A stretch of DNA of 64,000 nucleotides from a phage, in NCBI GenBank assembly GCA_024449565.1, contig GCA_024449565.1_4810.1; one strand, written 5' to 3'. The notes under the pieces are model-generated. The model ran no database searches, had not been told where the DNA came from, and saw only the letters and a list, made by a program, of their open reading frames with translations. How positions within the stretch are numbered: position 1 is the first letter of the stretch; each line of letters opens with the position of its first letter. The position numbers were made by a program, and so were the translations under genes. Below, piece after piece: positions 1-64,000 of the stretch.

Positions 1-239
1 AGGTCTATCCAGTAGACAACATCGACTCAATTCAAGGCGAAACAGTATACTTTGAAGATGAATGCGTTCGCGGCATCGGCAAATTTATGGGATTGTGCCC
101 ATCTTCATCCAAAAATAAATTCTATCGTATTCAAGTTGAAGAAAACGATATGTTTGATAAAGTCACGCGCTCGATTGTTCCTGGCGGCGGAACTCCAATC
201 TTTATGGCAGAATCAGACATCAAGGGGATTATCAAATGA
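1..239 (+). CDS. 3-prime end of a hypothetical protein gene truncated by the window start
   Basis: Frame open from base 3 to TGA at 237-239; stop overlaps next start (ATGA). No start codon for this frame inside the window. Confidence 0.35.
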   Translation, partial: VYPVDNIDSIQGETVYFEDECVRGIGKFMGLCPSSSKNKFYRIQVEENDMFDKVTRSIVPGGGTPIFMAESDIKGIIK

Positions 240-475
240 GAACTTTAACCGAACTCGATGTTTTGAAAGACGTTGCAGCGGCGCTGGGCGTTGAAGTCTC
301 TGAAAAGTCGACACTGGGTGCTCTGCGTCGTGATTTACTCGAAGCCGTCGACCGCAACGATTTTGATCGTAAGTGTTTGCAAAAGAAGATTCGACAGGCA
401 GTAAGGGCGGGTAAGCGATTCCGTGCCAGGTCGTTTGCCGCAAGAAAGCTCGACCTTCAGCACGGAATGCTTTAA
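236..475 (+). CDS. hypothetical protein (79 aa)
   Basis: ORF track; AAGGGG purine-rich RBS upstream of ATG; convergent with terminase gene. Confidence 0.45.
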   Translation: MRTLTELDVLKDVAAALGVEVSEKSTLGALRRDLLEAVDRNDFDRKCLQKKIRQAVRAGKRFRARSFAARKLDLQHGML

Positions 476-478
476 TTG

Positions 479-1939
479 TTAAAGGTTAGAGAAGAAGCCG
501 GATGCTGCAACAATTGGTTTCATCAACGCCATGATTGCTGCGTCCGCTTTGTTAGGCGATTTGACTCCACGCTTTGCCATATCCTTTTTCGATTCAACTT
601 TAAACTTACCAAGCACAGACGTGTCTTTGCGCGGCGCTGACATCTCAAAAAGAAATGTCTCAATTTCTTCCGCAGACCAAGCAGGAATCCCAAGTTCTGG
701 AATGCCGTCTGTGTCGATGGAAATCAGCTCATCAGTCGGGTATACGGCCTGCCCTGTTGCATACTCATATGTCTTCCTGAATCGTTCGGCAATCTCAGTC
801 CATTTTTGCGCTTTTATGTTTGCGAAATGGTCTTTATTGAGTATTTCAACGTGTGGTAACTCAAGGAAGACGTCATCAGGATCATCAACAGCACCTTGCG
901 CGTTGAACGCATTAAATTCGATTCTTGGGAATGTTGGATTTTCATGGATTGCATACTCATTAAGCTCATCAAATTTTGAACCAGCAAATGCACCAACACC
1001 GATGGCGTCATAGGTAATTGATGCGCCGAATGTTAATGCATCTTTCCAAACTCCGCTTGCGGACTTAAGCAATTCATCTTCCAGACCTTCCCATGTCTTG
1101 ATGCCGCGCAATACGTTGCCCGTGACAAATGCTGTGGCGTTTAAGTCGTCGCCGTCGTCCGCCACGTCGAAGCCTATACGGTTAGACCCTGACAAGCTCC
1201 ATCCCAGCGTAGGGTGTTTGTGGAGGTTTAGCGCGGCTTTGACGAATGCACGGTTGATTACAGATTTGTCGCCGCCAGTCTTCGGAACGCCGCCATAAAC
1301 GTGCTCTGCCTTTTTTGGGTCGCGCTCGTACATGCCTGCGATAACGTCCAGCATTGTTTGCGACAAGAATGGATTATCTTGCCAGTTTATCTTTTTAACA
1401 ATGGCATTCTTCGGCGGTCGCATAACAAAGTTCTGGTAGACAAAATCGGCCTCTTCATCAGGGTTAAAGATGATCCATATTTCTGACCCTTCTTTACGGA
1501 TTGTTGGCTCAATAATGTCCCACTGTTCTTCAGTAAGCGCGTGCGCTTCTTCCAGCCAAAGTACGTCAACACCTTCCGTTGATTTGATTTCATCAACATT
1601 ACGTGCGATACCATAAAATAGAAATTCAGATTTAGTTCTTTTATGTTCGATAGAGTTCTTTAATAAATTGAACTCATCTTTGAAATCAGAAATTTCTATT
1701 TTGTCTTTTAATAGAGTATATACAGATTCAGAAATCTTGTTCTGGAATTGTCGAACGCAAAGGAATTTTAATTTGAAGTTTGCCGCCAAATAAATAGCAA
1801 AACCAGCGGCATCATGCGATTTGGAAGATGCACGACCGCCGTATATTACTTTGTATCGCGCTTTCGTCTTCCAGACTTCTTTTAAAGCAGGATTCAACTG
1901 GTACATGACTTTCCAATTATGTGTTAGTATTTTATTCAT
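479..1939 (-). CDS. terL: terminase large subunit
   Basis: 486 aa; N-terminal ATPase region (KVIYGGRASSKSHD Walker A-like, VLWLEEAH Walker B-like) and C-terminal nuclease-like acidic region typical of phage large terminases. Confidence 0.8.
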   Translation of the reverse strand: MNKILTHNWKVMYQLNPALKEVWKTKARYKVIYGGRASSKSHDAAGFAIYLAANFKLKFLCVRQFQNKISESVYTLLKDKIEISDFKDEFNLLKNSIEHKRTKSEFLFYGIARNVDEIKSTEGVDVLWLEEAHALTEEQWDIIEPTIRKEGSEIWIIFNPDEEADFVYQNFVMRPPKNAIVKKINWQDNPFLSQTMLDVIAGMYERDPKKAEHVYGGVPKTGGDKSVINRAFVKAALNLHKHPTLGWSLSGSNRIGFDVADDGDDLNATAFVTGNVLRGIKTWEGLEDELLKSASGVWKDALTFGASITYDAIGVGAFAGSKFDELNEYAIHENPTFPRIEFNAFNAQGAVDDPDDVFLELPHVEILNKDHFANIKAQKWTEIAERFRKTYEYATGQAVYPTDELISIDTDGIPELGIPAWSAEEIETFLFEMSAPRKDTSVLGKFKVESKKDMAKRGVKSPNKADAAIMALMKPIVAASGFFSNL

Positions 1940-2015
1940 ATTATAGTTTGCTTGTACAATCTATATCAAGTAAAATTATGATTCCAGCTTAGTAGTGGAT
2001 AAAGGGTGATCTTTC

Positions 2016-2043
2016 GGCCAGATTCTTTCTGGCCATTTTTTTT
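2016..2043 (+). terminator. intrinsic terminator-like hairpin (ggccaga/tctggcc stem, T9 run)
   Basis: 7-bp perfect stem, 5-nt loop, followed by atttttttt on the plus strand. Confidence 0.45.
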
Positions 2044-2063
2044 GATTAAAATTCACAAAAAGT

Positions 2064-2091
2064 TTGCCTTTCTGAAATTCTGCATTATAAT
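2064..2091 (+). promoter_or_regulatory. sigma70-like promoter (TTGCCT - 16 bp - TATAAT)
   Basis: -35 TTGCCT at 2064-2069, -10 TATAAT at 2086-2091, about 27 bp upstream of the 2118 start. Confidence 0.45.
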
Positions 2092-2117
2092 CATATTAAC
2101 TCAAAACCGGAGGTAAT

Positions 2118-2333
2118 ATGAAACTCATCGACCGCGCCATCAAAGCCATTGATAATCACTCCACAGCGATTGCTTTCGTAATGGGATTTTGTTTCACTGC
2201 TGCGTTTGGCGACGTTCACACATTCAAGTCTGTCATCTTGTGTTGGTCCATTTGGTCACTTATTTCTCTGGTTTTGATTCTTCCGATGACGTGGCTTGTT
2301 CTTACTTGTCTTGAATCTCAAGGTGAAGACTGA
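2118..2333 (+). CDS. small hydrophobic membrane protein (71 aa)
   Basis: GGAGG RBS 6 nt upstream; two predicted hydrophobic helices. Confidence 0.6.
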   Translation: MKLIDRAIKAIDNHSTAIAFVMGFCFTAAFGDVHTFKSVILCWSIWSLISLVLILPMTWLVLTCLESQGED

Positions 2334-2554
2334 TGAGACTATCAATCAAAGAGCGGGCAAAGCGGCCCAAAAGGAGTGAGCCAAAGGCCAAATACACATG
2401 CGTTGGCGGACCGTTCGACGGTCAAGTGGTGTGGCTTTCAAAATCTAATCCATCGACGGTTGAGTTCAGCCTTCGTGGAATGCGCGGCAGATACCTGCTA
2501 AATAGAGAAACAAGTGGCAGCACATTTGTGGAGTGGAAAGAAAATGGCAAATGA
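2333..2554 (+). CDS. hypothetical basic protein (73 aa)
   Basis: ORF track; start overlaps upstream stop (TGATG). Confidence 0.5.
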   Translation: MRLSIKERAKRPKRSEPKAKYTCVGGPFDGQVVWLSKSNPSTVEFSLRGMRGRYLLNRETSGSTFVEWKENGK

Positions 2555-2777
2555 ATTAACCTTAACGGTGCCAAAAGAAGTGCTAGACAAGGCATATGCA
2601 GATTCTGTAAAAGAATTAGCCGTAGTGCTTGGAATTGAAAGTGAATTCAACGTTCAGCTTCAATTCCTAAAAGATACTCTTCAAATCAAAGAGAATAGAG
2701 AGGCTGGCGGCGGTGCGCCTTTAGCTTTGGCAATAATCTATGCGGGATTAATTTTGAAGTCTGGAGATGAACTGTGA
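2544..2777 (+). CDS. hypothetical protein (77 aa)
   Basis: Start moved to internal ATG at 2544 preceded by GGAAAG; the longer track ORF 2514 has an implausible N-terminus. Confidence 0.45.
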   Translation: MANELTLTVPKEVLDKAYADSVKELAVVLGIESEFNVQLQFLKDTLQIKENREAGGGAPLALAIIYAGLILKSGDEL

Positions 2778-2929
2778 ATCGTTGGTGCAGTTGGAAGTTG
2801 AAACGTCTTGCCTGGGCCAATGCCGCCAATTCTGCTGGTGTCATCACCGCTGGCGTTGGGTCGGTATGGGATGGCGAAGGCCGTTGGGACTCGCTGTGTG
2901 GCACGCGCCTATTCTTTCGCGTAAAATAA
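2774..2929 (+). CDS. possible small Trp/Gly-rich protein (51 aa, GTG start)
   Basis: GTG start overlaps upstream stop (GTGA); GGAG 9 nt upstream; followed by 8-bp perfect hairpin cccttccc/gggaaggg. Not in ORF track (below size cutoff). Confidence 0.3.
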   Translation: MNRWCSWKLKRLAWANAANSAGVITAGVGSVWDGEGRWDSLCGTRLFFRVK

Positions 2930-2973
2930 TTATCGCCCTTCCCGAAATGGGAAGGGAATTTAAAGAGGTTATC

Positions 2974-3315
2974 ATGAACAACACTTTGTCACAACTGTTA
3001 ATCTGGACTATCGCTGCTATCATCGGCACCGTTATTATGATGTCAAGTGCAAAGGCTGAAACGGATATTTGCGGCAGACTTATTTCTGAAAACGGCGAAA
3101 TTTATTATGGCAACTCAAAAGGTGATTATATATCGCCTGAAGTTTGCGCTCAGAAGAAAGCAGAAATGCAAAAGCAGTATCATGAAGATCAATCTATATC
3201 TCAAGCCGCGCTGATTGAATTAAGTATATCAGCCATCATCTTTCTAATCGTTTTTATGCTCATTATTAAACCAAATAATGGCAGCCACCGTCATATTCCT
3301 CTCAAAAGAAATTAA
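2974..3315 (+). CDS. secreted or membrane-anchored protein (113 aa)
   Basis: Start at internal ATG 2974 with AAGAGG RBS; N-terminal signal-peptide-like segment and C-terminal hydrophobic helix. The longer track ORF 2767 has a junk-like N-terminus. Confidence 0.55.
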   Translation: MNNTLSQLLIWTIAAIIGTVIMMSSAKAETDICGRLISENGEIYYGNSKGDYISPEVCAQKKAEMQKQYHEDQSISQAALIELSISAIIFLIVFMLIIKPNNGSHRHIPLKRN

Positions 3316-3353
3316 GGTTATAATACGGTTGTCGACAAAACGAGGACCGTAAA

Positions 3354-5264
3354 ATGCCAAGGCTAATATTCAAAAACAACTTTGAGGTCGCGCTCGCTCA
3401 GCCAGCGACGACTTCAGACACCACAATCACAATCCGCTCAGGGTCGGGCTTTCCGACCTTGGGCGCAAACGAGCGTGTAGTGGCGACAGTCGTCGACGCT
3501 GCAACAGGCCTCCAATTCGAAATCATCACTGTAACAGCCGTGGTTGGAAACGTGCTAACCGTGCAGCGTGCACAGGAAGGGACTGCAGCGCGTGCATGGA
3601 GCGTCGGAGATTTTTTATCCATAAGGGTGACGGCTGCCATATTGACAAGCACAGTAAGGAATTTTGGAGAATTACCTTCTGGAATAAACTTAAATGCCCT
3701 TACTGGTTCTTGGTTCGGTCAATACCAGCAGTCTTCTAATTCTGCGGCTTCGCAAGTTCTGAATTATCCTGTAGCCCAATCAGGCAGCCTTGAGGTTATT
3801 TGCTCGGCAAACAACTCTGGTGACCAATCTTGCACGCAAATATACAGCACGAATCCTGACAACAAGCAGTACAAAAGAACTTATAATTCAGAAACAAGCA
3901 CATGGTCTACTTGGGCTAAAATATATAACTCTTCCGACGTGATTCCAGTCTCCAATGGAGGGACTGGTGTTTCAGACATAGGATCAATAAGAAGAGCAAT
4001 ATTGGTGCAAGGACTTGAATGTAATGATCAAACTGGTCCCCAATCATACAACAGCTATCGTTCACCAAATTCAGCATACACATGGAAAATAGATAACTCA
4101 GGACTTGTGCAAGTCATAAAGACTTCTGATGGTTCTGCAGTGCCAATACCTATTGAATCAGGAGGGACTGGTGGAATAACTGCTTATAGTGCAAGGGTTA
4201 ATCTCTCTTTGGATAGGCTGCGCCAAGAAGGTGCTTATACAGAACTGAATTCTGCGAACGGAAGATATAGATTTCTTGTAAATGATTCAGGAGATTGGGG
4301 AGGTTTTGATGGTTCCACAAACGGCTGGAAGCCATTGGCAATAGCGCAGGGAGGGACTGGATCAACCACGTTGGAAGGAGCAAGAACGAATCTGAAAATT
4401 GACAGGTTCTTGCAAGGTGATATTGATACAAAAATATCAACGCCTGATTCGCAATACAACTTTTTCATCACTGACGCTGATTGGGGTCTTTATGATGTAA
4501 CATCACTAAATAGAGTTGCACTCCCAATTGTCAGCGGCGGCACAGGCGGAGTAACTGCTGTTGAATCTTGCAAGTCTCTCGCAGCGATGCATTATAAATA
4601 CCCAGCGCAAACATCATTTGGGCAGCAATACATGGAGACTGGGGTTGGATATTACAGCACTGATCAGTCACCAAGTCCAGGTGGAAGCGGTTCTCCATAT
4701 AACTATGCCGAGATACTTACTATATCTGAATTTGGTAATGGAGCTAACTATTCTCAAATCGCATTTTCAGTGTTGACGGAACAACCGCCGCGATACAGAC
4801 AAAGGTTTGACTCTAATCCAAGGTTGACTAATTGGCGAGATTTCCTTATTCGCGATTTGAATACCAGCGTAGACAGCAACGGATTCATAAAAATTGCTTC
4901 ACCAATAGTCAAAATAAGATTTGATGGATCATTTGAGCTGAACAGCGAGTCAGAAGGCTGCACAGTGTCAAGAGAAGGAAAGGGGCACTATTTGATAAGC
5001 GGTTGCCTCGGATTAAATAGTGATGCCGCCTGGGGAGGCGTTAACGGCGGCTTTGAAATTCCAGTTGATGTGAATAAACAGCCTAGAATTTGGCTTGACT
5101 ATAAAGTGAATGAAGATGGATCAGTTGACGTATTCACATATCACAGGGTGCACAATGATGCCCCAGTTTTTGCAAGGAATAACCTTGAAGGTTATGCAGA
5201 CGGAGACCCAATAGACATACCAAAGGATGCATTTATCTCTGTGAGGGTGCAAATGCCAAAATAA
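3354..5264 (+). CDS. tail fibre-like protein with repeated GGTG motifs
   Basis: 636 aa; GAGGA RBS; four copies of [IV]xxGGTG[GAS]x(6-8)AR.NL motif typical of phage tail fibre shafts; Ser/Asn/Gly/Thr-rich. Confidence 0.7.
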   Translation: MPRLIFKNNFEVALAQPATTSDTTITIRSGSGFPTLGANERVVATVVDAATGLQFEIITVTAVVGNVLTVQRAQEGTAARAWSVGDFLSIRVTAAILTSTVRNFGELPSGINLNALTGSWFGQYQQSSNSAASQVLNYPVAQSGSLEVICSANNSGDQSCTQIYSTNPDNKQYKRTYNSETSTWSTWAKIYNSSDVIPVSNGGTGVSDIGSIRRAILVQGLECNDQTGPQSYNSYRSPNSAYTWKIDNSGLVQVIKTSDGSAVPIPIESGGTGGITAYSARVNLSLDRLRQEGAYTELNSANGRYRFLVNDSGDWGGFDGSTNGWKPLAIAQGGTGSTTLEGARTNLKIDRFLQGDIDTKISTPDSQYNFFITDADWGLYDVTSLNRVALPIVSGGTGGVTAVESCKSLAAMHYKYPAQTSFGQQYMETGVGYYSTDQSPSPGGSGSPYNYAEILTISEFGNGANYSQIAFSVLTEQPPRYRQRFDSNPRLTNWRDFLIRDLNTSVDSNGFIKIASPIVKIRFDGSFELNSESEGCTVSREGKGHYLISGCLGLNSDAAWGGVNGGFEIPVDVNKQPRIWLDYKVNEDGSVDVFTYHRVHNDAPVFARNNLEGYADGDPIDIPKDAFISVRVQMPK

Positions 5265-5338
5265 TTCACTCAAGGCGCTGAAAAGCGCCTTTACTTTATG
5301 CGCTATTAAGTTATACTCATTATACGTTAACAAGTGAG

Positions 5339-5629
5339 GTGAATGAAATGAAATTTGAAGACATCGACAAGGCCCAAAAAGCAAAGGCGCTGCCTAAATA
5401 TGTCATCTGTGGTATTGACCCTGAAGATAACCGCTTGGTTTTCTTAAAGCAAGTTGATAGCAATGAATCTGGCGACGCAGCTAATTGGTGCACCCCTTTG
5501 TTTGAGACAGCAGAAGAAGCCCAGAAGGTATTGTCAGAAAGCAATTTACCTAAACACTACAGTGTCGTTTCACAAGATGACATGGCAAAATTAGTGTTTA
5601 ATTTTTATGGATATGGGAGAAGATTCTAA
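5339..5629 (+). CDS. hypothetical protein (96 aa)
   Basis: ORF track; AAGTGAGGTG RBS upstream. Confidence 0.5.
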   Translation: MNEMKFEDIDKAQKAKALPKYVICGIDPEDNRLVFLKQVDSNESGDAANWCTPLFETAEEAQKVLSESNLPKHYSVVSQDDMAKLVFNFYGYGRRF

Positions 5630-5838
5630 TGGAAATTAAATTATTGTCTGATTTCGTAAAAAGTATTGAAGCCAAAGGCATGACAATCAAGGCTAAGAAA
5701 GGCGGCCTTGTTTGCATCGATAAGCAACAAAGTGATCAGAGTATATCTCTTGATGATATCAAGACAATGCAAAAGCTCAATAAGAAAGGTGATTTACACA
5801 AGTTCTTAACGGATATTGGAGCGGTGGACAATGGATAA
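5629..5838 (+). CDS. hypothetical protein (69 aa)
   Basis: ORF track; start overlaps upstream stop (TAATG). Confidence 0.5.
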   Translation: MEIKLLSDFVKSIEAKGMTIKAKKGGLVCIDKQQSDQSISLDDIKTMQKLNKKGDLHKFLTDIGAVDNG

Positions 5839-5929
5839 AGAGGCACGGCGCTTTGCATTTTGGGGCACGGTTTGTGTTGTCGCGCTGTTTGGAATTGCTT
5901 ATGCAATTGTTTACGCTGCAGCGGCATAG
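5831..5929 (+). CDS. possible small hydrophobic peptide (32 aa)
   Basis: ATG 5831 to TAG 5927-5929 encodes MDKEARRFAFWGTVCVVALFGIAYAIVYAAAA (single TM-like helix); fills the gap before the next gene. Below track size cutoff. Confidence 0.3.
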   Translation: MDKEARRFAFWGTVCVVALFGIAYAIVYAAAA

Positions 5930-5931
5930 TT

Positions 5932-6327
5932 ATGATCATCGATATTGAAAAGGCACTCAAGCGTGAATTGACGCCAGGTGCGACCCCTGGCGAAGAAGCC
6001 TACTACCGACCGAAAGCGCAGCGCACCAATGAGATTCCGGTTGTTAAGCGGACAGTGAATAAGAACGGTCAGAGGTCGCGACCGCGCTCTATCCGGTCCG
6101 GTGAAAGGCTGAAAACGATTCGCCAGTGTCTACAACGACTCGAAATCATGGGTTGCCGCGCTTATATCGACCCTGATGGAAAGGTTCTGGTGAGAATTGG
6201 CAATAGTACACAACTACAAGACGGATTGCCCTGTGGCGAATCCAGACCCATAGCAAAGACCGACCGTGTGGCTACTGGCCGCGAGATTGAGGAAAGTTGG
6301 TTGGGTGCTTTCTTATTAAAATATTGA
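5932..6327 (+). CDS. hypothetical Arg-rich protein (131 aa)
   Basis: Start moved to ATG 5932 (MIIDIEKALK...); the longer track ORF 5860 has a Cys-rich junk-like N-terminus. Confidence 0.5.
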   Translation: MIIDIEKALKRELTPGATPGEEAYYRPKAQRTNEIPVVKRTVNKNGQRSRPRSIRSGERLKTIRQCLQRLEIMGCRAYIDPDGKVLVRIGNSTQLQDGLPCGESRPIAKTDRVATGREIEESWLGAFLLKY

Positions 6328-6334
6328 GGATTAT

Positions 6335-6583
6335 ATGAATCAAAATGAATCAGTAGCGTTCTTACAATGGCTGGAAGGTGTTGTGGAGTATTACGCTCCA
6401 AAAGACCGTTTCATCTTTCAAGGCAAAAGTTATAAGCGCAAAGGACAGGCCCAGAAAGCTGCGCGCAAGTACTGGAAAGAAGTTTATTCAGAGTTCTTTC
6501 AGCAGATGGGCATCATCGGCTCGACCGTATCCGGCGACCCAGCACAGTTGGTATCGATTGATGAATCCAATCGTCACAATTAA
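6335..6583 (+). CDS. hypothetical protein (82 aa)
   Basis: ORF track; GAGGA RBS upstream. Confidence 0.5.
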   Translation: MNQNESVAFLQWLEGVVEYYAPKDRFIFQGKSYKRKGQAQKAARKYWKEVYSEFFQQMGIIGSTVSGDPAQLVSIDESNRHN

Positions 6584-6658
6584 TAAATCGATTTGAATGC
6601 CGCGCTATGCGGCTTTATTATAGTTATTGTTAATCACCCAAATATTGAAGGTAATGAT

Positions 6659-7039
6659 ATGTCAAATAAAAATGATTCTGTGAGTCACACATATACTAAA
6701 GGCAGCGGCATTGCTTTTGGTTCCAGCATCAAAATTGACGCTCCACCTTGCTATTCTGATGGATTGGAAGTTGGCAACCGCGACTTAACATGGGTTTTAC
6801 GTCGCCAATCCGATTTAGAAGAGAAGCTGGAAAATATTGAGCGTTCTCTTGAAAGTCTTCGCGACCAGCTTTTTGGTTGTCCTGAAGATGAGTCAAAACC
6901 TGAATCATATGCAGCCAATCGCGGTTTGATTGATAATATGCTTGCTATTACCGCTCGATCAATTGGTAAAACTGTGTCCATTGAATCATTGATCAGCCAG
7001 ATTGCGGATGGCTTTGGTGATGCCCATAAGAGCGAATAG
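6659..7039 (+). CDS. hypothetical coiled-coil protein (126 aa)
   Basis: Start moved to ATG 6659 preceded by GAAGGT; the longer track ORF starts at 6593. Confidence 0.5.
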   Translation: MSNKNDSVSHTYTKGSGIAFGSSIKIDAPPCYSDGLEVGNRDLTWVLRRQSDLEEKLENIERSLESLRDQLFGCPEDESKPESYAANRGLIDNMLAITARSIGKTVSIESLISQIADGFGDAHKSE

Positions 7040-7069
7040 TGGGTGGATGTTGCTTTAACCGTGAATCGT

Positions 7070-7096
7070 GGGTCGCTTAGTGCGGCCCTTTATTTT
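7070..7096 (+). terminator. intrinsic terminator after the 6659-7039 gene
   Basis: gggtcgc/gcggccc stem (one G-U pair), loop ttagt, then tttattttg. Confidence 0.5.
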
Positions 7097-7098
7097 GC

Positions 7099-7174
7099 CT
7101 GCCGCGCAGGAGTGTACTGCCGCGCAGGAGTGTACTGCCGCGCAGGAGTGTACTGCCGCGCAGGAGTGTACTGC
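7099..7174. repeat. tandem repeat, 18-bp unit ctgccgcgcaggagtgta x4 plus partial fifth
   Basis: Four perfect head-to-tail copies at 7099-7170 followed by ctgc; each unit is a near-palindrome. Confidence 0.9.
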
Positions 7175-7551
7175 AAATTTCCTGTGGGTACAAAATAGTA
7201 CGGTACTGTCTAGGACTTTTTCTTTGAAAAGTTAGTGGACCAAATGTGTCGTATTTTGATTAGTGTACCGCAAATTCCATCAAGTAGCAAAACGCACCAA
7301 AAGACCCATGCCCTAAAAACCACACGAACGCAATAATCAATCGCCGTTACAGTTTCCAGCGTTACAATTAGAAAGCGAATGATTCGATGCATAATAATAT
7401 GAAGCATAATGATTCGAAAGCTAATGGTTGCGCGTAGGATGATATCGGGAGGGATTATTCGAGATGCGTGTAATTTCGCATGCGTACTATTTTCGGGCGA
7501 AGGGTCGGCATATTCTTCGTTTTAGCTCGGAACGAAGGGAAAGTTTTGCGC

Positions 7552-7628
7552 CTTTATAAAACAACGACTTACGCGACCCGCCTTAACGGTCCGATATAGG
7601 TGTCTATATAAAACAAGGACTTACGCGA
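7552..7628. repeat. two 25-bp direct repeats (ctttataaaacaacgacttacgcga / ctatataaaacaaggacttacgcga)
   Basis: Copies at about 7552-7576 and 7604-7628, 2 mismatches, inside a ~570-bp non-coding stretch. Confidence 0.7.
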
Positions 7629-7750
7629 TGTTCTCCATTTAACGTAATACCTGTTATGCGAACTAAGGCGCATCTCGACGAAGATTGTGCGACGACGAAG
7701 GGAAGGATAAAGGAGTTTTCGCGTAGGAGCTCATCGAGATAGGGACGAAG

Positions 7751-7772
7751 AAAAGCCGCGACTAAGCGCGGC
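7751..7772 (-). terminator. terminator-like hairpin downstream of the 7793-8083 minus-strand gene
   Basis: gccgcg/cgcggc 6-bp stem, loop actaag; T-run on the minus strand (aaaa on plus at 7751-7754). Confidence 0.4.
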
Positions 7773-7792
7773 CTATTAGTAACGGAAGGGTA

Positions 7793-8083
7793 TTATAAGG
7801 AGACGATTTTAAAGAAAGAGTAACGGCCTTCGCCTTCGGATACCGCGATATATTCGCCGCCGAACTCCGTAGCAAAATAAACCTTGCCTTCGATAGTAAC
7901 GCGGAAGGTAGAAATATCTTCCTCTTCGAGTTCCGTAAATTCGCTAAAATCGATAGGACTATGAAGCTCCTCGATAGTCGCATCTACGTTAAAGAGATAA
8001 ACGTTTTTAAGTTTTTCGCCAAATACGTTAGAGTTTTCGGAAGTTTCGACGCGAGCGGAACGGATAGCGGCCAAAGTAATCAT
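7793..8083 (-). CDS. small acidic protein, paralog family member 1 (96 aa)
   Basis: AGGAGA RBS; CpG-rich codon usage; aligns with the 8719-9003 product (IRxAxVE, VYxxNVDxTIE, C-terminal GxxYFxAxE). Confidence 0.6.
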   Translation of the reverse strand: MITLAAIRSARVETSENSNVFGEKLKNVYLFNVDATIEELHSPIDFSEFTELEEEDISTFRVTIEGKVYFATEFGGEYIAVSEGEGRYSFFKIVSL

Positions 8084-8190
8084 AATATTCTCCTAGTTAG
8101 TCGGGAGGGTAGCGACCTATTCGCTACCTCATCCCCTCTCGATATAAAACATTATAGTCTTAGTGTACGAAGAAGTAAAGCACTTTTTCG
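8084..8190 (-). promoter_or_regulatory. upstream control region with AGTGTACGAAGAAGTAAAG element
   Basis: 19-bp element at 8162-8180 recurs at 8560-8578 (direct) and 8621-8639 (inverted, 2-3 mismatches); ctcgata(t/c)aaa also shared with the 8494-8560 region. Confidence 0.4.
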
Positions 8191-8493
8191 TTATTCTGCG
8201 ATAAAATATTTATAAGCTTTATCGCCTTCTACGTCGATATACTCGACGATAATTAACGCTTCGCCGCGCGGCGTAACCGTCTCGATAAGGGTAACGGCTT
8301 CGTCGTCGGTCTTCGCGAAGCGGATTGCGCTACGTTCGGCGTACTTAATATCATCGAAGGAAAGGCCGACGAAAGCGACCGCGCGGACCTTAATAATGGT
8401 AGATTCTAGTTCCGCGTTAACGGCAGCGATAAGAGAGCGAACGGTTAAACGGTCTTCGTCGTAAGTAAGGATAGAAGAGATTAAAGTAGTCAT
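8191..8493 (-). CDS. small acidic protein, possible distant paralog (100 aa)
   Basis: Start moved to ATG at 8493 with GGAG RBS (MTTLISSIL...); the longer track ORF ends at 8550. Confidence 0.55.
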   Translation of the reverse strand: MTTLISSILTYDEDRLTVRSLIAAVNAELESTIIKVRAVAFVGLSFDDIKYAERSAIRFAKTDDEAVTLIETVTPRGEALIIVEYIDVEGDKAYKYFIAE

Positions 8494-8718
8494 AATAAAA
8501 CTCCCGATGCTAGTAGAAGGAAGGGCCATCACCCGTCTCGATACAAACAAGTATACGCGAGTGTACGAAGAAGTAAAGAAAAAAGATAAAATAATTTATC
8601 TCATTTTTATCGAAAAAGTGCTTTACTTTTTTCTACACTATATTATAATGTACTCATATCGGGACGGGATGAGTTAACGAATAGGTCGTTAACGCCCGTC
8701 GAGAACTAGGAGTTTAAA
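8494..8718. promoter_or_regulatory. divergent intergenic control region
   Basis: Lies between divergent starts 8493 (minus) and 8719 (plus); contains inverted pair of the AGTGTAC...GTAAAG element and a tattataat -10-like box. Confidence 0.45.
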
Positions 8719-9003
8719 ATGGCTATTCTTAACGTTTCTTCCATCCGTAACGCTATCGTCGAGAACTACGGCGTAAAACAAATTTTATCCGAAGTTTACG
8801 CCGCGAACGTAGACCAAACTATCGAGGCGGGTGGGGTAACGGTCGCCGAGGCTTTTAAACTTTACGCGGCGCTACCGGAATCGGACCGCGAAGCCTTCGA
8901 AGTAAACGTTAACGGATACTTCTTCGAAGCGGTCGAAATCGGTAACATCTTACTCGTTATGGGCGAAGAAGAATTTGATACCTTCTCCCTCGTCGAAGCG
9001 TAA
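8719..9003 (+). CDS. small acidic protein, paralog family member 2 (94 aa)
   Basis: AGGAG RBS; CpG-rich codon usage; homologous to the 7793-8083 product. Confidence 0.6.
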   Translation: MAILNVSSIRNAIVENYGVKQILSEVYAANVDQTIEAGGVTVAEAFKLYAALPESDREAFEVNVNGYFFEAVEIGNILLVMGEEEFDTFSLVEA

Positions 9004-9083
9004 GAGAGGATTTTTAGAGCGTCGTGCGCGGCGCTTTAATAAAATTCTTTCGCGCCTAGCGCCCTAACAAATAGGAGTTCATT

Positions 9084-9710
9084 ATGGTTAGCTTAAATCG
9101 TTTCTCGACTAGCGGCGACGTTATCGCAACTAAGACCGCCGACCTCGTTGCATTTTATAATGCAAATTCAGGTTCGAAGCCGATTAAAAAATTTGCGGAC
9201 CGCCGGACCGCCGAGACTCGCGTAATCGCGCTAATCGAGTCCTTAAACGCGCTCGATGAGCCGTCCAACGAATCGCCAATCCCCGACGCGAAGCCGCGCG
9301 AGGAAGTGTCCAGCGATGTAAAAACGCATAAGGCGCGTGCGGTCGTTAAAAAGGCAGAGCCGACGCAGGAAGAACTCGACGCGATGAGCGATGAAGAGTA
9401 TGAAGCCTTCGTTAAGAGCGGCTTAAACGATAGTGCAAATTGCGTAGTGCAAAATGGAACTCCTTCCCATCGCCGTTCGAATAGCGAAGGTATTGCAAAA
9501 AGTTGGGACAATAAGGAAGTGGCGCAAAAGCGTCTCACCCGTAACGGCGTTATGGTCGAGGGTGTAGGAGAGTTCAAATCGGTCCGCGCAGCTTTCGCCG
9601 CGCTGGGATTACCGGATAGCAAGCACATTCGCTTCCGTATGAAGCTTAAGGAAGCTGGGCGCTTGAACTTCGAGTTCGGCAACAAGTCCTTTACCTTCCA
9701 GATTATCTAA
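9084..9710 (+). CDS. hypothetical protein (208 aa)
   Basis: AGGAG RBS; CpG-rich codon usage; two internal copies of the TAGTGCAAA(T/A) motif. Confidence 0.6.
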   Translation: MVSLNRFSTSGDVIATKTADLVAFYNANSGSKPIKKFADRRTAETRVIALIESLNALDEPSNESPIPDAKPREEVSSDVKTHKARAVVKKAEPTQEELDAMSDEEYEAFVKSGLNDSANCVVQNGTPSHRRSNSEGIAKSWDNKEVAQKRLTRNGVMVEGVGEFKSVRAAFAALGLPDSKHIRFRMKLKEAGRLNFEFGNKSFTFQII

Positions 9711-9760
9711 TCGAATGGCGGCCCTTCGGGGTCGCTTTTCATAGTGCAAATTGGTGGCTT

Positions 9761-10024
9761 ATGAATACGCTTATTCTCATCGCTACGTTGTCCATCGGAA
9801 GTGGTCGCACCTTATCCCTTTATGACCATAGTGCAAATTGCGCCTATCCTACGCGCGTTGCGGCGATAGTTAATAGTGCAAATAAGATGCTATTCGAGAC
9901 TTGCTGGAGGGTCGATAACGAGAAAGGTCGGGTAGTCTTAGGCTATAGTGCAAATCTGCTGGTGGAGTCGTTCGATTGGACGGTTGAAGGTCGTAAATTG
10001 TTACGTAAAGTGACTAAAAGATGA
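9761..10024 (+). CDS. questionable ORF (87 aa) carrying three in-frame motif copies
   Basis: Weak RBS; three in-frame AGT-GCA-AAT (Ser-Ala-Asn) copies of the motif; may be non-coding. Confidence 0.3.
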   Translation: MNTLILIATLSIGSGRTLSLYDHSANCAYPTRVAAIVNSANKMLFETCWRVDNEKGRVVLGYSANLLVESFDWTVEGRKLLRKVTKR

Positions 10025-10085
10025 CTTATAATAATACACTTTCTAACGCGTTTATGGTTACAACCTTCCCCGTCGTATTACCGAT

Positions 10086-10125
10086 GGCCCTAGAAGTGGA
10101 GAAAATGTGTTCTAGGGCCGTTTTA
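10086..10125 (+). terminator. terminator-like hairpin (10-bp perfect stem) between convergent genes
   Basis: ggccctagaa ... ttctagggcc with 14-nt loop, then gtttta; immediately followed by a motif copy. Confidence 0.45.
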
Positions 10126-10138
10126 TAGTGCAAATTGG

Positions 10139-10612
10139 CTAGTGGCGGGAGAATTGCTCTCCTTCTTTGGCCGCCTCTCCAAAATCCTTGTAGAAATCAT
10201 CCATGGAACGGCCCATTTTACTATTGCCATTTTCATCAATCATCGTGATGCCGTAGATGATATTCAGTTCACGAATGGCATTAAGTTTGGCTGATGCCGC
10301 GACTTCTGGATCACGCACAAGCTTCACTAGATTGTGGATGGAACTCTTTACGCTCCACAATTCCTTCAATGGCATCTCTTCCATACGCTTTTTGTAGCGC
10401 ATCTTGTAGTACGGATTGCGCTGAGTGCACAGGATTCGCTGGCCAGTGTAGTTATCGGTCGCAACCTCCATGCCAAATACTAGTGCAAAAGCTGCGCGCA
10501 TGTCATGGCCTTGAATAACAAGGTCAATGAACTCATCGAATAATGCCTGATTATGCTCTGCAAATCGCGGGTCTTCAAAGTCTTCAGGCATTGCTACATA
10601 ATCTTGACTCAT
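10139..10612 (-). CDS. hypothetical acidic protein (157 aa)
   Basis: Start moved to internal ATG at 10612 (MSQDYVAMPEDFED...); two motif copies abut the start on the other strand. Normal (non-island) composition. Confidence 0.5.
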   Translation of the reverse strand: MSQDYVAMPEDFEDPRFAEHNQALFDEFIDLVIQGHDMRAAFALVFGMEVATDNYTGQRILCTQRNPYYKMRYKKRMEEMPLKELWSVKSSIHNLVKLVRDPEVAASAKLNAIRELNIIYGITMIDENGNSKMGRSMDDFYKDFGEAAKEGEQFSRH

Positions 10613-10693
10613 AGTGCAAATCCCATAGTGCAAATTAATAGTGTGAATTATACAATGAATGAACATTATATTCAAGTGCAGATTGATGTTCAA

Positions 10694-11453
10694 ATTGGCT
10701 GTAAACGTACATAAATCATAGTGCTAAATGAATAGCGGACCGTGATGCGTGGTGTACTGTTTGATACGTATAAAAGAAATCCATCCCTTTCGCCGCTTGC
10801 TATGCAAATCAATGACTTAGCCGCTGCTGGCTGGTTGAAGCGTATCATGACGTATCATCCGTATTGCCGCAAGTCTTTGTTTTTACTTATATCTTACGGA
10901 TAATACGTATAAATATAAGTTCAGTATAAGTATGAGGATGTAGAAAAAAATTAATTTAAATTAATTCAAAATGGAGTTAATTGTTTTTTTCAAAGTTGTA
11001 TAAAGTATAGCGGCGACGCGTATCATCCGTATCATCCGTAAGATGTACCATTGAACCCAGTCGCGGCGCACCATAGAAGTGTGTGGAGTGAACTACGGAT
11101 AGGTCCAAATCTTACGTCATTATACGTTTAAATTCTATGCGTAAGGTTAGCCAGCTAACTATATCTCCTTTTTAATTTCAAGCGGCAATCCCAGAGACGG
11201 CGCACCATGTACACAAACACACCACGGTACACGCTCCAATTCCTAGTGATTTCCTCTCCAATCCCACAACACCACAGTACAATAATCTTCCAAAACCGCA
11301 CACATATTCAAGACGCAAAATTCACGTCACAATCCTCACTACCAACGACACTCTAATAGATTTACACAAATCAATCGATTTATCCGATAATAAAGACTCA
11401 CATTCCACAGGCAAATAAAAAGGGCCAATCGGCCCTCTTAACATTAATCATAA
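10694..11453. other. 760-bp non-coding region with iteron-like repeats, AT-rich dyad and strand-skewed CA-rich tract
   Basis: No ORF of 60 aa or more on either strand; CGTATCATCCGTA-type repeats at 10841-10870 and 11018-11040; AT-rich tract 10943-10991; CCCAGnnnCGGCGCACCAT at 11056-11074 and 11189-11207; G-poor tract about 11208-11400. Confidence 0.5.
11408..11437 (-). terminator. intrinsic terminator downstream of the 11454-11906 gene
   Basis: gggcc/ggccc stem with T-run on the minus strand (ctttttatttgcctg). Confidence 0.5.
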
Positions 11454-11906
11454 TTAAAATATAAAATTCTTCACTCCAAGCCTTTTAAATTCTTTCCTTA
11501 ACATCATATTAAACTTCTTCAATTTAGTTTTATTCATCCTTAGCGGATTGTAGGTGAACACCTTTTCTATTACTTCCTCACTCATTTTTGAGCGCATATT
11601 AGTTGCGTAATAGTTCTTGAACGTATAAATAAGGTAATTTGCTTCAAGCTTAAGTTCAATTACTTCCTCCGATTCATCAAGCTCAAGCAATCCTCTTTGC
11701 GTAAGAATATCTCTTAATATATCCTGACATTTCTTGCAATCACCTTTGCCTAAAAGCGAGTCGATGTAATCGCCGCTGACGCGCTCATCACCGAAGTATG
11801 TTGCGCGACCACAAAGGCTTTGCACTTCTCCTTCGTCAAAGTAGTGCGCGCGATGAGCCCACTTCGGTATGGCCCAACCAGCGGCGATAAGCTTATTACC
11901 CATCAC
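11454..11906 (-). CDS. hypothetical protein (150 aa)
   Basis: ORF track; 4-bp overlap with upstream gene. Confidence 0.55.
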   Translation of the reverse strand: MMGNKLIAAGWAIPKWAHRAHYFDEGEVQSLCGRATYFGDERVSGDYIDSLLGKGDCKKCQDILRDILTQRGLLELDESEEVIELKLEANYLIYTFKNYYATNMRSKMSEEVIEKVFTYNPLRMNKTKLKKFNMMLRKEFKRLGVKNFIF

Positions 11907-12502
11907 CCCTCCTTAACGACCCGATAAGCGATGATGTCTGAACCATAGCCAAGCAACGTTCTGTTCCAACCGATGCAGTCAGAAAAGACATCGTTAGCGA
12001 CAATGCCGTCTCTGTATTTGACGTCTACCCGTTTCCCAGGCACCGGATTCTCACCGCCATGCCACGCTGTCCAAGCATCACCATCATTGCTCTTGACAAC
12101 ACGATAAGCAGCAATGTCGCTGCCATTTAACGCTCCTATATGGCCCCAGTGAAGATGGTCAGAAAGTCTTGATAAAACTTTATCAGCCCCATCACGCAGC
12201 TTGTATTCAACAATCTCGCCAGGCACCGGATTCAAGCCACCAAACCACACATTCCACGCTTCTTCCTTCGGCGCATCCTCATCCACGCCTATAGTAGCAA
12301 CGACGTCGTGCAACTGCTTAACAAGCGCCGACGCATCACGGACCTGTGAGCGTAATGCAACCAACTCGCGTTGCGCTTCACTGTATTTCGCTTCCAGCGC
12401 GGCATAGTCCTCATATTCAACATAGCCGCCTTCATCATCCTTTACAACTTCGCAGGTGCAAGCGTGCTGCGTGCAATAATCAACATCGTAACGTTGTATC
12501 AT
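11903..12502 (-). CDS. hypothetical protein with two copies of a GGxNPVPG...DIIAYRVV repeat domain (199 aa)
   Basis: Internal ~55-aa duplication; N-terminal coiled-coil-like segment. Confidence 0.6.
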   Translation of the reverse strand: MIQRYDVDYCTQHACTCEVVKDDEGGYVEYEDYAALEAKYSEAQRELVALRSQVRDASALVKQLHDVVATIGVDEDAPKEEAWNVWFGGLNPVPGEIVEYKLRDGADKVLSRLSDHLHWGHIGALNGSDIAAYRVVKSNDGDAWTAWHGGENPVPGKRVDVKYRDGIVANDVFSDCIGWNRTLLGYGSDIIAYRVVKEG

Positions 12503-12993
12503 TTTAACTTCTCCAAAATTCCAATAGCGATTTGCGTCTGTTTCTCAAGCGCAAGACGCAGTATGTCAATTTGCAAGTCACGATGGGCCAGTTCAGCGGC
12601 GATGTCAGACTTGCTGTAAAGTCCTTCATGAGTCATGGCATAGATGTGGCGTGTATAATAGCCGCCCTCGTCGAGTTGCTCGATGTCACGTTGCCCGACT
12701 GCGTATTGGTCATCGGTCGATGGCGCTTGGTCCTGAATTTTAATTGCCGTCACTTCCTTTAATGAATCGCGTGATGCTGGCCTGTTCTCTTCGAACATCT
12801 TTCCATCACCAATTTGCTTGCACCAAAGCGAATCGCCGATTGCGTATCCCCACTGGCCGCAACAATCGTTCCATGCAGGCTTCCCCTCATACGCCCAGAT
12901 GGTTCCGTTAGAGTCACGTGCAACGAATTTTGCACGAGCGTCTATTTCGTATTCTTTGCCTTCAAAATTGATGCGTTGCGTTTTGTTAGTCAT
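12499..12993 (-). CDS. hypothetical protein (164 aa)
   Basis: ORF track; 4-bp overlaps with both neighbours. Confidence 0.55.
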   Translation of the reverse strand: MTNKTQRINFEGKEYEIDARAKFVARDSNGTIWAYEGKPAWNDCCGQWGYAIGDSLWCKQIGDGKMFEENRPASRDSLKEVTAIKIQDQAPSTDDQYAVGQRDIEQLDEGGYYTRHIYAMTHEGLYSKSDIAAELAHRDLQIDILRLALEKQTQIAIGILEKLK

Positions 12994-13322
12994 GATGCAT
13001 CCTTAGTTGGATAGAATTTAGGGTTTTTCTTATAGAACGCCTTGAGCCATGCCTTTGCTTCGGCAATGCTGCTGAACTCTTCCTTGGAGAGTCCGGTGCG
13101 GTCCTCGCCTGCGACCTTGAAATGGATGCGCACCTTGAGCCGAAGGTTGGTTGCTCTCGCGTAGTGGCCTTCATAGCCGTCATGATTAAGACTTACTATC
13201 GCGGCGAGCATCTCGCAGTCTTCTTTATCGGGATTGCCGCTGTAACAAATCGGCCAGCCGCGACGTTGGAATGACCTGTATTGGCCTGTCGGCTCAGGGT
13301 CCACGTACCATTTCAATTTCAT
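12990..13322 (-). CDS. hypothetical protein (110 aa)
   Basis: ORF track; 4-bp overlaps. Confidence 0.55.
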   Translation of the reverse strand: MKLKWYVDPEPTGQYRSFQRRGWPICYSGNPDKEDCEMLAAIVSLNHDGYEGHYARATNLRLKVRIHFKVAGEDRTGLSKEEFSSIAEAKAWLKAFYKKNPKFYPTKDAS

Positions 13323-13642
13323 TCAAATTTCTCCGTCTCTTTAATGCACTGTAATACCTCTTCGATGCCCACTTCAACTTGCACATCGCTTTGACGCATC
13401 TCATCGATGAATTCATCTTCACAGCGTATCGGGTTATGCATCGTTGATATTTCAAACACCTCAACGTGACTGACCAGCGGCAAAAGGTGCTTCCTTACTA
13501 ATTTGATTAAAACGTCGTGCGAGTCCTTGTCTTTTATTTCTGATTCAATATTATTTTCTTCACAGAAAAGTGACACTGTGTCACCATCCATGAATCCGAA
13601 CTTAGATGCAAGCGATTGCGCGCGCAAGTTAAGAGTTTTCAT
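13319..13642 (-). CDS. hypothetical acidic protein (107 aa)
   Basis: ORF track; 4-bp overlaps. Confidence 0.55.
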   Translation of the reverse strand: MKTLNLRAQSLASKFGFMDGDTVSLFCEENNIESEIKDKDSHDVLIKLVRKHLLPLVSHVEVFEISTMHNPIRCEDEFIDEMRQSDVQVEVGIEEVLQCIKETEKFE

Positions 13643-13980
13643 TTGACCTTCTCCAATTGGAATCTTGTTTCTGGAAAGCCTGCGACAAACATGTCACGGC
13701 CCTCGACATCACGCTTCACGAACCAACGCATTCCGCTTACTACCGTGAAGACAATTTGCCTTCCATCAATAATAAGTCCTTTTGCTTCATAAAGCAAATA
13801 GGTCTGACCGACTTTGAAGCTGGACAGCTCTTTGCTTGCGCTGGTGCACTTGAGCCGCCACTGGGTGAGATTGGATTCGCTCGCCTCGATGTCAACAACC
13901 TTACCGCGCAGCGGCGATGTGCGCTGAAGTTCGGCCATTTGTTCATCAAATGTCAGCTCACGGCCTTCTTGCTCTTCCAT
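13639..13980 (-). CDS. hypothetical protein (113 aa)
   Basis: ORF track; overlapping neighbours. Confidence 0.55.
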   Translation of the reverse strand: MEEQEGRELTFDEQMAELQRTSPLRGKVVDIEASESNLTQWRLKCTSASKELSSFKVGQTYLLYEAKGLIIDGRQIVFTVVSGMRWFVKRDVEGRDMFVAGFPETRFQLEKVK

Positions 13981-14480
13981 TATTCCTCCACGACGCGATA
14001 AGCAATGATGTCATACCCCGATTCTTTATGACTCCAACGGCATTTTTCGGATTCTGAAGGAAAAATCGTCTTTGTGCCTTGCCTTATTGCCACGCGGACT
14101 AATTTACCAGGCACAGGATTGCAGCCGCCAGCCCATTCAATCCAGCCGTCACTCGCCATCGGTTTATCCTTCAAGCACTCATGCTTCTCACCGATGTGGG
14201 CGACAGGTTGACGGCTTCCGTGATAGAATGCAAGCGCAACATCATGGCTTGGGTGAGTATTAGAAAGGCAAATGTCATCACACCAAAGCTCCATGGTGCG
14301 CGACTTAAGGGTCATGATATTGATATACCACTCGATGGTGTAGTGGTCATTAAGGTTGCCAACGATATAGAAGTTGCGACAAAACACCTTATCGCTATCT
14401 GACTTCTCGCGACGATAGCTTTTGATTGCGCCTGCCTTTACGGCCATTTCCAGTACTGCTTCGAGTTGTTCGATTTTCAT
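13980..14480 (-). CDS. hypothetical protein with one C-terminal GGxNPVPG...DIIAYRVV repeat domain (166 aa)
   Basis: C-terminal 55 aa match the repeat in 11903-12502. Confidence 0.55.
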   Translation of the reverse strand: MKIEQLEAVLEMAVKAGAIKSYRREKSDSDKVFCRNFYIVGNLNDHYTIEWYINIMTLKSRTMELWCDDICLSNTHPSHDVALAFYHGSRQPVAHIGEKHECLKDKPMASDGWIEWAGGCNPVPGKLVRVAIRQGTKTIFPSESEKCRWSHKESGYDIIAYRVVEE

Positions 14481-14713
14481 TTCTTTACTCCGAGTTCAAT
14501 TTGATAGCCGATTAACAATTCATTTTCGCCGATGGTAAATGCATCGACTGGCTGCGACATCACCGCTTTTAAATATACCTTCTTGCGCCGCTTTGCCTTG
14601 TACAAACAACGGTCGCCGCTGCGGTTGTAAATATTAAGCCAGGTGCGTTTACTAATCTTATGAGGCACATGCGGCTTGATGAATAATAAACGGGCTTTAA
14701 GATTTGATGTCAT
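14477..14713 (-). CDS. hypothetical basic protein (78 aa)
   Basis: ORF track; 4-bp overlap with downstream gene. Confidence 0.45.
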   Translation of the reverse strand: MTSNLKARLLFIKPHVPHKISKRTWLNIYNRSGDRCLYKAKRRKKVYLKAVMSQPVDAFTIGENELLIGYQIELGVKK

Positions 14714-15005
14714 AATATTTCCCTCCAGCCATATTCTCTTTAATTTCTTTTAATGCTGCACGACCTTTCTTTGTCATCACGACTGATGAATATCGGGTGG
14801 GGTCTTTCTCTCCTGGCACTTTCCAGTCAACAAGGCCCAGCCGGAATAAGACAGGAATTGATGGCGCGTTAACGTCGTGAAACAGTGAAGGCCGTTTCTC
14901 ATAAGCCTTCTTGCAGTCGCCGCGCAACATGTATGATGTGCTGTCTTCCATGCGATATAAGGTCTGAATCTGGGCTAGGCTTAATCTCATTGCTGTCTTC
15001 TCCAA
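14697..15005 (-). CDS. hypothetical protein (102 aa)
   Basis: ORF track. Confidence 0.5.
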   Translation of the reverse strand: MEKTAMRLSLAQIQTLYRMEDSTSYMLRGDCKKAYEKRPSLFHDVNAPSIPVLFRLGLVDWKVPGEKDPTRYSSVVMTKKGRAALKEIKENMAGGKYYDIKS

Positions 15006-15172
15006 ACTGCGTGTAATGTTTTCTGGTCGAACTTGGACAACGTTTCACGCTCCGAAGCCTTAAGGAATCGCGTGCCAAAGAACAGCATGCCTTGCGGCGT
15101 TTTAACGAGAGACACGCCTTTGTTACGGTAAAAGCTTACCATTGCTGAAGCGTTATGGACTTCGGTACTCAT
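14987..15172 (-). CDS. hypothetical protein (61 aa)
   Basis: ORF track; short, overlaps neighbour by 19 nt. Confidence 0.4.
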   Translation of the reverse strand: MSTEVHNASAMVSFYRNKGVSLVKTPQGMLFFGTRFLKASERETLSKFDQKTLHAVWRRQQ

Positions 15173-15174
15173 AA

Positions 15175-15477
15175 TTAAATCCCCTTAAAAACAAAGCCGC
15201 TGATAACAGATTGATAGTAGGTCACGCCGCGCACCTCTACAACCTTGCAGCGATGGGCCTGGCCCTTATATTCTATCCACCAGACTTCCATATCAGGCAA
15301 GTTGTTGCGACGCGTCAACCAGCCGTGAAACAGCTTGTATGTTTCGCCGACCTTAAAAGGTTTCAGCGTACCGTAAGAATCAACCTTGAATGCGCAGACA
15401 ACATCTTTGCTGTCTTTGTGTACAGCGTCATGAAATAATCCGCTTCTGCCAAACCTTTCGTCGTAACTCATAATCAT
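15175..15477 (-). CDS. hypothetical protein (100 aa)
   Basis: AGGAGA RBS; preceded by the 29-bp repeat element. Confidence 0.55.
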   Translation of the reverse strand: MIMSYDERFGRSGLFHDAVHKDSKDVVCAFKVDSYGTLKPFKVGETYKLFHGWLTRRNNLPDMEVWWIEYKGQAHRCKVVEVRGVTYYQSVISGFVFKGI

Positions 15478-15516
15478 TCTCCTTTGCTTGATGAACTAAG
15501 TATAATACAGGCAAAT

Positions 15517-15545
15517 AAAAAGGCAAGCATTTAGCTCACCTTTTT
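15517..15545 (-). promoter_or_regulatory. 29-bp repeat element: imperfect terminator hairpin with sigma70-like promoter (copy A)
   Basis: Minus strand reads aaaaaggtgagctaaatgcttgccttttt then tgcctgTATTATACT; identical 28-29 bp at 16770-16797. Confidence 0.45.
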
Positions 15546-15548
15546 GAA

Positions 15549-15809
15549 TTAAATATTCTTCGCCTCTTCGTGAAGTCCGACCGACCTTAGTTTGCGCCGC
15601 AAGTAAGCTTTCTTTTCGCTCTCCCGCCCTTTCGGAGTAACGCGCCAGCGTAATGTGTTCTCCAGATTCTTGCGTCGGTTGTGCTCGTCGAGTAGCTCTA
15701 CCAGTGCCTTTGCGTCGTCGAGTGTTAACACCACGGGCCGCGACCCATTAACGGCTTGTCGAAGCTTCCGCGCGGCAACGGCCAACTTGGTCATCGGACC
15801 CTTGTTCAC
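15549..15809 (-). CDS. hypothetical basic protein (86 aa)
   Basis: ORF track; 4-bp overlap with upstream gene. Confidence 0.5.
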   Translation of the reverse strand: MNKGPMTKLAVAARKLRQAVNGSRPVVLTLDDAKALVELLDEHNRRKNLENTLRWRVTPKGRESEKKAYLRRKLRSVGLHEEAKNI

Positions 15810-16189
15810 GGCAACTCCTTATTCATAGGCGTGATAGACAACACCTTCACTTCAGTGATGTCACGGTTGTATTGGCGCTTGATTTGTAGAATCTGAGATT
15901 GGATGCGCGCAATAAAGTGCGACGTGATTCCTTCCTTAACGTTAATCAAGGCCGCAAGCTGAATTGAGTCGATGTCGCTTCTCAATGTTGTTGGACAGTA
16001 AATCGTACTTGGTGCGCCGTAAGCCCGTTGCACTTCATAAGCAGAAGCTTTGAATGACACAAGAAACATTCTTTCTTCAAGTTGGCTTTCGCTTCTTGGA
16101 TTCTTATCGCAACCAGACATGTGTTTCACAAACTCTTCATGCGGAAGGTGCATGACGTCGTGGCAATAAGGGCAGCGTTTCATTCTCAT
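15806..16189 (-). CDS. hypothetical zinc-finger-like protein (127 aa)
   Basis: N-terminal CPYCHx(n)HxxxxC cluster. Confidence 0.5.
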   Translation of the reverse strand: MRMKRCPYCHDVMHLPHEEFVKHMSGCDKNPRSESQLEERMFLVSFKASAYEVQRAYGAPSTIYCPTTLRSDIDSIQLAALINVKEGITSHFIARIQSQILQIKRQYNRDITEVKVLSITPMNKELP

Positions 16190-16422
16190 TTTGCATACTC
16201 CATAGCATATTGCTGCAGCTTAAATGCAGCCTTGTTCAATTGTTTGTGCCTTGCGTACAAGCGCTCACGTTCTTCTTCAGGGCAATCGGCACGAAGAATA
16301 GTCATGGCAATACTTGACATCGCATTAAGGGTGCGCTGAAAAGCCGACACCATGCGCAGCTCATTACGCTTGTTGAAAGACAACTTACCCAGCGCGACAT
16401 TCATAATTGCACCTCGACACAC
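16186..16422 (-). CDS. hypothetical protein (78 aa)
   Basis: ORF track; 4-bp overlap. Confidence 0.5.
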   Translation of the reverse strand: MCRGAIMNVALGKLSFNKRNELRMVSAFQRTLNAMSSIAMTILRADCPEEERERLYARHKQLNKAAFKLQQYAMEYAK

Positions 16423-16718
16423 GATTCACTAGCCTTGAAGCTCCATCCTTCCAGACCGACTTCGCCGCAACAGCGCACCTTTGCCCATCCAGTCATGAGC
16501 CATTGGTGATACTTTTCGAAGTAGGTCGGCTTTTCTGAATAACAATGTATGAGGCCGTCATTGTCAATGGCCACGTAACGCGTCCAAGGCGCAACGGGTA
16601 CAACTACGTCGCCGTGGTCCTCTGGCCAAGGCTTGATGTGTACAGCTGTGTTCAAGTCTACGTTTAACACGCTTCCTAACCGCTCGTCTTGTTCCTGGTC
16701 GATGCCTAAGTAAATCAT
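16401..16718 (-). CDS. hypothetical protein (105 aa)
   Basis: Start moved to ATG at 16718 with AGGTGA RBS; the longer track ORF ends at 16778. Confidence 0.5.
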   Translation of the reverse strand: MIYLGIDQEQDERLGSVLNVDLNTAVHIKPWPEDHGDVVVPVAPWTRYVAIDNDGLIHCYSEKPTYFEKYHQWLMTGWAKVRCCGEVGLEGWSFKASESCVEVQL

Positions 16719-16769
16719 AATCACCTCACTTGTTCGTCTTGATGAAAAGAGTATAATTATTGATAAAAG

Positions 16770-16797
16770 AAAAGGCAAGCATTTAGCTCACCTTTTT
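16770..16797 (-). promoter_or_regulatory. 29-bp repeat element: terminator hairpin plus promoter (copy B)
   Basis: Same sequence as 15517-15545, followed on the minus strand by AATTATACT -10-like box. Confidence 0.45.
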
Positions 16798-16802
16798 GAT
16801 AT

Positions 16803-17135
16803 TCATTTTACATAGTGGAGTAGGTCAATCTCTATCTGTTCACGTGTCCTTGTTATCTTTGTATCACCCGTCCGGTGAGAGAATCGATAGATGGTCAACT
16901 CTCCGTCATTTCCTCTGTCAAACTTCATGCTGGCTAGTCTACAAGCATATATTGCATTAAGCCTTTCGCCATAAGACAGAAGATTGAAGGTCAATACTGT
17001 GTTGCCCATTCTTGCATTTTCTTTTATGCACTTCTTTAAGAAGTAATAAGAATCAGCAAATGCATTGGCCTTCTTCCACACTTCCTTTATCAATCCACGC
17101 TCATGCGCGGCGAGTATTTGATCACGGGTCATCAC
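16803..17135 (-). CDS. hypothetical protein (110 aa)
   Basis: ORF track; 4-bp overlap. Confidence 0.5.
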   Translation of the reverse strand: MMTRDQILAAHERGLIKEVWKKANAFADSYYFLKKCIKENARMGNTVLTFNLLSYGERLNAIYACRLASMKFDRGNDGELTIYRFSHRTGDTKITRTREQIEIDLLHYVK

Positions 17136-17368
17136 TGCACCTCTGTTATTCCGGTGATACGAACGATTACGGTGTCATCTAAATTGAACTGCTGCCGCGC
17201 GACGCGCTTGATGTCGTCCTTAAGGTCCGCAATCAACTCCCTTGTTAACACTGTACGCTCTGAAACGTCATATTGAACGTCAAAGGTATACTCGCCATAA
17301 AATACCGCGCCATTGGGAAGTTGCACGACATAGAATGCCATATACATGGCGTTAATATAATCTTCCAT
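17132..17368 (-). CDS. hypothetical protein (78 aa)
   Basis: Start moved to internal ATG (MEDYINAMYM...) overlapping upstream stop (TAATG). Confidence 0.5.
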   Translation of the reverse strand: MEDYINAMYMAFYVVQLPNGAVFYGEYTFDVQYDVSERTVLTRELIADLKDDIKRVARQQFNLDDTVIVRITGITEVQ

Positions 17369-17715
17369 TACACATTCTCCACGGGTCGACGGATGAGTTT
17401 GCGTAATCCTTCGGGCCAGACCTTCTTGATGACGGCTTTTGCTGGGCTGGATGAAAGCTTCTTCAGCTTCAATAGGACACACCCTTCATCATCGTTCGGT
17501 TGCACCTGGATAACGACTCGCGCTTGTCGGTCGATGACCATGACATCCCCAACGCGGATGTCTTTCACCAACACGCCCATCTCTTTCGTACCGGATATGC
17601 CAATCACGTGGTCGCAACGGACTCGCGACGGTATCAACGTACCGCCTTCAGCCATCTCACGCACGCGCTTCTTAATCTCTGCGCCATACAACGTTTCATC
17701 TTTAACATGAGCCAT
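17368..17715 (-). CDS. hypothetical protein (115 aa)
   Basis: ORF track. Confidence 0.5.
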   Translation of the reverse strand: MAHVKDETLYGAEIKKRVREMAEGGTLIPSRVRCDHVIGISGTKEMGVLVKDIRVGDVMVIDRQARVVIQVQPNDDEGCVLLKLKKLSSSPAKAVIKKVWPEGLRKLIRRPVENV

Positions 17716-18196
17716 GGTCGAGTACCTTATAAAGAGTGCAAGAAGGACTGCTGAATTCCCTTAATGCATAAGCCACGTTCAAGCTGCCAGGTTCTTTCTT
17801 TGCGTTTGTCACTTCCATGCATTGGCAGCCGTTTATGCTGTATCGTCTTACTACAACAGCATTGAAAATCTGACTGCCGTAATAGACGCAGACGATAACA
17901 TCACCGACTTCTATTTTATCAGCCGGAACAGGCTTAAGGCGCGGCTTTTTATCAACATAAGTCTTGATAGGAACTTGTACGCAACGAGATTGATGGTAAA
18001 TAGGTCTTGTTGCACCCTTGACGTTGCGCTTCAGCAATTCATCAATGGCATAGTCAACATCATCACTTTCAAACTCCTTCATGATGAAGTCTCTTACCCT
18101 TACACGAAGGTTAACATCTGCTTCTGCACGTCTCAATGCGTGTAAAATTTCTTCAGCTTCTTCTTTGTTCAACATTAAAGGGCGATGTATGATCAT
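17702..18196 (-). CDS. hypothetical protein (164 aa)
   Basis: ORF track. Confidence 0.5.
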   Translation of the reverse strand: MIIHRPLMLNKEEAEEILHALRRAEADVNLRVRVRDFIMKEFESDDVDYAIDELLKRNVKGATRPIYHQSRCVQVPIKTYVDKKPRLKPVPADKIEVGDVIVCVYYGSQIFNAVVVRRYSINGCQCMEVTNAKKEPGSLNVAYALREFSSPSCTLYKVLDHGSC

Positions 18197-18198
18197 AA

Positions 18199-18462
18199 TT
18201 AACCTCTGATTTGTGACACAAAACGTTTATAATGTTCTTTGGCCAGGACGCGTGCGCGCTCTTTCGTATGGCCGCTGGCTTCAAGTACGCGGCGAAGCTG
18301 CTTGATTGCGTCTGCCTTGCTGATTTTATTATTGCTAAATTGATATTTATTCATTTCTTCATCTTCTCTCAATTCTGATTCAAAATCCAAACAATCTTCT
18401 TCGCCACTTCTCGTTTCGAGAAATAATTTGCACTTGCCTTTTATCATAAGTTTGTTATTCAT
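18199..18462 (-). CDS. hypothetical protein (87 aa)
   Basis: ORF track; 4-bp overlap with upstream gene. Confidence 0.5.
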   Translation of the reverse strand: MNNKLMIKGKCKLFLETRSGEEDCLDFESELREDEEMNKYQFSNNKISKADAIKQLRRVLEASGHTKERARVLAKEHYKRFVSQIRG

Positions 18463-18680
18463 GCTTCACAAGCCGCCTTAATTTGACGTGGAGTAACGAT
18501 GACCACTTCACCAACCAGTGACTTGTCATCTTCTTTTACCGTATCGATTCGAACGCGATAGTGATTGCGACCGCGCGAATCAGTAAGGTGTTGATCCAGC
18601 TCAAGGATGGTTCCTGCACGCATGTGATGTCCTGATATCCAACGGATACGGTCGCCAGCCTTAAGGGTTTTCTTGCTCAT
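18459..18680 (-). CDS. hypothetical protein (73 aa)
   Basis: Start moved to internal ATG at 18680 (MSKKTLKAGD...); track ORF extends to 18845 with a junk-like N-terminus overlapping the upstream gene. Confidence 0.45.
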   Translation of the reverse strand: MSKKTLKAGDRIRWISGHHMRAGTILELDQHLTDSRGRNHYRVRIDTVKEDDKSLVGEVVIVTPRQIKAACEA

Positions 18681-18687
18681 CTTCAAC

Positions 18688-18966
18688 TCACTTATAATAT
18701 TTAAACATAGCCGCGCAAAAGTCTTGCATGGCATTCTTAATTTGCTTCTTAAACAACGGGTCATGCATCGTTTCAACATTCGTCTTAATCCGAACGTGAC
18801 CGATAACATCAAACGCAGTCGCTGGCATCGGCTCATAGATTTCATGATCGTTCAAGATTATATCTAGCTTTGACTCAGAAATCACGGGATAATTCTTGCC
18901 AGCAGTAAATTGGTCATCAATAGGTGATGTGCACTTGACAAAGAATACTTTGTATGTAGTAATCAT
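18688..18966 (-). CDS. hypothetical protein (92 aa)
   Basis: ORF track. Confidence 0.5.
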   Translation of the reverse strand: MITTYKVFFVKCTSPIDDQFTAGKNYPVISESKLDIILNDHEIYEPMPATAFDVIGHVRIKTNVETMHDPLFKKQIKNAMQDFCAAMFKYYK

Positions 18967-19172
18967 AGAGAATCCTTCGGGCCGCAGTAGCGCCCGTCCA
19001 GGTAGCGGTCATATTGGATTAAAGCGAATGTTTTCAGCGAAAGGTTACGGCGCTTAAACAGATGACCAGTTGCTGGATTCTGCTCGTGCGCCGTTGGATA
19101 AAGGCGTGACAGGTAGTGGATGAGGACTTGCAAAGCCCTACGTTGATTTGTTATTCTCCCCTGTGTATTCAT
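18963..19172 (-). CDS. hypothetical protein (69 aa)
   Basis: ORF track; 4-bp overlap. Confidence 0.45.
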   Translation of the reverse strand: MNTQGRITNQRRALQVLIHYLSRLYPTAHEQNPATGHLFKRRNLSLKTFALIQYDRYLDGRYCGPKDSL

Positions 19173-19362
19173 GGCTGAATCTACCCTCTGTCAATATCCG
19201 GTCATGGATGACTATACCAGTACAGCGCAGGCGGTTGGCATTGCTTCGCGCCTTTGCTGCTTGATGAGGATTGAACAAGCCAAACAAACTAGCCTTAAAA
19301 GCAAACTGGTAATATTTGATTAAGGTACTAAGTGCTAACTCAATCCTGTCTAAATTAATCAT
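19138..19362 (-). CDS. hypothetical protein (74 aa)
   Basis: ORF track; first gene of the minus-strand run. Confidence 0.45.
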   Translation of the reverse strand: MINLDRIELALSTLIKYYQFAFKASLFGLFNPHQAAKARSNANRLRCTGIVIHDRILTEGRFSHEYTGENNKST

Positions 19363-19401
19363 AATATCACCTCGTCAGAAAAGCAAATATTTTGATGATA
19401 A

Positions 19402-20049
19402 TTATCCTGTGGCCTGCATATTGCGTACATACTTCTGCTCTAATGAATAGATGAAGTCGGCGACAGTCAATCCCTTCGTGTGCCATTCATACATGGTGAA
19501 GCCTGTATTCAGGAAATAGCCGCGCACTTTATCCATTGCTTCAGCTTCCTCCATTGAAGCCATCAGCGCGGCGACGTTGTCATAAGAAGGCACAAATCCC
19601 TTCTTGCGTAGCGCATTGCGCAAATCTTTAGTTCTGAATCCAATCTTGCAAGGGTCATCACGACCAGTAGATGATGCAACCTTTGGTAGCGCAAGGAACT
19701 CTTTAAGGAACATTGCAATGTTCAAGTCGCCTGCGTCATCAAGCTTCTGGATTCGGTTGCGACCGCGACCCTTGAATTCACTTGCGCGAGGGTGAGTGCC
19801 AAAACAGTGCGCACCTTCCAGTTTAGGGTCGATGATCATTACATCTTTACCAATGCGCAGCTCTACGTAGTAAAGATAAGACTCATCGACAAGCTTTGTA
19901 CGCTTGCAAGTGATTGAGTCCTTATCATAACCAAAGCCACGCAACACGGTTGAAATCATCCGGTTCATTTCTTCGCCGTGAACATCACTTTCTTTGTTCA
20001 GTTCACCAAGATGTTGAAAGAATTTAGCGATGTTGATTGCTTTATTCAT
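19402..20049 (-). CDS. hypothetical protein (215 aa)
   Basis: ORF track; stop overlaps helicase gene start by 1 nt. Confidence 0.55.
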   Translation of the reverse strand: MNKAINIAKFFQHLGELNKESDVHGEEMNRMISTVLRGFGYDKDSITCKRTKLVDESYLYYVELRIGKDVMIIDPKLEGAHCFGTHPRASEFKGRGRNRIQKLDDAGDLNIAMFLKEFLALPKVASSTGRDDPCKIGFRTKDLRNALRKKGFVPSYDNVAALMASMEEAEAMDKVRGYFLNTGFTMYEWHTKGLTVADFIYSLEQKYVRNMQATG

Positions 20050-21719
20050 CAGAATTCATCCTTATCTCTTCCCAAAGAACGTTTACGTTCAATAACCTTC
20101 TTCAAGAACTCAATATCTTCAGGGTCAGACTCATCGCGGATAAGATACGCTAAGATGGTCATCAAGTCAGAAATGTATTCCCCTGCTTCATTCTTAATCA
20201 GCGGCGTAAAGTAACCGCGCTGGTTGCGATAGGTCGCAGGTTCAAAGCCAAGCTTTGACATGTGCGGCGCAAGGGTACGAGAGAAAGGCGACTTGCCGCA
20301 CTTCGCTCTGAATCCCATAGCGATAGCACCACTGGTAATGTGCCAGCGTCCGCTGTGATGTCGGTCATAAGGCGCGGTGATGACGACTTCAACAAGGTCG
20401 TTGTCAACCATCTCATCACGGATAACGCCTCGCGCACGTTCCATTTCATTCTTGCTGAACTCAGTAAGCATGCGAGATGTTTCACCAACAAACGCGTTAT
20501 AGCCTGCTTCGCCGTGCTTCTCCATCCACGCAGCACACTCAGCCATCAACTGCCAAACGTCTTCTTTCAAAGTAGAAAGGTCAGCTTGGAAGTCTTTCGA
20601 CCAGTTCGGTTGCCCGTCCTTATCAGCGAGTTGGCCAACAAAGATAGGATACACACGACGGTTGCCTGTGTCATCACGTTGCATGCCTGCGTATTCGTTG
20701 CCGTCCATGATAGCAATCCACTGGCGTGGTTTCACCTGCGTATCTTCAAATTTGAAGTCCAGGTCGTCTTCCGTCTTAGTCAGGAATGCTTTCATGTTTT
20801 CGATGTCGGCCTTTTTAAAGCCTGTCATCTCGCCGACGTTCGCGATAATTGAGCGACCCGTAATAGCTCGCAAGAACGGGTTGAAGTTCTGCGCGGCTAA
20901 GTTCAACGGAATCGGTGTTGCGTGGCGGTCGTTCATAATAGCTTCGCAAAGCAGCTTGCTAAAATAACTCTTGCCTGCGTTCTGGCCGCCGATGAGCGCG
21001 ATGGAGATTGGCGCTTGACAGCCAGGGTTGGTCAGGCGGTTGTAGAGCGATAGCCAAAAATACACACCGATTTGTCGGTTTAACTCTGTATCGAACGGTC
21101 GGAATAGCTCGATAAGGTATTTCTCGATGCGCGCAGTACCGTCCCATTCAGGCAGCTTCTTGTAGAAGAAGTCCATCAGGTCGTCACGCTGATAACGCAT
21201 GGCCCATTCCTTATAGGATTGAGCGACCTGACGTGAGTTTGGGTTGGACAGTCCTGCTGCGTCGACAGCGGCAACTATCTCTGTGACTTCTAAGGTACGG
21301 TCAGTGAATGTTTCGCCGCGATGGTCGACTAAGCGCCCACGAAAAGTATCTTTGTGAGGGAATGGAACAACGCCACTTCCCTTATCAAACAACGCGTCGA
21401 AAACCGCATAACGGTTCATGTCACTTGTCCGGTCTGCCTGTAGAACGAAGTCATCTTTGGTCGGCTTGTAGTGAGGGAACTTGATTACCTGAAGTGAGGC
21501 GAGCAAGCGTGCTCTTTCAACCAAGTCTTCTTCACCGTAGCATTCCATGCGCTCTGAATCTTTTTCAACGGCTTTATGTTGAAGGCTGATTTTAGCTCTG
21601 GTGCCTTGCTGCTCTGCTGCCTGCATTTCTTCCGAAACGCCTGCATCTTGAATTTCGTCAAAGATTGCACCAAATTCATCACCTGTATCCTCTGGAAGAT
21701 TGTCATTATTAATTGACAT
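20049..21719 (-). CDS. P-loop NTPase, putative primase-associated replicative helicase (VirE/D5-like)
   Basis: 556 aa; Walker A IALIGGQNAGKS; Walker B-like hhhhDG region; size and context of phage primase/helicase proteins. Confidence 0.6.
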   Translation of the reverse strand: MSINNDNLPEDTGDEFGAIFDEIQDAGVSEEMQAAEQQGTRAKISLQHKAVEKDSERMECYGEEDLVERARLLASLQVIKFPHYKPTKDDFVLQADRTSDMNRYAVFDALFDKGSGVVPFPHKDTFRGRLVDHRGETFTDRTLEVTEIVAAVDAAGLSNPNSRQVAQSYKEWAMRYQRDDLMDFFYKKLPEWDGTARIEKYLIELFRPFDTELNRQIGVYFWLSLYNRLTNPGCQAPISIALIGGQNAGKSYFSKLLCEAIMNDRHATPIPLNLAAQNFNPFLRAITGRSIIANVGEMTGFKKADIENMKAFLTKTEDDLDFKFEDTQVKPRQWIAIMDGNEYAGMQRDDTGNRRVYPIFVGQLADKDGQPNWSKDFQADLSTLKEDVWQLMAECAAWMEKHGEAGYNAFVGETSRMLTEFSKNEMERARGVIRDEMVDNDLVEVVITAPYDRHHSGRWHITSGAIAMGFRAKCGKSPFSRTLAPHMSKLGFEPATYRNQRGYFTPLIKNEAGEYISDLMTILAYLIRDESDPEDIEFLKKVIERKRSLGRDKDEF

Positions 21720-21794
21720 TTAATCCTCCTGATACGGCTTTGTTATATTGTTGCATGGATATATCCTTTCAGGGTGCGGTAAATAAACGCCAGA

Positions 21795-21814
21795 AATCTG
21801 GCGTTGTATATTAA
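21795..21814 (-). terminator. hairpin (aacgccag/ctggcgtt) between minus-strand genes
   Basis: 8-bp perfect stem with 4-nt loop; weak T-run on the minus strand. Confidence 0.3.
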
Positions 21815-21855
21815 TATAGTAAAACTCAATTTAAAGCAATATAACTGGTGAACTA

Positions 21856-22146
21856 TCAGCAAGGAAATTGGTCAGCGTATGCCTTTCTCAATTTGTTTAC
21901 TGATTGAACAGCATGAAGGTATTGGCAATCGGTGAAGATGCGGCGCAAATGATCCATAGAAGACAGGTCATCGTTAGTAACCACCAGAATCTCTTCCGAA
22001 GGGCAGCCAGCTTCTTTGACAATCTCATTAAGATTTTCGCCACTAATTTCTTCAACACGTTTCACCTCATCGATACCGTAAACATCAACGGCAACTTCGA
22101 TGTCGTCATCGCTGATATTTTCACCATAAAGAATTACAATATTCAT
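21856..22146 (-). CDS. hypothetical acidic protein (96 aa)
   Basis: ORF track. Confidence 0.5.
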   Translation of the reverse strand: MNIVILYGENISDDDIEVAVDVYGIDEVKRVEEISGENLNEIVKEAGCPSEEILVVTNDDLSSMDHLRRIFTDCQYLHAVQSVNKLRKAYADQFPC

Positions 22147-22247
22147 TTACTCACCCCTGCCAAATAATATGCCATATCCAATACATATAATAGCCCCAGG
22201 ATGATAACAAGGGAAATGATTAATGTGTATTTCTTTACGGCTTTCAT
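22143..22247 (-). CDS. possible small membrane peptide (34 aa)
   Basis: ATG to TGA overlapping downstream start (ATGA); encodes MKAVKKYTLIISLVIILGLLYVLDMAYYLAGVSK. Below track size cutoff. Confidence 0.3.
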   Translation of the reverse strand: MKAVKKYTLIISLVIILGLLYVLDMAYYLAGVSK

Positions 22248-22265
22248 AAGTATCTATACCTAAAT

Positions 22266-22529
22266 TTACTGTTGAGGATCACCAATGGAGTCTGTCGCAT
22301 CCCATTCAACGCGTGCTGTGCGTTCTGCTGGTGGGCAACCTTCGCCAGCTTGAAGCTCAACAACACCTTCATGAGAGCAGCACTGGCACTCTACAAGGTC
22401 GCCATCTTCCCAGGCACCTTCCTCCGCGTTGCGATGCTGCCGCACCTTGATAACATCGCTTGCACAGTTAGGACAAGTCGAGAGATTGCTGGTAACGTTC
22501 CAGGTGAACTCGTTACGGAAAGCACCCAT
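22266..22529 (-). CDS. zinc-ribbon protein (87 aa)
   Basis: Start moved to internal ATG (MGAFRNEF...); CPNC and CQCC pairs. Confidence 0.45.
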   Translation of the reverse strand: MGAFRNEFTWNVTSNLSTCPNCASDVIKVRQHRNAEEGAWEDGDLVECQCCSHEGVVELQAGEGCPPAERTARVEWDATDSIGDPQQ

Positions 22530-22530
22530 G

Positions 22531-22821
22531 CTACACCTCTTGATCTCTTTGCTGTTGAATCGCGGCTGAAGCTTCGTCAAAATTGACTGGCTCAACGGTG
22601 AACGTTGCACTGACCGTAAGGTTTTTAATAGTCAGCAGCGTATTGAATCGTTCGGCCTGAAGATTCATAGCGACATGCGTGGATACGTTAAGGATTGCCC
22701 CAACAACTTCCTCCACTGCGTAGCCTGCAAACAAAGGAAGAATCTGGTTGACAAGCTTAAGCTCGTTTTCAACACGAAGATTTTGTGCTTCTTCAACGGT
22801 CATCATTTTTGGTTCGTTCAT
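22531..22821 (-). CDS. hypothetical protein (96 aa)
   Basis: ORF track. Confidence 0.5.
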   Translation of the reverse strand: MNEPKMMTVEEAQNLRVENELKLVNQILPLFAGYAVEEVVGAILNVSTHVAMNLQAERFNTLLTIKNLTVSATFTVEPVNFDEASAAIQQQRDQEV

Positions 22822-22823
22822 TT

Positions 22824-22970
22824 TTATTCCTTAACAAATTCAGAGTAGTGTTGGGCCGCAGCCGCTTGATGGTGAGCCATGACTCCTTGAAGGGTCGGAA
22901 GCTCTGCTGGTTTAGGTTCTAACGACTTTAACAGACATTCAACCTCGATGTTCAATTCTTCGCTTTGCAT
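22824..22970 (-). CDS. possible small protein (48 aa)
   Basis: GAGGTG RBS before ATG; encodes MQSEELNIEVECLLKSLEPKPAELPTLQGVMAHHQAAAAQHYSEFVKE. Below track size cutoff; coordinates approximate. Confidence 0.3.
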   Translation of the reverse strand: MQSEELNIEVECLLKSLEPKPAELPTLQGVMAHHQAAAAQHYSEFVKE

Positions 22971-23028
22971 GAATCACCTCTGCTTCAGTTCATAAAATGA
23001 TTATAGTTGCTATGAAAATAAAAGCAAA

Positions 23029-24111
23029 CTATTTTATGCCACCTGCACGACGATTTATCATGTCAAGTTGATTCTCAATATAAGGCATGACGATTGCTTC
23101 AACAAAAGCAGTCCAACCTTTCTTGCCTTCCCCTTTCCGGTGACAGTCGTGGGCGCAACCGAACACAAACTCATGTTCTGCACCAGGAATAGGGCCGCGA
23201 AAGTAAGCGCCATACGGGTCGCCGTTGGTGTGTTCTTCACCCCAAGGACAGATTATGCGGCACTTGCCTGACATGTTCTCGATGACGTCGCCATCAGACC
23301 CTTCACCCATTTTGTTGCGCGATAGAATCTGCTGGGCTATTTTATACCAAACAGCATCATACTTGTATTCATCGACGTCAATTTGAATCTCACGCTTTTG
23401 CGGCATGACGACGTGAAAGCCAAATGCCTGACAAATGTCTTCGATGGTGTAGCGCAATGAGTAGTCTGCATGGACAAGTCGGCAGCGGAACGGGTCGCCG
23501 TTCTCATCGACATATTTATAGGGGCCGTCGTGAGTCACACGCTTGTTGTTGATGCACCCAGGAACACGGCCCACGCGCGTTACGTCTTTAATCGTGTTGT
23601 CGCCGCCCTTCTTGAGTACCATGTTAACGAAAGACCCAAGGAACGCTTTGAACTGAATAAGATGGTCAATCGGTTCTTTAAAGAAGTACCAAAGCTGGTG
23701 GTTGTTCGGTGAAGTCTCGACGATGACAGTCGGCTTCAGTCGCTCAAAAAAGAATTCCAAATCTAAATCGCCTTTGGACCCTTTACCGTGACCGATGTCG
23801 TCGACCATCATCGCCATGCCATGGCCAAAGGCCGACTCTGTACGCCAGTATCGCATCTCACCCGTCTTTGGGTTGGGAGACTTACGCATTGAACTTATGC
23901 AGGCGTAACCGTTCTGATGTTGCATCAGCGGCTTTCCCAACTTCCAAGGCTTAGGCCAGAAGCTACTGTTAATCTTCTTGCCGCGCTCGTCAGTCTGCAC
24001 CGTTGCTTCAGGCGCAAACACCGTCATGACGCGCTCATCTTCTGGAATGCCTCTTTGGAGTTCTGTTAAAAACTCTTCGATTATTTTTGCTTCTTCTCTT
24101 AAACTAGCCAT
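23029..24111 (-). CDS. putative DNA primase / primase-polymerase-like protein
   Basis: 360 aa; acidic hhhVDDIGHG motif; Cys/His cluster CPWGEEHTx(n)FGCAHDCH; adjacent to P-loop helicase. Assignment by motif and context only. Confidence 0.4.
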   Translation of the reverse strand: MASLREEAKIIEEFLTELQRGIPEDERVMTVFAPEATVQTDERGKKINSSFWPKPWKLGKPLMQHQNGYACISSMRKSPNPKTGEMRYWRTESAFGHGMAMMVDDIGHGKGSKGDLDLEFFFERLKPTVIVETSPNNHQLWYFFKEPIDHLIQFKAFLGSFVNMVLKKGGDNTIKDVTRVGRVPGCINNKRVTHDGPYKYVDENGDPFRCRLVHADYSLRYTIEDICQAFGFHVVMPQKREIQIDVDEYKYDAVWYKIAQQILSRNKMGEGSDGDVIENMSGKCRIICPWGEEHTNGDPYGAYFRGPIPGAEHEFVFGCAHDCHRKGEGKKGWTAFVEAIVMPYIENQLDMINRRAGGIK

Positions 24112-24271
24112 CTTTCTTTCCTTCGGTGATCAATACCTGCAGTATAATATTGAGTGATACAAAGTCAACAATATTTACCATTTAGTTCACAATTTCGATT
24201 TACTTTGCTTTATACTATATCTGCAATTATACTATCAGAAAATATTTCCGCACTAACAAAGGTCGCCTGAA
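24112..24271. promoter_or_regulatory. divergent promoter region between primase-like gene and plus-strand replication block
   Basis: AT-rich 160 bp with several TATAAT/TATACT-like boxes on both strands. Confidence 0.4.
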
Positions 24272-24598
24272 ATGAACGAAAAAGAGACGAAGCAACGCGA
24301 ACGTGCAACACACGTCGGAATCGTTGAGTCCTTCCTTAATACAAGATTGAATTCAAGCCTAACAATCATGCGATTCCTGGGTCAACCAGACAGAATCAAA
24401 TTTATTTTTGCCGCAAATCCGGTATCGCTGTACATCCCTGTTGAATCCATGGCGTACTTAGTGCGCGACGAGAAAGGATGGAAGATACCAAACACAACTG
24501 TTTTCTTCAGTCATGTTGATGGTGAGATGTTTGAACGAAAAGAAGATTGCCATTTTATTCCAGTATATCTGGACCTTGACAGCGTAGTGGAGTTATAA
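24272..24598 (+). CDS. hypothetical protein (108 aa)
   Basis: ORF track; stop overlaps helicase start. Confidence 0.5.
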   Translation: MNEKETKQRERATHVGIVESFLNTRLNSSLTIMRFLGQPDRIKFIFAANPVSLYIPVESMAYLVRDEKGWKIPNTTVFFSHVDGEMFERKEDCHFIPVYLDLDSVVEL

Positions 24599-25782
24599 TG
24601 AACATTCCAGAATTTAATGATGAGCCAGTGATTCAGTTTAACGCGCAACAAATCGATGCCATCGAGAAGGCCGTTGCATGGTACAAGCGGTTGCAGGACG
24701 GTAAAACGACGAAGCGTGTGTTTTTCATTGCTGGCTATGCAGGGACTGGTAAAACCTCTATTGCTCGCGAGATTGTGCGTCGCTGTGTCGGTGAGTACGG
24801 CGCTATCTATATTGCGCCGACCGGAAAGGCTGCAAGCCGATTAAAGCAAAAAGGCTGTCGTGGCGCTAAGACCCTTCACCAGTTCATCTATAACGTGCGC
24901 GGCGTAAATGACGACAATGAGCCAATCTTTTCGAGAAAGTCAAAGCTGGATGAAAGGCCGCACCTTGTTGTACTCGATGAAGCGTCGATGGTTGGCGAGT
25001 GGGACACAGAGCGCCTTCTTGATCACCGCATCCCTGTCCTGGCATTAGGCGACATTGGACAAGTCCCTCCGGTAAAAGCCGCTGCCTACTTTACTGAAGA
25101 TGCCGTTGACGTGCTGTTAACAGAAATCATGCGGCAAGGGAAAGAGTCCAATATAATCCGCGCCTCCTTCTTCGTGCGCCAAGGCAACCGCCTTCCTCCG
25201 CGTGAATACGATGACGTCAAAGTATTGGCAGAATCGCCGCGCGTTACTGCATTGAAGAAATTCATGGGCGAAGATGATCAAATTATTTGCTCCTATAATA
25301 GCACCAAAGATAAATGGAATTCGTTATTACGGCAAGTGAGCGGACGTATAACGCCAATGCCAGGAATCGGCGAGAAGGTTATTTGCACCTTCAACCAACA
25401 CGGTCCAGGATTCTGTAATGGCGAGCAGGGGATTGTTATTAGCTATGAGCCAGTGCCGGACTTTGAAAGGGATGAAGACGAGTCGAATGAAATGATGTAT
25501 GTCAACTTGCGCTCATTGACTGATGGTAAAGATATAAAGGTAAAGATTAATCCTCTTTCCTTCTCTACTGATCAGGAAGTGCGCAAAGAAGCGCAACGTG
25601 CTGTTGGAGGCATGGACTATGGATATGTCATCACGGTGCACAAATCGCAAGGCAGCGAGTGGGACAATGTGTGCGTGCTGGAAGAAATCTTGCGCGGCGT
25701 TCCGTACTCCAAGATGATGTACACCGCAATCACCCGTGCCAAGAAGAATCTGACCGTGTACCGTGATTTGAAAGCGCGTTAA
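24598..25782 (+). CDS. SF1 DNA helicase, Dda/RecD-like
   Basis: 394 aa; Walker A GYAGTGKTS, DEAS box VVLDEASM, C-terminal VHKSQGSEWDNV and TAITRAK motifs. Confidence 0.8.
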   Translation: MNIPEFNDEPVIQFNAQQIDAIEKAVAWYKRLQDGKTTKRVFFIAGYAGTGKTSIAREIVRRCVGEYGAIYIAPTGKAASRLKQKGCRGAKTLHQFIYNVRGVNDDNEPIFSRKSKLDERPHLVVLDEASMVGEWDTERLLDHRIPVLALGDIGQVPPVKAAAYFTEDAVDVLLTEIMRQGKESNIIRASFFVRQGNRLPPREYDDVKVLAESPRVTALKKFMGEDDQIICSYNSTKDKWNSLLRQVSGRITPMPGIGEKVICTFNQHGPGFCNGEQGIVISYEPVPDFERDEDESNEMMYVNLRSLTDGKDIKVKINPLSFSTDQEVRKEAQRAVGGMDYGYVITVHKSQGSEWDNVCVLEEILRGVPYSKMMYTAITRAKKNLTVYRDLKAR

Positions 25783-25940
25783 TGTTGACGTAAATTTACG
25801 AAAAATAAAACTGAAAATCAGTTTAATTAAAGTGGCATTGCCGCCATAGTTTTTAGTTGCTACTGGCGGCGACTGAAGGCATAATTAAGTTATCCCAAAC
25901 GGGGAATATAAAATAAACTAATTTATTTAAGGACTGTCAA

Positions 25941-26780
25941 ATGGCCGAAGCAATCAAAGTATTATCTAAAGAAGAAAAACAAGCCGCTGCAGCAGAACGT
26001 CGTCGCGTAGCTGAAGAAAAACGTTTGGCTAAAAAGAAAGAAGCCGAAGAAAAGCGCCAGAAGCGCGAACAGGAAAAACAAGCCAAGCGTGAAGAAGCCG
26101 CGCTGAAACGCAAGCAGGCTGCTGACGAGAAGGCTCAGAAGCGTGCTGAAGAAGCAGCTAAGAAAGCTAAAGAGCGTGCAGAAAAGGCCGCTGCTAAGAA
26201 AGCAGAGCGTGAAGCCGCTAAAGCAGCAAAAGAAATCGAAAAGGCAAAGGCTAAAGAAGAAGCCAAGCGCCTGAAAGCCGAGCAGGCTGCGGCCAAGAAA
26301 GCAGAGCGTGATCAAGCCCGTGCTGCAGCGAAGGCCGAAAAAGAGAAGGCCAAAGAAGAAGCTAAAGCGAAACGCAAGGCAGAGCGTGAAGCTGCTAAGA
26401 TTGCGGCGAAAGAAGCTGCAGAACAGCAGAAAGAACAGCGTAAGAAAGAAGCTGAAGAACGTCGCAAAGCCATCGCAGAACGTAAGGCTGCTAAAAAGGC
26501 AAACGGTCAGCGTCGTGCAAAAGCCACTCACTTCATCTACACTGGCAATGGCCTGAGCCAGCCGCAAGAGCATTCCACCCGTGGACGCGTTCTGGCGGCG
26601 ATCAAAGAAGGCGAAGTTGGCGTGGCACAGTCTATCGATGAGCTGGGCGAAAAAGTTAAAGATCAACTGTTTGGCGCTTCCGTTCGCTCCTACCTGAGCA
26701 AGCTGGAAGAGATGGGACACATCGAGTTTGTCGATGTTGAATCCAACGACGATGCTGAAGACGGTGATCAAGCGGAATAA
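25941..26780 (+). CDS. Lys/Ala/Glu-rich low-complexity coiled-coil protein with globular acidic C-terminal domain
   Basis: 279 aa; ~190 residues of KAE-rich repeats (EEKRxAKK, AEREAAK) then ~80-aa non-repetitive acidic domain. Confidence 0.65.
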   Translation: MAEAIKVLSKEEKQAAAAERRRVAEEKRLAKKKEAEEKRQKREQEKQAKREEAALKRKQAADEKAQKRAEEAAKKAKERAEKAAAKKAEREAAKAAKEIEKAKAKEEAKRLKAEQAAAKKAERDQARAAAKAEKEKAKEEAKAKRKAEREAAKIAAKEAAEQQKEQRKKEAEERRKAIAERKAAKKANGQRRAKATHFIYTGNGLSQPQEHSTRGRVLAAIKEGEVGVAQSIDELGEKVKDQLFGASVRSYLSKLEEMGHIEFVDVESNDDAEDGDQAE

Positions 26781-26808
26781 CCTGTAGGACGGTTATATAG
26801 CGGTAATT

Positions 26809-26836
26809 GACCCACACTTGATGTGGGTCTTTTTTC
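26809..26836 (+). terminator. intrinsic terminator after the KAE-rich gene
   Basis: gacccaca/tgtgggtc 8-bp stem, loop cttga, then ttttttcg. Confidence 0.6.
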
Positions 26837-26914
26837 GTCTGTACTAAATAGAAATGACTTGTTGCTGTAAATTAATTTAGCTATTATACTTCTCATATCA
26901 CCCACAAAGGAAAA

Positions 26915-27910
26915 ATGAACATGAAACAACCTGTAATGATTATCGGCGGCGGCTTGGCAGGACTTATTACCGCGTGTCACTTCCCGAACTCCATTGTGTA
27001 CGAAGCAGGGGAACGAGCGCCACAGCACAAGGCGCTGCTACGCTTTCGCGGCGAAGAAGTAAGCCGTATTACCGGAATCCCTTTTAAGGCCGTGACAGTT
27101 GACAAGGCTGTGTATTTTCGCGGTAACTACTATAACGACCATTGCCCAATCAACCTTGCCAATATGTATTCGATGAAGGTCACCAATCAGTTTGGTAGCC
27201 GTTCAATCATGAAGCTTAAAACTGCAACGCGTTATATTGCGCCGGACGACTTCTATGATCAGCTTGTCGATAAACTGGGTGATCGCATATTCTTCAATAC
27301 TCCGGTTGACACGCTTTGCGGCTATAGCGAGACGCCAATCATCAATACATCGCCGCTGCCAGTCATGATGAAGCTGGCAGGAATTGATCAAAATATTGAC
27401 TTTTCATTCGATAAAGCAAACATTCGCGTTTACCGCTTTAAGATTAAACGTAAGTGTGAACTGTATCAAACCATTTACTTTCCTGATTGCTCCGTCAGAA
27501 CTTACCGTGCATCAATCACTGGCGACACATTGATCATTGAAACAATTCCTTTGGTTAGCGTAAGTGAAGCCGCAGTTGAAGCCGCTGGCGGCATTACTCG
27601 TTACCGTGACATTAAGTTGCGTGCAGAAGTTGACGAAGTGTTGACGGCCTTTGGTCTTTCATGGAGTGACATTTCTCTCGAAGAAGTTGAAAAGGTCGAC
27701 CAGAAGTATGGCAAGATTGTCGACATTCCGAAAGACTTGCGACACGCTCTACTCCTACAGCTGACCATGGATTTGAACGTATTCAGTGTCGGTCGATTCG
27801 CTACTTGGCGAAACATTTTGCTTGATGACGTTGCTCATGACCTTGTTGAAGTTGAAAAACTCATCAAAGCAAATAACTATCAAAAATTTGCTTATATTGC
27901 TAATAAATAA
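26915..27910 (+). CDS. FAD/NAD(P)-binding oxidoreductase-like protein
   Basis: 331 aa; N-terminal dinucleotide-binding fingerprint VMIIGGGLAGLITA. Confidence 0.55.
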   Translation: MNMKQPVMIIGGGLAGLITACHFPNSIVYEAGERAPQHKALLRFRGEEVSRITGIPFKAVTVDKAVYFRGNYYNDHCPINLANMYSMKVTNQFGSRSIMKLKTATRYIAPDDFYDQLVDKLGDRIFFNTPVDTLCGYSETPIINTSPLPVMMKLAGIDQNIDFSFDKANIRVYRFKIKRKCELYQTIYFPDCSVRTYRASITGDTLIIETIPLVSVSEAAVEAAGGITRYRDIKLRAEVDEVLTAFGLSWSDISLEEVEKVDQKYGKIVDIPKDLRHALLLQLTMDLNVFSVGRFATWRNILLDDVAHDLVEVEKLIKANNYQKFAYIANK

Positions 27911-27918
27911 TTTGCTTT

Positions 27919-27955
27919 CTGCTTCAATGGGCGTATACTTTAATCATTGAAGCAG
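27919..27955 (+). other. 11-bp perfect inverted repeat (possible RNA processing or attenuator hairpin)
   Basis: ctgcttcaatg ... cattgaagcag with 15-nt loop; no T-run. Confidence 0.4.
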
Positions 27956-27976
27956 AACTCATAAGAGGAAACGAAA

Positions 27977-28423
27977 ATGAAACGCATCACTGGAATCGCG
28001 CTTGCCGCAACTGCTATTCTCGGAACCATGTATATGGAAGCGACTGAAGCTGCCATCCGTACTTCCGATTCAATCGCTGTTTACGATTGCGAAGCGATGG
28101 ACGGCAAGACCGCAGCGACGACTGGCGCAACAATTACCACTTACATCGGTGTGAACGAGCAGGAAGGTCTGAATATTCAGATTCAGGGATTCACCGGAAA
28201 AGGCGCCAACCGGACTCCGTGGATGCAGCGTTTCACTTTCGTTCAGCCTCGTTCGACTGGCGACTTTATTAACCTGATTGGTGAAAACCGTTCTGGTGCA
28301 GAAATCTTTACCTCAATGAGTTCTAATAATGAACCAAAGAAAAGTTTTCAGTTGCTTTATAACGCACAATTCGTTTATCATTGCACCTTCTCTGGTGATC
28401 AGCAACTAGTGAATTACCGTTAA
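27977..28423 (+). CDS. secreted protein with signal peptide (148 aa)
   Basis: AAGAGG RBS; N-terminal signal-peptide-like segment MKRITGIALAATAILGTMYMEATEAA; two Cys in the mature part. Confidence 0.6.
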   Translation: MKRITGIALAATAILGTMYMEATEAAIRTSDSIAVYDCEAMDGKTAATTGATITTYIGVNEQEGLNIQIQGFTGKGANRTPWMQRFTFVQPRSTGDFINLIGENRSGAEIFTSMSSNNEPKKSFQLLYNAQFVYHCTFSGDQQLVNYR

Positions 28424-28436
28424 TAGGATAATTAAA

Positions 28437-29246
28437 ATGAAAGTTGAATTAATTCGATACACCCAAGATGCACTTGACCTTTTGCTGGAAACAAAGAACA
28501 CGCGCATGACTGGTAAGCCAGTCTCTGAGATGACAGAATCAGAGAAGCAAGAGCACTGGCGCTACATGCTTGATACAATCAAGTCTCCTTTTGACTTTGT
28601 GGACTATATCTTTGATATCACAGCTGTATCAAAGAACATGACCCATCAGATGGTACGCACACGCACAGGCGCATATCAAGAACGCACCAGCCGCGCTCAG
28701 GAGTCGTCTGCATTTGATGCGATTCGTCCGAAGGCATTCGAGCACCCTTCTGACTGCAATGATGAAAATGCATTTGATGATGTGCACATAAGAAATCACT
28801 CATTGGCAGAGAAGTGGGATGATGCGATGGCCACGATTGACGCTCTATACCAAGAGCTTCGCGCGGCTGGCGCAGAGATTCAAGATGCACGTGCCGTGTT
28901 GCCTTCTAATATGCAAACGCATATCATGGCAAAGTTCAACTTGCGCACTCTACAACAAATGGCCTCTAACCGCTTGTGCACGCGTACTCAAGGCGAGTAT
29001 CAAGAAGTATTCCGTGCAATGGTTGCGGAAGTCCTTAAGGTGCACCCGTGGGCCAATCCTTTACTACAGCCGCAGTGCATCGGTATGGGTAAGTGTGCAT
29101 TTCCTCGTCACGGTAAGGCCCATTGCCCATGGTATCGTGATTGGATGGATACGACTGCACAGCAAGAAGAATTGCGCATTCAGTTTTGGGATGCCGCGCC
29201 AATCACCAACAATCCAGTTGCTAAAGATGGAGTATCAAAAGGATGA
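28437..29246 (+). CDS. thyX: flavin-dependent thymidylate synthase (ThyX)-like protein, divergent active-site motifs
   Basis: 269 aa; SPFDFVDYIFDITAVSKNMTHQMVRTRTGAYQERTSR matches the ThyX core, with RHR as RTR and SPFEH as SPFDF. Confidence 0.6.
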   Translation: MKVELIRYTQDALDLLLETKNTRMTGKPVSEMTESEKQEHWRYMLDTIKSPFDFVDYIFDITAVSKNMTHQMVRTRTGAYQERTSRAQESSAFDAIRPKAFEHPSDCNDENAFDDVHIRNHSLAEKWDDAMATIDALYQELRAAGAEIQDARAVLPSNMQTHIMAKFNLRTLQQMASNRLCTRTQGEYQEVFRAMVAEVLKVHPWANPLLQPQCIGMGKCAFPRHGKAHCPWYRDWMDTTAQQEELRIQFWDAAPITNNPVAKDGVSKG

Positions 29247-30115
29247 GCATTAAAAACAGCGAAATCTTAAATGTATTCGACCTTGACGGAACGCTGTTTG
29301 ATGACCGTTGGCGCTTAGACCGCATTAAGGTGGCAGGTCCGTTGTCAGACTATGATGATTATCACAGCGGTATTGGTTATGATCAGTTCTATCCTCACAT
29401 TGCATCAGCAGTAGAGTCGGCATCTCTTCGCGGTGAGGCGGTTGAATATTGGACTGCAAGGCCAGAAAAATACAGACAAGTGACTTTTGAACGTCTGGAC
29501 AATGTTTTTCCTTTTGATGAATTTACAATCAAGATGAGAGACTATGGCGACAAACGTCCATCAACTATTATGAAATCTGCATGGCTATCGCACGCATTGC
29601 GGCACGGCGATTATCGAATCATCAACGTATTCGACGACCGACAAGACGTACTCGCGCGGATGCAAGATGAAGCATTGTATTATAATTCCGTTGCTCAAAA
29701 TAAAATCGCTTTTACATTTAATCTTTGCAAGGCAGGTGAAGTGGTGCAACAATTAGCAATTGATCCAAGCGCAACAGGGCAAGAAGAGACTAAGGCTGTG
29801 GAAGTTGAACAATCTCCGGCAACTGCCGCCGATATTCTTGATGCAATGGCAGCAACCTTCCGTGAGCGCAACGCTGTCTATGGCGATAACGCTGTGATGG
29901 TAGGTCAGGTTATGCAAGTGCTTTTCCCTAATGGCGTGACGTTGAAAACGCCGGAAGACTACCACATGTGGCATCTGTTCGAGCTTAAGATTGTCAAGCT
30001 TACACGCTTCGCAATCAGCGGCCTGAAGCACGAAGACTCTATACACGATGATGGTGTTTACAGCGCCATGTGTGAACGTCTTGTTAACACCCATAATATT
30101 AATTTCAATAAATAG
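29243..30115 (+). CDS. HAD-superfamily phosphatase-like protein with unknown C-terminal domain
   Basis: 290 aa; HAD motif I FDLDGTLFDD at the N-terminus; start overlaps ThyX-like stop. Confidence 0.55.
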   Translation: MSIKNSEILNVFDLDGTLFDDRWRLDRIKVAGPLSDYDDYHSGIGYDQFYPHIASAVESASLRGEAVEYWTARPEKYRQVTFERLDNVFPFDEFTIKMRDYGDKRPSTIMKSAWLSHALRHGDYRIINVFDDRQDVLARMQDEALYYNSVAQNKIAFTFNLCKAGEVVQQLAIDPSATGQEETKAVEVEQSPATAADILDAMAATFRERNAVYGDNAVMVGQVMQVLFPNGVTLKTPEDYHMWHLFELKIVKLTRFAISGLKHEDSIHDDGVYSAMCERLVNTHNINFNK

Positions 30116-30144
30116 TTTACTTGTGCGTTTCGATGAGTTATATT
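30116..30144 (+). promoter_or_regulatory. sigma70-like promoter (TTTACT - 17 bp - TATATT) within conserved element
   Basis: Shares ~26 nt (GAGTyATAwTTAyyTCATCGAAACGAA) with the element upstream of 37108; overlaps an 11-bp perfect inverted repeat. Confidence 0.45.
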
Positions 30145-30180
30145 TATCTCATCGAAACGAAGTCCAAAAAGGATAAATAA

Positions 30181-30864
30181 ATGAAAAAAGTAATTGTTGT
30201 AACTGGCTGCAATTCCGGTCTTGGTAAGTCCATTTTTGACACCCTTGGCGCTTACGGTCATGAAGTTGTCGGTATTGATTTGGAGAACGGCTATGACATC
30301 CGTAACGCGAAACAGATGAAAGAGCTTCTCTCTCAATACGACGTAGAAGGCTTGATCAACTGCGCTGGCGTCAACTCCAACAACTGGTTCGAAGATGTTA
30401 ACTACGAAGAGTTCAATCGCGTTATGCACACCAACGCCTTCTCTTTCGTCAACACGACTCAGGCCGCGCTGAAAAGTCTTATTGACAACAAAGGTTTTGT
30501 GATCAACATCGTTTCCAACGCTGCGCATATTCCTATGACGTCCAGCTTGTGTTATAATGCTTCCAAGGCTGCTGCGCTCATGATTAGCAAGCAGATGGCT
30601 CACGAGCTTACGCCTAAATACGGGATCACGGTATTCTCTATTAGTCCTAACAAGCTACGTGGTACTGGCATGTCCAAACAGATTGAAGATGCTGTTTGCG
30701 CGACTCGCGGCTGGACTCCTGAATACGCTGCTGAATACCAGAAAAAGGCACTGATGAATGGATTGGAGACTGAGCCGCAAGTAATTGCTGACTTCATTCG
30801 CCATATCTTAATTACGGGCGCATGGCGCTTTATGTCTGGTACTGATATTCCATTTGGGAAATAA
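30181..30864 (+). CDS. short-chain dehydrogenase/reductase (SDR)
   Basis: 227 aa; cofactor motif VTGCNSGLGKS; catalytic YNASK (YxxxK). Confidence 0.75.
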   Translation: MKKVIVVTGCNSGLGKSIFDTLGAYGHEVVGIDLENGYDIRNAKQMKELLSQYDVEGLINCAGVNSNNWFEDVNYEEFNRVMHTNAFSFVNTTQAALKSLIDNKGFVINIVSNAAHIPMTSSLCYNASKAAALMISKQMAHELTPKYGITVFSISPNKLRGTGMSKQIEDAVCATRGWTPEYAAEYQKKALMNGLETEPQVIADFIRHILITGAWRFMSGTDIPFGK

Positions 30865-30867
30865 ATC

Positions 30868-31038
30868 ATGACTATCAAAGTTGTTGTAGAAGTGATTGGC
30901 GACGTAGCAGAAGTGAAGATTGATCAAGAAGGTGTTGGATTTGAAGTAATAAGAATCGAAAACGCAAAGATTAACCACGAGCGCGTCGGTTCCATTGAGA
31001 CTTATTCCATCGAAGGCAACACAGTAATTAATCAATAA
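30868..31038 (+). CDS. possible small protein (56 aa)
   Basis: ATG 30868 to TAA 31036-31038 encodes MTIKVVVEVIGDVAEVKIDQEGVGFEVIRIENAKINHERVGSIETYSIEGNTVINQ. Below track size cutoff. Confidence 0.4.
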   Translation: MTIKVVVEVIGDVAEVKIDQEGVGFEVIRIENAKINHERVGSIETYSIEGNTVINQ

Positions 31039-31058
31039 TATTTAATTAAGGAAACAAA

Positions 31059-31610
31059 ATGCCACATTTTAAAATTGAACAAATCGCCCTGTCAATCCCA
31101 GATGCTCAACGCGCTCAGGACTTCCTGGCTAAAATAGGCCTGACAGAATGGTTCCATGATCACGTTGTTGCTACTGGTCGCGTATTTGAAGCTGATTACT
31201 TTAAAGGTCAGCGCGGCGATTGCACCAATGAAGCTAACTTGCGCTTCAACTATCAGGCTGGCAACGGTACTGATGGCGGCGCTGGTAAGCCTCTTGAGCT
31301 TGAAATCCTTGACTATACAAAAGGTTGCAACTGGATTCGCGAAAACATCGAATACATCGATGCGCACGACAATCAGGTTAGCCATCTTGGTATGCACGTG
31401 ACTGCCGCTGAACTTGCTGAATGGCGCAAGTTCTTTAAAGAAGAAGGCATTCAGGTTGCGCAGGAAGTTGTGACCGACTCTCACACCAACCCAAACATTG
31501 CTGGTCAGCGTCGTTACAACTATGTAATCTTTGATACGCGTGAAATCATCGGCGTTGATTTGAAGTTTATCGTGCGGTTGAATCAAGACGGTACTCCGTA
31601 CACTGCATAA
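31059..31610 (+). CDS. VOC (glyoxalase/dioxygenase-like) family protein, tentative
   Basis: 183 aa; AAGGAAA RBS; N-terminal HFKIEQIALSIPDAQRAQDFLAKIGL resembles the VOC beta-alpha-beta-beta-beta signature. Confidence 0.45.
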   Translation: MPHFKIEQIALSIPDAQRAQDFLAKIGLTEWFHDHVVATGRVFEADYFKGQRGDCTNEANLRFNYQAGNGTDGGAGKPLELEILDYTKGCNWIRENIEYIDAHDNQVSHLGMHVTAAELAEWRKFFKEEGIQVAQEVVTDSHTNPNIAGQRRYNYVIFDTREIIGVDLKFIVRLNQDGTPYTA

Positions 31611-31626
31611 CGAATCTTGAATCTGT

Positions 31627-31651
31627 GGCCGTCCTAATGGGCGGCCTTTTT
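31627..31651 (+). terminator. intrinsic terminator after the enzyme cluster
   Basis: ggccgtcc/gggcggcc stem, loop taat, then ttttt. Confidence 0.55.
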
Positions 31652-31664
31652 GTAGGAGGCCAAT

Positions 31665-32207
31665 GTGTTATTTCTCCCTTATGACTTCGAAACAACAGGA
31701 TTAACCGTGCACCCGAAAGCGCCGCTTGGAATGCAGCCGCGCCCTATTGAATTTGCAGGGTTGTTGACGGACGGCAAAGAGATTCTTGAAACGTTCGAGT
31801 TCATAATTAATCCTGAAATTGTGATTGAAGAAATCATCACAAAGATTACCGGATTGACAAATGAAGACCTTGAGTGCAATCCACCATTCATCAATTTTGT
31901 CCCGCAGCTAAAAGAAATCTTCAAGAAGACGGATGCCACTATCGCGCACAACCATGCGTTCGATAAAAACATTCTTGATTATGCACTACAGCGCGAAGGA
32001 CTTACGCTTGATGATGTTAATTTTCCAGAAATAAACATTTGTACAGTTGAGCAAACCTTGCCTATTTTTGGCCGAAGAGTTAAGCTTCAAGAGCTGTATG
32101 AATTATATTTCGGAAAATATGAACAGAAACACCGTGCATTAGACGACGTAATATTACTGCACAAAGTCTGCCAACAAATTGGCGTATATGACATCTGGAG
32201 TAAATAA
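31665..32207 (+). CDS. DnaQ-like 3-5 exonuclease (DEDDh family)
   Basis: 180 aa; GTG start with AGGAGG RBS; Exo I FLPYDFETTGL, Exo II HNHAFDKNIL, Exo III HRALDDV. Confidence 0.8.
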   Translation: MLFLPYDFETTGLTVHPKAPLGMQPRPIEFAGLLTDGKEILETFEFIINPEIVIEEIITKITGLTNEDLECNPPFINFVPQLKEIFKKTDATIAHNHAFDKNILDYALQREGLTLDDVNFPEINICTVEQTLPIFGRRVKLQELYELYFGKYEQKHRALDDVILLHKVCQQIGVYDIWSK

Positions 32208-35104
32208 TGTTTCCACAATTGAGAGTTCGCAGCGGTTACACGTTCAAAGAAGTTTATGGACGGCATCCTGAAATTATAGCACGGCTCAAAGAGTTGGGCT
32301 GCGAAGTCGCGGCATTAGTTGATAACAACACATGGGGTCACGTTCGCTGGGAAAAGGAATGCCAGAAAAATGATATTAAGCCTATGTTTGGAATGGAGAT
32401 TCCAATCATCGACCCTGATGCGGACCCGAAAAAGGGATTCAAACCGAAGGCTTGGATATTGGCCCTTGACTTAAAATCTTTTTACAACGCTACAACACTT
32501 GCAACGCAGCGCGGTGGACTTACCCGTGCAGAGTTCGGTGCGCTTGATGGCGTCGTTAAATTCTGTGGCGGTGCCGTGGAGTTGCTGCGGCCAGAGGACT
32601 ACGACTATATAGACGTCAACCCATCATCGTTCCTTTTGGCAAAGCGCCAGGCATTGGCTCATCGTAGCAGTGGAAGGCCGCTGGTTTTAACCGGATACAA
32701 CCACATGCCTTCACCTGAGCACGTTGACTTTGCTTATGCGTGGGAAGTGCGCGACACGGTCAAGCCGCACTGCATCGTTGACGCGGAAGACTTGCGAAAA
32801 CAGCTTAAAGGCATCTTGACTGAAGATGAACTTGATCAGGCAACGGCCAATGCTGTTGACATAGCAAACGGCATAGTCGGACTTGACCTGAAATTACGCA
32901 AGGCACCGATTATTCACCTTGCTGGTGACATGGTAAAGCTTGCTCGCGAGGGTATGGAGTACCGTCTAAAAGCAGGTCACATCAAAGAATGGACTCAGGA
33001 ATACGAGGACCGCTTCAACGAAGAAATTCACCAGATTCAGCTGAAAGATTTCGACTCATACTTTCTGGTGGTAGCGGACCTTGTACGATTCGCAAAAACA
33101 AAAATGCTCGTCGGTCCTGCGCGCGGCTCATCGGCTGGTTCACTTGTTTGCTATTGCCTCGGCATCACGGAAGTGGACCCAATCCCGTATAAGCTGCTGT
33201 TTGCCCGATTCATCGACGTAAGCCGCGCCGACCTTCCTGACATCGACATCGACTTTGAAGATACCAAACGCTATATGGTGTTTGATTATCTTAAAGAGAA
33301 ATATGGCGAAATGAACGTTGCAAAGCTTGGCAACATCAACACGCTTAAGGCCAACTCAGTAATGGCTCAGGTTGGTAAGAAGTTCAACATTGGATATCAC
33401 GAAACAGCCAACATCAAAAACGCATTGCTTGAATACTCATCCGGTGACGCCCGTTATGGTCACGGTCTGGAGGATACCTTTGCAACAACGACCACGGGCC
33501 AAGAGTTCGTGGCGAAATATCCTGACGCCGCGCGATGCATGGGTGACCTTGAGATTCACCCTTCCCACACTGGCGTTCACGCAGCGGGAATCATTGTGTG
33601 TAATGACCCAATCTCTGATTACTGTACTGTAACTGCAGAAGGGATTGCGCAAATCGATAAGCCTGACAGCGAATACCTCAACCTTTTGAAGCTTGATGCG
33701 CTGGGCCTTCGTACTCTCGGTATTATTTCTGATACAGGCGTTATTGATGCTGAAACGCTCTACGGAATCAAGCTTGATGATCAAAGCGTCCTTGACATTC
33801 TTAACGAAAACAAGATGTCAGGCATCTTCCAGTTTGAAGGTGATGCTGTACGCTCAGTAACAAACTTTGTTCATGTCGATAACTTTAACAAAATCGACAA
33901 CCTGACAGCTTTGGGTCGACCTGGCCCGTTGTCATCCGGTATGGCCCAGAAATACATTGAACGCGCGGCAGGGCGTGCGCCGATTGAATACGACGTGCCG
34001 CAGCTTGAGCCGTACTTAAAAGAGACTTACGGCGTGTTTCTTTACCAAGAGCAAATCATGGCCGTGGTTAAAGAGATTGGTTCATTTGACTGGGCGAAAA
34101 CGTCCGCTGTGCGTAAGGCGATGTCAGGCCGTAAGGGTGAAGAATACTTTAACAAGCTTGGCGAGGACTTTGTTGCAGGCGCAATCAATAACGGCGTACC
34201 GGAAGCGGATGCAAGAAAGCTTTGGCAAGCAATGGCTACGTTCGGGTCATGGGGCTTTAACAAGTCGCACTCCGTGTCATACGCGGTCGTGACCTACTGG
34301 ACATTGTGGCTTAAGCGACACTACCCGTTGGAATTTGCCGCTGCCTGCTTACGCGCTGCTAAGGACGAAGACCAGACGATTGCGATATTACGTGAACTTG
34401 CGAAGGAAGGCGTGGATTACGTTCCAATCGACCCTGATCACTCTTCGATGAACTGGACCATCGCGAACGGAAAGCTAATCGGCGGCATTATGAACGCGAA
34501 AGGGTACGGAATGGTGAAGGCGATGAAGTACATCGAAGCGCGTGAAGCCGGAACCTTAACGCAGAAGCAAAAGGACGCATTGGCCAATGCTGAAGTAAAA
34601 TATGGCGACCTTACAGAGATGCACACAAAGTTCGGCTGGGCGTATAATGACCCGTATCTGATTGGCGTGACGTCCGGCGCTTCAATACGCCAGATGAAGG
34701 AAGTCGGTGATGACGAGCGCGCAATAGTAATCGGCAAGTTGACAAAGAAAGTGCTTGCGGACGAGAACGAAGCAACACGCATCCGTAAACGACTTGAGCG
34801 CGGCATCTATACAAAGCAAGGCAAGCTTAAAAAGGGTCTTCAAGCTGATGGCCGCTACGCAGAGTTTGACCAGTACGGGAACAAGCTTGAGACTCAGTTC
34901 ATCGACCTTATGTGCAAAGACGACTCGACCGACTCGCCAATGCGCTTCAGGATTCGTCCAGAGAAGTTCCAGAAGTACGGGAAGTACATCGCTGAAAACG
35001 TCGGGAACGGCGCATTCTTCCTGATGAAAGGTCGTAAGCTTGAAGGCATTGACATGTTCATCGTTGACGTGATCAAACAGGTGTATCCAGATGGCAACAA
35101 ATAA
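32207..35104 (+). CDS. dnaE: DNA polymerase III alpha subunit-like replicative polymerase (DnaE family)
   Basis: 965 aa; degenerate N-terminal PHP region; polymerase core GPARGSSAGSLVCYCLGITEVDP ... DLPDIDIDFE matches the DnaE palm motifs. Confidence 0.85.
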   Translation: MFPQLRVRSGYTFKEVYGRHPEIIARLKELGCEVAALVDNNTWGHVRWEKECQKNDIKPMFGMEIPIIDPDADPKKGFKPKAWILALDLKSFYNATTLATQRGGLTRAEFGALDGVVKFCGGAVELLRPEDYDYIDVNPSSFLLAKRQALAHRSSGRPLVLTGYNHMPSPEHVDFAYAWEVRDTVKPHCIVDAEDLRKQLKGILTEDELDQATANAVDIANGIVGLDLKLRKAPIIHLAGDMVKLAREGMEYRLKAGHIKEWTQEYEDRFNEEIHQIQLKDFDSYFLVVADLVRFAKTKMLVGPARGSSAGSLVCYCLGITEVDPIPYKLLFARFIDVSRADLPDIDIDFEDTKRYMVFDYLKEKYGEMNVAKLGNINTLKANSVMAQVGKKFNIGYHETANIKNALLEYSSGDARYGHGLEDTFATTTTGQEFVAKYPDAARCMGDLEIHPSHTGVHAAGIIVCNDPISDYCTVTAEGIAQIDKPDSEYLNLLKLDALGLRTLGIISDTGVIDAETLYGIKLDDQSVLDILNENKMSGIFQFEGDAVRSVTNFVHVDNFNKIDNLTALGRPGPLSSGMAQKYIERAAGRAPIEYDVPQLEPYLKETYGVFLYQEQIMAVVKEIGSFDWAKTSAVRKAMSGRKGEEYFNKLGEDFVAGAINNGVPEADARKLWQAMATFGSWGFNKSHSVSYAVVTYWTLWLKRHYPLEFAAACLRAAKDEDQTIAILRELAKEGVDYVPIDPDHSSMNWTIANGKLIGGIMNAKGYGMVKAMKYIEAREAGTLTQKQKDALANAEVKYGDLTEMHTKFGWAYNDPYLIGVTSGASIRQMKEVGDDERAIVIGKLTKKVLADENEATRIRKRLERGIYTKQGKLKKGLQADGRYAEFDQYGNKLETQFIDLMCKDDSTDSPMRFRIRPEKFQKYGKYIAENVGNGAFFLMKGRKLEGIDMFIVDVIKQVYPDGNK

Positions 35105-35513
35105 CCGTGAGCAGAAATACATATTCGTGCCTTTGAAGAAGCATTCAGAATCGGTATTGAAGCTTCAACGAATCGAGTCGATGACTGGTGATGGCGTGCC
35201 GGACGTAATCGGCACCAACCGGAAAGGGCGCGGCTTTTGGCTTGAAATGAAGTTCTTTGAATCGTGGCCTGCAAGGGCCACCACTGCACCTTTTAGAAAT
35301 GCATTTGAGAAAGGCCAATGCAGCTTTCTTTCTTCGTGGAATGATTGGAAATACCCATCATTTGTTCTGCTTAAGGTTGATTCTGAGAAGATGTTTTATT
35401 TAGTCCACCCTTCTATTGAATTAAAGCGTTATAATATTGCAGACGTTCAACGTGAGATAATCGTGAAGGGAACTATTCATCACATCATCAAGTATTTAGA
35501 GGAATTGTCATGA
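35091..35513 (+). CDS. PD-(D/E)xK nuclease-like protein (VRR-NUC-like), tentative
   Basis: 140 aa; GVPDVIGx(n)FWLEMK fits the PD...ExK pattern; overlaps DnaE end by 14 nt. Confidence 0.45.
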   Translation: MATNNREQKYIFVPLKKHSESVLKLQRIESMTGDGVPDVIGTNRKGRGFWLEMKFFESWPARATTAPFRNAFEKGQCSFLSSWNDWKYPSFVLLKVDSEKMFYLVHPSIELKRYNIADVQREIIVKGTIHHIIKYLEELS

Positions 35514-37033
35514 AAACACAAGGGATGCGCCACCAATTATTGGCGCTTGATAAAGCAGGTCGCAGAAAATACTTTGCTTATTTTATGGAGCAGGGTCTTG
35601 GCAAAACCTGGACTGCTTTGGCAGAGTTTGAAAAACACTTCGCCGCTGGCGCATTTGATGCCATGGTTATCATCGCTCCTAACGGTGTACACTCAAACTG
35701 GATTCGCCGTGAAGCACCAGAGCACCTTTCCATCAAATGGATTGGTCATTACTGGCGCGGCAATGACAAGATGAAAACTAAAAAGGGCAAAGCAATTTGG
35801 GAGAAGATGTTTGCTGATCACTATCCTGAAGGTGAAGTGCCTGCGCGCATCTTCTCATTCAACATTGACACGGTGAATACGCCAGTCGGTTATCAACACA
35901 TCGAATCGGTCCTGAAGAAGTATCGCTGTTTGATGATCATTGATGAATCGACGCGTATCAAAAATAACACAGCCAAACGCTCCATCAAGGTTGTAGAATT
36001 GGGACGGCTGGCAAAGGCCCGTCGAATCCTTTCTGGCACGCCGCTGCCACGCTCGCCTGCTGATATTTACATGCAGTATCACTTCCTTGAAGCTGGCTTG
36101 CTTGGCACCAAATCGTTCCGTGCATTCAACTCTGAATTCACAGTACTGCTTGAAGCGCACGACCCAGAGATGCAGGCCATTCTCAAGAAAATCGGCGGCA
36201 ACGGTTATGGCATTCCGCAAGTGCCGCGCAAAGACCAGTTTGGTCGACCGATGTACAAAAACCTTGACAAGCTTATCCGGCTGATGGAGCCGCACTATTT
36301 CCGCGCGACAAAAGCGGAATACTTGCCGGACCTTCCAGAGAAGGTGTACAAGTTTATCGACTTCGAGTTGTCGCCTAAGCAGCGCGATGTCTACGATGAA
36401 CTCAAGAATGAGTACAACTATCTGATGGAGTACAAAGGGGAAGAAGAAAACGTTAAGTTTGAGATGATCGCATCTCGCACTAAGATGAAGCAGGTGACAT
36501 CAGGCTTTGTTAAGGTATATGATGAGATGGTCTACATGGAAGACAACCCACGATTCACAGCCTTTAAGGATTATGTGGAAGGGGTGCTGGAAGACGACCC
36601 AGAGCGCAAATTCATTGTTTGGGCCATCTTTAAGGAAGAGATGAACCAGATTAAGGACTGGCTTGAGTCTGAAGGCGTGGTCACTGGTGTGTATAACGGT
36701 GAGACATCAAAAGAGCAGCGTGAGTTCTTGATTGATGATTTCCAGAAGAACACAGTCGAGAACGGTGGGACGCAAGTGTTGGTTTGTCACGCTGCAGCGG
36801 CAGGCATCGGGATCACGCTTACCGCCGCCGACTTGGCAATCTATTATTCTTGCAACTATGACAACGAGTTGCGCAAACAATCCGAAGACCGAAATCACCG
36901 CATCGGCACCAAATCAAGCGTGTTGTATGTTGATTTTATTGGGGTTGATACCATCGACGAAGAAATTCAGCGTTCATTAAGTATGAAGTCTATGCTTGCT
37001 GATCACATCCTCGACGGCAAAAAGATGAATTAA
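35510..37033 (+). CDS. SNF2/DEAD-like superfamily 2 helicase
   Basis: 507 aa; motif I EQGLGKT, motif II IIDESTRIKN, C-terminal helicase region. Confidence 0.8.
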   Translation: MKTQGMRHQLLALDKAGRRKYFAYFMEQGLGKTWTALAEFEKHFAAGAFDAMVIIAPNGVHSNWIRREAPEHLSIKWIGHYWRGNDKMKTKKGKAIWEKMFADHYPEGEVPARIFSFNIDTVNTPVGYQHIESVLKKYRCLMIIDESTRIKNNTAKRSIKVVELGRLAKARRILSGTPLPRSPADIYMQYHFLEAGLLGTKSFRAFNSEFTVLLEAHDPEMQAILKKIGGNGYGIPQVPRKDQFGRPMYKNLDKLIRLMEPHYFRATKAEYLPDLPEKVYKFIDFELSPKQRDVYDELKNEYNYLMEYKGEEENVKFEMIASRTKMKQVTSGFVKVYDEMVYMEDNPRFTAFKDYVEGVLEDDPERKFIVWAIFKEEMNQIKDWLESEGVVTGVYNGETSKEQREFLIDDFQKNTVENGGTQVLVCHAAAAGIGITLTAADLAIYYSCNYDNELRKQSEDRNHRIGTKSSVLYVDFIGVDTIDEEIQRSLSMKSMLADHILDGKKMN

Positions 37034-37046
37034 TATCAAAAATAAT

Positions 37047-37075
37047 TTGACTTGTCACGGAAGATGAGTCATAAT
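37047..37075 (+). promoter_or_regulatory. sigma70-like promoter (TTGACT - 17 bp - CATAAT) within conserved element
   Basis: Near-consensus hexamers; followed by TCATCGAAACGAA as at 30145-30160. Confidence 0.5.
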
Positions 37076-37107
37076 TACTTCATCGAAACGAAACAGAGGA
37101 ATACAAA

Positions 37108-37371
37108 ATGGTACGCATCCTTGAACGTTACAAAAATGAATCTACTGGCGCAATCGCTTTCAAACGTCTTTTGGTCAAAGAAATTGACGGTATGTTCCGC
37201 GTTGTTAAAGAGTTTGATTATGGCAACGGTGCTGGGGTGAATACCGTTATTATGCCTGGTATCAAGGCATATAAAACATTAAAAGGCGCTGAGAAGGCTT
37301 TGGCGGCTTGGAAGTCTGAACGTTATCAAATGACCCGTGTTGAAGGTCTAATGCAAGAAGGTAAAATATGA
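37108..37371 (+). CDS. hypothetical protein (87 aa)
   Basis: ORF track; AGAGGA RBS. Confidence 0.5.
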   Translation: MVRILERYKNESTGAIAFKRLLVKEIDGMFRVVKEFDYGNGAGVNTVIMPGIKAYKTLKGAEKALAAWKSERYQMTRVEGLMQEGKI

Positions 37372-37619
37372 GCAACAAAGTATTGTTAATTGGTCCGCCA
37401 GCTTGCGGCAAAACGACTAGCGCAAAGAATATTGCTGAAGTCATGGGATTGAATAACATTTACGACATAGGAAAGGGTGGAGAAGACAATTTTAAGTCCG
37501 CACTCAAAGATGACAAGGAAGGTCTTTATGTCACTGTGAAATTACCGCGCGGCATTCGCCGTGAACAATTTGATATTGTAATTGAAGTCAACAGAGGATT
37601 TATCGATGTCAGATATTAA
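37368..37619 (+). CDS. small P-loop-containing protein (83 aa)
   Basis: Walker A LLIGPPACGKTT; too short for a complete kinase or ATPase. Confidence 0.5.
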   Translation: MSNKVLLIGPPACGKTTSAKNIAEVMGLNNIYDIGKGGEDNFKSALKDDKEGLYVTVKLPRGIRREQFDIVIEVNRGFIDVRY

Positions 37620-38163
37620 TTGGGAAGATGATTTGCCGCAGGTTGCTCCTGAGAGCATTCAAGAGCGCCTTGCGCGCTTAGTATCGGAATTGGCAGAACG
37701 CCAAGAAGCTTTGACAGAGCTTGAAGATGAAGCTGATATGCAAAAGCAGCGCATCAGTGAAATCAAAACTGTTCTGCTTCCTGGTGTTATGGATGAGCTT
37801 GGCGTGTCCGAAATCAAGCTTGAAGACAAGACCAAAATCAAGGTCGAGTCAAAAGTGAATGCTTCAATCAAGAAAGAAAACGAATTAAAAGTTTTCGATT
37901 GGCTTGTCAACAACGGTTACGGCGGCCTGATCAAGTCCAGCGTCACGGCTGAGTTCGGTCGCGAAGAAATCGAACAGGCGCAAGAGATTGTTGCCGCACT
38001 GCGTGAAGATGGTGTTGAAGCCACATTGAAACAAGGCGTTCATTCTGCTACACTGAAGTCGTTTGTAAAAGAACAGCTGGAAGCAGGCAATCCAGTTAGT
38101 GAAGATATTAGCGTTTTTGAATACAAAGAAGCTAAAATAACCTTGCCTAAAAGCAAAAAGTAA
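37606..38163 (+). CDS. hypothetical acidic coiled-coil protein (185 aa)
   Basis: Start moved to ATG 37606 (MSDINWEDD...). Confidence 0.5.
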   Translation: MSDINWEDDLPQVAPESIQERLARLVSELAERQEALTELEDEADMQKQRISEIKTVLLPGVMDELGVSEIKLEDKTKIKVESKVNASIKKENELKVFDWLVNNGYGGLIKSSVTAEFGREEIEQAQEIVAALREDGVEATLKQGVHSATLKSFVKEQLEAGNPVSEDISVFEYKEAKITLPKSKK

Positions 38164-38222
38164 TTTAACCTTTATCTTGAAATCAGGTTGCCACGAAACT
38201 TGATACTATAGGAAAATATCAA

Positions 38223-39083
38223 ATGTCTAAGAAAGAAACTACCGAAGTTGCAGCGAAAAACACCCAGATGTCCGCTATGGCTGATTTTGTCGACATGACC
38301 GATTTTGGCGCTGGTTTTGAAGGTGCCGATGCCGATGCGTATGCCATTCCTTTTATCGTCGTACTGCAAAAGATGTCTCCGATGGTCGACGAAGATGATC
38401 CAAAACACGTGCCTGGCGCAAAAGCTGGTATGCTGTACAACACCGTTACTGGTGAGTTGTATGACGGCAAGAAAGGCGTGCAGATCATCCCTTGTGCATT
38501 CAAACGCACCTTCATCCTTTGGGGCGGTCGCGAGTCCGACGATAAAGGCTTTAAAGGTGAATTCACCAAAGAGCACGTTGATGCAGAAGTCGCGGCAGGC
38601 CGCGCTGTTGAAATCAACGGTAAGGTGTTTGTTCCAGACGAAAACGGCAAAGTGCACGAGAAAAAATCTCCTTACTATGCAGATACACGTAACCACTTCG
38701 TCATTCTGTTGAATGAAGAAACGGGTGAATTTGGCAGCGCCATGTTGTCTTTGACTTCTTCAATGATCAAGCCGTCTCGAATGCTGATGACCGCGCTACA
38801 GCAGAAGAAAGTTCAGACTCCGCAAGGTCTGAAAACGCCGCCGACCTTTATGAACATCGTTCGCATGGGTGCTGCATCCCAGTCCAAAGACGGCAACACC
38901 TGGTCCGTTCTGAAGTTTGAGCTGGAAGGTCTGGTGCAGGACAAAGGTCTGTACGAAGTCGCCAAAGCATTCCACAACGACGTGGTTGGCGGCAACGTTA
39001 ACATTGACCGCAGCAAGCAGGAAGAAGCAAGCGGTGCCGCTGGTCCTGTCAATGAAACTCCGACCGACGCAGAAGAGTTTTAA
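38223..39083 (+). CDS. putative single-stranded DNA-binding or annealing protein (acidic C-terminal tail ending in Phe)
   Basis: 286 aa; C-terminus ...NETPTDAEEF resembles SSB-type acidic tails; position within replication block. No fold-level evidence. Confidence 0.4.
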   Translation: MSKKETTEVAAKNTQMSAMADFVDMTDFGAGFEGADADAYAIPFIVVLQKMSPMVDEDDPKHVPGAKAGMLYNTVTGELYDGKKGVQIIPCAFKRTFILWGGRESDDKGFKGEFTKEHVDAEVAAGRAVEINGKVFVPDENGKVHEKKSPYYADTRNHFVILLNEETGEFGSAMLSLTSSMIKPSRMLMTALQQKKVQTPQGLKTPPTFMNIVRMGAASQSKDGNTWSVLKFELEGLVQDKGLYEVAKAFHNDVVGGNVNIDRSKQEEASGAAGPVNETPTDAEEF

Positions 39084-39099
39084 TCGACAATCAAATCAA

Positions 39100-39130
39100 C
39101 AAGGCTGCCGATTGGCGGCCTTTTATTTAT
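39100..39130 (+). terminator. weak terminator-like hairpin after 38223-39083
   Basis: gccg/cggc stem region followed by cttttatttatc. Confidence 0.3.
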
Positions 39131-39140
39131 CTGGTGCATC

Positions 39141-39659
39141 ATGATAGAAAGAATTGTACCGCTCCTGAAGATTCTGGCCCTTGTCGGCGCGTTTGCCGCT
39201 GGATCATACGTTGAAGACCTTAAGCAAACCAACGCATCACTGGCCAAGGATAATCAATATCTGACATCGCTTAATGAGCGTAAGGACAAGATAAATGCAC
39301 TCGAAGAGCAAATTGCAACTTTACAGGTTGAATCGGCATCGGCATATGAGAAGGGTCGCCAGGAAGCGCAACTGGTTGCTGATGACACTATTGCTCGTTA
39401 CAAGTCTGGGAATATCAAGCTGCGCGAGCAACTCAGCTGCTCCCGTGAGTTACTCAGGAGTGTGCCCGACTCTGCGACCACTGGACGCCTCTCTATCCCA
39501 GAAGGAAACTGTGGACTATCAGAAGAAGATGTCAGATTTCTTGTTCAGTTCGCCGCAGAAACAAATCGATTAAAAGAGAAAGTTAATAGCTTGATTGATA
39601 CTTATAATCAGGCTAAAATAAAAATCGATCAATTCAATGCATCAAAGGAAAATAAATGA
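39141..39659 (+). CDS. i-spanin-like protein (Rz-like): N-terminal TM anchor plus coiled coil
   Basis: 172 aa; TM helix IVPLLKILALVGAFAAGSYV then coiled-coil region; contains embedded lipoprotein ORF in another frame. Confidence 0.5.
   Translation: MIERIVPLLKILALVGAFAAGSYVEDLKQTNASLAKDNQYLTSLNERKDKINALEEQIATLQVESASAYEKGRQEAQLVADDTIARYKSGNIKLREQLSCSRELLRSVPDSATTGRLSIPEGNCGLSEEDVRFLVQFAAETNRLKEKVNSLIDTYNQAKIKIDQFNASKENK
39346..39573 (+). CDS. o-spanin-like outer-membrane lipoprotein (Rz1-like), embedded in alternate frame
   Basis: Track ORF 39295-39573; lipoprotein signal with lipobox-like LVTSLGISSC; entirely inside the i-spanin-like gene. Start codon uncertain. Confidence 0.45.
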   Translation: MRRVARKRNWLLMTLLLVTSLGISSCASNSAAPVSYSGVCPTLRPLDASLSQKETVDYQKKMSDFLFSSPQKQID

Positions 39660-40279
39660 AACAGATTTATGCAAACATTCGCCATTGGGCTTCTGACCGT
39701 AACATCATCCAAGGTTGCGACCTTAAGGACCAATACCCGAAGCTTATCAGCGAGTTTGGGGAGTTAACCGACCACGTTGATCAACTCCATGACCTTGTGT
39801 TCTTCGACCCTGAAATTGGCTATACAGAGCAGGCCATCTGTGACTTGCAGGCCGCAATTAAGGACGACATTGGCGATTGCCTTGTTGTGTTGACCATCCT
39901 GGCAGCGCAAAACGGTACTGAAATCGAAAACATTAATGGCGGCGGTTGCGCTGATAAAGGTGCTCACCCTCATTCATTTATCCTTCGCCTGGCAAAGACC
40001 CTTGGACGACTTGGTGATGCTATTGCCAAGAATCAGACCATGGATATTGACGTCACCATCATGGCCGCAGTCGATTACCTTTCCGGCGTAGCTCATGATT
40101 ATGGCCTTCGCTTATCCGACTGTGCGCAAGCGGCCTACGAAGACATCAAGGACCGCAAAGGTGTCATGTACAACGGAACGTTCATCAAATCTACTGATCC
40201 AGCTTATGAGCACTCCTGCAAAATGGTAAAGAAGCTGGAACTTGAAGACCGTGTGATCAGAGAAGTTACAGGACAATAA
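39656..40279 (+). CDS. MazG-like nucleoside triphosphate pyrophosphohydrolase
   Basis: 207 aa; EFGELTDH motif (ExxGEL) typical of all-alpha NTP-PPases. Confidence 0.5.
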   Translation: MKQIYANIRHWASDRNIIQGCDLKDQYPKLISEFGELTDHVDQLHDLVFFDPEIGYTEQAICDLQAAIKDDIGDCLVVLTILAAQNGTEIENINGGGCADKGAHPHSFILRLAKTLGRLGDAIAKNQTMDIDVTIMAAVDYLSGVAHDYGLRLSDCAQAAYEDIKDRKGVMYNGTFIKSTDPAYEHSCKMVKKLELEDRVIREVTGQ

Positions 40280-40281
40280 TT

Positions 40282-41244
40282 ATGACAGCATTAAAACCAA
40301 TGAAGGGTTGCCAACGTAAGCAGATTATCGAGCGCGGCGAAGATGTGCCGCTGCCTTGCGGACTTTCATTCAAGGTCGATGGCATACGCGCAATGGCGTA
40401 TGACAACTTGCCAATGGGCACATCCGGCATGGCGCTGAGAAACGTTCAAATCAAAAAAGAGTTCCTCTTTTTGGGTGAACTAATTCACGGACTTGATGGA
40501 GAGCTAATCGACGGCAATCCAAATGACAAGAACGTCATGCAACAGGCCTATACTGCATGCATGAATACTGATGCAATCACTAACTTTACATGGTGGGTGT
40601 TTGATGACTTCAGCGACCCTGATTTGCCTTTTGAAAAGCGTTATGCAAACTATCGAGCTAGAGTTGCTGAAGTTAATCAACATCTCATCAACCATGGTCG
40701 ACGCCCATTCCTTCGCGCTCTCGAATATCGCAACATCGAAAATATGGAGCAGTACGCGGCAATGCAAATCGAAGCAGACCAGCTTGGCTATGAAGGCTTG
40801 TATGGCAAGTCTTGGACGGGCAAATACAAGCATGGCCGCGCAACGCCAAAGTCACGTGATGTGTGGAAGGACAAGCCGTGGACAGATGAAGAAGGGTTGA
40901 TCATAGACTTCGTTGAGATGATGGAGAACAACAACGAAGCATTCATTGACGAATTGGGTCGCACCAAGCGTTCAAAAGAGGCTGAAGGCTTAGTTGCAAA
41001 AGGATACCTTGGATCATTTGTAGTTGTCAATCCAAAATATGTTGATGAGAAAGGTGAAATGATTCCTTTCCGCGTCTCCGCTGGTTCAATGCCTATGGCA
41101 GAGAGAAAAATGCTTTGGGAGAATCGCGAGAATTATCGAAACAAGTATTTGACATATAAATTCTTTAACTTTGGCATAGTTGACGTGCCGCGCTCTGCCT
41201 TGTATAAGTGCTTCCGTGATATTACCGATATGGAGTATTTTTAA
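40282..41244 (+). CDS. ATP-dependent DNA ligase (nucleotidyltransferase superfamily)
   Basis: 320 aa; motif I SFKVDGIR (KxDG), motif III LDGELI, motif IV YEGLYGK, motif V-like VWKDK. Confidence 0.65.
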   Translation: MTALKPMKGCQRKQIIERGEDVPLPCGLSFKVDGIRAMAYDNLPMGTSGMALRNVQIKKEFLFLGELIHGLDGELIDGNPNDKNVMQQAYTACMNTDAITNFTWWVFDDFSDPDLPFEKRYANYRARVAEVNQHLINHGRRPFLRALEYRNIENMEQYAAMQIEADQLGYEGLYGKSWTGKYKHGRATPKSRDVWKDKPWTDEEGLIIDFVEMMENNNEAFIDELGRTKRSKEAEGLVAKGYLGSFVVVNPKYVDEKGEMIPFRVSAGSMPMAERKMLWENRENYRNKYLTYKFFNFGIVDVPRSALYKCFRDITDMEYF

Positions 41245-41318
41245 CACACTGGATAAATAATTGTTGCGTATAATCTATCGCGCCGTTTTCTAGAATTTAA
41301 TATACAGTGTATACATAA

Positions 41319-41344
41319 AGCCGGAAATTTCCGGCTTTTCTTTT
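41319..41344 (+). terminator. intrinsic terminator after ligase gene
   Basis: Palindrome agccggaaatttccggct then tttctttt. Confidence 0.55.
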
Positions 41345-41419
41345 ATTTACTTTCGGCGTATTTACTTTCAAAACCTTGAGCCTATACTATTAATATTCAT
41401 AATCAAAAGGTGAATTATA

Positions 41420-41962
41420 ATGAAAGCGAACAAATTAAAGATTGTTTTGATCATCATCATGGCTATGCTGACAGTTATATTCTTCACCAAGACTGCATCG
41501 GCTGAAAATATGTTTACGCCGCCGAATGGAAGTGCAAAAGTTTTGACAAGATATTTCAACAATGGGCAGTCATTTGAGTTTTGCTGGAATAAATACGACG
41601 TAATAAAAGAAAGATTTGACAAAGAAAAGATGTGCGTAATGAATGATCGCGGTCGGCAGGTCGTGTCGTTTGTGTTCGGAATGTCAATGGCAAAAGTTGA
41701 TGCCCCTGAAATCGTTGTCAGGTATAATACATTGGACAGCGGCCTTGTCGACAAGACATACCCTGTTGCAGTAGACAGCAGGACAGGCGGCGCACTAATA
41801 CTCACTCCAGAAGATAAATCAGATGTCGTTAACATGCTCATCAACAGCAAAGACGTAATCGTGTTTTATCACATTGAAGGCGTATCAGACTACCAAATGG
41901 CCTACTATCCACTGCCCTTGAGAGATGCTTCAGGTAATGTTAAGACACAGGAAGTGCGTTGA
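41420..41962 (+). CDS. secreted protein with signal peptide (180 aa)
   Basis: N-terminal KLKIVLIIIMAMLTVIFFTKTASA signal-like segment; AAAGGTG RBS. Confidence 0.55.
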   Translation: MKANKLKIVLIIIMAMLTVIFFTKTASAENMFTPPNGSAKVLTRYFNNGQSFEFCWNKYDVIKERFDKEKMCVMNDRGRQVVSFVFGMSMAKVDAPEIVVRYNTLDSGLVDKTYPVAVDSRTGGALILTPEDKSDVVNMLINSKDVIVFYHIEGVSDYQMAYYPLPLRDASGNVKTQEVR

Positions 41963-42189
41963 CATGGGTGGTAGTTATGCAGAAAGATTTGGAAGAAAAC
42001 AAAAGGCTGAAAAAGGCTTTGACGTCTCAAATCTTATCCCTGTTGGTAAAGCTTATTGGGGAGTCAATTAGCAACAAGGTGGCACGGGCCGCGATTGTGG
42101 GTGCAATTGGTATGGCGGGGTATTATTTCGACTTACCAGACATTGATACAAGTTCCGCTCCGCCCGTCCAAGTTGAAGCCGTAAAATAA
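41959..42189 (+). CDS. small membrane protein (76 aa), possible holin-like
   Basis: One hydrophobic helix AAIVGAIGMAGYYF; convergent with the endolysin gene. Function is inference. Confidence 0.4.
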   Translation: MTWVVVMQKDLEENKRLKKALTSQILSLLVKLIGESISNKVARAAIVGAIGMAGYYFDLPDIDTSSAPPVQVEAVK

Positions 42190-42191
42190 AC

Positions 42192-42213
42192 AAAGGCCCA
42201 TATGGGCCTTTTT
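42192..42213. terminator. bidirectional terminator between convergent genes
   Basis: Palindrome aaaggcccatatgggccttttt with A-run before and T-run after. Confidence 0.6.
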
Positions 42214-42214
42214 C

Positions 42215-42859
42215 TTACATAACTGCTAGTGCATCTTTGTAACGCTTTCTTCGCAACTCACCGTGGTTTGCTGCGTTCGGCGCGGCCCCGTTAATCCGCT
42301 TAACGGTTGAATCAAAATTTCCTGCATCCGCAAGAGGAATACAGCCGCTATTCTTAAAGAACCATGCCGCGCTGTCAGCAATGTATTTTGGTTCAGTCAG
42401 AATATCAGGATTGTTCAATGCATCATAGCCTGATTGACGCGTATATTCCGCATAGTTGGCCTTTCCAGTCAGCTGAATGGCACCACGGCCACGGTACTTC
42501 CAACCGTCGCCAGATGCTACTGAACCGTTGCCCATGCGGTTTGCATATGTATTATTGGCGATTTCCACAGGTTTACGGGCAATCGACAGTGCCAATGAGT
42601 TCGGGGCACTTCCAGAGCGACCGTTGACGCTGTAACGACTAGGCCATGTATTGGCAAGACCTTGAGCGGAATAATTCAGATTTTCCACAAAGGTCTTCAG
42701 ACTGCCTGTTTCCACTCCTACGTTTGCAAGCAGCGCCGCGACGGCATTCTTGCTTTTGATTCCGTAGTGCTCACAAGCCTGCTTGAAGGGGTCGACCCAT
42801 TTTTCAGCAACATCCATGCTGCATCCGGTCCCTTTAGATATTACGTTTGCATTAATCAT
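42215..42859 (-). CDS. endolysin, glycoside hydrolase family 19 (chitinase-like) type
   Basis: 214 aa; GVETGS and RGAIQLTGKANY motifs characteristic of GH19 phage lysins. Confidence 0.7.
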   Translation of the reverse strand: MINANVISKGTGCSMDVAEKWVDPFKQACEHYGIKSKNAVAALLANVGVETGSLKTFVENLNYSAQGLANTWPSRYSVNGRSGSAPNSLALSIARKPVEIANNTYANRMGNGSVASGDGWKYRGRGAIQLTGKANYAEYTRQSGYDALNNPDILTEPKYIADSAAWFFKNSGCIPLADAGNFDSTVKRINGAAPNAANHGELRRKRYKDALAVM

Positions 42860-42867
42860 AAATCACC

Positions 42868-44652
42868 TTATGCGCTTCTGTACCAGCCGTTCAAGACGAC
42901 ATATCGCGGCAGAGTTGAAACAGCCGTCGGCACGGACTGTCCTGCATCGCCAGTGTTACCGACCACATCGTGAGTGTGAGCGGGAAGTGTATAGCTGTGG
43001 CTGTGATTTCCGGAAAATTGAATATTCAAGCCATGGGTGTGTGAACCAGAAGATTGAATATTGTGGACATGGTTGCCGTTAGTTGAAGTGTTGAATTTGT
43101 AGTTATCATAATCCGTCTTTCTGCTTCCAATGTTGTTGTTTGTTCCATCATAAACTCCGTATCGAGCTTGGTCGGCAAACGCCTCGCCCCATCCGCTGTC
43201 GTGATGGTGGTTACCAGCTGCATCCATACCGTGAGAGTGAGCACCGTTTTGGCTTGTATCACCTATGTGGTTATGGTTGCCTGCGTCTCCAGTGGTATTT
43301 GACCATGGACCACTTTGTCGCGTGGTAATGTTCACGCTGTGATTGTGGAGTGGAAGCATTGCAGCGGTAAGGGTAACAGAGTCTGCACCGCCTGTATCAA
43401 GACCGTTTCGCGCCGTGCCAGACGTGCGAATCACCATGTTATCAGGCAACCTTGTCCATACCTGACCGTAAGCGCCCAGTTTAGTATTTGGGTTAGTCCC
43501 GTTGGTAAGGAATCGAGTCTCACCAACTTCGAATACGTCGCCCATGGTAATCAACTTCGCGGCAAGCGCGTCAAGTTGCCTTTTGGTAACAAATTGCTGC
43601 GGCTCCGTAGCATCAACGCCGATTTGCGCCGCGCCGAATGCCTGAAGAAGACGCCAAACAGTGCCGTCATAGATGATGGTGAATGGCAACAGGCCTACGA
43701 TAGCGCCAGCTGGCAACTCGCTGCCGTCGAATCCAAGAACGGCAACTTTGTTTACACCAATGGTCACGGTGACAGGTCCGGTAGTCGTCACATCATTGAC
43801 GATTGTCAGGCGACTACCTGCTGACGGAGGCCATGAATACCCTGCTGGAACGGTAAGGATTATGTCTTGCGCTCCTTTACCTGATGCAAGATTCGGCGTT
43901 CCAATTTGCACGTCTTGAACAGTGGCATTTTGAATCCAAGCACTCCAAGCACCAGAAGTATAAGAGCGAGTAAACAAATAGCCATTCATTGATGTATATT
44001 GCTGCAAGGCAAAGGTTTGCGCATCGACCTGCCAAGCGCAGACCTGCAGCCGACCTGCAACCTTCGTTGCGCCAACTGCATTCGGGATGTTAGAGCACAG
44101 AGCGGCGACGGAATCGGATTGAATCACGATAGTTGTGGAAGTCGTGATATTATCGAAGTCCACAAAACTTGAAATCAATCCACGAACAAAGTACGGGTTT
44201 TGCGCATCGCCGCCAGCAGGCATCGGAATGTATTTTCGCGCTTCGCTGGGCAGCGTTAATTCCTGCCAAGATTCCGTTTCTCCGTTGGCTGGCACGGCGC
44301 TTGTGTTGCCGTCGACCACGCTTTGAAAGATGCGCCACTCAGGCGCTGAAGGCGTTCCAGAGTTGCTTACTACGATGGCGTTTTTCGGGTATCCATCCGG
44401 CTTCAAGTCAGAAGAGAAATATTGTTGAGCGCCATGATCTTGAATAAACATAAGGTTGTCTGTAATCAAATTCAGCAACCAGTTCATGGATTCGCGCTCA
44501 ACAGCTTTCGCGGCGACGTTTCCAGCCTCCAGGGCAAGCGCATAGTCAGGGGTGTAGCCGCGCTGGAAGTTCACATAACCACTTGGGCTTGCATCCGGCA
44601 CCACGGATACATCACCGCTTTGCGCGAAAGGTCTGTTAATAAGTGTTGGCAT
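42868..44652 (-). CDS. tail fibre protein with C-terminal His-x-His repeat region
   Basis: Start moved to internal ATG with GAGGA RBS (MPTLINRP...); C-terminal 150 aa contain many HxH motifs as in metal-binding tail-fibre tips. Confidence 0.65.
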   Translation of the reverse strand: MPTLINRPFAQSGDVSVVPDASPSGYVNFQRGYTPDYALALEAGNVAAKAVERESMNWLLNLITDNLMFIQDHGAQQYFSSDLKPDGYPKNAIVVSNSGTPSAPEWRIFQSVVDGNTSAVPANGETESWQELTLPSEARKYIPMPAGGDAQNPYFVRGLISSFVDFDNITTSTTIVIQSDSVAALCSNIPNAVGATKVAGRLQVCAWQVDAQTFALQQYTSMNGYLFTRSYTSGAWSAWIQNATVQDVQIGTPNLASGKGAQDIILTVPAGYSWPPSAGSRLTIVNDVTTTGPVTVTIGVNKVAVLGFDGSELPAGAIVGLLPFTIIYDGTVWRLLQAFGAAQIGVDATEPQQFVTKRQLDALAAKLITMGDVFEVGETRFLTNGTNPNTKLGAYGQVWTRLPDNMVIRTSGTARNGLDTGGADSVTLTAAMLPLHNHSVNITTRQSGPWSNTTGDAGNHNHIGDTSQNGAHSHGMDAAGNHHHDSGWGEAFADQARYGVYDGTNNNIGSRKTDYDNYKFNTSTNGNHVHNIQSSGSHTHGLNIQFSGNHSHSYTLPAHTHDVVGNTGDAGQSVPTAVSTLPRYVVLNGWYRSA

Positions 44653-44662
44653 TGCCGTTCCT

Positions 44663-47401
44663 CTACACGATGTATTTAATTTTTGATAAAAGGGTTGATG
44701 CCCAATCACCAGTTAAGTCAGTTATGTTCATGCTTGAAACATAACCGCCAGCAGCACTTCTTGGAAAGTTTACTGTCGCTACAACATCCCCATTCGAAGC
44801 TATCAATTGAACTCCAGTCGCCAGTGACCCTGGGTTTTTGATGTATATAGAAGTTGCAGTTTTCTTTGCAAAGTCTTCGCTTGTTGAAATCGCAAGCGCA
44901 TTCATCGTATTACCAGAAACAAGCATCAAGCTTAAAATATCAAGTTCAAGAGTCGTACCAACTTCGGTCGGCAAGTCTTTCCCTGATATCAAGCCAATGC
45001 TTATTCCACCTGTCGAACCATCCCAAGTCGTTCCTGCAACAATCTCAGCGGCAAGGTCAACTTCGATACGTTGCAAATCACCTGCGCCTATGCTGTAGAA
45101 TTTAGGGATATAGCCGCCCATACCATCCGGTACGGTTACGAAAAGTTTTTGACCGTTTACCGTGTTGTTTTTAACTATTGCGATAAATGACAAAGGACCA
45201 GTCAGGCTGCCAGTGTATTTAGTAGCAAGTACAGCGCGTGCATAACCGGACGCTGGCACAGTTCCTATTGTAGCGGAAAGCTTGAATGATGGGAACTGGT
45301 TGGGCGCACCGCTGATTGGCGTCGCCGTTACCGTGTTATCTCCGTCCTTGACGATATTGCCAAAAGATGTGCCGTCATTGGGCTGTGTGTATCGCCAGTA
45401 GTTTGTGATCGCGGCACGTGGGATTTCACGACCAAAGTCATCTCTTGATGCTTTTGAGATTGAATAGTCGTTGACAAGTGCGCCGTCGATAACTTGGTTC
45501 ACACCTTTCAGAGATTCAAGCTGTCGTATTACGCCTTTAAAGTTGTTCAGCGGCCACTCGTTTATGCCGCCAACTCTGATGATGCCGTCAGTGTTAATCC
45601 ATGCGACACCTTCCGTTTCGAATCCTACTCGCGTGTCTGTTATGTTGCTGACAGTCAAATCAATATCAGATAAGTCTGCGACTTCTTGGTAAAGCTGCCA
45701 ACGTATTCCGGCATTTGCTGGCAAGAATCCTTCATTCCTGTCGCCAACTAGCGTCTTAAAGTTGTCGGATAAGTTGTTGGCGAAATAAGGCCCGATGACA
45801 TATTCCATGTAATAGTCAGCGGTCGGCGGCGGCGGTACGCCGTCCAATCGGCTAACGTTCCATGAGCGTCTGATGCCGTCAGTCTCTGCAATCAATGTTG
45901 CGTTTCCTGGGTACGGGTAGCCGCCGATTGAACCAGAGTATGCAAGCGATGAACCAGGCTGCATGAATGATTCACCTACCACGCCATCCCTTGTTGTCAA
46001 CGGACCGTTTGCGCAAGATATGTTGTTGAGCGTTCCTGCCGTAACAGACAGGATTGCCGTTCCATCTGCAGGAGGATTTTGAGTCCCATAGAAATAAGGC
46101 TCAGGCCCATTAGGATTTTGAACAGGGTCGCAAACACAAATGGAGTATCCAAAAAGAAGCGCATCAGACCCTTCAGGCAATTCGCGAGTCTGGGTTGATC
46201 CAGCGGCAGTTGCTTTCAACTCAATTGAAAAGCTTGTTTTCACCCCAGCCGTCGCGTTTGCAGTTTGCTCTACAATCCAGATTCTGTACCAATCGCCGCC
46301 GATTGCCTTGATGCCACCACGATTTGATTCCCTTCTCACACCGTCGAACTTGCCTGTGATGAAATAACTCAAAGAAGAGTCAAGGTTGAACTGCCCAGTC
46401 ACTGGGTCGAAAAGTTTTCCATTACTCGATGCATCACTGTTCTCTGTTACGGAAACAGAAGCCACGTTTTCAGAAAGCACTTTTATGTAGAAGCTATAGC
46501 AAACGTTGACACCAGCCTGAGAAGGAAGCGCAATAGATTGGGCGCTTGGATTATTGGCCAAAGAATACACAGGCTCGCCGCTGGAAGCGGTCTTGATGAC
46601 CCGTACTGCGTTGGCGAAATTCTCTATGGCCTCTCCTGGGTAGTCACCGCACAGTTGTCCGTAATAGTCAGGGCCGCCATATTGTCGTGTATCGCCGCCG
46701 ACAATACCAGCGCCGGAACCATTGCCCCATGAATACCAGTCTGGGTGCGCCATCCGTGACACGGTGCCTGACACTCCGCTGATGGTAAGTCCTGCGTTGT
46801 TGCCATGGCTTAAAAGTATCTGCTTATAATCGTGCTGAATCTCAGTTGACCCTTGCCAGTCGTACAGAAGGAATGAGCCATTGGTTGATTCAGACGAAGA
46901 CACCGCGCCTTGAGTATTGTCGGTCACATATGCGTAGCGTGATGAAGAATAATCCCAAGCCTCTCCACGGTTGAAAATCCACTTAAGCATGCGGTTGATA
47001 CTTTCGATGCGGCCATCACTTGTAAGCGTCAGATAACGAAGCTTAAGAAGTATGCGTGCTTCTTCGATATTCTTTACAACCTTCCCGCCAGCACCAAAGA
47101 AGTTGCCGCCGATGTTGTCCGCACCTTCAAAGTTGTCGCGCGTCGGTCCAAACGCCCAGTTGTGCTCATAATTGCTTAAGTCCACAAAGTCTCTTGGTAT
47201 GCAAAGAATGTCGCACCAAATATAAATGCCCATTGCATCACAAGTATCAATGTTGAATATGTTCTTGTACCAGTCAATCCAAAACTGATCTTGATATCGC
47301 TCGTACCAGTCACTTTTCTTTTGCACCAAAGATGTGATGTTTGGCGCATTGTTCTGCATCCACTTAAGGTTTTGCAACAGGTTTGTGTCAAACTTTTGCA
47401 T
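44663..47401 (-). CDS. large tail fibre or baseplate-associated structural protein (912 aa)
   Basis: Position between baseplate-like gene and tail fibre; Gly/Ser/Asn/Thr-rich. Confidence 0.55.
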   Translation of the reverse strand: MQKFDTNLLQNLKWMQNNAPNITSLVQKKSDWYERYQDQFWIDWYKNIFNIDTCDAMGIYIWCDILCIPRDFVDLSNYEHNWAFGPTRDNFEGADNIGGNFFGAGGKVVKNIEEARILLKLRYLTLTSDGRIESINRMLKWIFNRGEAWDYSSSRYAYVTDNTQGAVSSSESTNGSFLLYDWQGSTEIQHDYKQILLSHGNNAGLTISGVSGTVSRMAHPDWYSWGNGSGAGIVGGDTRQYGGPDYYGQLCGDYPGEAIENFANAVRVIKTASSGEPVYSLANNPSAQSIALPSQAGVNVCYSFYIKVLSENVASVSVTENSDASSNGKLFDPVTGQFNLDSSLSYFITGKFDGVRRESNRGGIKAIGGDWYRIWIVEQTANATAGVKTSFSIELKATAAGSTQTRELPEGSDALLFGYSICVCDPVQNPNGPEPYFYGTQNPPADGTAILSVTAGTLNNISCANGPLTTRDGVVGESFMQPGSSLAYSGSIGGYPYPGNATLIAETDGIRRSWNVSRLDGVPPPPTADYYMEYVIGPYFANNLSDNFKTLVGDRNEGFLPANAGIRWQLYQEVADLSDIDLTVSNITDTRVGFETEGVAWINTDGIIRVGGINEWPLNNFKGVIRQLESLKGVNQVIDGALVNDYSISKASRDDFGREIPRAAITNYWRYTQPNDGTSFGNIVKDGDNTVTATPISGAPNQFPSFKLSATIGTVPASGYARAVLATKYTGSLTGPLSFIAIVKNNTVNGQKLFVTVPDGMGGYIPKFYSIGAGDLQRIEVDLAAEIVAGTTWDGSTGGISIGLISGKDLPTEVGTTLELDILSLMLVSGNTMNALAISTSEDFAKKTATSIYIKNPGSLATGVQLIASNGDVVATVNFPRSAAGGYVSSMNITDLTGDWASTLLSKIKYIV

Positions 47402-47407
47402 AGTTCC

Positions 47408-48679
47408 TCACACAAATTTAACGTTGATGAAGCCGCGCATAGTATTCGCCTTATCCCAAGGGTTGGCAATCCACTCGCTGCCGTAATCGGATGGATAATT
47501 TGGCGCTGCCTGTCCGCTTTTTACTGCTGCAATTTTGCAATCTTTGATATAAAGTCCTGGATATTCGCAGGATACTGCTGAAGCAATTTCAAAAGAAGAT
47601 TGAGATTGACCCACTGCATATCCTTGCTCGCCGTTAAAATTGCCATTGCCGTAATTCAGTACAGCGGCAATAATAGACTCTGCATCAGCGGTCGCCGTTC
47701 CTCTTGAAACGGTTATGTCAACATACAAGTCATATATCACTGCAGTATTAAATTTGACAAAATAAGACAGTTGCGATTCTTCGTCGACAACTTCTATTCC
47801 ATCAGGCGAGTTGACTGGATCACCTTGATTAGCAGCGCCAAAGTCCCAAGGTTGACCGCCCATCTTCGCCTTGAATATCGTCTCCGCAAACACTTGCTTG
47901 TCAAATGTTCCGCTTGCGCACACCCAAACACCGTTAGGCGTTGAGAAGGTGATGCCGCGCACCGTTCCAGGCGCTCCTGTGTCGTTCTCAACGACCATCA
48001 CAGATTCTACACCGTCGACCGACATGGCGCGAGCGCGAATGGCACCAAGCGATGCAATGCCCTGCTGGTAAAGACGCTTAACACGAGCGGCCTTTAATGC
48101 TCCGTCGCTCATGTATTGTGTTCCTGGCACGGTCGTTGTTGCCGACGTTGAATAAGTTCTTGACCATCCGATGACATCATAACCTTGCACCACTGTAAAC
48201 TCTTCATCAGGCGCAACAGTGAATGATCCATAATCTTTTGACGCAAGAGTCATATTGCTTGTCTTGCCAGTCGAAGTGATTTGAACGTCTTCCAGAACAT
48301 ACCAGTATGTACCATTTGAATCAGTAAGAAGACTTCCAGCAGGAATTTCCAGCAGCGGCGTTCCCTCTGCAGTCACACCTTTCAACATCGTGCTTACGTT
48401 CTTTGTGCGCTCGATACCAAGAAGCGCCGCGATTGCATCAAGATATACTCCATATGAGTAGTTAGGGTTGATGAGACTTCCCAATTCGGCATTGTTCTTC
48501 ATCACTGAAGTTCTTGCCAACGTTTCTGTTGCGATTAGAGTGCCTTGCGGCGTCGAAGCATCAACATCAAGCCCGACCCCTAAAGACTCAATCCATTCAC
48601 CTTGAACATCAGCCAATAAATCTGCCGTGTCAATGGTGATCACACCAGTGCTTACTATGTAAGAATATTGTGCACTCAT
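47408..48679 (-). CDS. baseplate protein, putative baseplate J-like wedge
   Basis: 423 aa; size and position upstream of fibre genes. Context only. Confidence 0.4.
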   Translation of the reverse strand: MSAQYSYIVSTGVITIDTADLLADVQGEWIESLGVGLDVDASTPQGTLIATETLARTSVMKNNAELGSLINPNYSYGVYLDAIAALLGIERTKNVSTMLKGVTAEGTPLLEIPAGSLLTDSNGTYWYVLEDVQITSTGKTSNMTLASKDYGSFTVAPDEEFTVVQGYDVIGWSRTYSTSATTTVPGTQYMSDGALKAARVKRLYQQGIASLGAIRARAMSVDGVESVMVVENDTGAPGTVRGITFSTPNGVWVCASGTFDKQVFAETIFKAKMGGQPWDFGAANQGDPVNSPDGIEVVDEESQLSYFVKFNTAVIYDLYVDITVSRGTATADAESIIAAVLNYGNGNFNGEQGYAVGQSQSSFEIASAVSCEYPGLYIKDCKIAAVKSGQAAPNYPSDYGSEWIANPWDKANTMRGFINVKFV

Positions 48680-49428
48680 TCTATCATATTCCCAGTTCTG
48701 TTTCCAGGCCCGTTACCGATATGCCCGTGAGTGGATACATCAATGCCGCCGACCGTTGTGCCAGTCGGAAGCGTTGCCGTCGTTCCTTCTTTGCCTTCTA
48801 TCCCACCATTGAATGTTGCCTTTCCATTTACTATCAATTGTTGATCGATAGTGGTTATCGGGGTCTTGACGTTTACTCCAGCAGACGCAGTTATGTTTAT
48901 TGAGTCATCGCTTAGTGCAATTCTCACAGCGCCGCTGAGGGATTGAATTACCATTGACCCTGCATCCTCTCCGCTTATGGTGTATTTTCGGAATACATCC
49001 GGTATGAACAGTCCATCAGCGAAAGTTTTTACACGGCCATTGGTAGGCGCGGTCGGCTTCAATTCTTCAAGGAATGTCGACAACTCGCGGTCGCCAGCGA
49101 ATATCCAGCCCAAGTCGCCTTCCTTCAAAGGGAAGTTGATCACGAATCCGCCGCCGCCGATTGCCAGTACCGGAATTGACACCAAAGGTTGACGCTCCAC
49201 TGGCTTATCATCAAGACTTACGAAATGAATAACAGGTTTTATGACTGCTAAATTTTTCTTGCGGTCATAAGATATTACTTGCGCAGGAATCATACCATCA
49301 GTGGTATACTTGCCACGGTCCAGCATTCCCTGAAGCGCGGCAAACATACTTGATTTGTCAGTTTGGTTGGGGCTTGTAAGTTGGGTTAACTTTTCTGCCA
49401 TCATAGACTCCTTATATCTGATCAACAA
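48676..49428 (-). CDS. baseplate component, tentative (250 aa)
   Basis: Gly/Thr-rich C-terminus; position in baseplate block. Context only. Confidence 0.4.
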   Translation of the reverse strand: MLIRYKESMMAEKLTQLTSPNQTDKSSMFAALQGMLDRGKYTTDGMIPAQVISYDRKKNLAVIKPVIHFVSLDDKPVERQPLVSIPVLAIGGGGFVINFPLKEGDLGWIFAGDRELSTFLEELKPTAPTNGRVKTFADGLFIPDVFRKYTISGEDAGSMVIQSLSGAVRIALSDDSINITASAGVNVKTPITTIDQQLIVNGKATFNGGIEGKEGTTATLPTGTTVGGIDVSTHGHIGNGPGNRTGNMIE

Positions 49429-49461
49429 ATTATAATCTATAAGGAGTCTATAAGCAATATT

Positions 49462-49983
49462 TTAGCGATTTGACTTTGATTCTTTAATGGCAGCTTCGTT
49501 TGAGTAGGCTTCATTAAGTGATTTTGCTATTAAACCATCAAACATGGCAAATGCATCACGCAGTGAATAGTATTCTTCCAACTCCTTTAAAGATGCAAGG
49601 CCGTTATTTATTAGACTTGCAACCATTGGCTCAAGATAATTAGGCTCTACTGTCGGTGCATCCGCCAAGAATCTATTTGGAATTTTGGTGCTTTTCCAAT
49701 CGCTAAGGAATCCAAAGTTGTGCTTTTTAACGGCTTCCATCAATACTTTCAACACAAGATTAGGCGGCAAGTGATTAGGAATACTTTTCACTTCCTCACT
49801 AATTACTTTTTCAGAATTAAGCCTTACTTTGGACCCGTCGTATTTGATTACATAACATTCACTCAATAATTCAAGTGGGGTTAATATACTTATGTCATCG
49901 ACCATTTCAAATGCATCTATTGCGCTGAATTGATGAATTTCATAAGTTACGCCAAACAAGTCGATTATTTTATTCTTTCTCAT
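49462..49983 (-). CDS. hypothetical structural-module protein (173 aa)
   Basis: ORF track; within tail/baseplate block. Confidence 0.5.
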   Translation of the reverse strand: MRKNKIIDLFGVTYEIHQFSAIDAFEMVDDISILTPLELLSECYVIKYDGSKVRLNSEKVISEEVKSIPNHLPPNLVLKVLMEAVKKHNFGFLSDWKSTKIPNRFLADAPTVEPNYLEPMVASLINNGLASLKELEEYYSLRDAFAMFDGLIAKSLNEAYSNEAAIKESKSNR

Positions 49984-49985
49984 AT

Positions 49986-50858
49986 TTATGCCGATGGTGC
50001 AACGCCGCCCGTCACCGTAAATATATCATCACGACTCGCTAAATCATATTCAAGTTGCATGATGACAAATGTGGTGTCGTTCAAGCTTGGGTTTAAGACT
50101 GATTTGAATTTAACACCTTGTGCAAGCTTCAAATCTGCGTTATACATACAAGTGAAGTCTGCACCCCACTCGTTCCACATCGGTATTCCGACAAATTCCT
50201 CAATGACTGTAATCTGGTCTGGATTTAGAATTTTGTCTTTATCCTTAACAATTAACGTATCGTCATCAATGTATGCCGCGATTGAGTTGCGTTGATAGTT
50301 CTGGATCTCAAGCAGCAGCGCAGCAGCAACATATGTTGTTCTTCCTGGGTTCACAAGTCGCTGATTGTTAATCGACGTGTCACAAATAACAGTATCGATG
50401 CCCATTTGTTTTGCAGACCATTCCACAAACTCTTTGAAAGTCGGGTTGGATGGCGCGGCTTGAGTTATGAACTTCGTTCTGTTTATTTGGTTGGTGTAAC
50501 AAGTGATTCTGATGACAATATTCGGCGGCGGTGCTGTGATCTCAACTGTCGTCACCTGTCCCTTGTATACCAAGTTGCTGCTGATTACGCTCCCTTCTCT
50601 GTATCCAGCTTCAATAGTCACGTTAACATAGTTCGCCGCCAACTGACCTTGATCACGCAGACGTTTGTTGAATGCCGTGAAGTTGGAAAGCAGGTACTCT
50701 CTCAAGTACCCTGTCAATCCTGCGACTTCAATCGTGGCCTTATTCTGAACGGAAAGTGCTGCCTTTTTGATTCGGCATCTAAGCATCAATCCTTCATCAA
50801 GCACTTGGCTTGTGCCATCCGGCATAGATAAGGTGACTTTAAGGATTCTCTTTTTCAA
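49986..50858 (-). CDS. tail/baseplate hub-like protein, tentative (290 aa)
   Basis: Immediately downstream of the tape measure gene. Context only. Confidence 0.4.
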   Translation of the reverse strand: MKKRILKVTLSMPDGTSQVLDEGLMLRCRIKKAALSVQNKATIEVAGLTGYLREYLLSNFTAFNKRLRDQGQLAANYVNVTIEAGYREGSVISSNLVYKGQVTTVEITAPPPNIVIRITCYTNQINRTKFITQAAPSNPTFKEFVEWSAKQMGIDTVICDTSINNQRLVNPGRTTYVAAALLLEIQNYQRNSIAAYIDDDTLIVKDKDKILNPDQITVIEEFVGIPMWNEWGADFTCMYNADLKLAQGVKFKSVLNPSLNDTTFVIMQLEYDLASRDDIFTVTGGVAPSA

Positions 50859-50862
50859 ATTA

Positions 50863-53043
50863 TCACCACTTCAAAGGTGTAGCAGTAAGGTTGTTTATGT
50901 CATTGATATCATCTTGTTCAAGCACTCGTTTCGTTTCGAATGCCGTGCTGCGTGGGTCTTGAGCGCCGTTGACGTTGATGACAACGTTTTTCTGACCCAT
51001 AGTAATATCACGCCCACCAGGTCGACTATTCGCGGAAAGGTCGCCGCCGTATTTCTGGAATGCCTCAAGTTGGAATGCAGCAAGACGAGCATTCTTCATC
51101 GCTTCGGCTTGAATGTTCGGTCTTACACCTGGAGTTGAAGCCAGTTGCATGTTTTTAATATAATCCCTTTGCGTTCCAAGTTTAAGGTAAGTTTGAGCAA
51201 AGTCAATATCGCCTTTGTTAACTTGCCCTTGCATCAACTGCTCAACTGGCACGTTTAGGTATCCTGCAACGGCTTCTTGCAACTGTCTGTATTGCACCGT
51301 TTGGCGGGATTGGCCTTGTACTGGTGCATAACGGCCCTTTGGTGCTTCCGCTCCGCTACCGCTAAGTACTGGAGTAACTGGTGCACCTTGCGGCGCTCCT
51401 GTGGCGTATTCTCCATTCGCCTGTCGGTCGAGAGCGGCCATTACCTTGCCAGGGTATGCACGGGTGTTCTTTCCCCATCCGCTTCGGTCATATCCACCGT
51501 GATACATAGTCAGCGCAAGATTCCAATCGCCATTGGCAGCTGTTAAATATTCCTTGAGAAGTTGAGCGCCGCCCATAATGTTTTGTCTTGGGTCGTTACC
51601 GTCTGTGATACCAAGTCCCTTGAAGTTGGAAGGCATTATTTGCATCAATCCGGTCGCGCCTGCTCCGCTCACAGCGTTAGGGTTGAATCCAGATTCGACT
51701 TCTGTGACGGCCTTCATCATCGCAACAGGGATTCCATAACGCTTGGAAGCTTCCTCATAGATTGAGTCATATGCAGTCGGATTTCCTGACCCCAAGTTGT
51801 TGCCTACGGTCGCACCAGTGCTTAGTGCTGGTGTGCCAGGCATTGCGGATTGGCCTGCGCTTCGTCCTATCTCACCAGCCCATGCAGCCCACGCTTGTCG
51901 CTCATCAATAACACCAGCAAAGGTTGAAACGGCGCTTGAAAACAGGTTGATGTCGCGAGTGAAAAGTGCTTGCGCAGAGCGTTGTTCAGCCGCGTTTTGC
52001 TCCTGGTTCCTCTGGCGCTTCACATCGCCGTCAGCCATCTGAGTTATCCATCTATCAACGGCACGCTCGTGACGCTCGTTAACAGCCGCCTGTTTATCGA
52101 ACGGGTGTTTCAAATCAGCGATGAAATTGTCGACAAATTCAGACCATCCATCAGACATCCTTTGGAACATCATCTGGAATCCTTCGACTGTATCGGCAGT
52201 CTTGCTGACAAGCGTCGAGAATGCTGGCATCACGTTCTCGCCGATTACCAGTTCAATGCGTCGCCAGTCTTCTTGAATTTGGCCCATGCTGTTTCGTATC
52301 GTTTCAAGCGCAGCCTGCTGTCTTTGCAGCTTCGCCGTTTCTTCGTCGCTTATACGGGTGCTTTCTTTGACTGATTGATTTCGCTCACGAAGCGCACGGA
52401 CTTCATCGGCGGTAAAACCTGCCAGAGCACCAATAGCACGAGCGGTTTGCTCATTCACACTTCTCAGCTTTGTGCCAATTTCATCAAGCAGCTGGTTTGT
52501 GTCTTTGATGCCGCCGTTACTGTTGAAAGGACTGGTCCCCATCTTGTTCAGCAGCAAGTTATCCTTGTTCATCACATCTGGGTTGGTGTATGCGTTGAAT
52601 GCGAGATTAGAAGCCTTGCTGATTAAATCCCTTGACCCTTGCGCACCAAGAACTCCGCCTGAACTTTCATTCAATTGTCGCTGTAATTGCTCTACGCCAA
52701 TTGGTGAAAGACCTGCTTCAAATCCAAGCTTCCTTTGCGCTTCGTATTCTTTTCGAACATCAACGATAGATTTGACTACGACAGCCAATCCTGCGACAAC
52801 AGGGACGAGCGCGGCAAAGCGATAAGTAAGCCGCGCAAGGATTCCGTCAATAGACCCCAGTTCAGCTGTGAGAGGCTTCAACTCACCAAACACATCCTTG
52901 AATGCTCCAGTGAAGTCTTTGCCAGCGGACTTTGCCTTTTTGTTTGTCTGATCAACCTTATCTTGCAATTGCTCAAGACGATTGATGGACTCTTTCAAGT
53001 CCACCGTATATTGAAGAACAAATTTTTCTAATGAGTCAGACAC
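50863..53043 (-). CDS. tail tape measure protein with lytic transglycosylase (SLT) domain
   Basis: 726 aa; N-terminal coiled-coil-like region; SLT signature VTEVESGFNPNAVSGAGATGLMQIMP; position between tail and baseplate genes. Confidence 0.7.
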   Translation of the reverse strand: MSDSLEKFVLQYTVDLKESINRLEQLQDKVDQTNKKAKSAGKDFTGAFKDVFGELKPLTAELGSIDGILARLTYRFAALVPVVAGLAVVVKSIVDVRKEYEAQRKLGFEAGLSPIGVEQLQRQLNESSGGVLGAQGSRDLISKASNLAFNAYTNPDVMNKDNLLLNKMGTSPFNSNGGIKDTNQLLDEIGTKLRSVNEQTARAIGALAGFTADEVRALRERNQSVKESTRISDEETAKLQRQQAALETIRNSMGQIQEDWRRIELVIGENVMPAFSTLVSKTADTVEGFQMMFQRMSDGWSEFVDNFIADLKHPFDKQAAVNERHERAVDRWITQMADGDVKRQRNQEQNAAEQRSAQALFTRDINLFSSAVSTFAGVIDERQAWAAWAGEIGRSAGQSAMPGTPALSTGATVGNNLGSGNPTAYDSIYEEASKRYGIPVAMMKAVTEVESGFNPNAVSGAGATGLMQIMPSNFKGLGITDGNDPRQNIMGGAQLLKEYLTAANGDWNLALTMYHGGYDRSGWGKNTRAYPGKVMAALDRQANGEYATGAPQGAPVTPVLSGSGAEAPKGRYAPVQGQSRQTVQYRQLQEAVAGYLNVPVEQLMQGQVNKGDIDFAQTYLKLGTQRDYIKNMQLASTPGVRPNIQAEAMKNARLAAFQLEAFQKYGGDLSANSRPGGRDITMGQKNVVINVNGAQDPRSTAFETKRVLEQDDINDINNLTATPLKW

Positions 53044-53046
53044 AGT

Positions 53047-53463
53047 TTACCCCTTGTTTGGAGTCTCGCCGCTGAGGAATGGCGCGATTAATCGCATCGA
53101 TTCGCCAATAAATGCTGCAGCCATTTCGCCGCCAACCTGTTCCCAGTATCCTTCACGTTCAGCGTGAGTCTCTGGGTTGATTCCGTTTTCCATCAACACC
53201 GCTTCGAAAACCAATTTTAAGTTTTCCCAGTCGCCAAGATGGTTGTCAATAAGTGCGCCAGTGCTCAGAGGAATTTCTTGCCCGACATCAAGTTCAACCT
53301 TCGCAAAGCTTAATACTTCCATTGTGTATTCTGAACGAAAGGCGGGGTCTTTTGACATCGCAAATTCGATGAATCGGCGCTGTATGTTCCAACCTTCCAT
53401 CGCAGTCATTTTGCTGATTTTAATTTCTACTTTGCGACCAGTTTGTTTATTGGTGATCTTCAT
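53047..53463 (-). CDS. tail assembly chaperone-like protein, tentative (138 aa)
   Basis: Directly upstream of tape measure gene. Context only. Confidence 0.35.
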   Translation of the reverse strand: MKITNKQTGRKVEIKISKMTAMEGWNIQRRFIEFAMSKDPAFRSEYTMEVLSFAKVELDVGQEIPLSTGALIDNHLGDWENLKLVFEAVLMENGINPETHAEREGYWEQVGGEMAAAFIGESMRLIAPFLSGETPNKG

Positions 53464-53464
53464 T

Positions 53465-54025
53465 TTATATTCCTACTGTTGATTTTATTTTATTATATAA
53501 CGAACTCACAGTTGTAGTCAAACTGACTGGCTCTTTAATAGCCACGCCATTTGACGATTCATCTGCGGACTGTTTAGGGTCAAAGCTTCCTTGAATACTA
53601 AATGACGTCTGTTCAAATGTTATTACAATTGAGACTCCATTCAGGTTTTCTTCTGACTGAGTTATTTCGACATCAGACATCGACATTTTGCTTGCAATTA
53701 TGCTTCGAGAAGTTATTGAAAATGTAACTTCATCATTGTCGAATGTATTAATTATGTTTTCAATAGTCGATTGGTCATTGCAAATTACGTTTAGCGCCAT
53801 GTGCGCTGGCATTATTACTTTTGCCGCCTGTAGATTGCTTACTGAGGATATGCTTGATACTTCCACCACCTGCATTGCCGTTCCAGCAAGTGGAAATTGA
53901 GTGGTTTCTGCTGGTGATGTTATTTCTGCAGATACTGGAGAAAGCTTTGTCCATACAGGAATCCCTGTTGACTCATTCGTTATGGTCAAAGATTGACCAG
54001 AGAGCAGAATCGAAACAAAGTCCAT
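53465..54025 (-). CDS. hypothetical tail-module protein (186 aa)
   Basis: ORF track. Confidence 0.5.
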   Translation of the reverse strand: MDFVSILLSGQSLTITNESTGIPVWTKLSPVSAEITSPAETTQFPLAGTAMQVVEVSSISSVSNLQAAKVIMPAHMALNVICNDQSTIENIINTFDNDEVTFSITSRSIIASKMSMSDVEITQSEENLNGVSIVITFEQTSFSIQGSFDPKQSADESSNGVAIKEPVSLTTTVSSLYNKIKSTVGI

Positions 54026-54558
54026 CAGAACATCCCCTTGATGCCATTCATCACCTTTGTTGCAACGCCAGTGACGCTGGCAGTGGTTTCTTTTATATAA
54101 GCTATGCCGCGCTCGATGACAGTTGAGTCGGCTGCTTGCGCTGTTTGAATAGACACATCCTGCTGTGTTAATATTTCGTGGAATACCAGTTGTATGGGTT
54201 GTGAAGTTATATTGTCAGCATCTTGGCTGAAATTGTTATTTTGCAGCACCATACGTTCAAATATTAGCCCACGAGAATTTATTGTGTATATCGTGGACCT
54301 GTTTTGCAACATCTTTGCGATTGCGTCGGACGCGCTTTTTGTCTGTGCTATTACAGTCACAGTCAATATTCTAGGCATTTTGACTCTGCCATCGACGATA
54401 TAGCTTCCGTCTTCCCTTTGGTTTTTGAATATCTTTGCTTGGAGTCTTATTTTAACGTTAACAATCGCCCAACCAAGCGTTGACACTTCCCCAAGGTTGA
54501 AGCTTCTTATTGTGAAGCTTCTGTTGGAAAGACTATATGACAATAAATCGATAGCCAT
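54025..54558 (-). CDS. hypothetical tail-module protein (177 aa)
   Basis: ORF track; start overlaps upstream stop. Confidence 0.5.
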   Translation of the reverse strand: MAIDLLSYSLSNRSFTIRSFNLGEVSTLGWAIVNVKIRLQAKIFKNQREDGSYIVDGRVKMPRILTVTVIAQTKSASDAIAKMLQNRSTIYTINSRGLIFERMVLQNNNFSQDADNITSQPIQLVFHEILTQQDVSIQTAQAADSTVIERGIAYIKETTASVTGVATKVMNGIKGMF

Positions 54559-55055
54559 TAAATTGACCCCAATATGCTCTGCACCACGCCTTTTGCAATT
54601 TGCGATGTGCTCTGTGCGCCGCCGTAGCTGGCAAACACGAATGTGTATCTGTTTGTCTTACGACGACCGGACTGCTCAATGGAGTCGCCAAGCGGACCGC
54701 TGATGATGGTCCCGTTCGAAAACGCCACTCTGCCGCCATCAGGATATGTAATAAGCATTGATGTGACATCCTGGATAGGAAGCCACTTGAATCCGCCTTT
54801 ACGAGCGGAAAGCAAAAGCTTTAGGTTTATGTCGTCTTCAGTGTTTGGGATCACTGCAATGGATACGCGAACGACGGCGGCCTTGTCATAAATACAAATG
54901 CCGCCGTCATAAGTAAGTTGATAGCCTACTGATTCAACTTCCTCAATAATTAGCGAATCCTGGTCATCAGACAAAGAACTGATATTCAGCCCAACAGGAA
55001 AAGATTGGAGAGCGACAATTCTAATGCTTGTGCCAAATCCACTAATATTGACCAT
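54558..55055 (-). CDS. tail tube-like protein, paralog of 56006-56473 product (165 aa)
   Basis: N-terminus MVNISGFGTSIRIVALQSFPVG versus MINVSGFGASIRLVASNTFPNG; similarity continues along the protein. Confidence 0.5.
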   Translation of the reverse strand: MVNISGFGTSIRIVALQSFPVGLNISSLSDDQDSLIIEEVESVGYQLTYDGGICIYDKAAVVRVSIAVIPNTEDDINLKLLLSARKGGFKWLPIQDVTSMLITYPDGGRVAFSNGTIISGPLGDSIEQSGRRKTNRYTFVFASYGGAQSTSQIAKGVVQSILGSI

Positions 55056-55057
55056 GT

Positions 55058-55324
55058 TTACTCCGCAGATGCAGATTTAACTGCTGCAAGAATTTCATCC
55101 TTATAAGAAAGACCTTTGATGTCAATCTCATGTTCCTTTGCATAAGCCTTCAATTCAGAGACGCTCATTGAATCAAAATCAACTTTCGATTCTACTGCCT
55201 TCTCTTCAACCTGTTCTTTCTTCTCCGCAACAGGGTTTGAAGTCTTTTTGAATAATTCCGATGCGTCTTCAAATTTTTCTCCAAATTTCATGACGCCATT
55301 AGCAAAATGAATTACTTGTGCCAT
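55058..55324 (-). CDS. hypothetical protein (88 aa)
   Basis: ORF track. Confidence 0.5.
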   Translation of the reverse strand: MAQVIHFANGVMKFGEKFEDASELFKKTSNPVAEKKEQVEEKAVESKVDFDSMSVSELKAYAKEHEIDIKGLSYKDEILAAVKSASAE

Positions 55325-55680
55325 TATTGATTACTCACCTTTATACGTTCGCCATAAATAGTCACCACTTCAGCGGTGAATCCAAGAATACCGTTTTGGA
55401 TGGTGACAGTCAATGAGTCGATTCCGGCAACGTCTGCTTTCTTCAGAATAGCATCTGCAATCGACTTTCTCGCACCGTCTTCATCAACGGGCGATTTGAA
55501 AACAGTGCCCAAATAATCGACTCCGTTTTCAACATCGTACAAGTCTTCACCAAGTCGCATTTGATGCGCCGCCTTGATAACTTGTACCATGGCCTTTTCT
55601 CCTGACAGAATATTCAAATTTCTTCCATCAGGCAGAAACAGGTCATTGTTATCATTAACTTCAATCGTTAGAGTTGTCAA
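55324..55680 (-). CDS. hypothetical protein (118 aa)
   Basis: ORF track. Confidence 0.5.
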   Translation of the reverse strand: MTTLTIEVNDNNDLFLPDGRNLNILSGEKAMVQVIKAAHQMRLGEDLYDVENGVDYLGTVFKSPVDEDGARKSIADAILKKADVAGIDSLTVTIQNGILGFTAEVVTIYGERIKVSNQ

Positions 55681-56006
55681 ATTGCAAACTCCGCTTCAGC
55701 AGTTTTCTGGAATTCAGCCAACTCAGATTCTGACATGTAATATAAATTACAGCCGCCAGAGTTAAAATGCTCATAATCGGGTACGCTGTCAAAAATAAAG
55801 TTGCCGTACCCAATCATGAGATATTTATAAGGCACCATTGGTATACCACCAAAACAACGTACCCCCTGAATCAACAATTCGCCATTGCGGTAAACATCTG
55901 CGCACATGTGCTCAATTGCGGCGAATATGTGCAGCTGCCAATAAGCACCGTCAACGTTAAAGCTGATATTCTGGTTAGGTACACTGTCAAGTGGTATTTG
56001 ATACAT
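55677..56006 (-). CDS. hypothetical protein (109 aa)
   Basis: ORF track; 4-bp overlap. Confidence 0.5.
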   Translation of the reverse strand: MYQIPLDSVPNQNISFNVDGAYWQLHIFAAIEHMCADVYRNGELLIQGVRCFGGIPMVPYKYLMIGYGNFIFDSVPDYEHFNSGGCNLYYMSESELAEFQKTAEAEFAI

Positions 56007-56473
56007 TATAAAATCTCTTGGTTGCTCACGCCAGTTTTGACTACGTTCTCAAACTTAAAGCGATATTGACGTGTTTTTACACGACCCTGAGACTGGATGC
56101 CAGGAATCACTGAACCAGTCGTCAAAGTTCCCTTGTTCAGTGTGATGACCATGCCAGAAGGGTAGGTCAGAATAAGGGTGATCACGTCTTTCGCAGAGTT
56201 CTTGCGCTTGCCTACACGGTTAGCCGCTGCCAGAACATCTAAGTTTACATCGCTTTCAGAAGTAGGGATGATGTTGACGCCTACTTCAAGAGGGTTGGCA
56301 CGGTTCCAGACTACCAAGTCACCGTTCAATCCCATTGCCGCTTCAGAGATTTGAAGATCAGGCGCGTCAATCGGATCAGCATCATCTGCGAAATCAGAAA
56401 GAGTTACACCATTTGGAAAAGTGTTTGATGCCACTAAACGAATCGAAGCGCCAAAACCGGAAACGTTAATCAT
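56006..56473 (-). CDS. putative tail tube protein (155 aa)
   Basis: Directly downstream of the putative sheath gene; paralog of 54558-55055. Confidence 0.5.
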   Translation of the reverse strand: MINVSGFGASIRLVASNTFPNGVTLSDFADDADPIDAPDLQISEAAMGLNGDLVVWNRANPLEVGVNIIPTSESDVNLDVLAAANRVGKRKNSAKDVITLILTYPSGMVITLNKGTLTTGSVIPGIQSQGRVKTRQYRFKFENVVKTGVSNQEIL

Positions 56474-56520
56474 TACAGATTCCTCTCAGAGAGATGGCCG
56501 CCAGTTACGGCGGCAATTAT

Positions 56521-58059
56521 TTAGATAAGAACGTCACGACCTTCAACGCGACGCACAGCATCATCTTTAGAGTAGATTAGCGTGTATGTTGCATAGTATT
56601 CGGTGCGCCCATCGGAGGTGGTTTCAGTATCAAAGTCTACAGTCAGCCAGTAACCGATAGTTTCAACCTGCCGCCAAGCAGTGTTGTCACCGGAAGTTTG
56701 CGTGATGTATTGTTTCTGAATCTCAGTCAGCGCCTTGCCAACAGAGATGGTGCCGTTAACCTTTGCATTGTCAACAGCAACTTGAATCATGGCTTGTACA
56801 GTCGCTTTACCTTCTTCGTTTGCAGGCACGCGACCAAGATTCAAGAACATGCTGAACAGCTGAGAAGTGATAGCAGATTTAAGCCACATCTCGTTGGCAT
56901 AAGTATTCATGTCAACTGCTGCGGTAGACCCGCCCATCAATACGCCGCGCTGGAAGAATGCCAAGGTTTGTCCGGCCTGCTGAGTTGCACCGATGTAGTT
57001 AGCACGGTTTTGATCAGCAGTATCTGCGCGAGAGTCAGTTGAAACAGTCACATTGCGAGTATCAAACTGATAATACATGTAGTTTTGAGTTGCATTCACA
57101 GTATTATAGTTTGTTGCCGCGAGGATTTCAGCAGGTGCTTGGTCGATGTAATCGTTTGCAAGGTTAGTTGCACGAATCATCATGCCAACGCCTGAGTACC
57201 CTTTCAGAGCGGTATAGTATGACCCGATATTAGCGAACGAAGTCGAGAATAAATACATGTACATATTATTCTGCGAATGAGTCCACGCTGCCACAGCGGT
57301 AATCTCTTCCAGAGTTCGGTCTGCTCCAGCGAAAAGGAATGAGCCGAAGTTGTTGGAGATTTCCACAGATGCTGCGATTGCTTCTACCGGACTTGAAACG
57401 CCCTGGCCTGCAACGGTTACGGTGCCAGTGGTGGTCCAACCCAATGCTTGAGACGGGTCTGTCGGTTGGCCTGTGACGTTGATAGACAGATTGCCTGCAC
57501 CAGCAGTCGACGGCGCTGCTTCCAGCGTGAACTGCTGAGTATTAGCGTTCCAATACACTTCTGCATCAGCAAGTGCAGGCACCGACGTACCGCCTTCTGC
57601 TGCAAATTTAGTATTGATTGCCGTTTCCAGAAGTTCAGCCACATTCGCCAGACTTGTTGCCGCTGAAAGGTTAATTGCGTCAGTCAGGTAGTCTGTGCCA
57701 TCATAAGTAATGCTTAAGATAGCGCCAGTGAATGCTTGAAAAGTAGCAAGCACTTTAGGCTCAGTATCACCGATTACCATTGCTGGAATCGCAGTTGAAA
57801 CAATTCGCGAGAAGCTGATTGAATCAGGCGAGTTAATTTGCTTGCTGATGAATCCAAAATATGATGCTGCGCGCTTATATTCTTCGGAAGAATAACCGAA
57901 ATATGATCCAACAGCATCAGCCGTTGAAAATTCTGCTACAATGCCTGGCGGCAGAACTGTATTAGAAGTCATGACGCGAAGCGACAGTTTGCGAACTGCA
58001 ACAGCCGCGCCTGCTCCGACCCCTGATACAATTTTAATATAACGAGATTGACTGATCAC
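56521..58059 (-). CDS. putative tail sheath protein (512 aa)
   Basis: Large Ala/Thr/Ser-rich protein immediately upstream of tube-like gene. Inferred from gene order and size. Confidence 0.45.
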   Translation of the reverse strand: MISQSRYIKIVSGVGAGAAVAVRKLSLRVMTSNTVLPPGIVAEFSTADAVGSYFGYSSEEYKRAASYFGFISKQINSPDSISFSRIVSTAIPAMVIGDTEPKVLATFQAFTGAILSITYDGTDYLTDAINLSAATSLANVAELLETAINTKFAAEGGTSVPALADAEVYWNANTQQFTLEAAPSTAGAGNLSINVTGQPTDPSQALGWTTTGTVTVAGQGVSSPVEAIAASVEISNNFGSFLFAGADRTLEEITAVAAWTHSQNNMYMYLFSTSFANIGSYYTALKGYSGVGMMIRATNLANDYIDQAPAEILAATNYNTVNATQNYMYYQFDTRNVTVSTDSRADTADQNRANYIGATQQAGQTLAFFQRGVLMGGSTAAVDMNTYANEMWLKSAITSQLFSMFLNLGRVPANEEGKATVQAMIQVAVDNAKVNGTISVGKALTEIQKQYITQTSGDNTAWRQVETIGYWLTVDFDTETTSDGRTEYYATYTLIYSKDDAVRRVEGRDVLI

Positions 58060-58071
58060 GTCGGTGTCCTC

Positions 58072-58557
58072 TTATTTAATGACTTGGCTGCTGACAGATT
58101 GCCACATGAGGCTAGTGTGAATCAAAGGCTTGTCGAATCCCTTCACACGTACAGTATATCTGGCGTTTGGTTGCCACGGTCCGTTTTTAATTGATTCGAC
58201 AATCTTTGCTTCCATCGCAAGCCCAATTTGACCCAATGCCTGTCTAGCGTCTATTTTACCGGAAAAAATCTTTTTAGCAATTTTATTCTCTATTTCACTG
58301 CGCTCACTAACGAATAATTCATAGGCATATCTCATGAATGGTCTGGGTGGCACTTCTACCCTGACTGGGCCTTGTCCAAAGTTCAAAACGGCTATGTGAC
58401 CAAACTCGTTAAGCCGCGCGACTTCTGACACCAGTATGCCTTCTCCACCAGTTTCTGAAGGGTATCTGGTAGAATCAAACCATCCTGCCTCAACAGTAAG
58501 ACCCTTCATAGATTGAAGTGCCTTAATCTGTTTTTCTATCATTTTTGATTTTGTCAT
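58072..58557 (-). CDS. hypothetical head-tail joining region protein (161 aa)
   Basis: Start moved to internal ATG (MTKSKMIEKQ...); the longer track ORF overlaps the upstream gene. Confidence 0.45.
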   Translation of the reverse strand: MTKSKMIEKQIKALQSMKGLTVEAGWFDSTRYPSETGGEGILVSEVARLNEFGHIAVLNFGQGPVRVEVPPRPFMRYAYELFVSERSEIENKIAKKIFSGKIDARQALGQIGLAMEAKIVESIKNGPWQPNARYTVRVKGFDKPLIHTSLMWQSVSSQVIK

Positions 58558-58558
58558 A

Positions 58559-59140
58559 TTACACCGGAACGTCACCCAAATCATTATTAACAGCTCTTGC
58601 CACTGCAGGAGTATCAATTGAAATTGCGTTTCTGTGAAGTATTACCAAATCAAAAGAAGGGAATGATTCAAACTGCGACATGTCATCATAAAACTTTTCA
58701 TTATTATTCATGTCGATTCGATATACTGATGCTTGATGCTTTTTGAACCAATCTCTCAGATTGGCTTTATGAGTTATGAATCTTGCTAAATAAGTCAAAA
58801 CATCATTAGCTGTAGGCTTTTCTGGATTGCCAGGGACTTCTGGAAATAAGCCGCTAATTTGAAAACGTGTTGCGTATATTTGATCTTCAATATCTTTAAA
58901 TTTGCCATTGACGAATTGAGATTCATCATTGACAAATTCATTCTTTCTCATCGACCAACCGAATGGAACTGAGAATAAAAGGTTAAACCAAATCTGATCA
59001 CCAGTCGGAATGCCCTGTTGAGTCGGTTGATACTTTTTCTGGACCGGAACAGCAGAAAGGTCTGCACGACTATACGCCGCCAGACCTTCTTCAATTCGCG
59101 TCGCCAGCATGTCAATCAGGTCGACATCTGTCATATACAC
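58559..59140 (-). CDS. hypothetical virion-module protein (193 aa)
   Basis: ORF track. Confidence 0.5.
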   Translation of the reverse strand: MYMTDVDLIDMLATRIEEGLAAYSRADLSAVPVQKKYQPTQQGIPTGDQIWFNLLFSVPFGWSMRKNEFVNDESQFVNGKFKDIEDQIYATRFQISGLFPEVPGNPEKPTANDVLTYLARFITHKANLRDWFKKHQASVYRIDMNNNEKFYDDMSQFESFPSFDLVILHRNAISIDTPAVARAVNNDLGDVPV

Positions 59141-59141
59141 C

Positions 59142-59528
59142 TCAAGTAGACACTGGAAAGCTTTGTTTTACTTCCACGGCAAGGCAAGACGTCCAACCAT
59201 CTTGGTCAAACCATGTCGTTTCATCTTCCATCTTGTACGTTTTGCCACCAAACACAAAATAGTCGCCGGAAGCGTCGCGGTCAAGGTCAACAATGTCTTT
59301 GTCCACCCAGATTTTGACATAGTTCTTTTGAAGCTCTAATCCAAGCTCAACGTATTGGTTTCGAAGAACAGCCTGCACCGAAGCAAGTAGGGTGATTGGT
59401 TCTTCATATGTAGTGACATAGTTGCGCATCTTATCAAGGGTGCGCCCCTTGTACATGTAATATTGAATCGGTTGGCGACCGATGACCTTTGTCGCAACTC
59501 GATATAAGTTTACGCCAGGAATCCTCAC
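59142..59528 (-). CDS. hypothetical virion-module protein (128 aa)
   Basis: ORF track. Confidence 0.5.
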   Translation of the reverse strand: MRIPGVNLYRVATKVIGRQPIQYYMYKGRTLDKMRNYVTTYEEPITLLASVQAVLRNQYVELGLELQKNYVKIWVDKDIVDLDRDASGDYFVFGGKTYKMEDETTWFDQDGWTSCLAVEVKQSFPVST

Positions 59529-59989
59529 CAGAATACCCCACCAATTTTACGAAAGCCTTCGCGCTCTGGAAGCCCACCGAATGACAAGCCGCCAACGGCC
59601 AGTGCTTGCAGAAGCGCCCAAAGCGCCATGCCATAAGGAGTGCTTGAAAGCCAGTATTCCCAACCATCACTCGCAGGCGGCGCTACCTTATTCACGGTGA
59701 TGTCACCGATTGTTGCACCAGTCACGAAGCCGCCTTGTTCAACTCCGTCACCAGAAGACACAGACACCTGTTGGTCTGCGGCTATGCATAAAAGATGAGC
59801 CGTCATATATTCCAATGCCAGCTCCAATTTACTGCCATTTAAAACACGACAAGGACTGTCTTGTGATTCAATAAATTCACATGCCATGTCATAGAATACT
59901 TGAAGCGTTGTGTCAGGGAATTTGACCTGATCAGCAAACTGTGGAAATTTTATTCTGAACTTTTCGTAATCTAATGACATGGCATTCAC
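59525..59989 (-). CDS. hypothetical virion-module protein (154 aa)
   Basis: ORF track; 4-bp overlap. Confidence 0.5.
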   Translation of the reverse strand: MNAMSLDYEKFRIKFPQFADQVKFPDTTLQVFYDMACEFIESQDSPCRVLNGSKLELALEYMTAHLLCIAADQQVSVSSGDGVEQGGFVTGATIGDITVNKVAPPASDGWEYWLSSTPYGMALWALLQALAVGGLSFGGLPEREGFRKIGGVFW

Positions 59990-59994
59990 CTTAT

Positions 59995-60459
59995 TTAAAC
60001 GCGGAACAAATCATCTTCTTGTTCGCCGCTCAATTTAACCTTGATGCGCTTGTCAGCCGTCTCACGCGTCATAGGTGCGAACGGGTCATCTGACATGCCG
60101 CGCACTTCTTTAGCGACAGCTTTATGATTGCCAACGATGTCGTGGTTAACCACTTTAACCAGACCTTTTTCAAGGTGCTGCTTGAATACGTGATGATCTT
60201 TTAAATGTTCAAAATCAGCATCGCTTACAACGGTGACGATTCCTTCAGGAGTCCACAAAGGTGCACCATCAGCGCCTTTTGCCATTTCACCAAAGCCGGA
60301 AGTTGCCGAAGTAAGACCAGCACCGCCCTTGATCAGAATCTGTTTGCGAATATTTGGAAGAGCGCCTGAACCAGCTTTTGCATTCGGGTTTTCTTTCACT
60401 TCCGTATAGAAAGTGTAGTTGACTGACATAGACATAGTTGAAACGATGTATTTTGGCAT
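59995..60459 (-). CDS. hypothetical virion-module protein (154 aa)
   Basis: ORF track; downstream of capsid gene. Confidence 0.5.
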   Translation of the reverse strand: MPKYIVSTMSMSVNYTFYTEVKENPNAKAGSGALPNIRKQILIKGGAGLTSATSGFGEMAKGADGAPLWTPEGIVTVVSDADFEHLKDHHVFKQHLEKGLVKVVNHDIVGNHKAVAKEVRGMSDDPFAPMTRETADKRIKVKLSGEQEDDLFRV

Positions 60460-60520
60460 TTTGTAGTCCTATTTATATAAGCCTCAGATAAGCCCCTACA
60501 GCCCTTGAGGTCTATTGATA

Positions 60521-60546
60521 TGGGGCGAAGCCTTTCGACCACGCCC
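60521..60546 (-). other. stem-loop downstream of the major capsid gene
   Basis: ggggcg ... cgcccc inverted repeat in the 115-bp gap after the capsid stop; no clear T-run. Confidence 0.3.
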
Positions 60547-60574
60547 CATGTGTTTTACTGTGTAATCACAGCAA

Positions 60575-61714
60575 TTAAATACCAGTCATACGGACGACTG
60601 CGAACGGACGCTTGAGCAGAACGCCTGCTGTTGCGTTTGCGTAGTCTTCAACGTAGCTCTTAGCACGCTTTTCAACGCCCAGAGTCATGAACTTGGTTTG
60701 AACCAGCTGACTGAATACGGAACCATCATCGCTTGAACCATCGATTGAGGAATCGATGTGATCAGCGTACAGGTATGCCACGTTCAAGAAAGTCGGGTCG
60801 CTGCCAAGTGCGCCGTTGAGTTCCGGTGCAGACTTGATCTTCATCTTCGGATAAGTCTGGGTGATCCAGTCACGTACAGAAATACCGAAGTCAGTGGTGT
60901 TGGACAGCCAATCGATAGAGTTAGTCGGCAGCGCAAGAGTCATGTCAACCTTCTCTGGATCAATCTGGTCCTGAGAGTTCACACGAATTTGACGAACCAT
61001 CAAACGGATGTCTGCAGTCACCTGTTGGAAAGTCGCAGTGGCCCAGCCGGAAGTGGTGGTGGAAGTCATCGCCGCTGGCAGGTTTGGATCATTCAGGAAG
61101 CCGAACGTGCGGTTGTTCCCGTTGTACCAACCATAGAAGCCGATTGCGTTACGCATGATTTCCAGAGATACAGCAGCCTGCTGGCGTTTGGTTTCTGCGG
61201 AGTTCAGACGCATCGCAGACGCGCGGCCTTCTTCCAGCATACCAACTGCCATGCCCATTTCACCGCGAACGATAGAGCGACGTTCAAAGTTTACGTTCCA
61301 GCTTGCCAGAGGAATAGAGGTGAAATCACCATATTCAACTGCGGTGCCAGCTGGTTCAACGATGCCCTGAACGATTTCTGCATCTTCCCACTGACCAACG
61401 GTATCAATACCAACCAGCTCGTCGATTTTACGAGCAGCTGTCATGATTTTGACGAAGCCAGGCAACCACTGCTGCAGGAACTGCAACGGGGTCGGGATTG
61501 ACGGAGTAGTCTGCGGCGCAGTAAACGCGGCATCACCTACGCGGAAAGCGCCTGCACGGTTTAAGTGCTCAATCTGATCACGCACAATCGCGGAATCAAA
61601 CACAATACCGATACGAGCAAGCTGGGAAACAGCCGCGTCGGTGACGGATTGCATATCAAAAGGGCGCACCTTGCTCGCTGGGAGGCGAGAGTGTGTTTGG
61701 CTAATGCGAGTCAT
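60575..61714 (-). CDS. putative major capsid protein (379 aa)
   Basis: Size and position downstream of scaffold/protease-like gene and upstream of tail genes; followed by long gap with stem-loop. Not confirmed by homology. Confidence 0.55.
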
Positions 61715-61728
61715 TATTCACCTGCCTA

Positions 61729-62367
61729 TTAACGAGTCAATTGTACAATGGTATAAGTGGAAGACTGGACGCTTGGGCCGGAAAGGGCAATAGCAGTCGG
61801 GTCAATCACGATACCGCCTGGAATGGCAACCATGCCAGTTGGCAGTGAGCCAGTATAGGCGATAATTGCACCAATAGGCAAGTTGTTCGGGTTATCCGTG
61901 CTGGAGATGCCTTTAGGTACATAAGCGAGCAAATCGCCATAGTTAAGCGTCTGCGGGCTGGTGCTTGGGTTGAATACTTCAACTACGAGGCCCGTGCACA
62001 TGTCGTAGAACTCGCCTTCGCTGTATTGAGGCAGAACCATGCTGGCGCCCAAAGGACCAGTAGAGTTGCCATACAGCGCGTAACGCTTGCTATTGCCGAG
62101 GATGCCGTAGTAGTTGGTGCCGCCCAGCTCAACTTCAAAGTCCTGCGCGCCCAAAGTTTTGGTTTGACCAGTGCCCATTAAGGATACGTCAGCCTTAAAA
62201 CCGAACACACGGCTGATGGCGTTTACGTTTGCGCCTTCGTTGGCGTTGGCAATTCGACCTGGCTTCCCACGCTGTGGGCCGTCGCGAACGATGTCGCCAG
62301 GAAAGCCAGTTGTATATTGACGGCCTACACTAGTTTGGAAAGTCATGTTTATTCCCCTTTCAACCAA
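61729..62367 (-). CDS. head-module protein, possible decoration or accessory capsid protein (212 aa)
   Basis: Gly-rich; between scaffold-like and capsid genes. Confidence 0.45.
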   Translation of the reverse strand: MVERGINMTFQTSVGRQYTTGFPGDIVRDGPQRGKPGRIANANEGANVNAISRVFGFKADVSLMGTGQTKTLGAQDFEVELGGTNYYGILGNSKRYALYGNSTGPLGASMVLPQYSEGEFYDMCTGLVVEVFNPSTSPQTLNYGDLLAYVPKGISSTDNPNNLPIGAIIAYTGSLPTGMVAIPGGIVIDPTAIALSGPSVQSSTYTIVQLTR

Positions 62368-63767
62368 GCTTCAAATGCTTCGTCAGTTGCTGCAGAATCC
62401 GCAGCGGCCTTTTGTTTTGCGACTACACGCTGTTTTTGACCGTGTTCAACGCCACGCAGATAATTATCCACCACGTCAAACTCAGCACCATCAACGCACT
62501 TCAAGCCTAACTTTTTAGCGCCATATTTCGCTACGGACTTGGAGTCCATAGTTGCATGATCAAAGGCACCAACAACTTTAGACAGGCGCTGGTAGAGGCT
62601 ATTCTTACGAGCAGAATCAGCGTAGAAAGCAGCAACTGCTGAATCAGATGCCATTGAGTGTTCCCCTTTTGCTGGACCTGGCGACGCTTTCGCCGCTTTT
62701 GTCGGTTTGTCATCTTTTTCGACCGAAGCCCCCTTTACGTTGCTGTTTTGCAGGCCGCTAACCACATCTTCAGCTTTGTCGCAAGGTGATACATCTTCAG
62801 CCTTGACTTCAACTTCTTCGTCTTTGACTTCGGCTTCAACTTCTTCTTCATCACCTACCGCGCCACCTTTCAGTTTTGCAATAAGTGCTTCGATTTGGCT
62901 GATCAATTGCGGAAGTTCGCCGCCAGCGTTAGATTCAGTTTCAACTTCAAACTTCTCTTCACCTTCTGGGGTTTCTTCTGCTTCTGCCTTGACTTCTGGA
63001 TCAACCATTACTTCTTCACGATTTTCGGTTGAGTCCTTCTCTTCTGCTTTCACTTCAACTTCGTCCTGATGAGCAGCTTCAGTACTCTCTTCATTCAGAA
63101 ATTGTTCGAGCGCAGGGATCAGTGATTTCAGCTGTTCAACAGCATTATCACGCGCTTTACCTTTTAACGGTTTTAGCATGTCTAAATCCTCGTTGGATGG
63201 TGTTACAGTCGTCAAACAAAGATGGTCAAAGCAACGACCATCCAGCACCCGTGCACCTGGTACTCGACCAACGTCCACGAGAGCAATGTGGTTGCCGCGA
63301 AGAGTTGTCTGCACCACTTCATACGGCTGCCCGTCAAACTCTCCAGACTGTATGATGAATTCACAGTCATATCCCAAAGACAAGTCAACCTTTCCAGAAT
63401 CAATGGCCTTCTTCAGACGACGGCTAAACACTTTAAGGTCGCCGCGCATCCATGGCTTGTCATAATAAACATTGCCAGTCAGAACGCCATCAACTCCATA
63501 CTCTTCGGGTGCTGTGTTATCCTCATCACCTTCGAATCCAGAAAGCATTTCGTGATTGTCGATGAAAGGGATATTTTTGAATGAATCTATCGCTTCGGGG
63601 TCTTTCACCGCTGACTCTGGGCGATAAACTTTTACGATGCGATTCGGATCACCATCAAGTCCAACCTGACCTGCAGAATAATCAAAAATGCCAAATGACG
63701 AAATGGGACAACCCACAATCATCAAGAATCCATTTTTGTCAATTTCGCGTGCCGTTTGCATTCGCAT
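62349..63767 (-). CDS. putative prohead scaffold/protease fusion protein
   Basis: 472 aa; N-terminal globular domain, highly acidic Glu/Val/Lys-rich middle typical of scaffolds, C-terminal domain; first gene of structural operon in the window. Confidence 0.45.
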   Translation of the reverse strand: MRMQTAREIDKNGFLMIVGCPISSFGIFDYSAGQVGLDGDPNRIVKVYRPESAVKDPEAIDSFKNIPFIDNHEMLSGFEGDEDNTAPEEYGVDGVLTGNVYYDKPWMRGDLKVFSRRLKKAIDSGKVDLSLGYDCEFIIQSGEFDGQPYEVVQTTLRGNHIALVDVGRVPGARVLDGRCFDHLCLTTVTPSNEDLDMLKPLKGKARDNAVEQLKSLIPALEQFLNEESTEAAHQDEVEVKAEEKDSTENREEVMVDPEVKAEAEETPEGEEKFEVETESNAGGELPQLISQIEALIAKLKGGAVGDEEEVEAEVKDEEVEVKAEDVSPCDKAEDVVSGLQNSNVKGASVEKDDKPTKAAKASPGPAKGEHSMASDSAVAAFYADSARKNSLYQRLSKVVGAFDHATMDSKSVAKYGAKKLGLKCVDGAEFDVVDNYLRGVEHGQKQRVVAKQKAAADSAATDEAFEAWLKGE

Positions 63768-64000
63768 CCACCCTCAAATAAGTATTGTGTATTATATCTA
63801 ATGAAAAAAACTTAGGCAAACAATAATTATGGTTTGAATATGTATAACAACCGATATAGCCGCGCCTTAATTAGTGTGATACGGATGATACGGATAAAAT
63901 GAGGCGTATTTTTATCCGTATCGGTGTATAAGCCGCGCTATCACTGGTGTGCTACGGATGATACGGATGATACGGATACTTTTCATATATAAGAGTTTAT
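63768..64000. promoter_or_regulatory. upstream region of the structural operon with TACGGATGATACGGA iteron-like repeats
   Basis: Repeats at about 63878-63896 and 63954-63980 are reverse complements of the CGTATCATCCGTA repeats at 10841-11040; AT-rich. Confidence 0.45.

Follow-up and report, generated by a model that had tools for sequence, protein, structure and literature searches.

A rare allele of the variable lateral tail fibre in a Wifcevirus-type Escherichia coli myovirus, with a Kuravirus-like distal part ending in PF25670

Wifcevirus phages are being considered for biocontrol and therapy; O157 strains are among the hosts of several isolates, and reports describe very fast replication. 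According to the literature, the genus is O-antigen dependent. It has two fibre sets, a conserved one encoded in the tail locus and a variable one (Humolli et al. 2025, PMC11990801), and the variable fibre is thought to set host range. In the published model, the variable fibre combines a conserved N-terminal anchor with variable ends, and the BASEL authors called the relationship between the two sets unclear (PMC11990801). Among variable fibres whose distal part contains Peptidase_S74, vB_Eco4M-7_27 was detected by mass spectrometry (MS) of a phage preparation with 34 peptides, 80% coverage and the top score, and ECML-117 gp24 was likewise MS-detected (PMC7048862); we verified that both are orthologues of the gene discussed here. 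In the Kuravirus SU10, gp12 is the proximal fibre protein, and the distal protein gp13 is attached to it at the elbow (PMC9509320).

We investigated a fibre gene in a 64,000-nucleotide stretch of phage DNA (the window). The window is from a Wifcevirus-type E. coli myovirus with a genome of about 68–69 kb, whose minus-strand morphogenesis region runs beyond the window end up to the terminase gene; therefore, a packaging gene lies only about 1.4 kb from the divergent fibre gene. The gene is the swappable host-recognition fibre of Wifcevirus, which is an ordinary and already published feature of the genus; the unusual part is its allele, which is rare. The features are as follows.

479-1939, minus strand: large terminase gene, divergent from the fibre gene
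2064..2091, plus strand: putative Sigma-70-like promoter, TTGCCT-16-TATAAT, at the head of the plus-strand block in the intergenic region shared with the divergent terminase gene; consensus match only
2974..3315, plus strand: upstream neighbour, a 113-aa protein that does not vary with the fibre allele (97% identity with AV128 and Bas99)
3342..3346, plus strand: Shine-Dalgarno-like GAGGA, 8-12 nt upstream of the fibre ATG, found by sequence inspection
3354..5264, plus strand: variable (second) lateral tail fibre CDS, ATG start, 636 aa plus stop
3354..3653, plus strand: N-terminal anchor domain (aa 1-100); identity of 97% with AV128 and 90% with Bas99
3654..3950, plus strand: pyocin-knob-like domain (aa 101-199), matching R2 pyocin fibre 6ct8_A at aa 102-198 (E = 1.7e-5)
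3725..5258, plus strand: cassette differing from Bas99/S74-type genomes by local blastn, both flanks 87-94% identical
3951..4613, plus strand: shaft of four repeat units of ~63 aa (aa 200-420), each starting with P-x-x-x-x-GGTG
3957-3968, 4161-4172, 4350-4361 and 4536-4547, plus strand: GGTG codons of the four shaft repeats
4103..4637, plus strand: sub-module covering repeats 2-4, diverged even from two other PF25670-type alleles (blastn against AV128 and contig L065)
4614..4853, plus strand: pre-tip segment (aa 421-500), of which aa ~450-500 are the least conserved stretch of the family
4854..5261, plus strand: PF25670 (Phage_tail_C_2) domain (aa 501-636), the compact β-rich C-terminal end (Pfam E = 3.6e-58)
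5272..5291, plus strand: terminator-like hairpin 8 nt past the fibre stop, within the conserved right flank; consensus match only
5348..5629, plus strand: downstream neighbour, a 93-aa protein that shares 99% identity with Bas99 (S74 allele) and also with AV128 (PF25670 allele)

Promoter and terminator scans returned consensus matches only, with 20 promoter-like sites found against 12.9 expected.

The initial annotation had described a 636-aa plus-strand ORF with four GGTG repeats, and all four motifs were exact (aa 202, 270, 333 and 395; spacing of 68, 63 and 62 aa), whereas a shuffled protein contained 0.045 such motifs on average and none of 20,000 shuffles contained four. The fibre-type identity proposed there was also borne out: the product matched PHROG 1591 “tail fiber protein” (E = 1e-91, profile search), PF25670 and, by sequence search, three fibre proteins in the PDB (8jov_1, 6ct8_A and 7z47_D). 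Its positional orthologues are AV128 WPK38425.1, Bas99_0109 and vBEco4M7_27.

The protein, presumably a homotrimer by analogy with other fibres, is built in the order anchor, pyocin-like knob, four-unit GGTG shaft, variable pre-tip and conserved PF25670 β-sandwich. The first 105 residues were 87–97% identical to all 29 Wifcevirus records of the phage collection, and the anchor columns were invariant in the protein alignment. The anchor (aa 4–98) also matched the GP4 podophage tail fibre 8jov_1 in a PDB sequence search (E = 2.5e-7), and across the 38 analysed IMG/VR loci it formed the very N-terminus of diverse fibres; a literature search on entry 8JOV gave nothing relevant. The knob was 100% identical to AV128 and 57% identical to Bas99, and NCBI lists a homologous fragment under the name “pyocin knob domain-containing protein”. 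The model of anchor and knob (aa 1–210), for which only 9 homologues were available as input, had a mean pLDDT of 57 and was discarded because of this low confidence.

At the other end, PF25670 was matched at aa 503–636 with 195.8 bits (gathering cutoff, 27) over profile positions 1–133 of 133, and the tip aligned to aa 649–784 of SU10 gp12 (7z47_D; E = 9e-62). Prediction of the C-terminal structure, proposed earlier as a way to tell an enzymatic end from a lectin-like one, yielded a compact β-sandwich of roughly 135 aa (AF2 monomer, pLDDT >90) and nothing enzymatic. The pre-tip had low AF2 confidence as a monomer. The frequency of the top residue was 0.26–0.37 at aa 451–500, compared with 0.57–0.86 in PF25670, and from this variability aa ~450–500 may be regarded as a candidate specificity region.

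Similarity to the S74-type Wifcevirus fibres in the protein alignment ends after aa ~205. Peptidase_S74 is present in Bas99, Bas100, SP13 and TH32, whereas the window and AV128 carry PF25670; the published T-shaped end is absent from the 636-aa fibre, as judged from the lack of a Peptidase_S74 match in Pfam and of similarity past that point. Instead, aa 200–635 are colinear with aa 490–923 of the Kuravirus proximal fibre Bas87_0008 (53% identity, 2 gaps), and the four GGTG motifs are colinear with its aa 492, 560, 621 and 683. No similarity was found ahead of aa 490 of Bas87_0008, and the N-terminus here is the Wifcevirus/GP4-type anchor, not a podovirus adaptor-docking domain. The GC content of the cassette was 0.431, against 0.481 in the anchor part and 0.43 in Kuravirus; it is below the backbone but ranks only at the 15th percentile among windows of equal size, which is weak evidence. 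Taken as sequence comparisons, these results support horizontal acquisition of the distal part of the fibre, with everything past the first GGTG, about the outer two-thirds of the protein, probably coming from another phage-fibre type. The suggestion of an independently acquired host-range determinant thus holds for the distal part, which appears horizontal and is likely to determine host range, and fails for the gene itself, which is genus-wide.

Only AV128 and one metagenomic contig have the same chimeric design. The intact PF25670-type alleles are 636, 665 and 603 aa long, and the third (P0097) surfaced only in the exhaustive HMMER search. A metagenome scan with the knob/repeat-1 junction returned no relatives. 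We found no description of the AV128 fibre or P0097 in the literature searched, and the AV128 paper is silent on the fibre.

We consider it likely that the gene encodes a self-sufficient, modular variable lateral fibre for host recognition, whose distal part was swapped in by recombination. The anchor (aa 1–100) would fix the fibre to the baseplate, and a Kuravirus-type module would have been introduced with the shared GGTG motif as one boundary and the stop codon/terminator flank as the other. The fibre would most likely act alone, with no partner or dedicated chaperone, in primary reversible host recognition and thereby set host range, with aa 421–636 as the probable receptor-binding end; the conserved 613-aa tail-locus fibre would handle a later, invariant step. 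Against receptor binding by the PF25670 end, the closest characterised relative of the distal half, SU10 gp12, is a proximal protein carrying a separate gp13.

PF25670 is widespread, with 676 cluster representatives at E ≤ 1e-3 in the exhaustive HMMER search. In the present fibre it stops at the last residue of the protein, and among the best 150 of the 676 representatives it is followed by 0–103 aa (median: 24.5), with 15 of the 150 ending at the domain. Phages that infect many different enterobacteria (E. coli, Salmonella, Enterobacter, Proteus and Xenorhabdus) share it at 50–70% identity, and the protein carrying it is the last tail gene in lambdoid prophages and siphovirus NHEP3. Such conservation, which extends to a W-G-G/G-G-F-E-I-P loop, is unusual for a specificity determinant. 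A literature search on PF25670 (Phage_tail_C_2) gave nothing relevant, and in the T1 cryo-EM map the lateral fibre density is absent (T1 structure paper). One contig (L063) encodes both a PF25670 fibre and an S74 fibre with a common N-terminus (49% over 35 aa, E = 2.6e-8), so that they are parallel fibres; for the same reason, we rejected this contig as a second case of a proximal–distal pair.

A conserved surface receptor would explain the identity of 50–70% among phages of several enterobacterial hosts. One speculative idea, to which we give a rather low probability, is that PF25670 forms a tip that binds some conserved surface structure of enterobacteria, e.g., the LPS core or enterobacterial common antigen. 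If so, exchange of the O-antigen-specific T-shaped end for PF25670 would switch a Wifcevirus from serotype-restricted to serotype-independent primary adsorption, and the anchor, knob and GGTG junction would lend itself as a socket when these phages are re-targeted. Conversely, PF25670 may be a general hub to which an unrecognised partner docks.

Among the alternatives to a self-sufficient fibre, the one that survives best, which we still regard as unlikely, is that the protein is the proximal half of a two-protein fibre, in which PF25670 docks a separate receptor-binding protein encoded elsewhere or unrecognisable by sequence. Residues 200–635 are, after all, homologous to the C-terminal half of SU10 gp12 and Bas87_0008, whose genes have the distal fibre gene after them; the strong conservation of PF25670 suits a protein–protein interface; and in the T5-like phage TrudiRoth, a 35-aa ORF annotated “tail fiber protein” lies right after a PF25670-type fibre gene. 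However, tblastn searches of the window and the searched AV128 segments with the Kuravirus distal fibre Bas87_0009, five Wifcevirus T-shaped ends, or the S74 fibre of contig L063 (whole, or its N-terminal 100–120 aa) returned nothing significant; the best matches (E = 0.025 and 0.85) both fell within the 912-aa wedge gene. The AV128 annotation of the genome part beyond the window contains no fibre gene either. PF25670 fibres close the tail modules of prophages and siphoviruses with no fibre gene after them, and in Kuravirus itself, where only 90 N-terminal gp12 residues are resolved (PMC9509320), PF25670 is at most a presumed docking site. The genes neighbouring the fibre are, moreover, 97–99% identical in phages with the other allele.

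An allele-specific chaperone in the flanking genes was likewise considered and rejected, as the neighbours are 97–99% identical in phages with the other allele; the 93-aa downstream protein is equally conserved with both allele types and is thus not such a chaperone. The flanking genes had no Pfam, PHROG or NCBIfam match. The orthologue of the downstream neighbour, vB_Eco4M-7_26, has been MS-detected (PMC7048862), and the vB_Eco4M-7 record notes a signal peptide and TM for the orthologue of the 113-aa upstream neighbour.

It is less probable still that the fibre is a recombination product that lost its receptor-binding end and was kept as a structural or spacer element, recognition being left to the conserved 613-aa fibre. 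Both receptor-binding domains described for the genus are indeed missing, and the combination is rare, occurring in the window, AV128 and one metagenomic contig. Nevertheless, three independent intact alleles keep the frame despite DNA differences of 12–23% in the tip, and the repeat segment has been exchanged separately; intact frames in such diverged alleles argue for a function under selection. AV128 is also a viable isolate.

We find it very improbable that the gene was recently displaced from the structural module of this genome or is a third, independently acquired receptor-binding gene, as the initial annotation proposed. Its observation on location was accurate: the gene lies on the opposite strand and away from the tail module, within a plus-strand block (2118 to about 7235) in which small ORFs predominate, and 37.6 kb from position 42868, where the tail-locus fibre gene lies. 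However, the anchor-coding 5′ end was found in 29 of 29 Wifcevirus records, and in all seven relatives inspected (AV128, Bas99, Bas100, SP13, vB_Eco4M-7, ECML-117 and contig L065) the gene occupies this block next to the divergent terminase gene, with matching flanks, so that nothing is displaced in this genome, in line with the two fibre sets already published (PMC11990801). As for the count of three, only 42868-44709, which encodes the conserved 613-aa fibre (a Pbunavirus gp47 homologue, E = 4e-32), is a fibre gene among those at 42868-47401; the 912-aa product of 44663-47401 is homologous to a baseplate wedge/triplex protein over aa 3–184, with about 700 further residues without assigned nature. 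The present gene is thus the second fibre, not the third. The conserved tail-locus fibre also occurs in about 290 Pseudomonas records, whereas the anchor matches only 18, which, among the matches listed, belong to other phage types; therefore, the acquisition is old and lineage-wide. Least probable of all is the enzymatic tailspike or depolymerase raised as another option, since the 636-aa fibre has no enzymatic Pfam domain, its C-terminal domain has no β-helix or glycosidase match, and there is no room for a catalytic domain.

Of practical use is that at least two unrelated distal architectures occur on one Wifcevirus anchor. Exchange takes place at the first GGTG motif, the terminator flank provides the second homology arm, and most likely no chaperone or partner gene has to move along with the cassette. 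In combination, these points may aid host-range prediction from sequence and the design of fibre swaps. PF25670 itself terminates fibres in at least 676 protein clusters, among them a fibre protein of the classical phage T1.

Compared with known systems, the Wifcevirus T-shaped fibre (Gp114 of ManiWeber/Bas99 = Bas99_0109; vB_Eco4M-7_27; ECML-117 gp24) shares the locus, flanking genes, first GGTG motif, anchor (90% identity), knob (57%), and presumed baseplate attachment and host-recognition role, whereas its distal ~430 aa (gp12-like RBD1, T5-like RBD2 and the intramolecular chaperone Peptidase_S74) are unrelated and are replaced here by four GGTG units and PF25670. The Kuravirus proximal protein (SU10 gp12, 7z47_D; AnnaHegner Bas87_0008) is colinear over its C-terminal 436 aa (53%), with the four GGTGs in register and the same PF25670 end, but has its own adaptor-binding N-terminus and long proximal part (aa 1–489), both missing here, and its gene has that of a distal fibre protein (gp13 / Bas87_0009) after it, of which no homologue was found in the window of the present phage. 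The GP4 podophage tail fibre (8jov_1) and the R2 pyocin fibre (6ct8) are homologous only in the anchor (aa 4–98) and the knob (aa 102–198), respectively, and differ in virion type and distal end. The T1 “tail fibers protein”, its counterparts in siphoviruses NHEP3 and MM01, and 360-aa tail proteins of Enterobacter/Salmonella prophages carry the same terminal domain (47–73% identity); the genes of these stand-alone side fibres close the tail module, and neither a partner nor a chaperone gene comes next, but their N-terminal anchors are unrelated to that of Wifcevirus, and they have 0–1 exact GGTG motifs. Finally, the fibre WPK38425.1 of Escherichia phage AV128 (OR352958; 74% identity overall) and metagenomic P0097 (ENA ERZ27301696, contig k141_36659; 73%) have the same chimeric architecture and locus, with 97–100% identity in anchor and knob; their repeat regions make them 29 aa longer and 33 aa shorter than the 636-aa fibre, respectively, and repeats 2–4 (4103-4637) have no detectable DNA similarity, whereas the tip is 77–88% identical in DNA.

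The ORF at 3354-5264 (+) starts with an ATG at 3354, is preceded by a GAGGA ribosome-binding site (3342-3346), ends with a stop codon finishing at 5264, and encodes 636 aa. Exact GGTG motifs were found at aa 202, 270, 333, and 395 (intervals of 68, 63, and 62 residues), each starting a repeat unit of ~63 aa with the pattern P-x-x-x-x-GGTG…AR-x-NL…DR…D-WG; shuffled versions of the protein contained 0.045 such motifs on average, and four were reached in none of 20,000 shuffles. The protein matched PHROG 1591 "tail fiber protein" (E 1e-91), and its only Pfam match was PF25670 (Phage_tail_C_2; aa 503-636; 195.8 bits, cutoff 27). The four-repeat gene and fibre identity proposed in the initial annotation were thus confirmed. 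The exact protein was not found among ~15 billion sequences.

By megablast (29 matching records), the 64-kb window belongs to Wifcevirus, which comprises E. coli/Shigella myoviruses of 66-72 kb, and is part of a ~68.5-kb genome; phage TH32 was the best backbone match (93.6% identity over 81% of the first 25 kb). The large terminase gene (479-1939, -) is divergent from the fibre gene. According to the annotation of phage AV128 (OR352958), the part of the genome outside the window contains connector, minor-capsid, and portal-size genes, two small ORFs, and terminase; on the full map, therefore, the fibre gene abuts the morphogenesis region, ~1.4 kb from the terminase gene. Fibre aa 1-105 were present in 29/29 Wifcevirus records at 87-97% identity, and all seven relatives inspected (AV128, Bas99, Bas100, SP13, vB_Eco4M-7, ECML-117, and metagenomic ENA contig L065) share the same neighbours and orientation, with the fibre gene just past the divergent large terminase gene. 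Hence, contrary to the initial annotation, the gene is not displaced. Wifcevirus has two published fibre sets (Humolli et al. 2025; PMC11990801): Gp32 of Bas99 represents the conserved set, encoded in the tail locus, and Gp114 the variable set, whose N-terminal attachment domain is conserved. The variable fibre of Bas99 maps to the same locus as 3354-5264, and a variable fibre at this locus is an already published characteristic of the genus.

Features around the fibre gene (promoter-like sites and hairpin are consensus matches only)
2064-2091: sigma-70-like site TTGCCT-16-TATAAT, at the head of the plus-strand block, intergenic with the terminase gene
2974-3315 (+): upstream gene, 113 aa, 97% conserved whichever fibre allele follows
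3319-3324: TATAAT without a -35 element
5272-5291: terminator-like hairpin, just 3' of the stop codon and cassette boundary
5348-5629 (+): downstream gene, 93 aa, 99% identity in Bas99 and AV128

For the orthologue of the 113-aa protein, the vB_Eco4M-7 record lists a signal peptide and a transmembrane domain; a small membrane protein encoded beside a receptor-binding protein is reminiscent of superinfection-exclusion genes (llp of T5, for example). ORF calling extends the gene upstream in frame, giving 182 aa (2767-3315). The 93-aa protein had no family match and is only 62% identical in Bas100 and vB_Eco4M-7, whose versions have a different C-terminus. In vB_Eco4M-7, MS recovered the orthologous gp26 (10.5 kDa) at 62% coverage (PMC7048862), so the product may belong to the virion or associate with the fibre.

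Alignment with relatives and per-module comparison gave the following plan.

Modules of the 636-aa fibre
aa 1-100: anchor, 97% identity to AV128, 90% to Bas99
aa 101-199: knob, 100% identity to AV128, 57% to Bas99
aa 200-420: GGTG shaft
aa 421-500: variable pre-tip
aa 501-636: PF25670

The anchor is homologous to aa 4-98 of the GP4 podophage tail fibre (8jov_1; E 2.5e-7), and the knob resembles the R2 pyocin fibre (6ct8; E 1.7e-5); a homologous knob fragment is named "pyocin knob domain-containing protein" at NCBI. The anchor is a promiscuous module: we found it in 124 phage records of podo-, sipho-, and myoviruses, and in nearly all of the 38 IMG/VR loci analyzed it lay at the extreme N-terminus, followed by very different distal parts. 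None of these 38 loci combined it with PF25670. The anchor had matches in 18 Pseudomonas records only (those listed being F10-like siphoviruses and Itty13), whereas the conserved tail-locus fibre had homologues in ~290 Pseudomonas phage records (those listed being ~66-kb genomes); the origin of the variable fibre gene is old at the lineage level.

Past aa ~205, Wifcevirus alleles of this fibre fall into two unrelated classes: a Peptidase_S74/T-shaped class (Bas99, Bas100, SP13, vB_Eco4M-7, TH32, WFC, ECML-117, FEC19, and one more IMG/VR contig) and a PF25670 class (the window, AV128, and P0097, the fibre on L065). Since TH32, the closest backbone relative, carries the other allele, allele type does not track backbone relatedness. 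DNA homology to Bas99 covers 1907-3724 (94%) and resumes at 5259 (93%), which delimits an exchanged cassette of ~3725-5258 with its right boundary at the stop codon. Relative to AV128 and L065, detectable DNA similarity was lost only at 4103-4637 (repeats 2-4), indicating that the repeat array was exchanged separately. The rare allele architecture is the only new element here; it is present in GenBank (AV128) but undescribed.

As for the source of the distal half, fibre aa 200-635 are colinear, at 53% identity and with 2 gaps, with Bas87_0008 aa 490-923, and all four GGTG motifs are in register; Bas87_0008 is the proximal protein of the long tail fibre in a Gordonclarkvirinae podovirus. This similarity begins exactly at the first GGTG, a motif also common to Bas99-type alleles, which is the likely crossover point. 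Together with the break in Bas99 homology, this supports horizontal acquisition of the distal part, as initially suggested. The PDB match 7z47_D (E 9e-62) was the same proximal protein, SU10 gp12, of which only the first 90 residues were built (PMC9509320); the matching part is therefore without an experimental structure. The cassette (GC 0.431, GC3 0.34) is lower in GC than the anchor and knob (GC 0.481, GC3 0.47) and equals the Kuravirus locus (0.43), slightly favouring a Kuravirus-like donor. Metagenomic fibre P0099/P0241, with a different N-terminus and its repeat units in another order, is closer to the window than AV128 is over aa ~330-636. The closest known relative of this stretch is the PF25670 fibre of contig L063, whose GGTG repeat order differs.

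Domain and structure prediction of the C-terminus, proposed initially as a check, returned a compact β-rich domain for the PF25670 part (AlphaFold2, 38 sequences; pLDDT >90), while aa 420-510 were poorly predicted as a monomer. Foldseek against viral models retrieved fibre and spike C-termini only, and neither this search nor Pfam gave any sign of an enzyme, which speaks strongly against the suggested depolymerase. The SP13 orthologue (OP352608; 3501-5810) is annotated "endo-N-acetylneuraminidase"; its only Pfam match is the Peptidase_S74 chaperone domain, and we discounted this probable annotation artefact. Across 676 cluster representatives (E ≤ 1e-3), PF25670 was always C-terminal; among the best 150, 15 have nothing beyond it, like the 636-aa fibre, and the others continue for 4-103 aa. 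The domain is strongly conserved within the family, and aa ~450-500 are the most variable stretch. If the fibre end confers specificity, the pre-tip is the likelier part to do so; another option is that a conserved ligand is bound by the conserved domain. As the variable fibre of the genus, the protein is likely a host-range determinant, in line with the initial annotation.

That annotation counted it as a third receptor-binding protein, after two tail-locus genes. The gene at 42868-44709 (-) encodes the conserved fibre, a homologue of Pbunavirus gp47 (E 4e-32) with at least 95% identity across the genus. As called, this ORF (613 aa) has a GTG start and shares 47 nt with the gene upstream of it; since the AV128 annotation gives 595 aa, translation probably begins further downstream. 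At 44663-47401 (-), aa 3-184 of the 912-aa product match Pbunavirus baseplate wedge/triplex gp45/gp46 and DUF2612. Only these residues are homologous to the ~500-aa Pbunavirus protein, the remaining ~700 aa had no match in PDB or Pfam, and no test supported a fibre. The conserved fibre is thus the sole fibre in the tail locus, and 3354-5264 encodes the second fibre of the phage. Two weak matches to S74-type fibre segments lie inside the 912-aa gene (45833-45967, E 0.025; 46013-46180, E 0.85); its product could dock the second fibre or hold a fibre-like insertion. By position, the orthologue of 3354-5264 in vB_Eco4M-7 is gene 27, whose product outscored every other protein by MS (34 peptides, 80% coverage); ECML-117 gp24 was detected as well (PMC7048862). 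The samples were phage lysate preparations, helicase included, and both phages carry the S74 allele, not PF25670; this indirect evidence suggests that the product is in the virion.

The 636-aa fibre is probably self-sufficient. In Kuravirus, the homologous protein has a distal fibre attached to it as a second protein (gp13; Bas87_0009), and by analogy the PF25670 fibre might serve as a connector for such a protein. We consider this improbable, because no distal or T-shaped fibre homologue was detectable in the window or the AV128 segments compared, the AV128 annotation of the part outside the window contains no fibre gene, and phages with the other allele have nearly the same flanking genes (97-99% identity). 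Moreover, PF25670-terminated proteins elsewhere end tail modules with nothing after them: in Enterobacter and Salmonella prophages, 360-aa members come after GpJ at the prophage edge, and siphovirus NHEP3 has its fibre as the last protein of the tail module. The T1 "tail fibers protein" is also a family member. In T5-like phage TrudiRoth (MZ501109), the lateral fibre gene of PF25670 type is succeeded by a 35-aa ORF (6410-6517) annotated "tail fiber protein"; comparison with two distal fibres detected no similarity, and the ORF may be a remnant of a lost distal fibre gene. Self-sufficiency is further favoured by L063 (Logan SRR18080419; 26.7 kb), from a temperate phage with an integrase, in which 1481-4544 encodes a PF25670 fibre followed by a Peptidase_S74 fibre. 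The first 35 residues are common to both (49% identity, E 2.6e-8), indicating parallel fibres on one anchor type, and this pair mirrors the allele alternation in Wifcevirus.

Follow-up and report, generated by a model that had tools for sequence, protein, structure and literature searches.

A conserved gene-free stretch in an E. coli Wifcevirus phage as the probable junction of unique DNA with the direct terminal repeat

Genes are missing from positions 7040 to 7792 of the window (the whole stretch of 64,000 nucleotides analysed here, contig GCA_024449565.1_4810.1), which raises the question of what so conspicuous a gap does. The original prediction, made from the sequence and its open reading frames, described 7175-7750 as repeat-rich non-coding DNA inside an island, either a control region or a non-coding RNA (ncRNA). 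The window belongs to an E. coli myophage of the genus Wifcevirus, and 29 Wifcevirus records (E. coli and Shigella myophages) match the region at 90-96% identity. We find that the stretch is real, functional non-coding DNA and belongs to a known type of element, probably the chromosome-end junction of a phage with exact terminal repeats. By comparison with these relatives, the repeat-rich DNA is probably the junction of unique DNA with the direct terminal repeat (DTR) and would include the end site of the packaged chromosome; about 490 bp of the gap lie within the repeat and about 260 bp outside it. Of the two roles first proposed, the control region was borne out as a conserved cis-acting DNA element and the structured RNA found no support, and the gap is explained without a new RNA. 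Records of relatives already mark the repeat; the modest addition made here is a cut-site core found in two genera and the degree of constraint on the non-coding DNA. The genome papers of relatives consulted here make no mention of conserved motifs, a cross-genus core or non-coding constraint.

Chromosome ends and the extent of the terminal repeat

The ends were read by comparing the two termini of the records that hold both copies of the repeat. These copies are identical at both ends of WFH (MK373776; 3701 bp), SP13 (3899 bp) and Ro157lw (3533 bp), and all end in ...GGGCATGGGTCTTT; the 3673-bp PhageTerm repeat of Mansfield (MK903282) has the same terminal base. Since the reverse complement of the GGGCATGGGTCTTT end is window 7300-7313, the right virion DNA end of this phage, which is also the inner boundary of its DTR, would lie between bases 7299 and 7300, as placed by homology to its relatives. 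Four of the five Wifcevirus determinations (WFH, SP13, Ro157lw and Mansfield) have their right end at the base homologous to 7299/7300, and all five have their left end at 10972/10973, with the start ATTTT(A/G)AA corresponding to window 10972 read leftward. The fifth, WFC (MK373777), has a deposited repeat of 3,784 bp whose end lies 81 bp outward of this base, near 7219; either the difference is real or the boundary was called less precisely.

From the mapping of the relatives' ends it follows that the window was assembled as a circle and that its repeat, present as a single copy, is 7300-10972 (3,673 bp). This length is in line with the published range of about 3.5-3.9 kb (PMC6563267, PMC6753283, PMC6753285), and terminal repeats of about 3.7 kb have been reported for Wifcevirus (Korf et al. 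2019, PMC6563267; Mansfield announcement, PMC6753283). Because the island is this repeat, the stretch does not lie inside it, as had been predicted, and instead straddles its edge. The end base is the same while the repeats range from 3533 to 3899 bp and the genomes differ by about 1 kb; the cut is therefore set by sequence and not by head filling.

The true ends of this genome would thereby be fixed at window 7300 and 10972. Knowing them helps annotation and any attempt to reboot or engineer such phages. It also bears on how transduction risk is judged: packaging of host DNA should be far rarer in a phage with sequence-fixed cuts than in one that packages by headful.

Layout and constraint of the gene-free gap

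The gap is bounded by intrinsic terminators on both sides, as first proposed, and the same two are annotated in relatives. The left insulator, on the plus strand at 7070-7088, ends a rightward operon whose genes run to 7039 and is annotated in WFH and WFC. The right insulator, on the minus strand at 7753-7774 (earlier given as 7751-7772), ends the leftward DTR genes 8191-8550 and 7793-8083 and is invariant in 23/23 genomes. The claim that no open reading frame (ORF) of 60 or more amino acids with a plausible start lies between the tandem repeats and the right terminator needs one correction, a 65-aa ATG ORF on the minus strand (7210-7407); it is without a Shine-Dalgarno sequence and is broken in 8/23 genomes. 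All other small ORFs in the gap are broken in 1-5 of the 23 genomes, and the variable columns show no three-base periodicity (the control gene was partly covered and was not usable as a control). The non-coding status therefore stands. Small protein-coding genes were rejected as an explanation, with each ORF broken in 1-8 of 23 genomes and no codon-like substitution pattern, and a tRNA/tmRNA scan gave no hits.

Just outside the chromosome end, an 18-bp tandem array (CTGCCGCGCAGGAGTGTA; unit GCCGCG, 4 nt, AGTGTAC) occupies 7099-7174 with 4.2 copies. All 22 relatives and the metagenome contigs have 1.2 copies of this unit, so the 4.2-copy array is private to this phage. Mansfield has a private expansion of its own, about six GTGGGTC units some 30 bp upstream; DNA just outside the chromosome end seems to be prone to slippage. 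The tetranucleotide GTAC is denser here than anywhere else in the window (8 copies in 7114-7265 versus 2.2 per kb overall). The distal AGTGTAC motif lies outside the DTR at 7165-7171 (plus strand), the proximal motif, TTAGTGTAC, is at 7260-7268 (plus strand), and CGCACCA at 7293-7299 (plus strand) abuts the cut.

Inside the repeat, three segments can be told apart. The terminal 67 bp (7300-7366) are nearly invariant, contain CCCATGCCC at 7305-7313 and CGTTACA at 7345 and 7360, and are C- and A-rich and G-poor on the strand read inward from the end. A variable, AT-richer spacer (7367-7475) follows and holds both copies of the duplicated word that had been noticed in the sequence, AATGATTCGA at 7378-7387 and 7408-7417. 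In phage Bas100, 7367-7411 is deleted and one of the two words is lost. The third segment is a conserved non-coding block (7476-7752) with two copies of ACGAAGGGAA (7532 and 7695) and the two 25-nt direct repeats on the plus strand (7552-7576 and 7604-7628, the second 52 bp from the first). These repeats are as first described: they match at 23 of 25 positions, are unique in the 64-kb window and were matched in none of 100 shuffles; across the sequences compared, they are specific to Wifcevirus. The CGAAGGG words at 7498, 7533 and 7696 were likewise found, and make up three of the four plus-strand copies in 64 kb; when the word is extended to the 10-mer ACGAAGGGAA and one mismatch is allowed, its window-wide count is not above chance. 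A 23-nt inverted repeat (7459-7481 and 7656-7678) has its right arm in the conserved block, and its left arm starts in the variable spacer. The region has no paralogous copy elsewhere in the window, and comparison with E. coli genomes and plasmids gave no similar sequence. The idea that TATAAAAC is a T4-like late promoter was rejected, there being no such family across the genome.

Conservation was measured as nucleotide diversity (pi) over 23 genomes, with the four-fold degenerate sites of eight neighbouring genes for comparison. Lack of conservation in related elements had been named among the outcomes that would speak against the prediction; the region proved strongly conserved. The gap is kept in 22/22 relatives and in 7 IMG/VR or metagenome contigs, mostly with no gene annotated within it. 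Diversity is 0.015 in the terminal 67 bp, 0.033 just outside the end (7175-7299), 0.035 in the conserved block (0.013 and 0.023 in the first and second 25-nt repeat, respectively) and 0.095 in the variable spacer, compared with 0.12-0.27 at the four-fold degenerate sites. The low values relative to these sites place the non-coding DNA under purifying selection, at about the level of first and second codon positions.

Among relatives, the neighbouring minus-strand gene 7793-8083 (96 aa) comes in two forms, with identities of about 98% and about 70-76% (the latter in most relatives), and the non-coding DNA that flanks it stays 95-99% identical. By this comparison, it looks like a mosaic replacement beside a conserved element. 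In six relatives there is an additional 69-aa gene next to it, named a 'transcriptional regulator' in some records and absent from this phage.

A core at the cut in two genera

A tblastn search with the small terminase (TerS) protein found Serratia phage MyoSmar (Myosmarvirus), whose TerS is 35% identical. MyoSmar has 17% genome-wide nucleotide identity to ECML-117 (PMC6753285), and its record gives a PhageTerm repeat of 3,559 bp. Its junction was built by joining the end of the record to its start, and reads ...TTAGTGTACgtgccaatccattttgtgtgaaatCGCACCA up to the cut and GCCCTTGCCC beyond it (in the longer form, ...CCAGTGTACgttttgttgacccaGCCGCGaatttAGTGTACgtgccaatccattttgtgtgaaatCGCACCA and GCCCTTGCCCAGACACC). 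The junction in the window reads ...GCCGCGcaggAGTGTACtgcaaatt ... gatTTAGTGTACcgcaaattccatcaagtagcaaaaCGCACCA up to the cut and AAAGACCCATGCCCTAAAAACC beyond it. Common to both, in exact register, is a core of TTAGTGTAC, 24 nt, CGCACCA at the cut and then CCC(A/T)TGCCC. In the window and in MyoSmar alike, 31 nt separate the end of TTAGTGTAC from the cut, and CGCACCA is identical and at the same position. There are further likenesses: MyoSmar has GCCGCG, 5 nt, AGTGTAC at the place equivalent to the 18-bp array, the distal AGTGTAC motif has a counterpart, CCAGTGTACG, in both MyoSmar and Serratia phage MTx, and the strand read inward from the end is C- and A-rich and G-poor in both Wifcevirus and MyoSmar. 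MTx has the same motifs, CGCACCA included, with one mismatch in the proximal AGTGTAC, and its PhageTerm boundary is 14 nt further in than that of MyoSmar. The DTR inner boundaries of Mansfield, WFH, SP13, Ro157lw, MyoSmar and MTx consist of homologous DNA that ends at a homologous base; the records of these phages mark the repeat only.

The significance of the core was assessed by in-register global alignment. The 40 nt outside the cut gave a score of 17 between the window and MyoSmar, against a null of 20,000 random pairs (mean -8.1, sd 3.8, maximum 8); the 40 nt inside the cut gave a score of 2 (p ~0.009). Unconstrained local alignment of the two junctions was not significant alone (73/1000 shuffles), so the case for a shared core rests on register. 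The signature TTAGTGTAC-N21-AAWCGCACCA, searched against IMG/VR, matched in Wifcevirus and Myosmarvirus only and gave no chance hits. Searches for more remote relatives in IMG/VR and metagenomes, whether with DNA patterns or with the upstream protein, returned same-genus sequences only. The inner 400-450 bp or so of the repeat, with the 25-nt repeats, were not found in Myosmarvirus, so that a link of this block to packaging is a guess.

With the core there is a specific motif, open to mutational tests, that could account for chromosome-end cutting in these fast-growing coliphages, which are candidates for therapy. A more specific reading, which we regard as speculative and more doubtful than probable, is that AGTGTAC...CGCACCA at the cut is an undescribed Wifcevirus/Myosmarvirus terminase cut signal that makes the exact 3.5-3.9-kb repeats, and that the 450-bp block with the 25-nt repeats is a separate device of the injected end (a T5-like entry pause or end protection). 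If true, the core would enable exact repeats to be made by a terminase that has a reportedly headful genus, Pbunavirus, as its nearest sister.

Putative function and competing explanations

The reading that best fits the locus, and a likely one, is a putative cis-acting region for terminase recognition and cleavage, which convergent terminators would shield from transcription. Terminase would recognise the AGTGTAC/CGCACCA core on concatemeric DNA and cut at 7299/7300 to make the right chromosome end, and replication or strand displacement across 7300-10972 would then give a repeat at both virion ends, as in T7- and T5-type phages. The inward-facing terminators would keep RNA polymerase off the cut site. 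The approximately 450 conserved bp within the repeat, which include the pair of 25-nt repeats at a 52-bp interval, are probably a protein-binding platform, which may be used in packaging termination or initiation, in handling or protection of the DNA end after injection, or in entry.

We infer recognition by terminase at the core from the conserved motifs that abut the cut and from the TerS gene, which lies inside the DTR beside its other end (10142-10612, minus strand) and, being within the repeat, is present in two copies per virion. The gene was identified by its match to PDB 7UXE (E = 9e-33), the TerS of phage E217 (PMC9611059), and by the Mansfield annotation. Against the mechanism, E217 TerS did not bind DNA appreciably in vitro (PMC9611059), headful packaging without repeats is reported for the sister genus Pbunavirus (PMC12390725), and the two DTR boundary regions share no sequence of at least 10 nt. 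The large terminase (TerL) gene is at 479-1939 (minus strand; Pfam Terminase_3), about 8 kb from the TerS gene. PHROGs and Pfam searches of the genes in the repeat were uninformative.

The layout can be set beside known systems. In T7 and T3, the ends arise from sequence-specific cuts at both repeat boundaries and the repeat is duplicated; exact terminal repeats, ends fixed by sequence and cis elements beside the cut are features in common with the region described here. T7 differs in having a 160-bp repeat and processing coupled to transcription by T7 RNA polymerase, whereas the phage studied here has a 3.7-kb repeat, a site protected from transcription and a TerL of the Pfam family Terminase_3. 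Lambda cos comprises cosQ, cosN, cosB, repeated TerS-binding R sites and an IHF site, and resembles the region in having a cut site flanked by short repeated motifs; here, however, there are no cohesive ends and the motifs are unrelated. Each 25-nt repeat holds a one-mismatch match to the IHF consensus, which is at chance level (2 seen versus about 1 expected, and the two are copies of one another), and IHF boxes were rejected on this ground.

Three near-identical, strong sigma-70-type promoters lie elsewhere in the repeat (8151-8179 and 8550-8577 on the minus strand, 8622-8649 on the plus strand), each with GCTTTACTT ... TATAAT and then a conserved leader, ATATCG(A/G)GA(G/C)GGG. They are probably early promoters. 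GTACACT, the reverse complement of AGTGTAC, is in the spacer of two of the three, and the same -35 element, GCTTTACT, is also found ahead of the first gene in the repeats of MyoSmar and MTx.

The leading idea of the original prediction, a structured ncRNA transcribed from the stretch, is the least probable of the explanations that we weighed. What speaks for it is a long conserved gap without genes and a minus-strand fold slightly better than shuffles (z = -2.0); the plus-strand folding energy is unremarkable (z = -0.9). The covariance-model search that had been proposed as a check (Rfam) found no family at gathering thresholds, and at E-value ≤ 10 gave four weak matches of 12.6-17.4 bits against thresholds of 35-80 (at most 43% of them). 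Folding combined with conservation, the other computational check, turned up no compensatory changes in 107 consensus pairs on the plus strand or 119 on the minus strand across the 23 genomes (68 and 85 pairs, respectively, never vary); because the sequences are about 95% identical, the power to see covariation is low and an RNA is unsupported rather than excluded. No conserved sigma-70 promoter lies inside the stretch, the sole weak match (7369-7398) being in the variable part that is partly deleted in Bas100. The flanking terminators face inward, so they block transcripts from outside and are not the bounds of an RNA gene, and the best-conserved parts adjoin the chromosome end.

The remaining explanations keep the stretch as DNA and give it other tasks. 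By analogy with T5, it could be a DNA-entry pause site ('injection stop signal'), such that the repeat with its early promoters enters first and the block holds up transfer until the phage has made its early proteins. The same architecture is seen in T5 Repeat Region 3, a large and repeat-rich untranslated region that lies for the most part within the long terminal repeat and is proposed to contain the injection stop signal (bioRxiv 10.1101/866236). That region is conserved though adjacent coding DNA is not, and overruns into unique DNA by 270 bp, compared with about 260 bp here; in the window, the repeat also has three strong promoters of the early type and small genes of unassigned function. 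But the T5 region measures 1.2 kb and contains DnaA boxes in pairs, inverted repeats of 131 bp and numerous repeat families, all of them missing here: the stretch has no DnaA boxes (TTWTNCACA, ≤ 1 mismatch), its longest inverted repeat is 23 nt, and the two regions have no sequence similarity. There is also no report of two-step entry for these phages. We take T5 Repeat Region 3 as the closest analogue in layout, of which the region in the window would not be a member, and consider an entry pause unlikely. Operator sites for a phage regulator, or decayed copies of promoter leaders from duplicated early-promoter modules, are suggested by ATATCGGGAGGGAT (7442) and CATCGAGATAGGGA (7733), which resemble the early-promoter leader, by the AGTGTAC motif, whose reverse complement recurs in two early-promoter spacers, and by the small 'transcriptional regulator' gene next door in some relatives. 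However, no -35/-10 boxes lie upstream of the leader-like words, decay would not yield a pi of 0.035, and the regulator gene is missing from this phage and from most relatives, which makes this explanation very unlikely. Lower still we rank a replication origin, with the repeats as iterons beside an AT-rich unwinding stretch. The spacing of the two 25-nt repeats, 52 bp or about five helical turns, and the approximately 70% A+T at 7370-7420 would suit it, but there are two repeat copies only where three or more iterons are expected, DnaA boxes are lacking, the AT-rich part is the least conserved and is largely deleted in Bas100, and GC skew tracks gene orientation only.

The other DTR boundary (10972/10973), at the far end of the putative terminase-cleaved repeat, lies within a second gene-free gap of about 760 bp (10694-11453). 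This gap holds short tandem repeats: about 5 copies of ATAAGT, 2.3 of AAATTAATTC and 2.4 of CGTATCATC. Past about 11000 the sequence becomes hypervariable among relatives, only 24-38% of which align, with the exception of a 22-nt element, CCCAGTCGCGGCGCACCATAGA, on the plus strand at 11056-11077. This element contains CGCACCA and lies 83 nt beyond the boundary; it matches MyoSmar at 22 of 23 aligned bases, there 74 nt beyond the boundary, and a degenerate second copy is at 11190 in the window. In MyoSmar, GGCGCACCATAG forms an inverted pair around the other boundary (3559), at 3350-3361 (minus strand) and 3643-3654 (plus strand); in the window, both copies of this element are outside the repeat and in the same orientation.

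Follow-up and report, generated by a model that had tools for sequence, protein, structure and literature searches.

Three small genes, here called P1, P2 and P3, each make up a self-contained cassette for expression within the direct terminal repeat (DTR, ~3.7 kb) of a Wifcevirus genome, as read from their sequence layout. We propose that they encode immediate-early accessory effectors, an explanation that, taken as a whole, we consider evenly balanced between right and wrong. Each cassette comprises an AT-rich upstream region, its own copy of a promoter, and the coding sequence of an acidic soluble protein of ~95–100 amino acids. The window, as the term is used throughout, is the whole stretch of 64,000 nucleotides of phage DNA that was analysed. 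Its nucleotide matches were Wifcevirus phages, at 90–96% identity, and we assign it on this basis to Wifcevirus, whose members are ~68-kb myoviruses of E. coli.

P1, P2 and P3 are genes under purifying selection

P1 (7793–8083, minus strand) encodes a protein of 96 amino acids (pI 4.40, net charge −10), P2 (8191–8493, minus strand) one of 100 amino acids (pI 4.55, net charge −7), and P3 (8719–9003, plus strand) one of 94 amino acids (pI 4.05, net charge −12). The coordinates and strands agree with those of a preliminary description of this DNA. We take the ATG at 8493 as the correct start of P2 because a longer form, starting from a TTG (8550), would begin within the −10 box of the P2 promoter. 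All three products had also been described as strongly acidic; this is clearly so for P1 and P3, but P2 is just moderately acidic. When the 98 greedy open reading frames (ORFs) of the window were ranked by net charge per residue, P3 came first, as the most acidic product of the window, and P1 fourth; P2 came 16th, a rank that applies to its longer greedy ORF of 112 aa and not to the 100-aa form. The net charge per residue of the three proteins is modest (0.07–0.13). The relatives that we found (see below) are all acidic, with net charges of −11, −19 and −15, and acidity is retained while the sequence falls to ~30% identity.

Close orthologues of P1–P3 have kept their lengths and gave dN/dS values of about 0.05–0.3. 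For P1, the ratio was 0.03–0.27 inside each allele class and about 0.4–0.5 across allele classes; for P2, it was 0–0.6 over all pairs, mostly 0.1–0.4; and for P3, it was 0–0.1. By this measure, P1, P2 and P3 are real genes under purifying selection. The same result effectively refutes the notion that the repeat region is non-coding and that its ORFs are due to chance or have no function, to which the lack of a functional annotation in all 29 phage records might otherwise lend some colour. Lengths are kept, the promoter, the Shine-Dalgarno sequence and the leader are conserved for each gene, and homologues of P1 and P2 are still adjacent on a distant metagenomic contig (L003) despite the low identity of the neighbouring proteins (37–51%). 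We therefore give the chance-ORF explanation next to no credence.

P1 and P3 are paralogues, and P2 is set apart by sequence

BLASTP aligned P1 with P3 at 32% identity across 98 columns (E = 2e-7), and the profiles of their orthologues matched in hhalign (E = 6.9e-7, probability 92%). The Smith-Waterman score of the pair was 87, vs 29 ± 5.6 for 1000 shuffles (z = 10.4). Moreover, HMMs of P1 and P3, searched against the 768 six-frame ORFs of the window, each retrieved the other alone (E = 3e-6 and 7e-7). Collectively, these comparisons bear out the earlier observation that the two proteins align lengthwise, and they identify P1 and P3 as true paralogues.

The preliminary description had gone further, counting P2 as the third member of a paralogous family and quoting for it a C-terminal pattern like that of P1 and P3. 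The P1–P3 relationship stands, but P2 has no detectable sequence relationship to either protein, and the quoted pattern is no better than chance. BLASTP returned no alignment of P2 with P1 or P3 at E ≤ 100. In hhalign, the comparisons gave E values of 0.33, 0.43 and 0.88, even with a 27–35% identical homologue of each family added. Local shuffle z scores lay between −1.1 and 1.3, and the P2 HMM and the P1/P3 HMMs did not retrieve each other among the 768 six-frame ORFs. By sequence, P2 thus lies outside the P1/P3 family, and what is common to all three is the promoter, the neighbourhood, the size and the charge.

It is conceivable, although we think it rather doubtful, that P2 is a paralogue that has diverged past sequence recognition, so that the family would have three members of one fold, or four with P3′, an alternative ORF found at the P3 position (see below). 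P2 has a promoter and transcript start homologous with theirs, its length and charge are similar to those of P1 and P3, and global alignment of P2 with two P1 alleles gave z = 2.4–3.2. That very diverged alleles exist at the locus follows from the weak similarity of P3′ to P3 (global z = 4.2); the first 31 amino acids of P3′ match the P1/P3 profile (E = 1.3e-3). In AlphaFold models, the secondary-structure elements of P1 and P2 are almost in register. Against such a distant kinship, BLASTP and profile–profile comparison found nothing, and the global z scores (1.6–3.2 for P2 vs P1 or P3) are not robust, vanishing with the L003 homologues. Furthermore, unrelated sequences can follow the promoter, as gp004 does behind the P3 promoter in phage ECML-117. 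Since the coding sequence behind one and the same promoter and leader may be P3, P3′ or missing, the shared promoter is no evidence of coding-sequence homology.

The models of both P1 and P2 are of low confidence (AlphaFold2 pLDDT of 62 and 55, respectively). The P1 model has helices at residues 4–10 and 46–49, a strand at 35–40 and, within 57–95, four further strands. The P2 model has helices at 2–9, 18–29 and 46–54, a strand at 36–37 and, within 58–99, again four strands. These predictions hint that the two topologies are alike. Residues 12–33 are the most conserved segment of P1, yet the least confident in its model. A Foldseek search of BFVD with P1 found the orthologue of phage WFH alone, and the same search with P2 found nothing; sequence and profile searches of the PDB gave no match.

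Pfam and PHROG scans covered P1, P2, P3 and six neighbours, and for P1–P3 they gave nothing below E = 0.05. Pfam gave nothing below E = 0.1 for P3′, and the P2-like protein of L003 was likewise without a match. The preliminary description had set against its own reading a clear kinship with structural or metabolic proteins; such homology was looked for and not found for P1, P2 or P3. Indexed homologue searches with the three proteins returned Wifcevirus sequences only. A joint P1+P3 profile HMM, run against 1.84 billion representatives, added one true relative, P0040 (E = 3e-11), itself without a Pfam match. Three further hits of that search, P0041–P0043 (E = 1e-7 to 1e-9), were rejected as relatives. 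They are Big_13 proteins whose scores are sums of 5–12 weak repeats, and in P0043 each repeat scores just 7–9 bits, on the motif VxVTVNGxxYxxT; P1 and P3 themselves have no match to Big_13 (PF19077) and are not members of it. Scans of IMG/VR, metagenome and GTDB collections with proteins or profiles revealed no further lineage. On L003, a 27%-identical P2 homologue adjoins the P1 homologue, and the neighbouring proteins are just 27–51% identical to their Wifcevirus counterparts. As far as these searches reach, the P1/P3 and P2 families are orphans confined to Wifcevirus and one metagenomic contig.

The cassettes lie in the terminal repeat behind homologous promoters

The DTR spans 7219–10972 of the window (a repeat to which no strand applies) and contains the whole of P1, P2 and P3. 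In the WFC record, the first 3784 bases equal the last 3784 at 100% identity and map to ~10972–7219 of the window. The DTR of phage Mansfield, annotated via PhageTerm, is 3673 bp long, equivalent to ~7299–10971. Consistent with these records, Korf et al. described a terminal repeat of ~3.7 kb (PMC6563267). Virion DNA carries the stretch with P1–P3 at each genome end. The window contains no tRNAs, and an Rfam scan of 6900–9200 gave no match.

A consensus scan revealed a common sigma70-type promoter, TTTACT(T/C)TT..ACACT followed after ~4 nt by TATAAT or TATACT. It lies at 8151–8179 (minus strand) for P1 (TTTACT, 17 nt, TATAAT; consensus match 10/12), at 8550–8577 (minus strand) for P2 (TTTACT, 16 nt, TATACT), and at 8622–8649 (plus strand) for P3 (TTTACT, 16 nt, TATAAT). 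The P1 and P2 promoters have the 17-mer TTTACTTCTTCGTACAC in common, and the P3 promoter carries a copy with two mismatches. All three cassettes have a conserved putative transcript start, (A/G)TATCG(A/G)GA, which places the predicted starts near 8143 (minus strand), 8543 (minus strand) and 8656 (plus strand), and all have a strong Shine-Dalgarno sequence. The P2 and P3 promoters are divergent, and the AT-rich spacer between them holds the palindrome GATAAAATAATTTATC (8585–8600). On L003, the 17-mer, TATACT and ATATCGA are kept exactly 5′ of the P1 homologue, the protein being just 33–36% identical. An exact search for the 17-mer in IMG/VR gave, beyond Wifcevirus, matches that had no −10 box and were taken as chance. 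The promoters of P1, P2 and P3 are homologous and, judged by consensus match, of the host sigma70 type. We also considered GTGCTTTA, found 5′ of P1 and P3, as a T4 MotA box, with the MotA consensus as the basis for judging its spacing. This reading was rejected, as neither the P2 copy nor that of L003 contains TGC, and the element is too far from the −10 box.

The 5′ leader of P1 (8084–8145, minus strand) begins with the conserved ATATCGAGA, contains a predicted stem-loop (8103–8135), and leaves the Shine-Dalgarno sequence AGGAG free. The inner 8-bp stem (8108–8128) carries the loop AUAGG (fold −21.3 kcal/mol, z = −2.3). The leader of P3 (8656–8718, plus strand) begins with ATATCGGGA and has a stem-loop at 8663–8700, followed by AGGAG; its inner stem (8673–8693) carries an AUAGG loop identical to that of P1 (fold −19.9 kcal/mol, z = −2.0). 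Exact copies of the 11-mer CGAATAGGTCG occur in these two leaders only. Between the P1 and P3 stems there are two compensatory pairs (GC to UA and GC to AU), and the loop is invariant. The leader of ECML-117 has a G-U intermediate in the stem, in keeping with base pairing at the level of RNA and not of DNA. The P2 leader begins with GTATCGAGACGGG and lacks the inner hairpin of the P1 and P3 leaders.

Downstream of P1, 19 nt past its stop codon, lies a terminator-like hairpin with a T-run (7753–7774, minus strand), made of an 8-bp stem with six GC pairs and then TTCTTCGTCC; the Mansfield and WFC records have a terminator annotated at the matching site. Between the gene in the P3 slot and gp004 (9084–9710, plus strand), no terminator was found by scanning, and none is annotated there in WFC. 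The conserved 208-aa product of gp004 matches PHROG 4730, which has no function assigned, and shares 50% identity with the homologue on L003. In ECML-117, the P3 promoter and leader are joined straight to gp004. From this arrangement, P3 and gp004 probably share one transcript.

The promoter consensus matches make it fairly probable that P1–P3 are expressed immediate-early. Two observations weigh against this timing: the promoter matches are 9–10/12, with comparable matches scattered across the genome, and the DTR also encodes a predicted small terminase subunit, so that the repeat is not purely an early module. A literature search found no Wifcevirus transcriptome.

The P3 slot and the P1 alleles vary across Wifcevirus

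P1 is present in at least 28 of the 29 GenBank Wifcevirus records and P2 in all 29. P3, by contrast with these core genes, is accessory (12/29). Its slot is polymorphic in the genus and holds P3, P3′ (an alternative acidic ORF; 11/29), or nothing. WFC has P3′ behind the same promoter and leader as P3, and the slot is empty in ECML-117 and probably also in vB_Eco4M-7. The segment that is replaced between P3 and P3′ coincides with the coding sequence (8727–8993 of the window). Repeated Shine-Dalgarno-plus-start sequences, TAGGAGTT(T/C)A..ATGG, lie on both sides of the slot and could mediate the gain and loss of the slot gene.

The N-terminal 38 amino acids of P1 are almost invariant across the genus, and the C-terminal 58 form diverged alleles. 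Nucleotide identity between alleles is 87–90% over codons 1–38 and 57–60% over codons 39–96, and the C-terminal segment sits inside flanks that are ~90% identical. The P1 alleles are mosaic by this comparison. Together with the polymorphism of the P3 slot, this mosaicism is circumstantial evidence of accessory, arms-race-like behaviour.

Defence resistance and the possible functions of P1–P3

Wifcevirus isolates of the BASEL collection are insensitive to every defence system tested, restriction-modification (RM) included, bar EcoP1_I: they resist type I, type II and one type III system, no mechanism that protects their genomes is known, and their RM insensitivity is without an explanation (PMC11990801). 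Of the four BASEL isolates, Bas99 and Bas100 carry P3, and Bas98 and Bas101 carry P3′; the resistance profile is the same with either, hence the P3/P3′ polymorphism explains no known phenotype. Avoidance of restriction sites was rejected as the cause of the RM insensitivity, since EcoRI, EcoRV and EcoKI sites occur in the window, where GATC alone is strongly depleted.

The RM insensitivity would be explained if P1, P3 and perhaps P2 were DNA-mimic anti-restriction proteins of the Ocr/ArdA type, filling the DNA-binding groove of restriction enzymes. Like those mimics, P1–P3 are small, acidic and probably early proteins of a restriction-resistant phage; their genes lie in DNA found at both genome ends, and the genome does contain restriction sites. 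We nevertheless consider DNA mimicry improbable. Neither Pfam nor PHROGs relates P1–P3 to Ocr, to ArdA or to another anti-restriction family, and they have no structural match. Their net charge is just −7 to −12 over about 95–100 residues, and the charge density of classical mimics such as Ocr is well above this. The predicted fold, a mixed alpha/beta arrangement of a short helix and a four-stranded beta-meander, comes from low-confidence models and offers no demonstrable elongated, DNA-like acidic surface. Moreover, the targets of known DNA mimics are type I systems and BREX, not type II enzymes, whereas the BASEL isolates resist type I, type II and one type III system and yet stay sensitive to EcoP1_I. 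A wider proposal sees in P1, P2, P3 and P3′ the genome protection that is missing for Wifcevirus; together they would be structurally novel immediate-early inhibitors of type I, type II and some type III systems and of other defences; the C-terminal sheet of P1 and the P3 slot would then tune which host defences are blocked. We regard this as a long shot.

P1–P3 might also be host-takeover or regulatory factors, acting for example on RNA polymerase, nucleoid proteins or replication, and aiding the very short latent period reported for the genus. Small early proteins that bind RNA polymerase are known, among them T4 AsiA and T7 Gp2, the latter acidic. The DTR location and the promoters, as architectural evidence of early expression, speak for this role as much as for any other early one, and the core status of P1 and P2 is more in line with a role essential to development than with an accessory role. 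In addition, the BASEL paper cites a report of a cycle of 3–5 min for two Wifcevirus isolates (PMC11990801). Similarity to any such protein was absent from Pfam, PHROG, structure and PDB searches, and mosaic P1 alleles and the presence or absence of P3 would sooner be expected of accessory genes in an arms race. On balance, we hold a host-takeover role to be possible but less than likely.

Discussion

We favour the explanation that P1–P3 are immediate-early accessory effectors of the terminal repeat. P1 and P3 arose by duplication of a complete cassette (promoter, leader and coding sequence), and P2 is a different protein behind the same type of promoter. Host RNA polymerase would read the cassettes at once on DNA entry; with a copy at both genome ends, they would be present in whichever end goes in first, and the repeat would double their dosage. 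The proteins may then act stoichiometrically, as anti-defence or host-takeover effectors that bind host proteins and so neutralise them. In P1 and P3, the common functional core would be the conserved N-terminal half, and the exchangeable C-terminal beta-meander would be the variable part, possibly setting specificity.

The steps of this scheme differ in strength. That P1–P3 inhibit host proteins seems to us a little short of an even chance. An anti-defence role specifically is rather unlikely; circumstantial support comes from the terminal-repeat site with host-type promoters, the polymorphic gene content and the mosaic alleles. Two findings count against the scheme as a whole: no homology or fold match in Pfam, PHROG, PDB or BFVD points P1–P3 to a function, and ECML-117-type phages manage without a gene in the P3 slot.

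Our results narrow the candidates for the defence resistance of Wifcevirus to three or four proteins of ~95 amino acids that are encoded in the terminal repeat behind their own promoters. This P1/P2/P3/P3′ set is compact and easy to manipulate, and it varies in nature both in presence or absence and in allele. Four of the characterised phages belong to the public BASEL collection, so the question is directly testable. The promoter-and-leader cassette may also serve as a strong early expression element. Should P1–P3 be ordinary host-takeover factors, the finding would be a routine one, lengthening the list of early phage genes that lack characterisation.

Several known systems invite comparison. 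The pre-early genes of T5 lie in a terminal repeat, are transcribed from the first-entering DNA by host RNA polymerase, and are linked to host shut-off and restriction insensitivity. As in T5, the Wifcevirus cassettes are small genes, mostly without an assigned function, in a long direct terminal repeat, and have host-type promoters by consensus. Unlike in T5, where the repeat is about 10 kb long, that of Wifcevirus measures 3.7 kb; none of the T5 proteins resembles P1–P3 in sequence, and two-step DNA transfer is not known for Wifcevirus. Slots for morons or anti-defence islands share with the P3 slot a fixed site that follows a conserved promoter and is occupied here by P3, P3′ or neither; the Wifcevirus slot differs in taking a single gene and in holding no known anti-defence gene. 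The host-takeover module of SPO1 has many short genes in a terminal redundancy, with their own strong host-sigma promoters and strong ribosome-binding sites. The layout of the Wifcevirus cassettes fits the same pattern, although the host and the phage lineage are different, the cassettes number just three or four, and there is no homology. With their DTR location, a host-sigma promoter of their own (judged by consensus, not by activity) and a strong ribosome-binding site, the P1–P3 cassettes resemble the modules of T5 and SPO1 in architecture, the likeness being one of layout and not that of a homology family.

P1 and P3 are paralogs, and P2 is not detectably related to them

The three small open reading frames, P1 (7793–8083, minus strand, 96 aa), P2 (8191–8493, minus strand, 100 aa), and P3 (8719–9003, plus strand, 94 aa), are present as the preliminary description had placed them. 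It had also proposed that P1 and P3 align along their length, and here homology was clear: BLASTP gave 32% identity (E = 2e-7), profile-profile comparison gave E = 6.9e-7, the Smith-Waterman score lay 10 standard deviations over shuffles, and an HMM of either family retrieved the other alone from the 768 six-frame ORFs of the window. P2 had been counted as a third paralog, with a shared C-terminal pattern. However, P2 had no BLASTP alignment to P1 or P3 at E ≤ 100, hhalign returned only E = 0.33–0.88, even with a ~30%-identical homolog added to each profile, and local shuffle z-scores were –1.1 to 1.3, hence the C-terminal pattern is no better than chance. Paralogy therefore holds for two of the three proteins, and P2 is not detectably related to them. 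Similarly, strong acidity applies to P1 and P3, both of which rank within the window's top four products for acidity, but P2 is only moderately acidic. Judging from these alignments, the locus is best described as a two-member paralog family plus an unrelated neighbor.

All three ORFs are genes. Orthologs from 11–14 loci have identical lengths, and the small acidic proteins of all three cassettes are under purifying selection (pairwise dN/dS 0.03–0.27 between P1 sequences of one allele class, mostly 0.1–0.4 between P2 sequences, and 0–0.1 between P3 sequences). AlphaFold2 models were poor (pLDDT 62 for P1 and 55 for P2); both place short N-terminal helices before a four-stranded antiparallel meander. 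Since these elements are nearly in register, a fold common to P1 and P2 is possible in the models. Model confidence was lowest at the best-conserved part of P1/P3 (residues ~12–33), which may fold only upon binding a partner. Foldseek against BFVD found only the ortholog of phage WFH, and sequence and profile searches of the PDB were empty.

Indexed homolog searches returned Wifcevirus sequences only. When the P1+P3 profile was run in an exhaustive HMM search, a single further member, true but distant, came to light: P0040 (103 aa, E = 3e-11), encoded on a 23-kb metagenomic contig, L003. This contig is syntenic with the window: homologs of the small terminase, an 87-aa protein, and the 208-aa protein (37–51% identity) are followed by the P1 homolog (33–36% identical) and, adjoining it, a P2 homolog (125 aa, 27% identical, E = 4e-7). 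The two homologs exceed the window proteins in acidity (net charges –11 and –19). The same search also hit three Big_13 Ig-like repeat proteins, which are not regarded as homologs; in P0043, the one checked, the score was the sum of 7–9-bit per-repeat matches to a beta-hairpin motif. IMG/VR, metagenomes, and GTDB genomes were scanned as well and yielded no new lineage. We also noted a Wifcevirus-type P1 (64% identical) on a 590-bp contig of a Xanthomonas pisi assembly (NZ_JPLE01000250.1), most likely a contamination of that assembly.

Promoters and 5′ leaders

A separate promoter-like site precedes each gene, TTTACT followed after 16–17 nt by TATAAT or TATACT, with AT-rich DNA upstream and a strong Shine-Dalgarno sequence downstream; a good intrinsic terminator lies 3′ of P1. 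Homology among the three sites starts at the –35 box, continues across the spacer (TTTACTTCTTCGTACAC), and reaches the first transcribed bases (ATATCGAGA); the promoter 17-mer does not occur again in the window. The exact 17-mer, with TATACT and ATATCGA, is also found upstream of the P1 homolog at L003:5954–5990 (TTTACTTCTTCGTACACT..TATACT..ATATCGA). Given that the neighboring proteins are only 27–51% identical, the promoter is far more conserved than the proteins, and the constraint on its spacer exceeds the need of a generic sigma70 promoter. The AT-rich spacer separating the divergent P2 and P3 promoters contains a palindrome (GATAAAATAATTTATC, 8585–8600), which could be an operator or merely UP-element-like DNA.

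The leaders of P1 (8103–8135, minus strand) and P3 (8663–8700, plus strand) are each predicted to form a stem-loop (~ –20 kcal/mol) in which the Shine-Dalgarno sequence stays unpaired. The two leaders have an identical loop with identical closing pairs (CGAAUAGGUCG), and they differ in two of eight inner-stem pairs, each altered in both partners (G-C to U-A and G-C to A-U); the leader of phage ECML-117 has a G-U intermediate. This covariation, of two events only, is suggestive but not proof. It does indicate that promoter, leader, and coding sequence were duplicated as one unit to give P1 and P3, with the RNA hairpin maintained ever since. The stem-loop had no match in Rfam; it may be an mRNA stabilizer or a regulator binding site.

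The genes lie in the direct terminal repeat

Window 7000–10000 matched 29 phage records at 90–96% identity, all of them Wifcevirus myoviruses that infect Escherichia or Shigella and have ~68-kb genomes; none of the 29 carries a function annotation for P1, P2, or P3. The WFC record opens with 3784 bases that recur unchanged at its far end, and these map to window ~7219–10972. In Mansfield, a direct terminal repeat of 3673 bp is annotated there on the basis of PhageTerm, consistent with the ~3.7 kb of the original description (PMC6563267). The repeat spans P1, P2, and P3, hence virion DNA carries each gene twice, one copy per end. It also includes a predicted small terminase subunit gene (10139–10612, minus strand; Mansfield annotation by HHpred), and so is not purely an early module.

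Just beyond the left repeat boundary, an 18-bp unit (CTGCCGCGCAGGAGTGTA) is repeated perfectly in tandem (4.2 copies, 7099–7174), a source of spurious repetitive ORFs. At the repeat edge itself, ~570 bp (~7220–7790) are poor in ORFs and contain 15-bp repeats at 7378–7418; L003 has a comparable non-coding region at the equivalent place (7170–7700). Packaging or replication signals could reside here. GATC is strongly depleted in the window (104 sites versus ~240 expected from shuffles), with a single site in the 3.75-kb repeat (7219–10972), and CAGCAG is over-represented (61 versus ~25). Sites for EcoRI, EcoRV, and EcoKI occur about as often as expected or about half as often.

Allele replacement and gene gain or loss

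All 29 GenBank records contain P2, and at least 28 of them contain P1. Residues 1–38 of P1 are nearly invariant (87–90% nucleotide identity between allele classes, with flanks at ~90%), whereas codons 39–96 (58 codons, 7793–7966) fall to 57–60%, with dN and dS both high. Divergence bounded by conserved flanks means that this segment was replaced and that the alleles are mosaic.

P3 is accessory (12 of 29 records). Eleven others, including WFC, WFH, Bas98, and Bas101, instead carry P3′, an acidic ORF of 104 aa (net charge –15) that looks unrelated and sits behind the same promoter and leader; in WFC the replaced segment corresponds to window 8727–8993, nearly exactly the P3 coding sequence. The remaining six have neither, and in ECML-117, the one record in which the empty slot was verified, promoter and leader run straight into the beginning of the 208-aa gene. 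The slot variants map to window 8719–9003 (P3), L022:7067–7381 (minus strand), and L018:4282–4340, the latter two on other loci compared. P3′ may be an extremely diverged P3 allele, although the similarity is marginal (global shuffle z = 4.2; N-terminal hhalign E = 1.3e-3). Similar Shine-Dalgarno-plus-start sequences, TAGGAGTT(T/C)A..ATGG, border the slot and could mediate its gain or loss. Since the same promoter drives different coding sequences, the homologous promoter of P2 is no evidence of paralogy.

Possible function

The terminal repeat holds three self-contained cassettes, each with strong translation signals and a conserved, predicted promoter of host type, and they show accessory-gene dynamics. 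Host RNA polymerase would transcribe them right after DNA entry, and their products would act by binding host proteins. We consider it somewhat probable that they are immediate-early effectors of some kind. A role in anti-defense is supported indirectly by the BASEL study, whose Wifcevirus isolates were insensitive to every defense system tested, restriction-modification included, except EcoP1_I, with no known means of genome protection (PMC11990801); the window does have EcoRI, EcoRV, and EcoKI sites. Reasons for caution are that the repeat also holds the predicted small terminase gene, that the charge density of P1–P3 is modest, and that P3-bearing and P3′-bearing isolates behave alike. We regard an anti-defense role as rather unlikely, and DNA mimicry as improbable.

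The locus is a conserved, early-looking module without known homologs, and its main value is that it offers a few candidates, open to direct testing, for a published phenotype that lacks an explanation. The finding is real but modest, and of a known kind, the small acidic genes that virulent phages carry in their terminal repeats. The pre-early genes of T5 and the host-takeover module of SPO1 have the same layout as the Wifcevirus cassettes, an analogy of architecture rather than homology.
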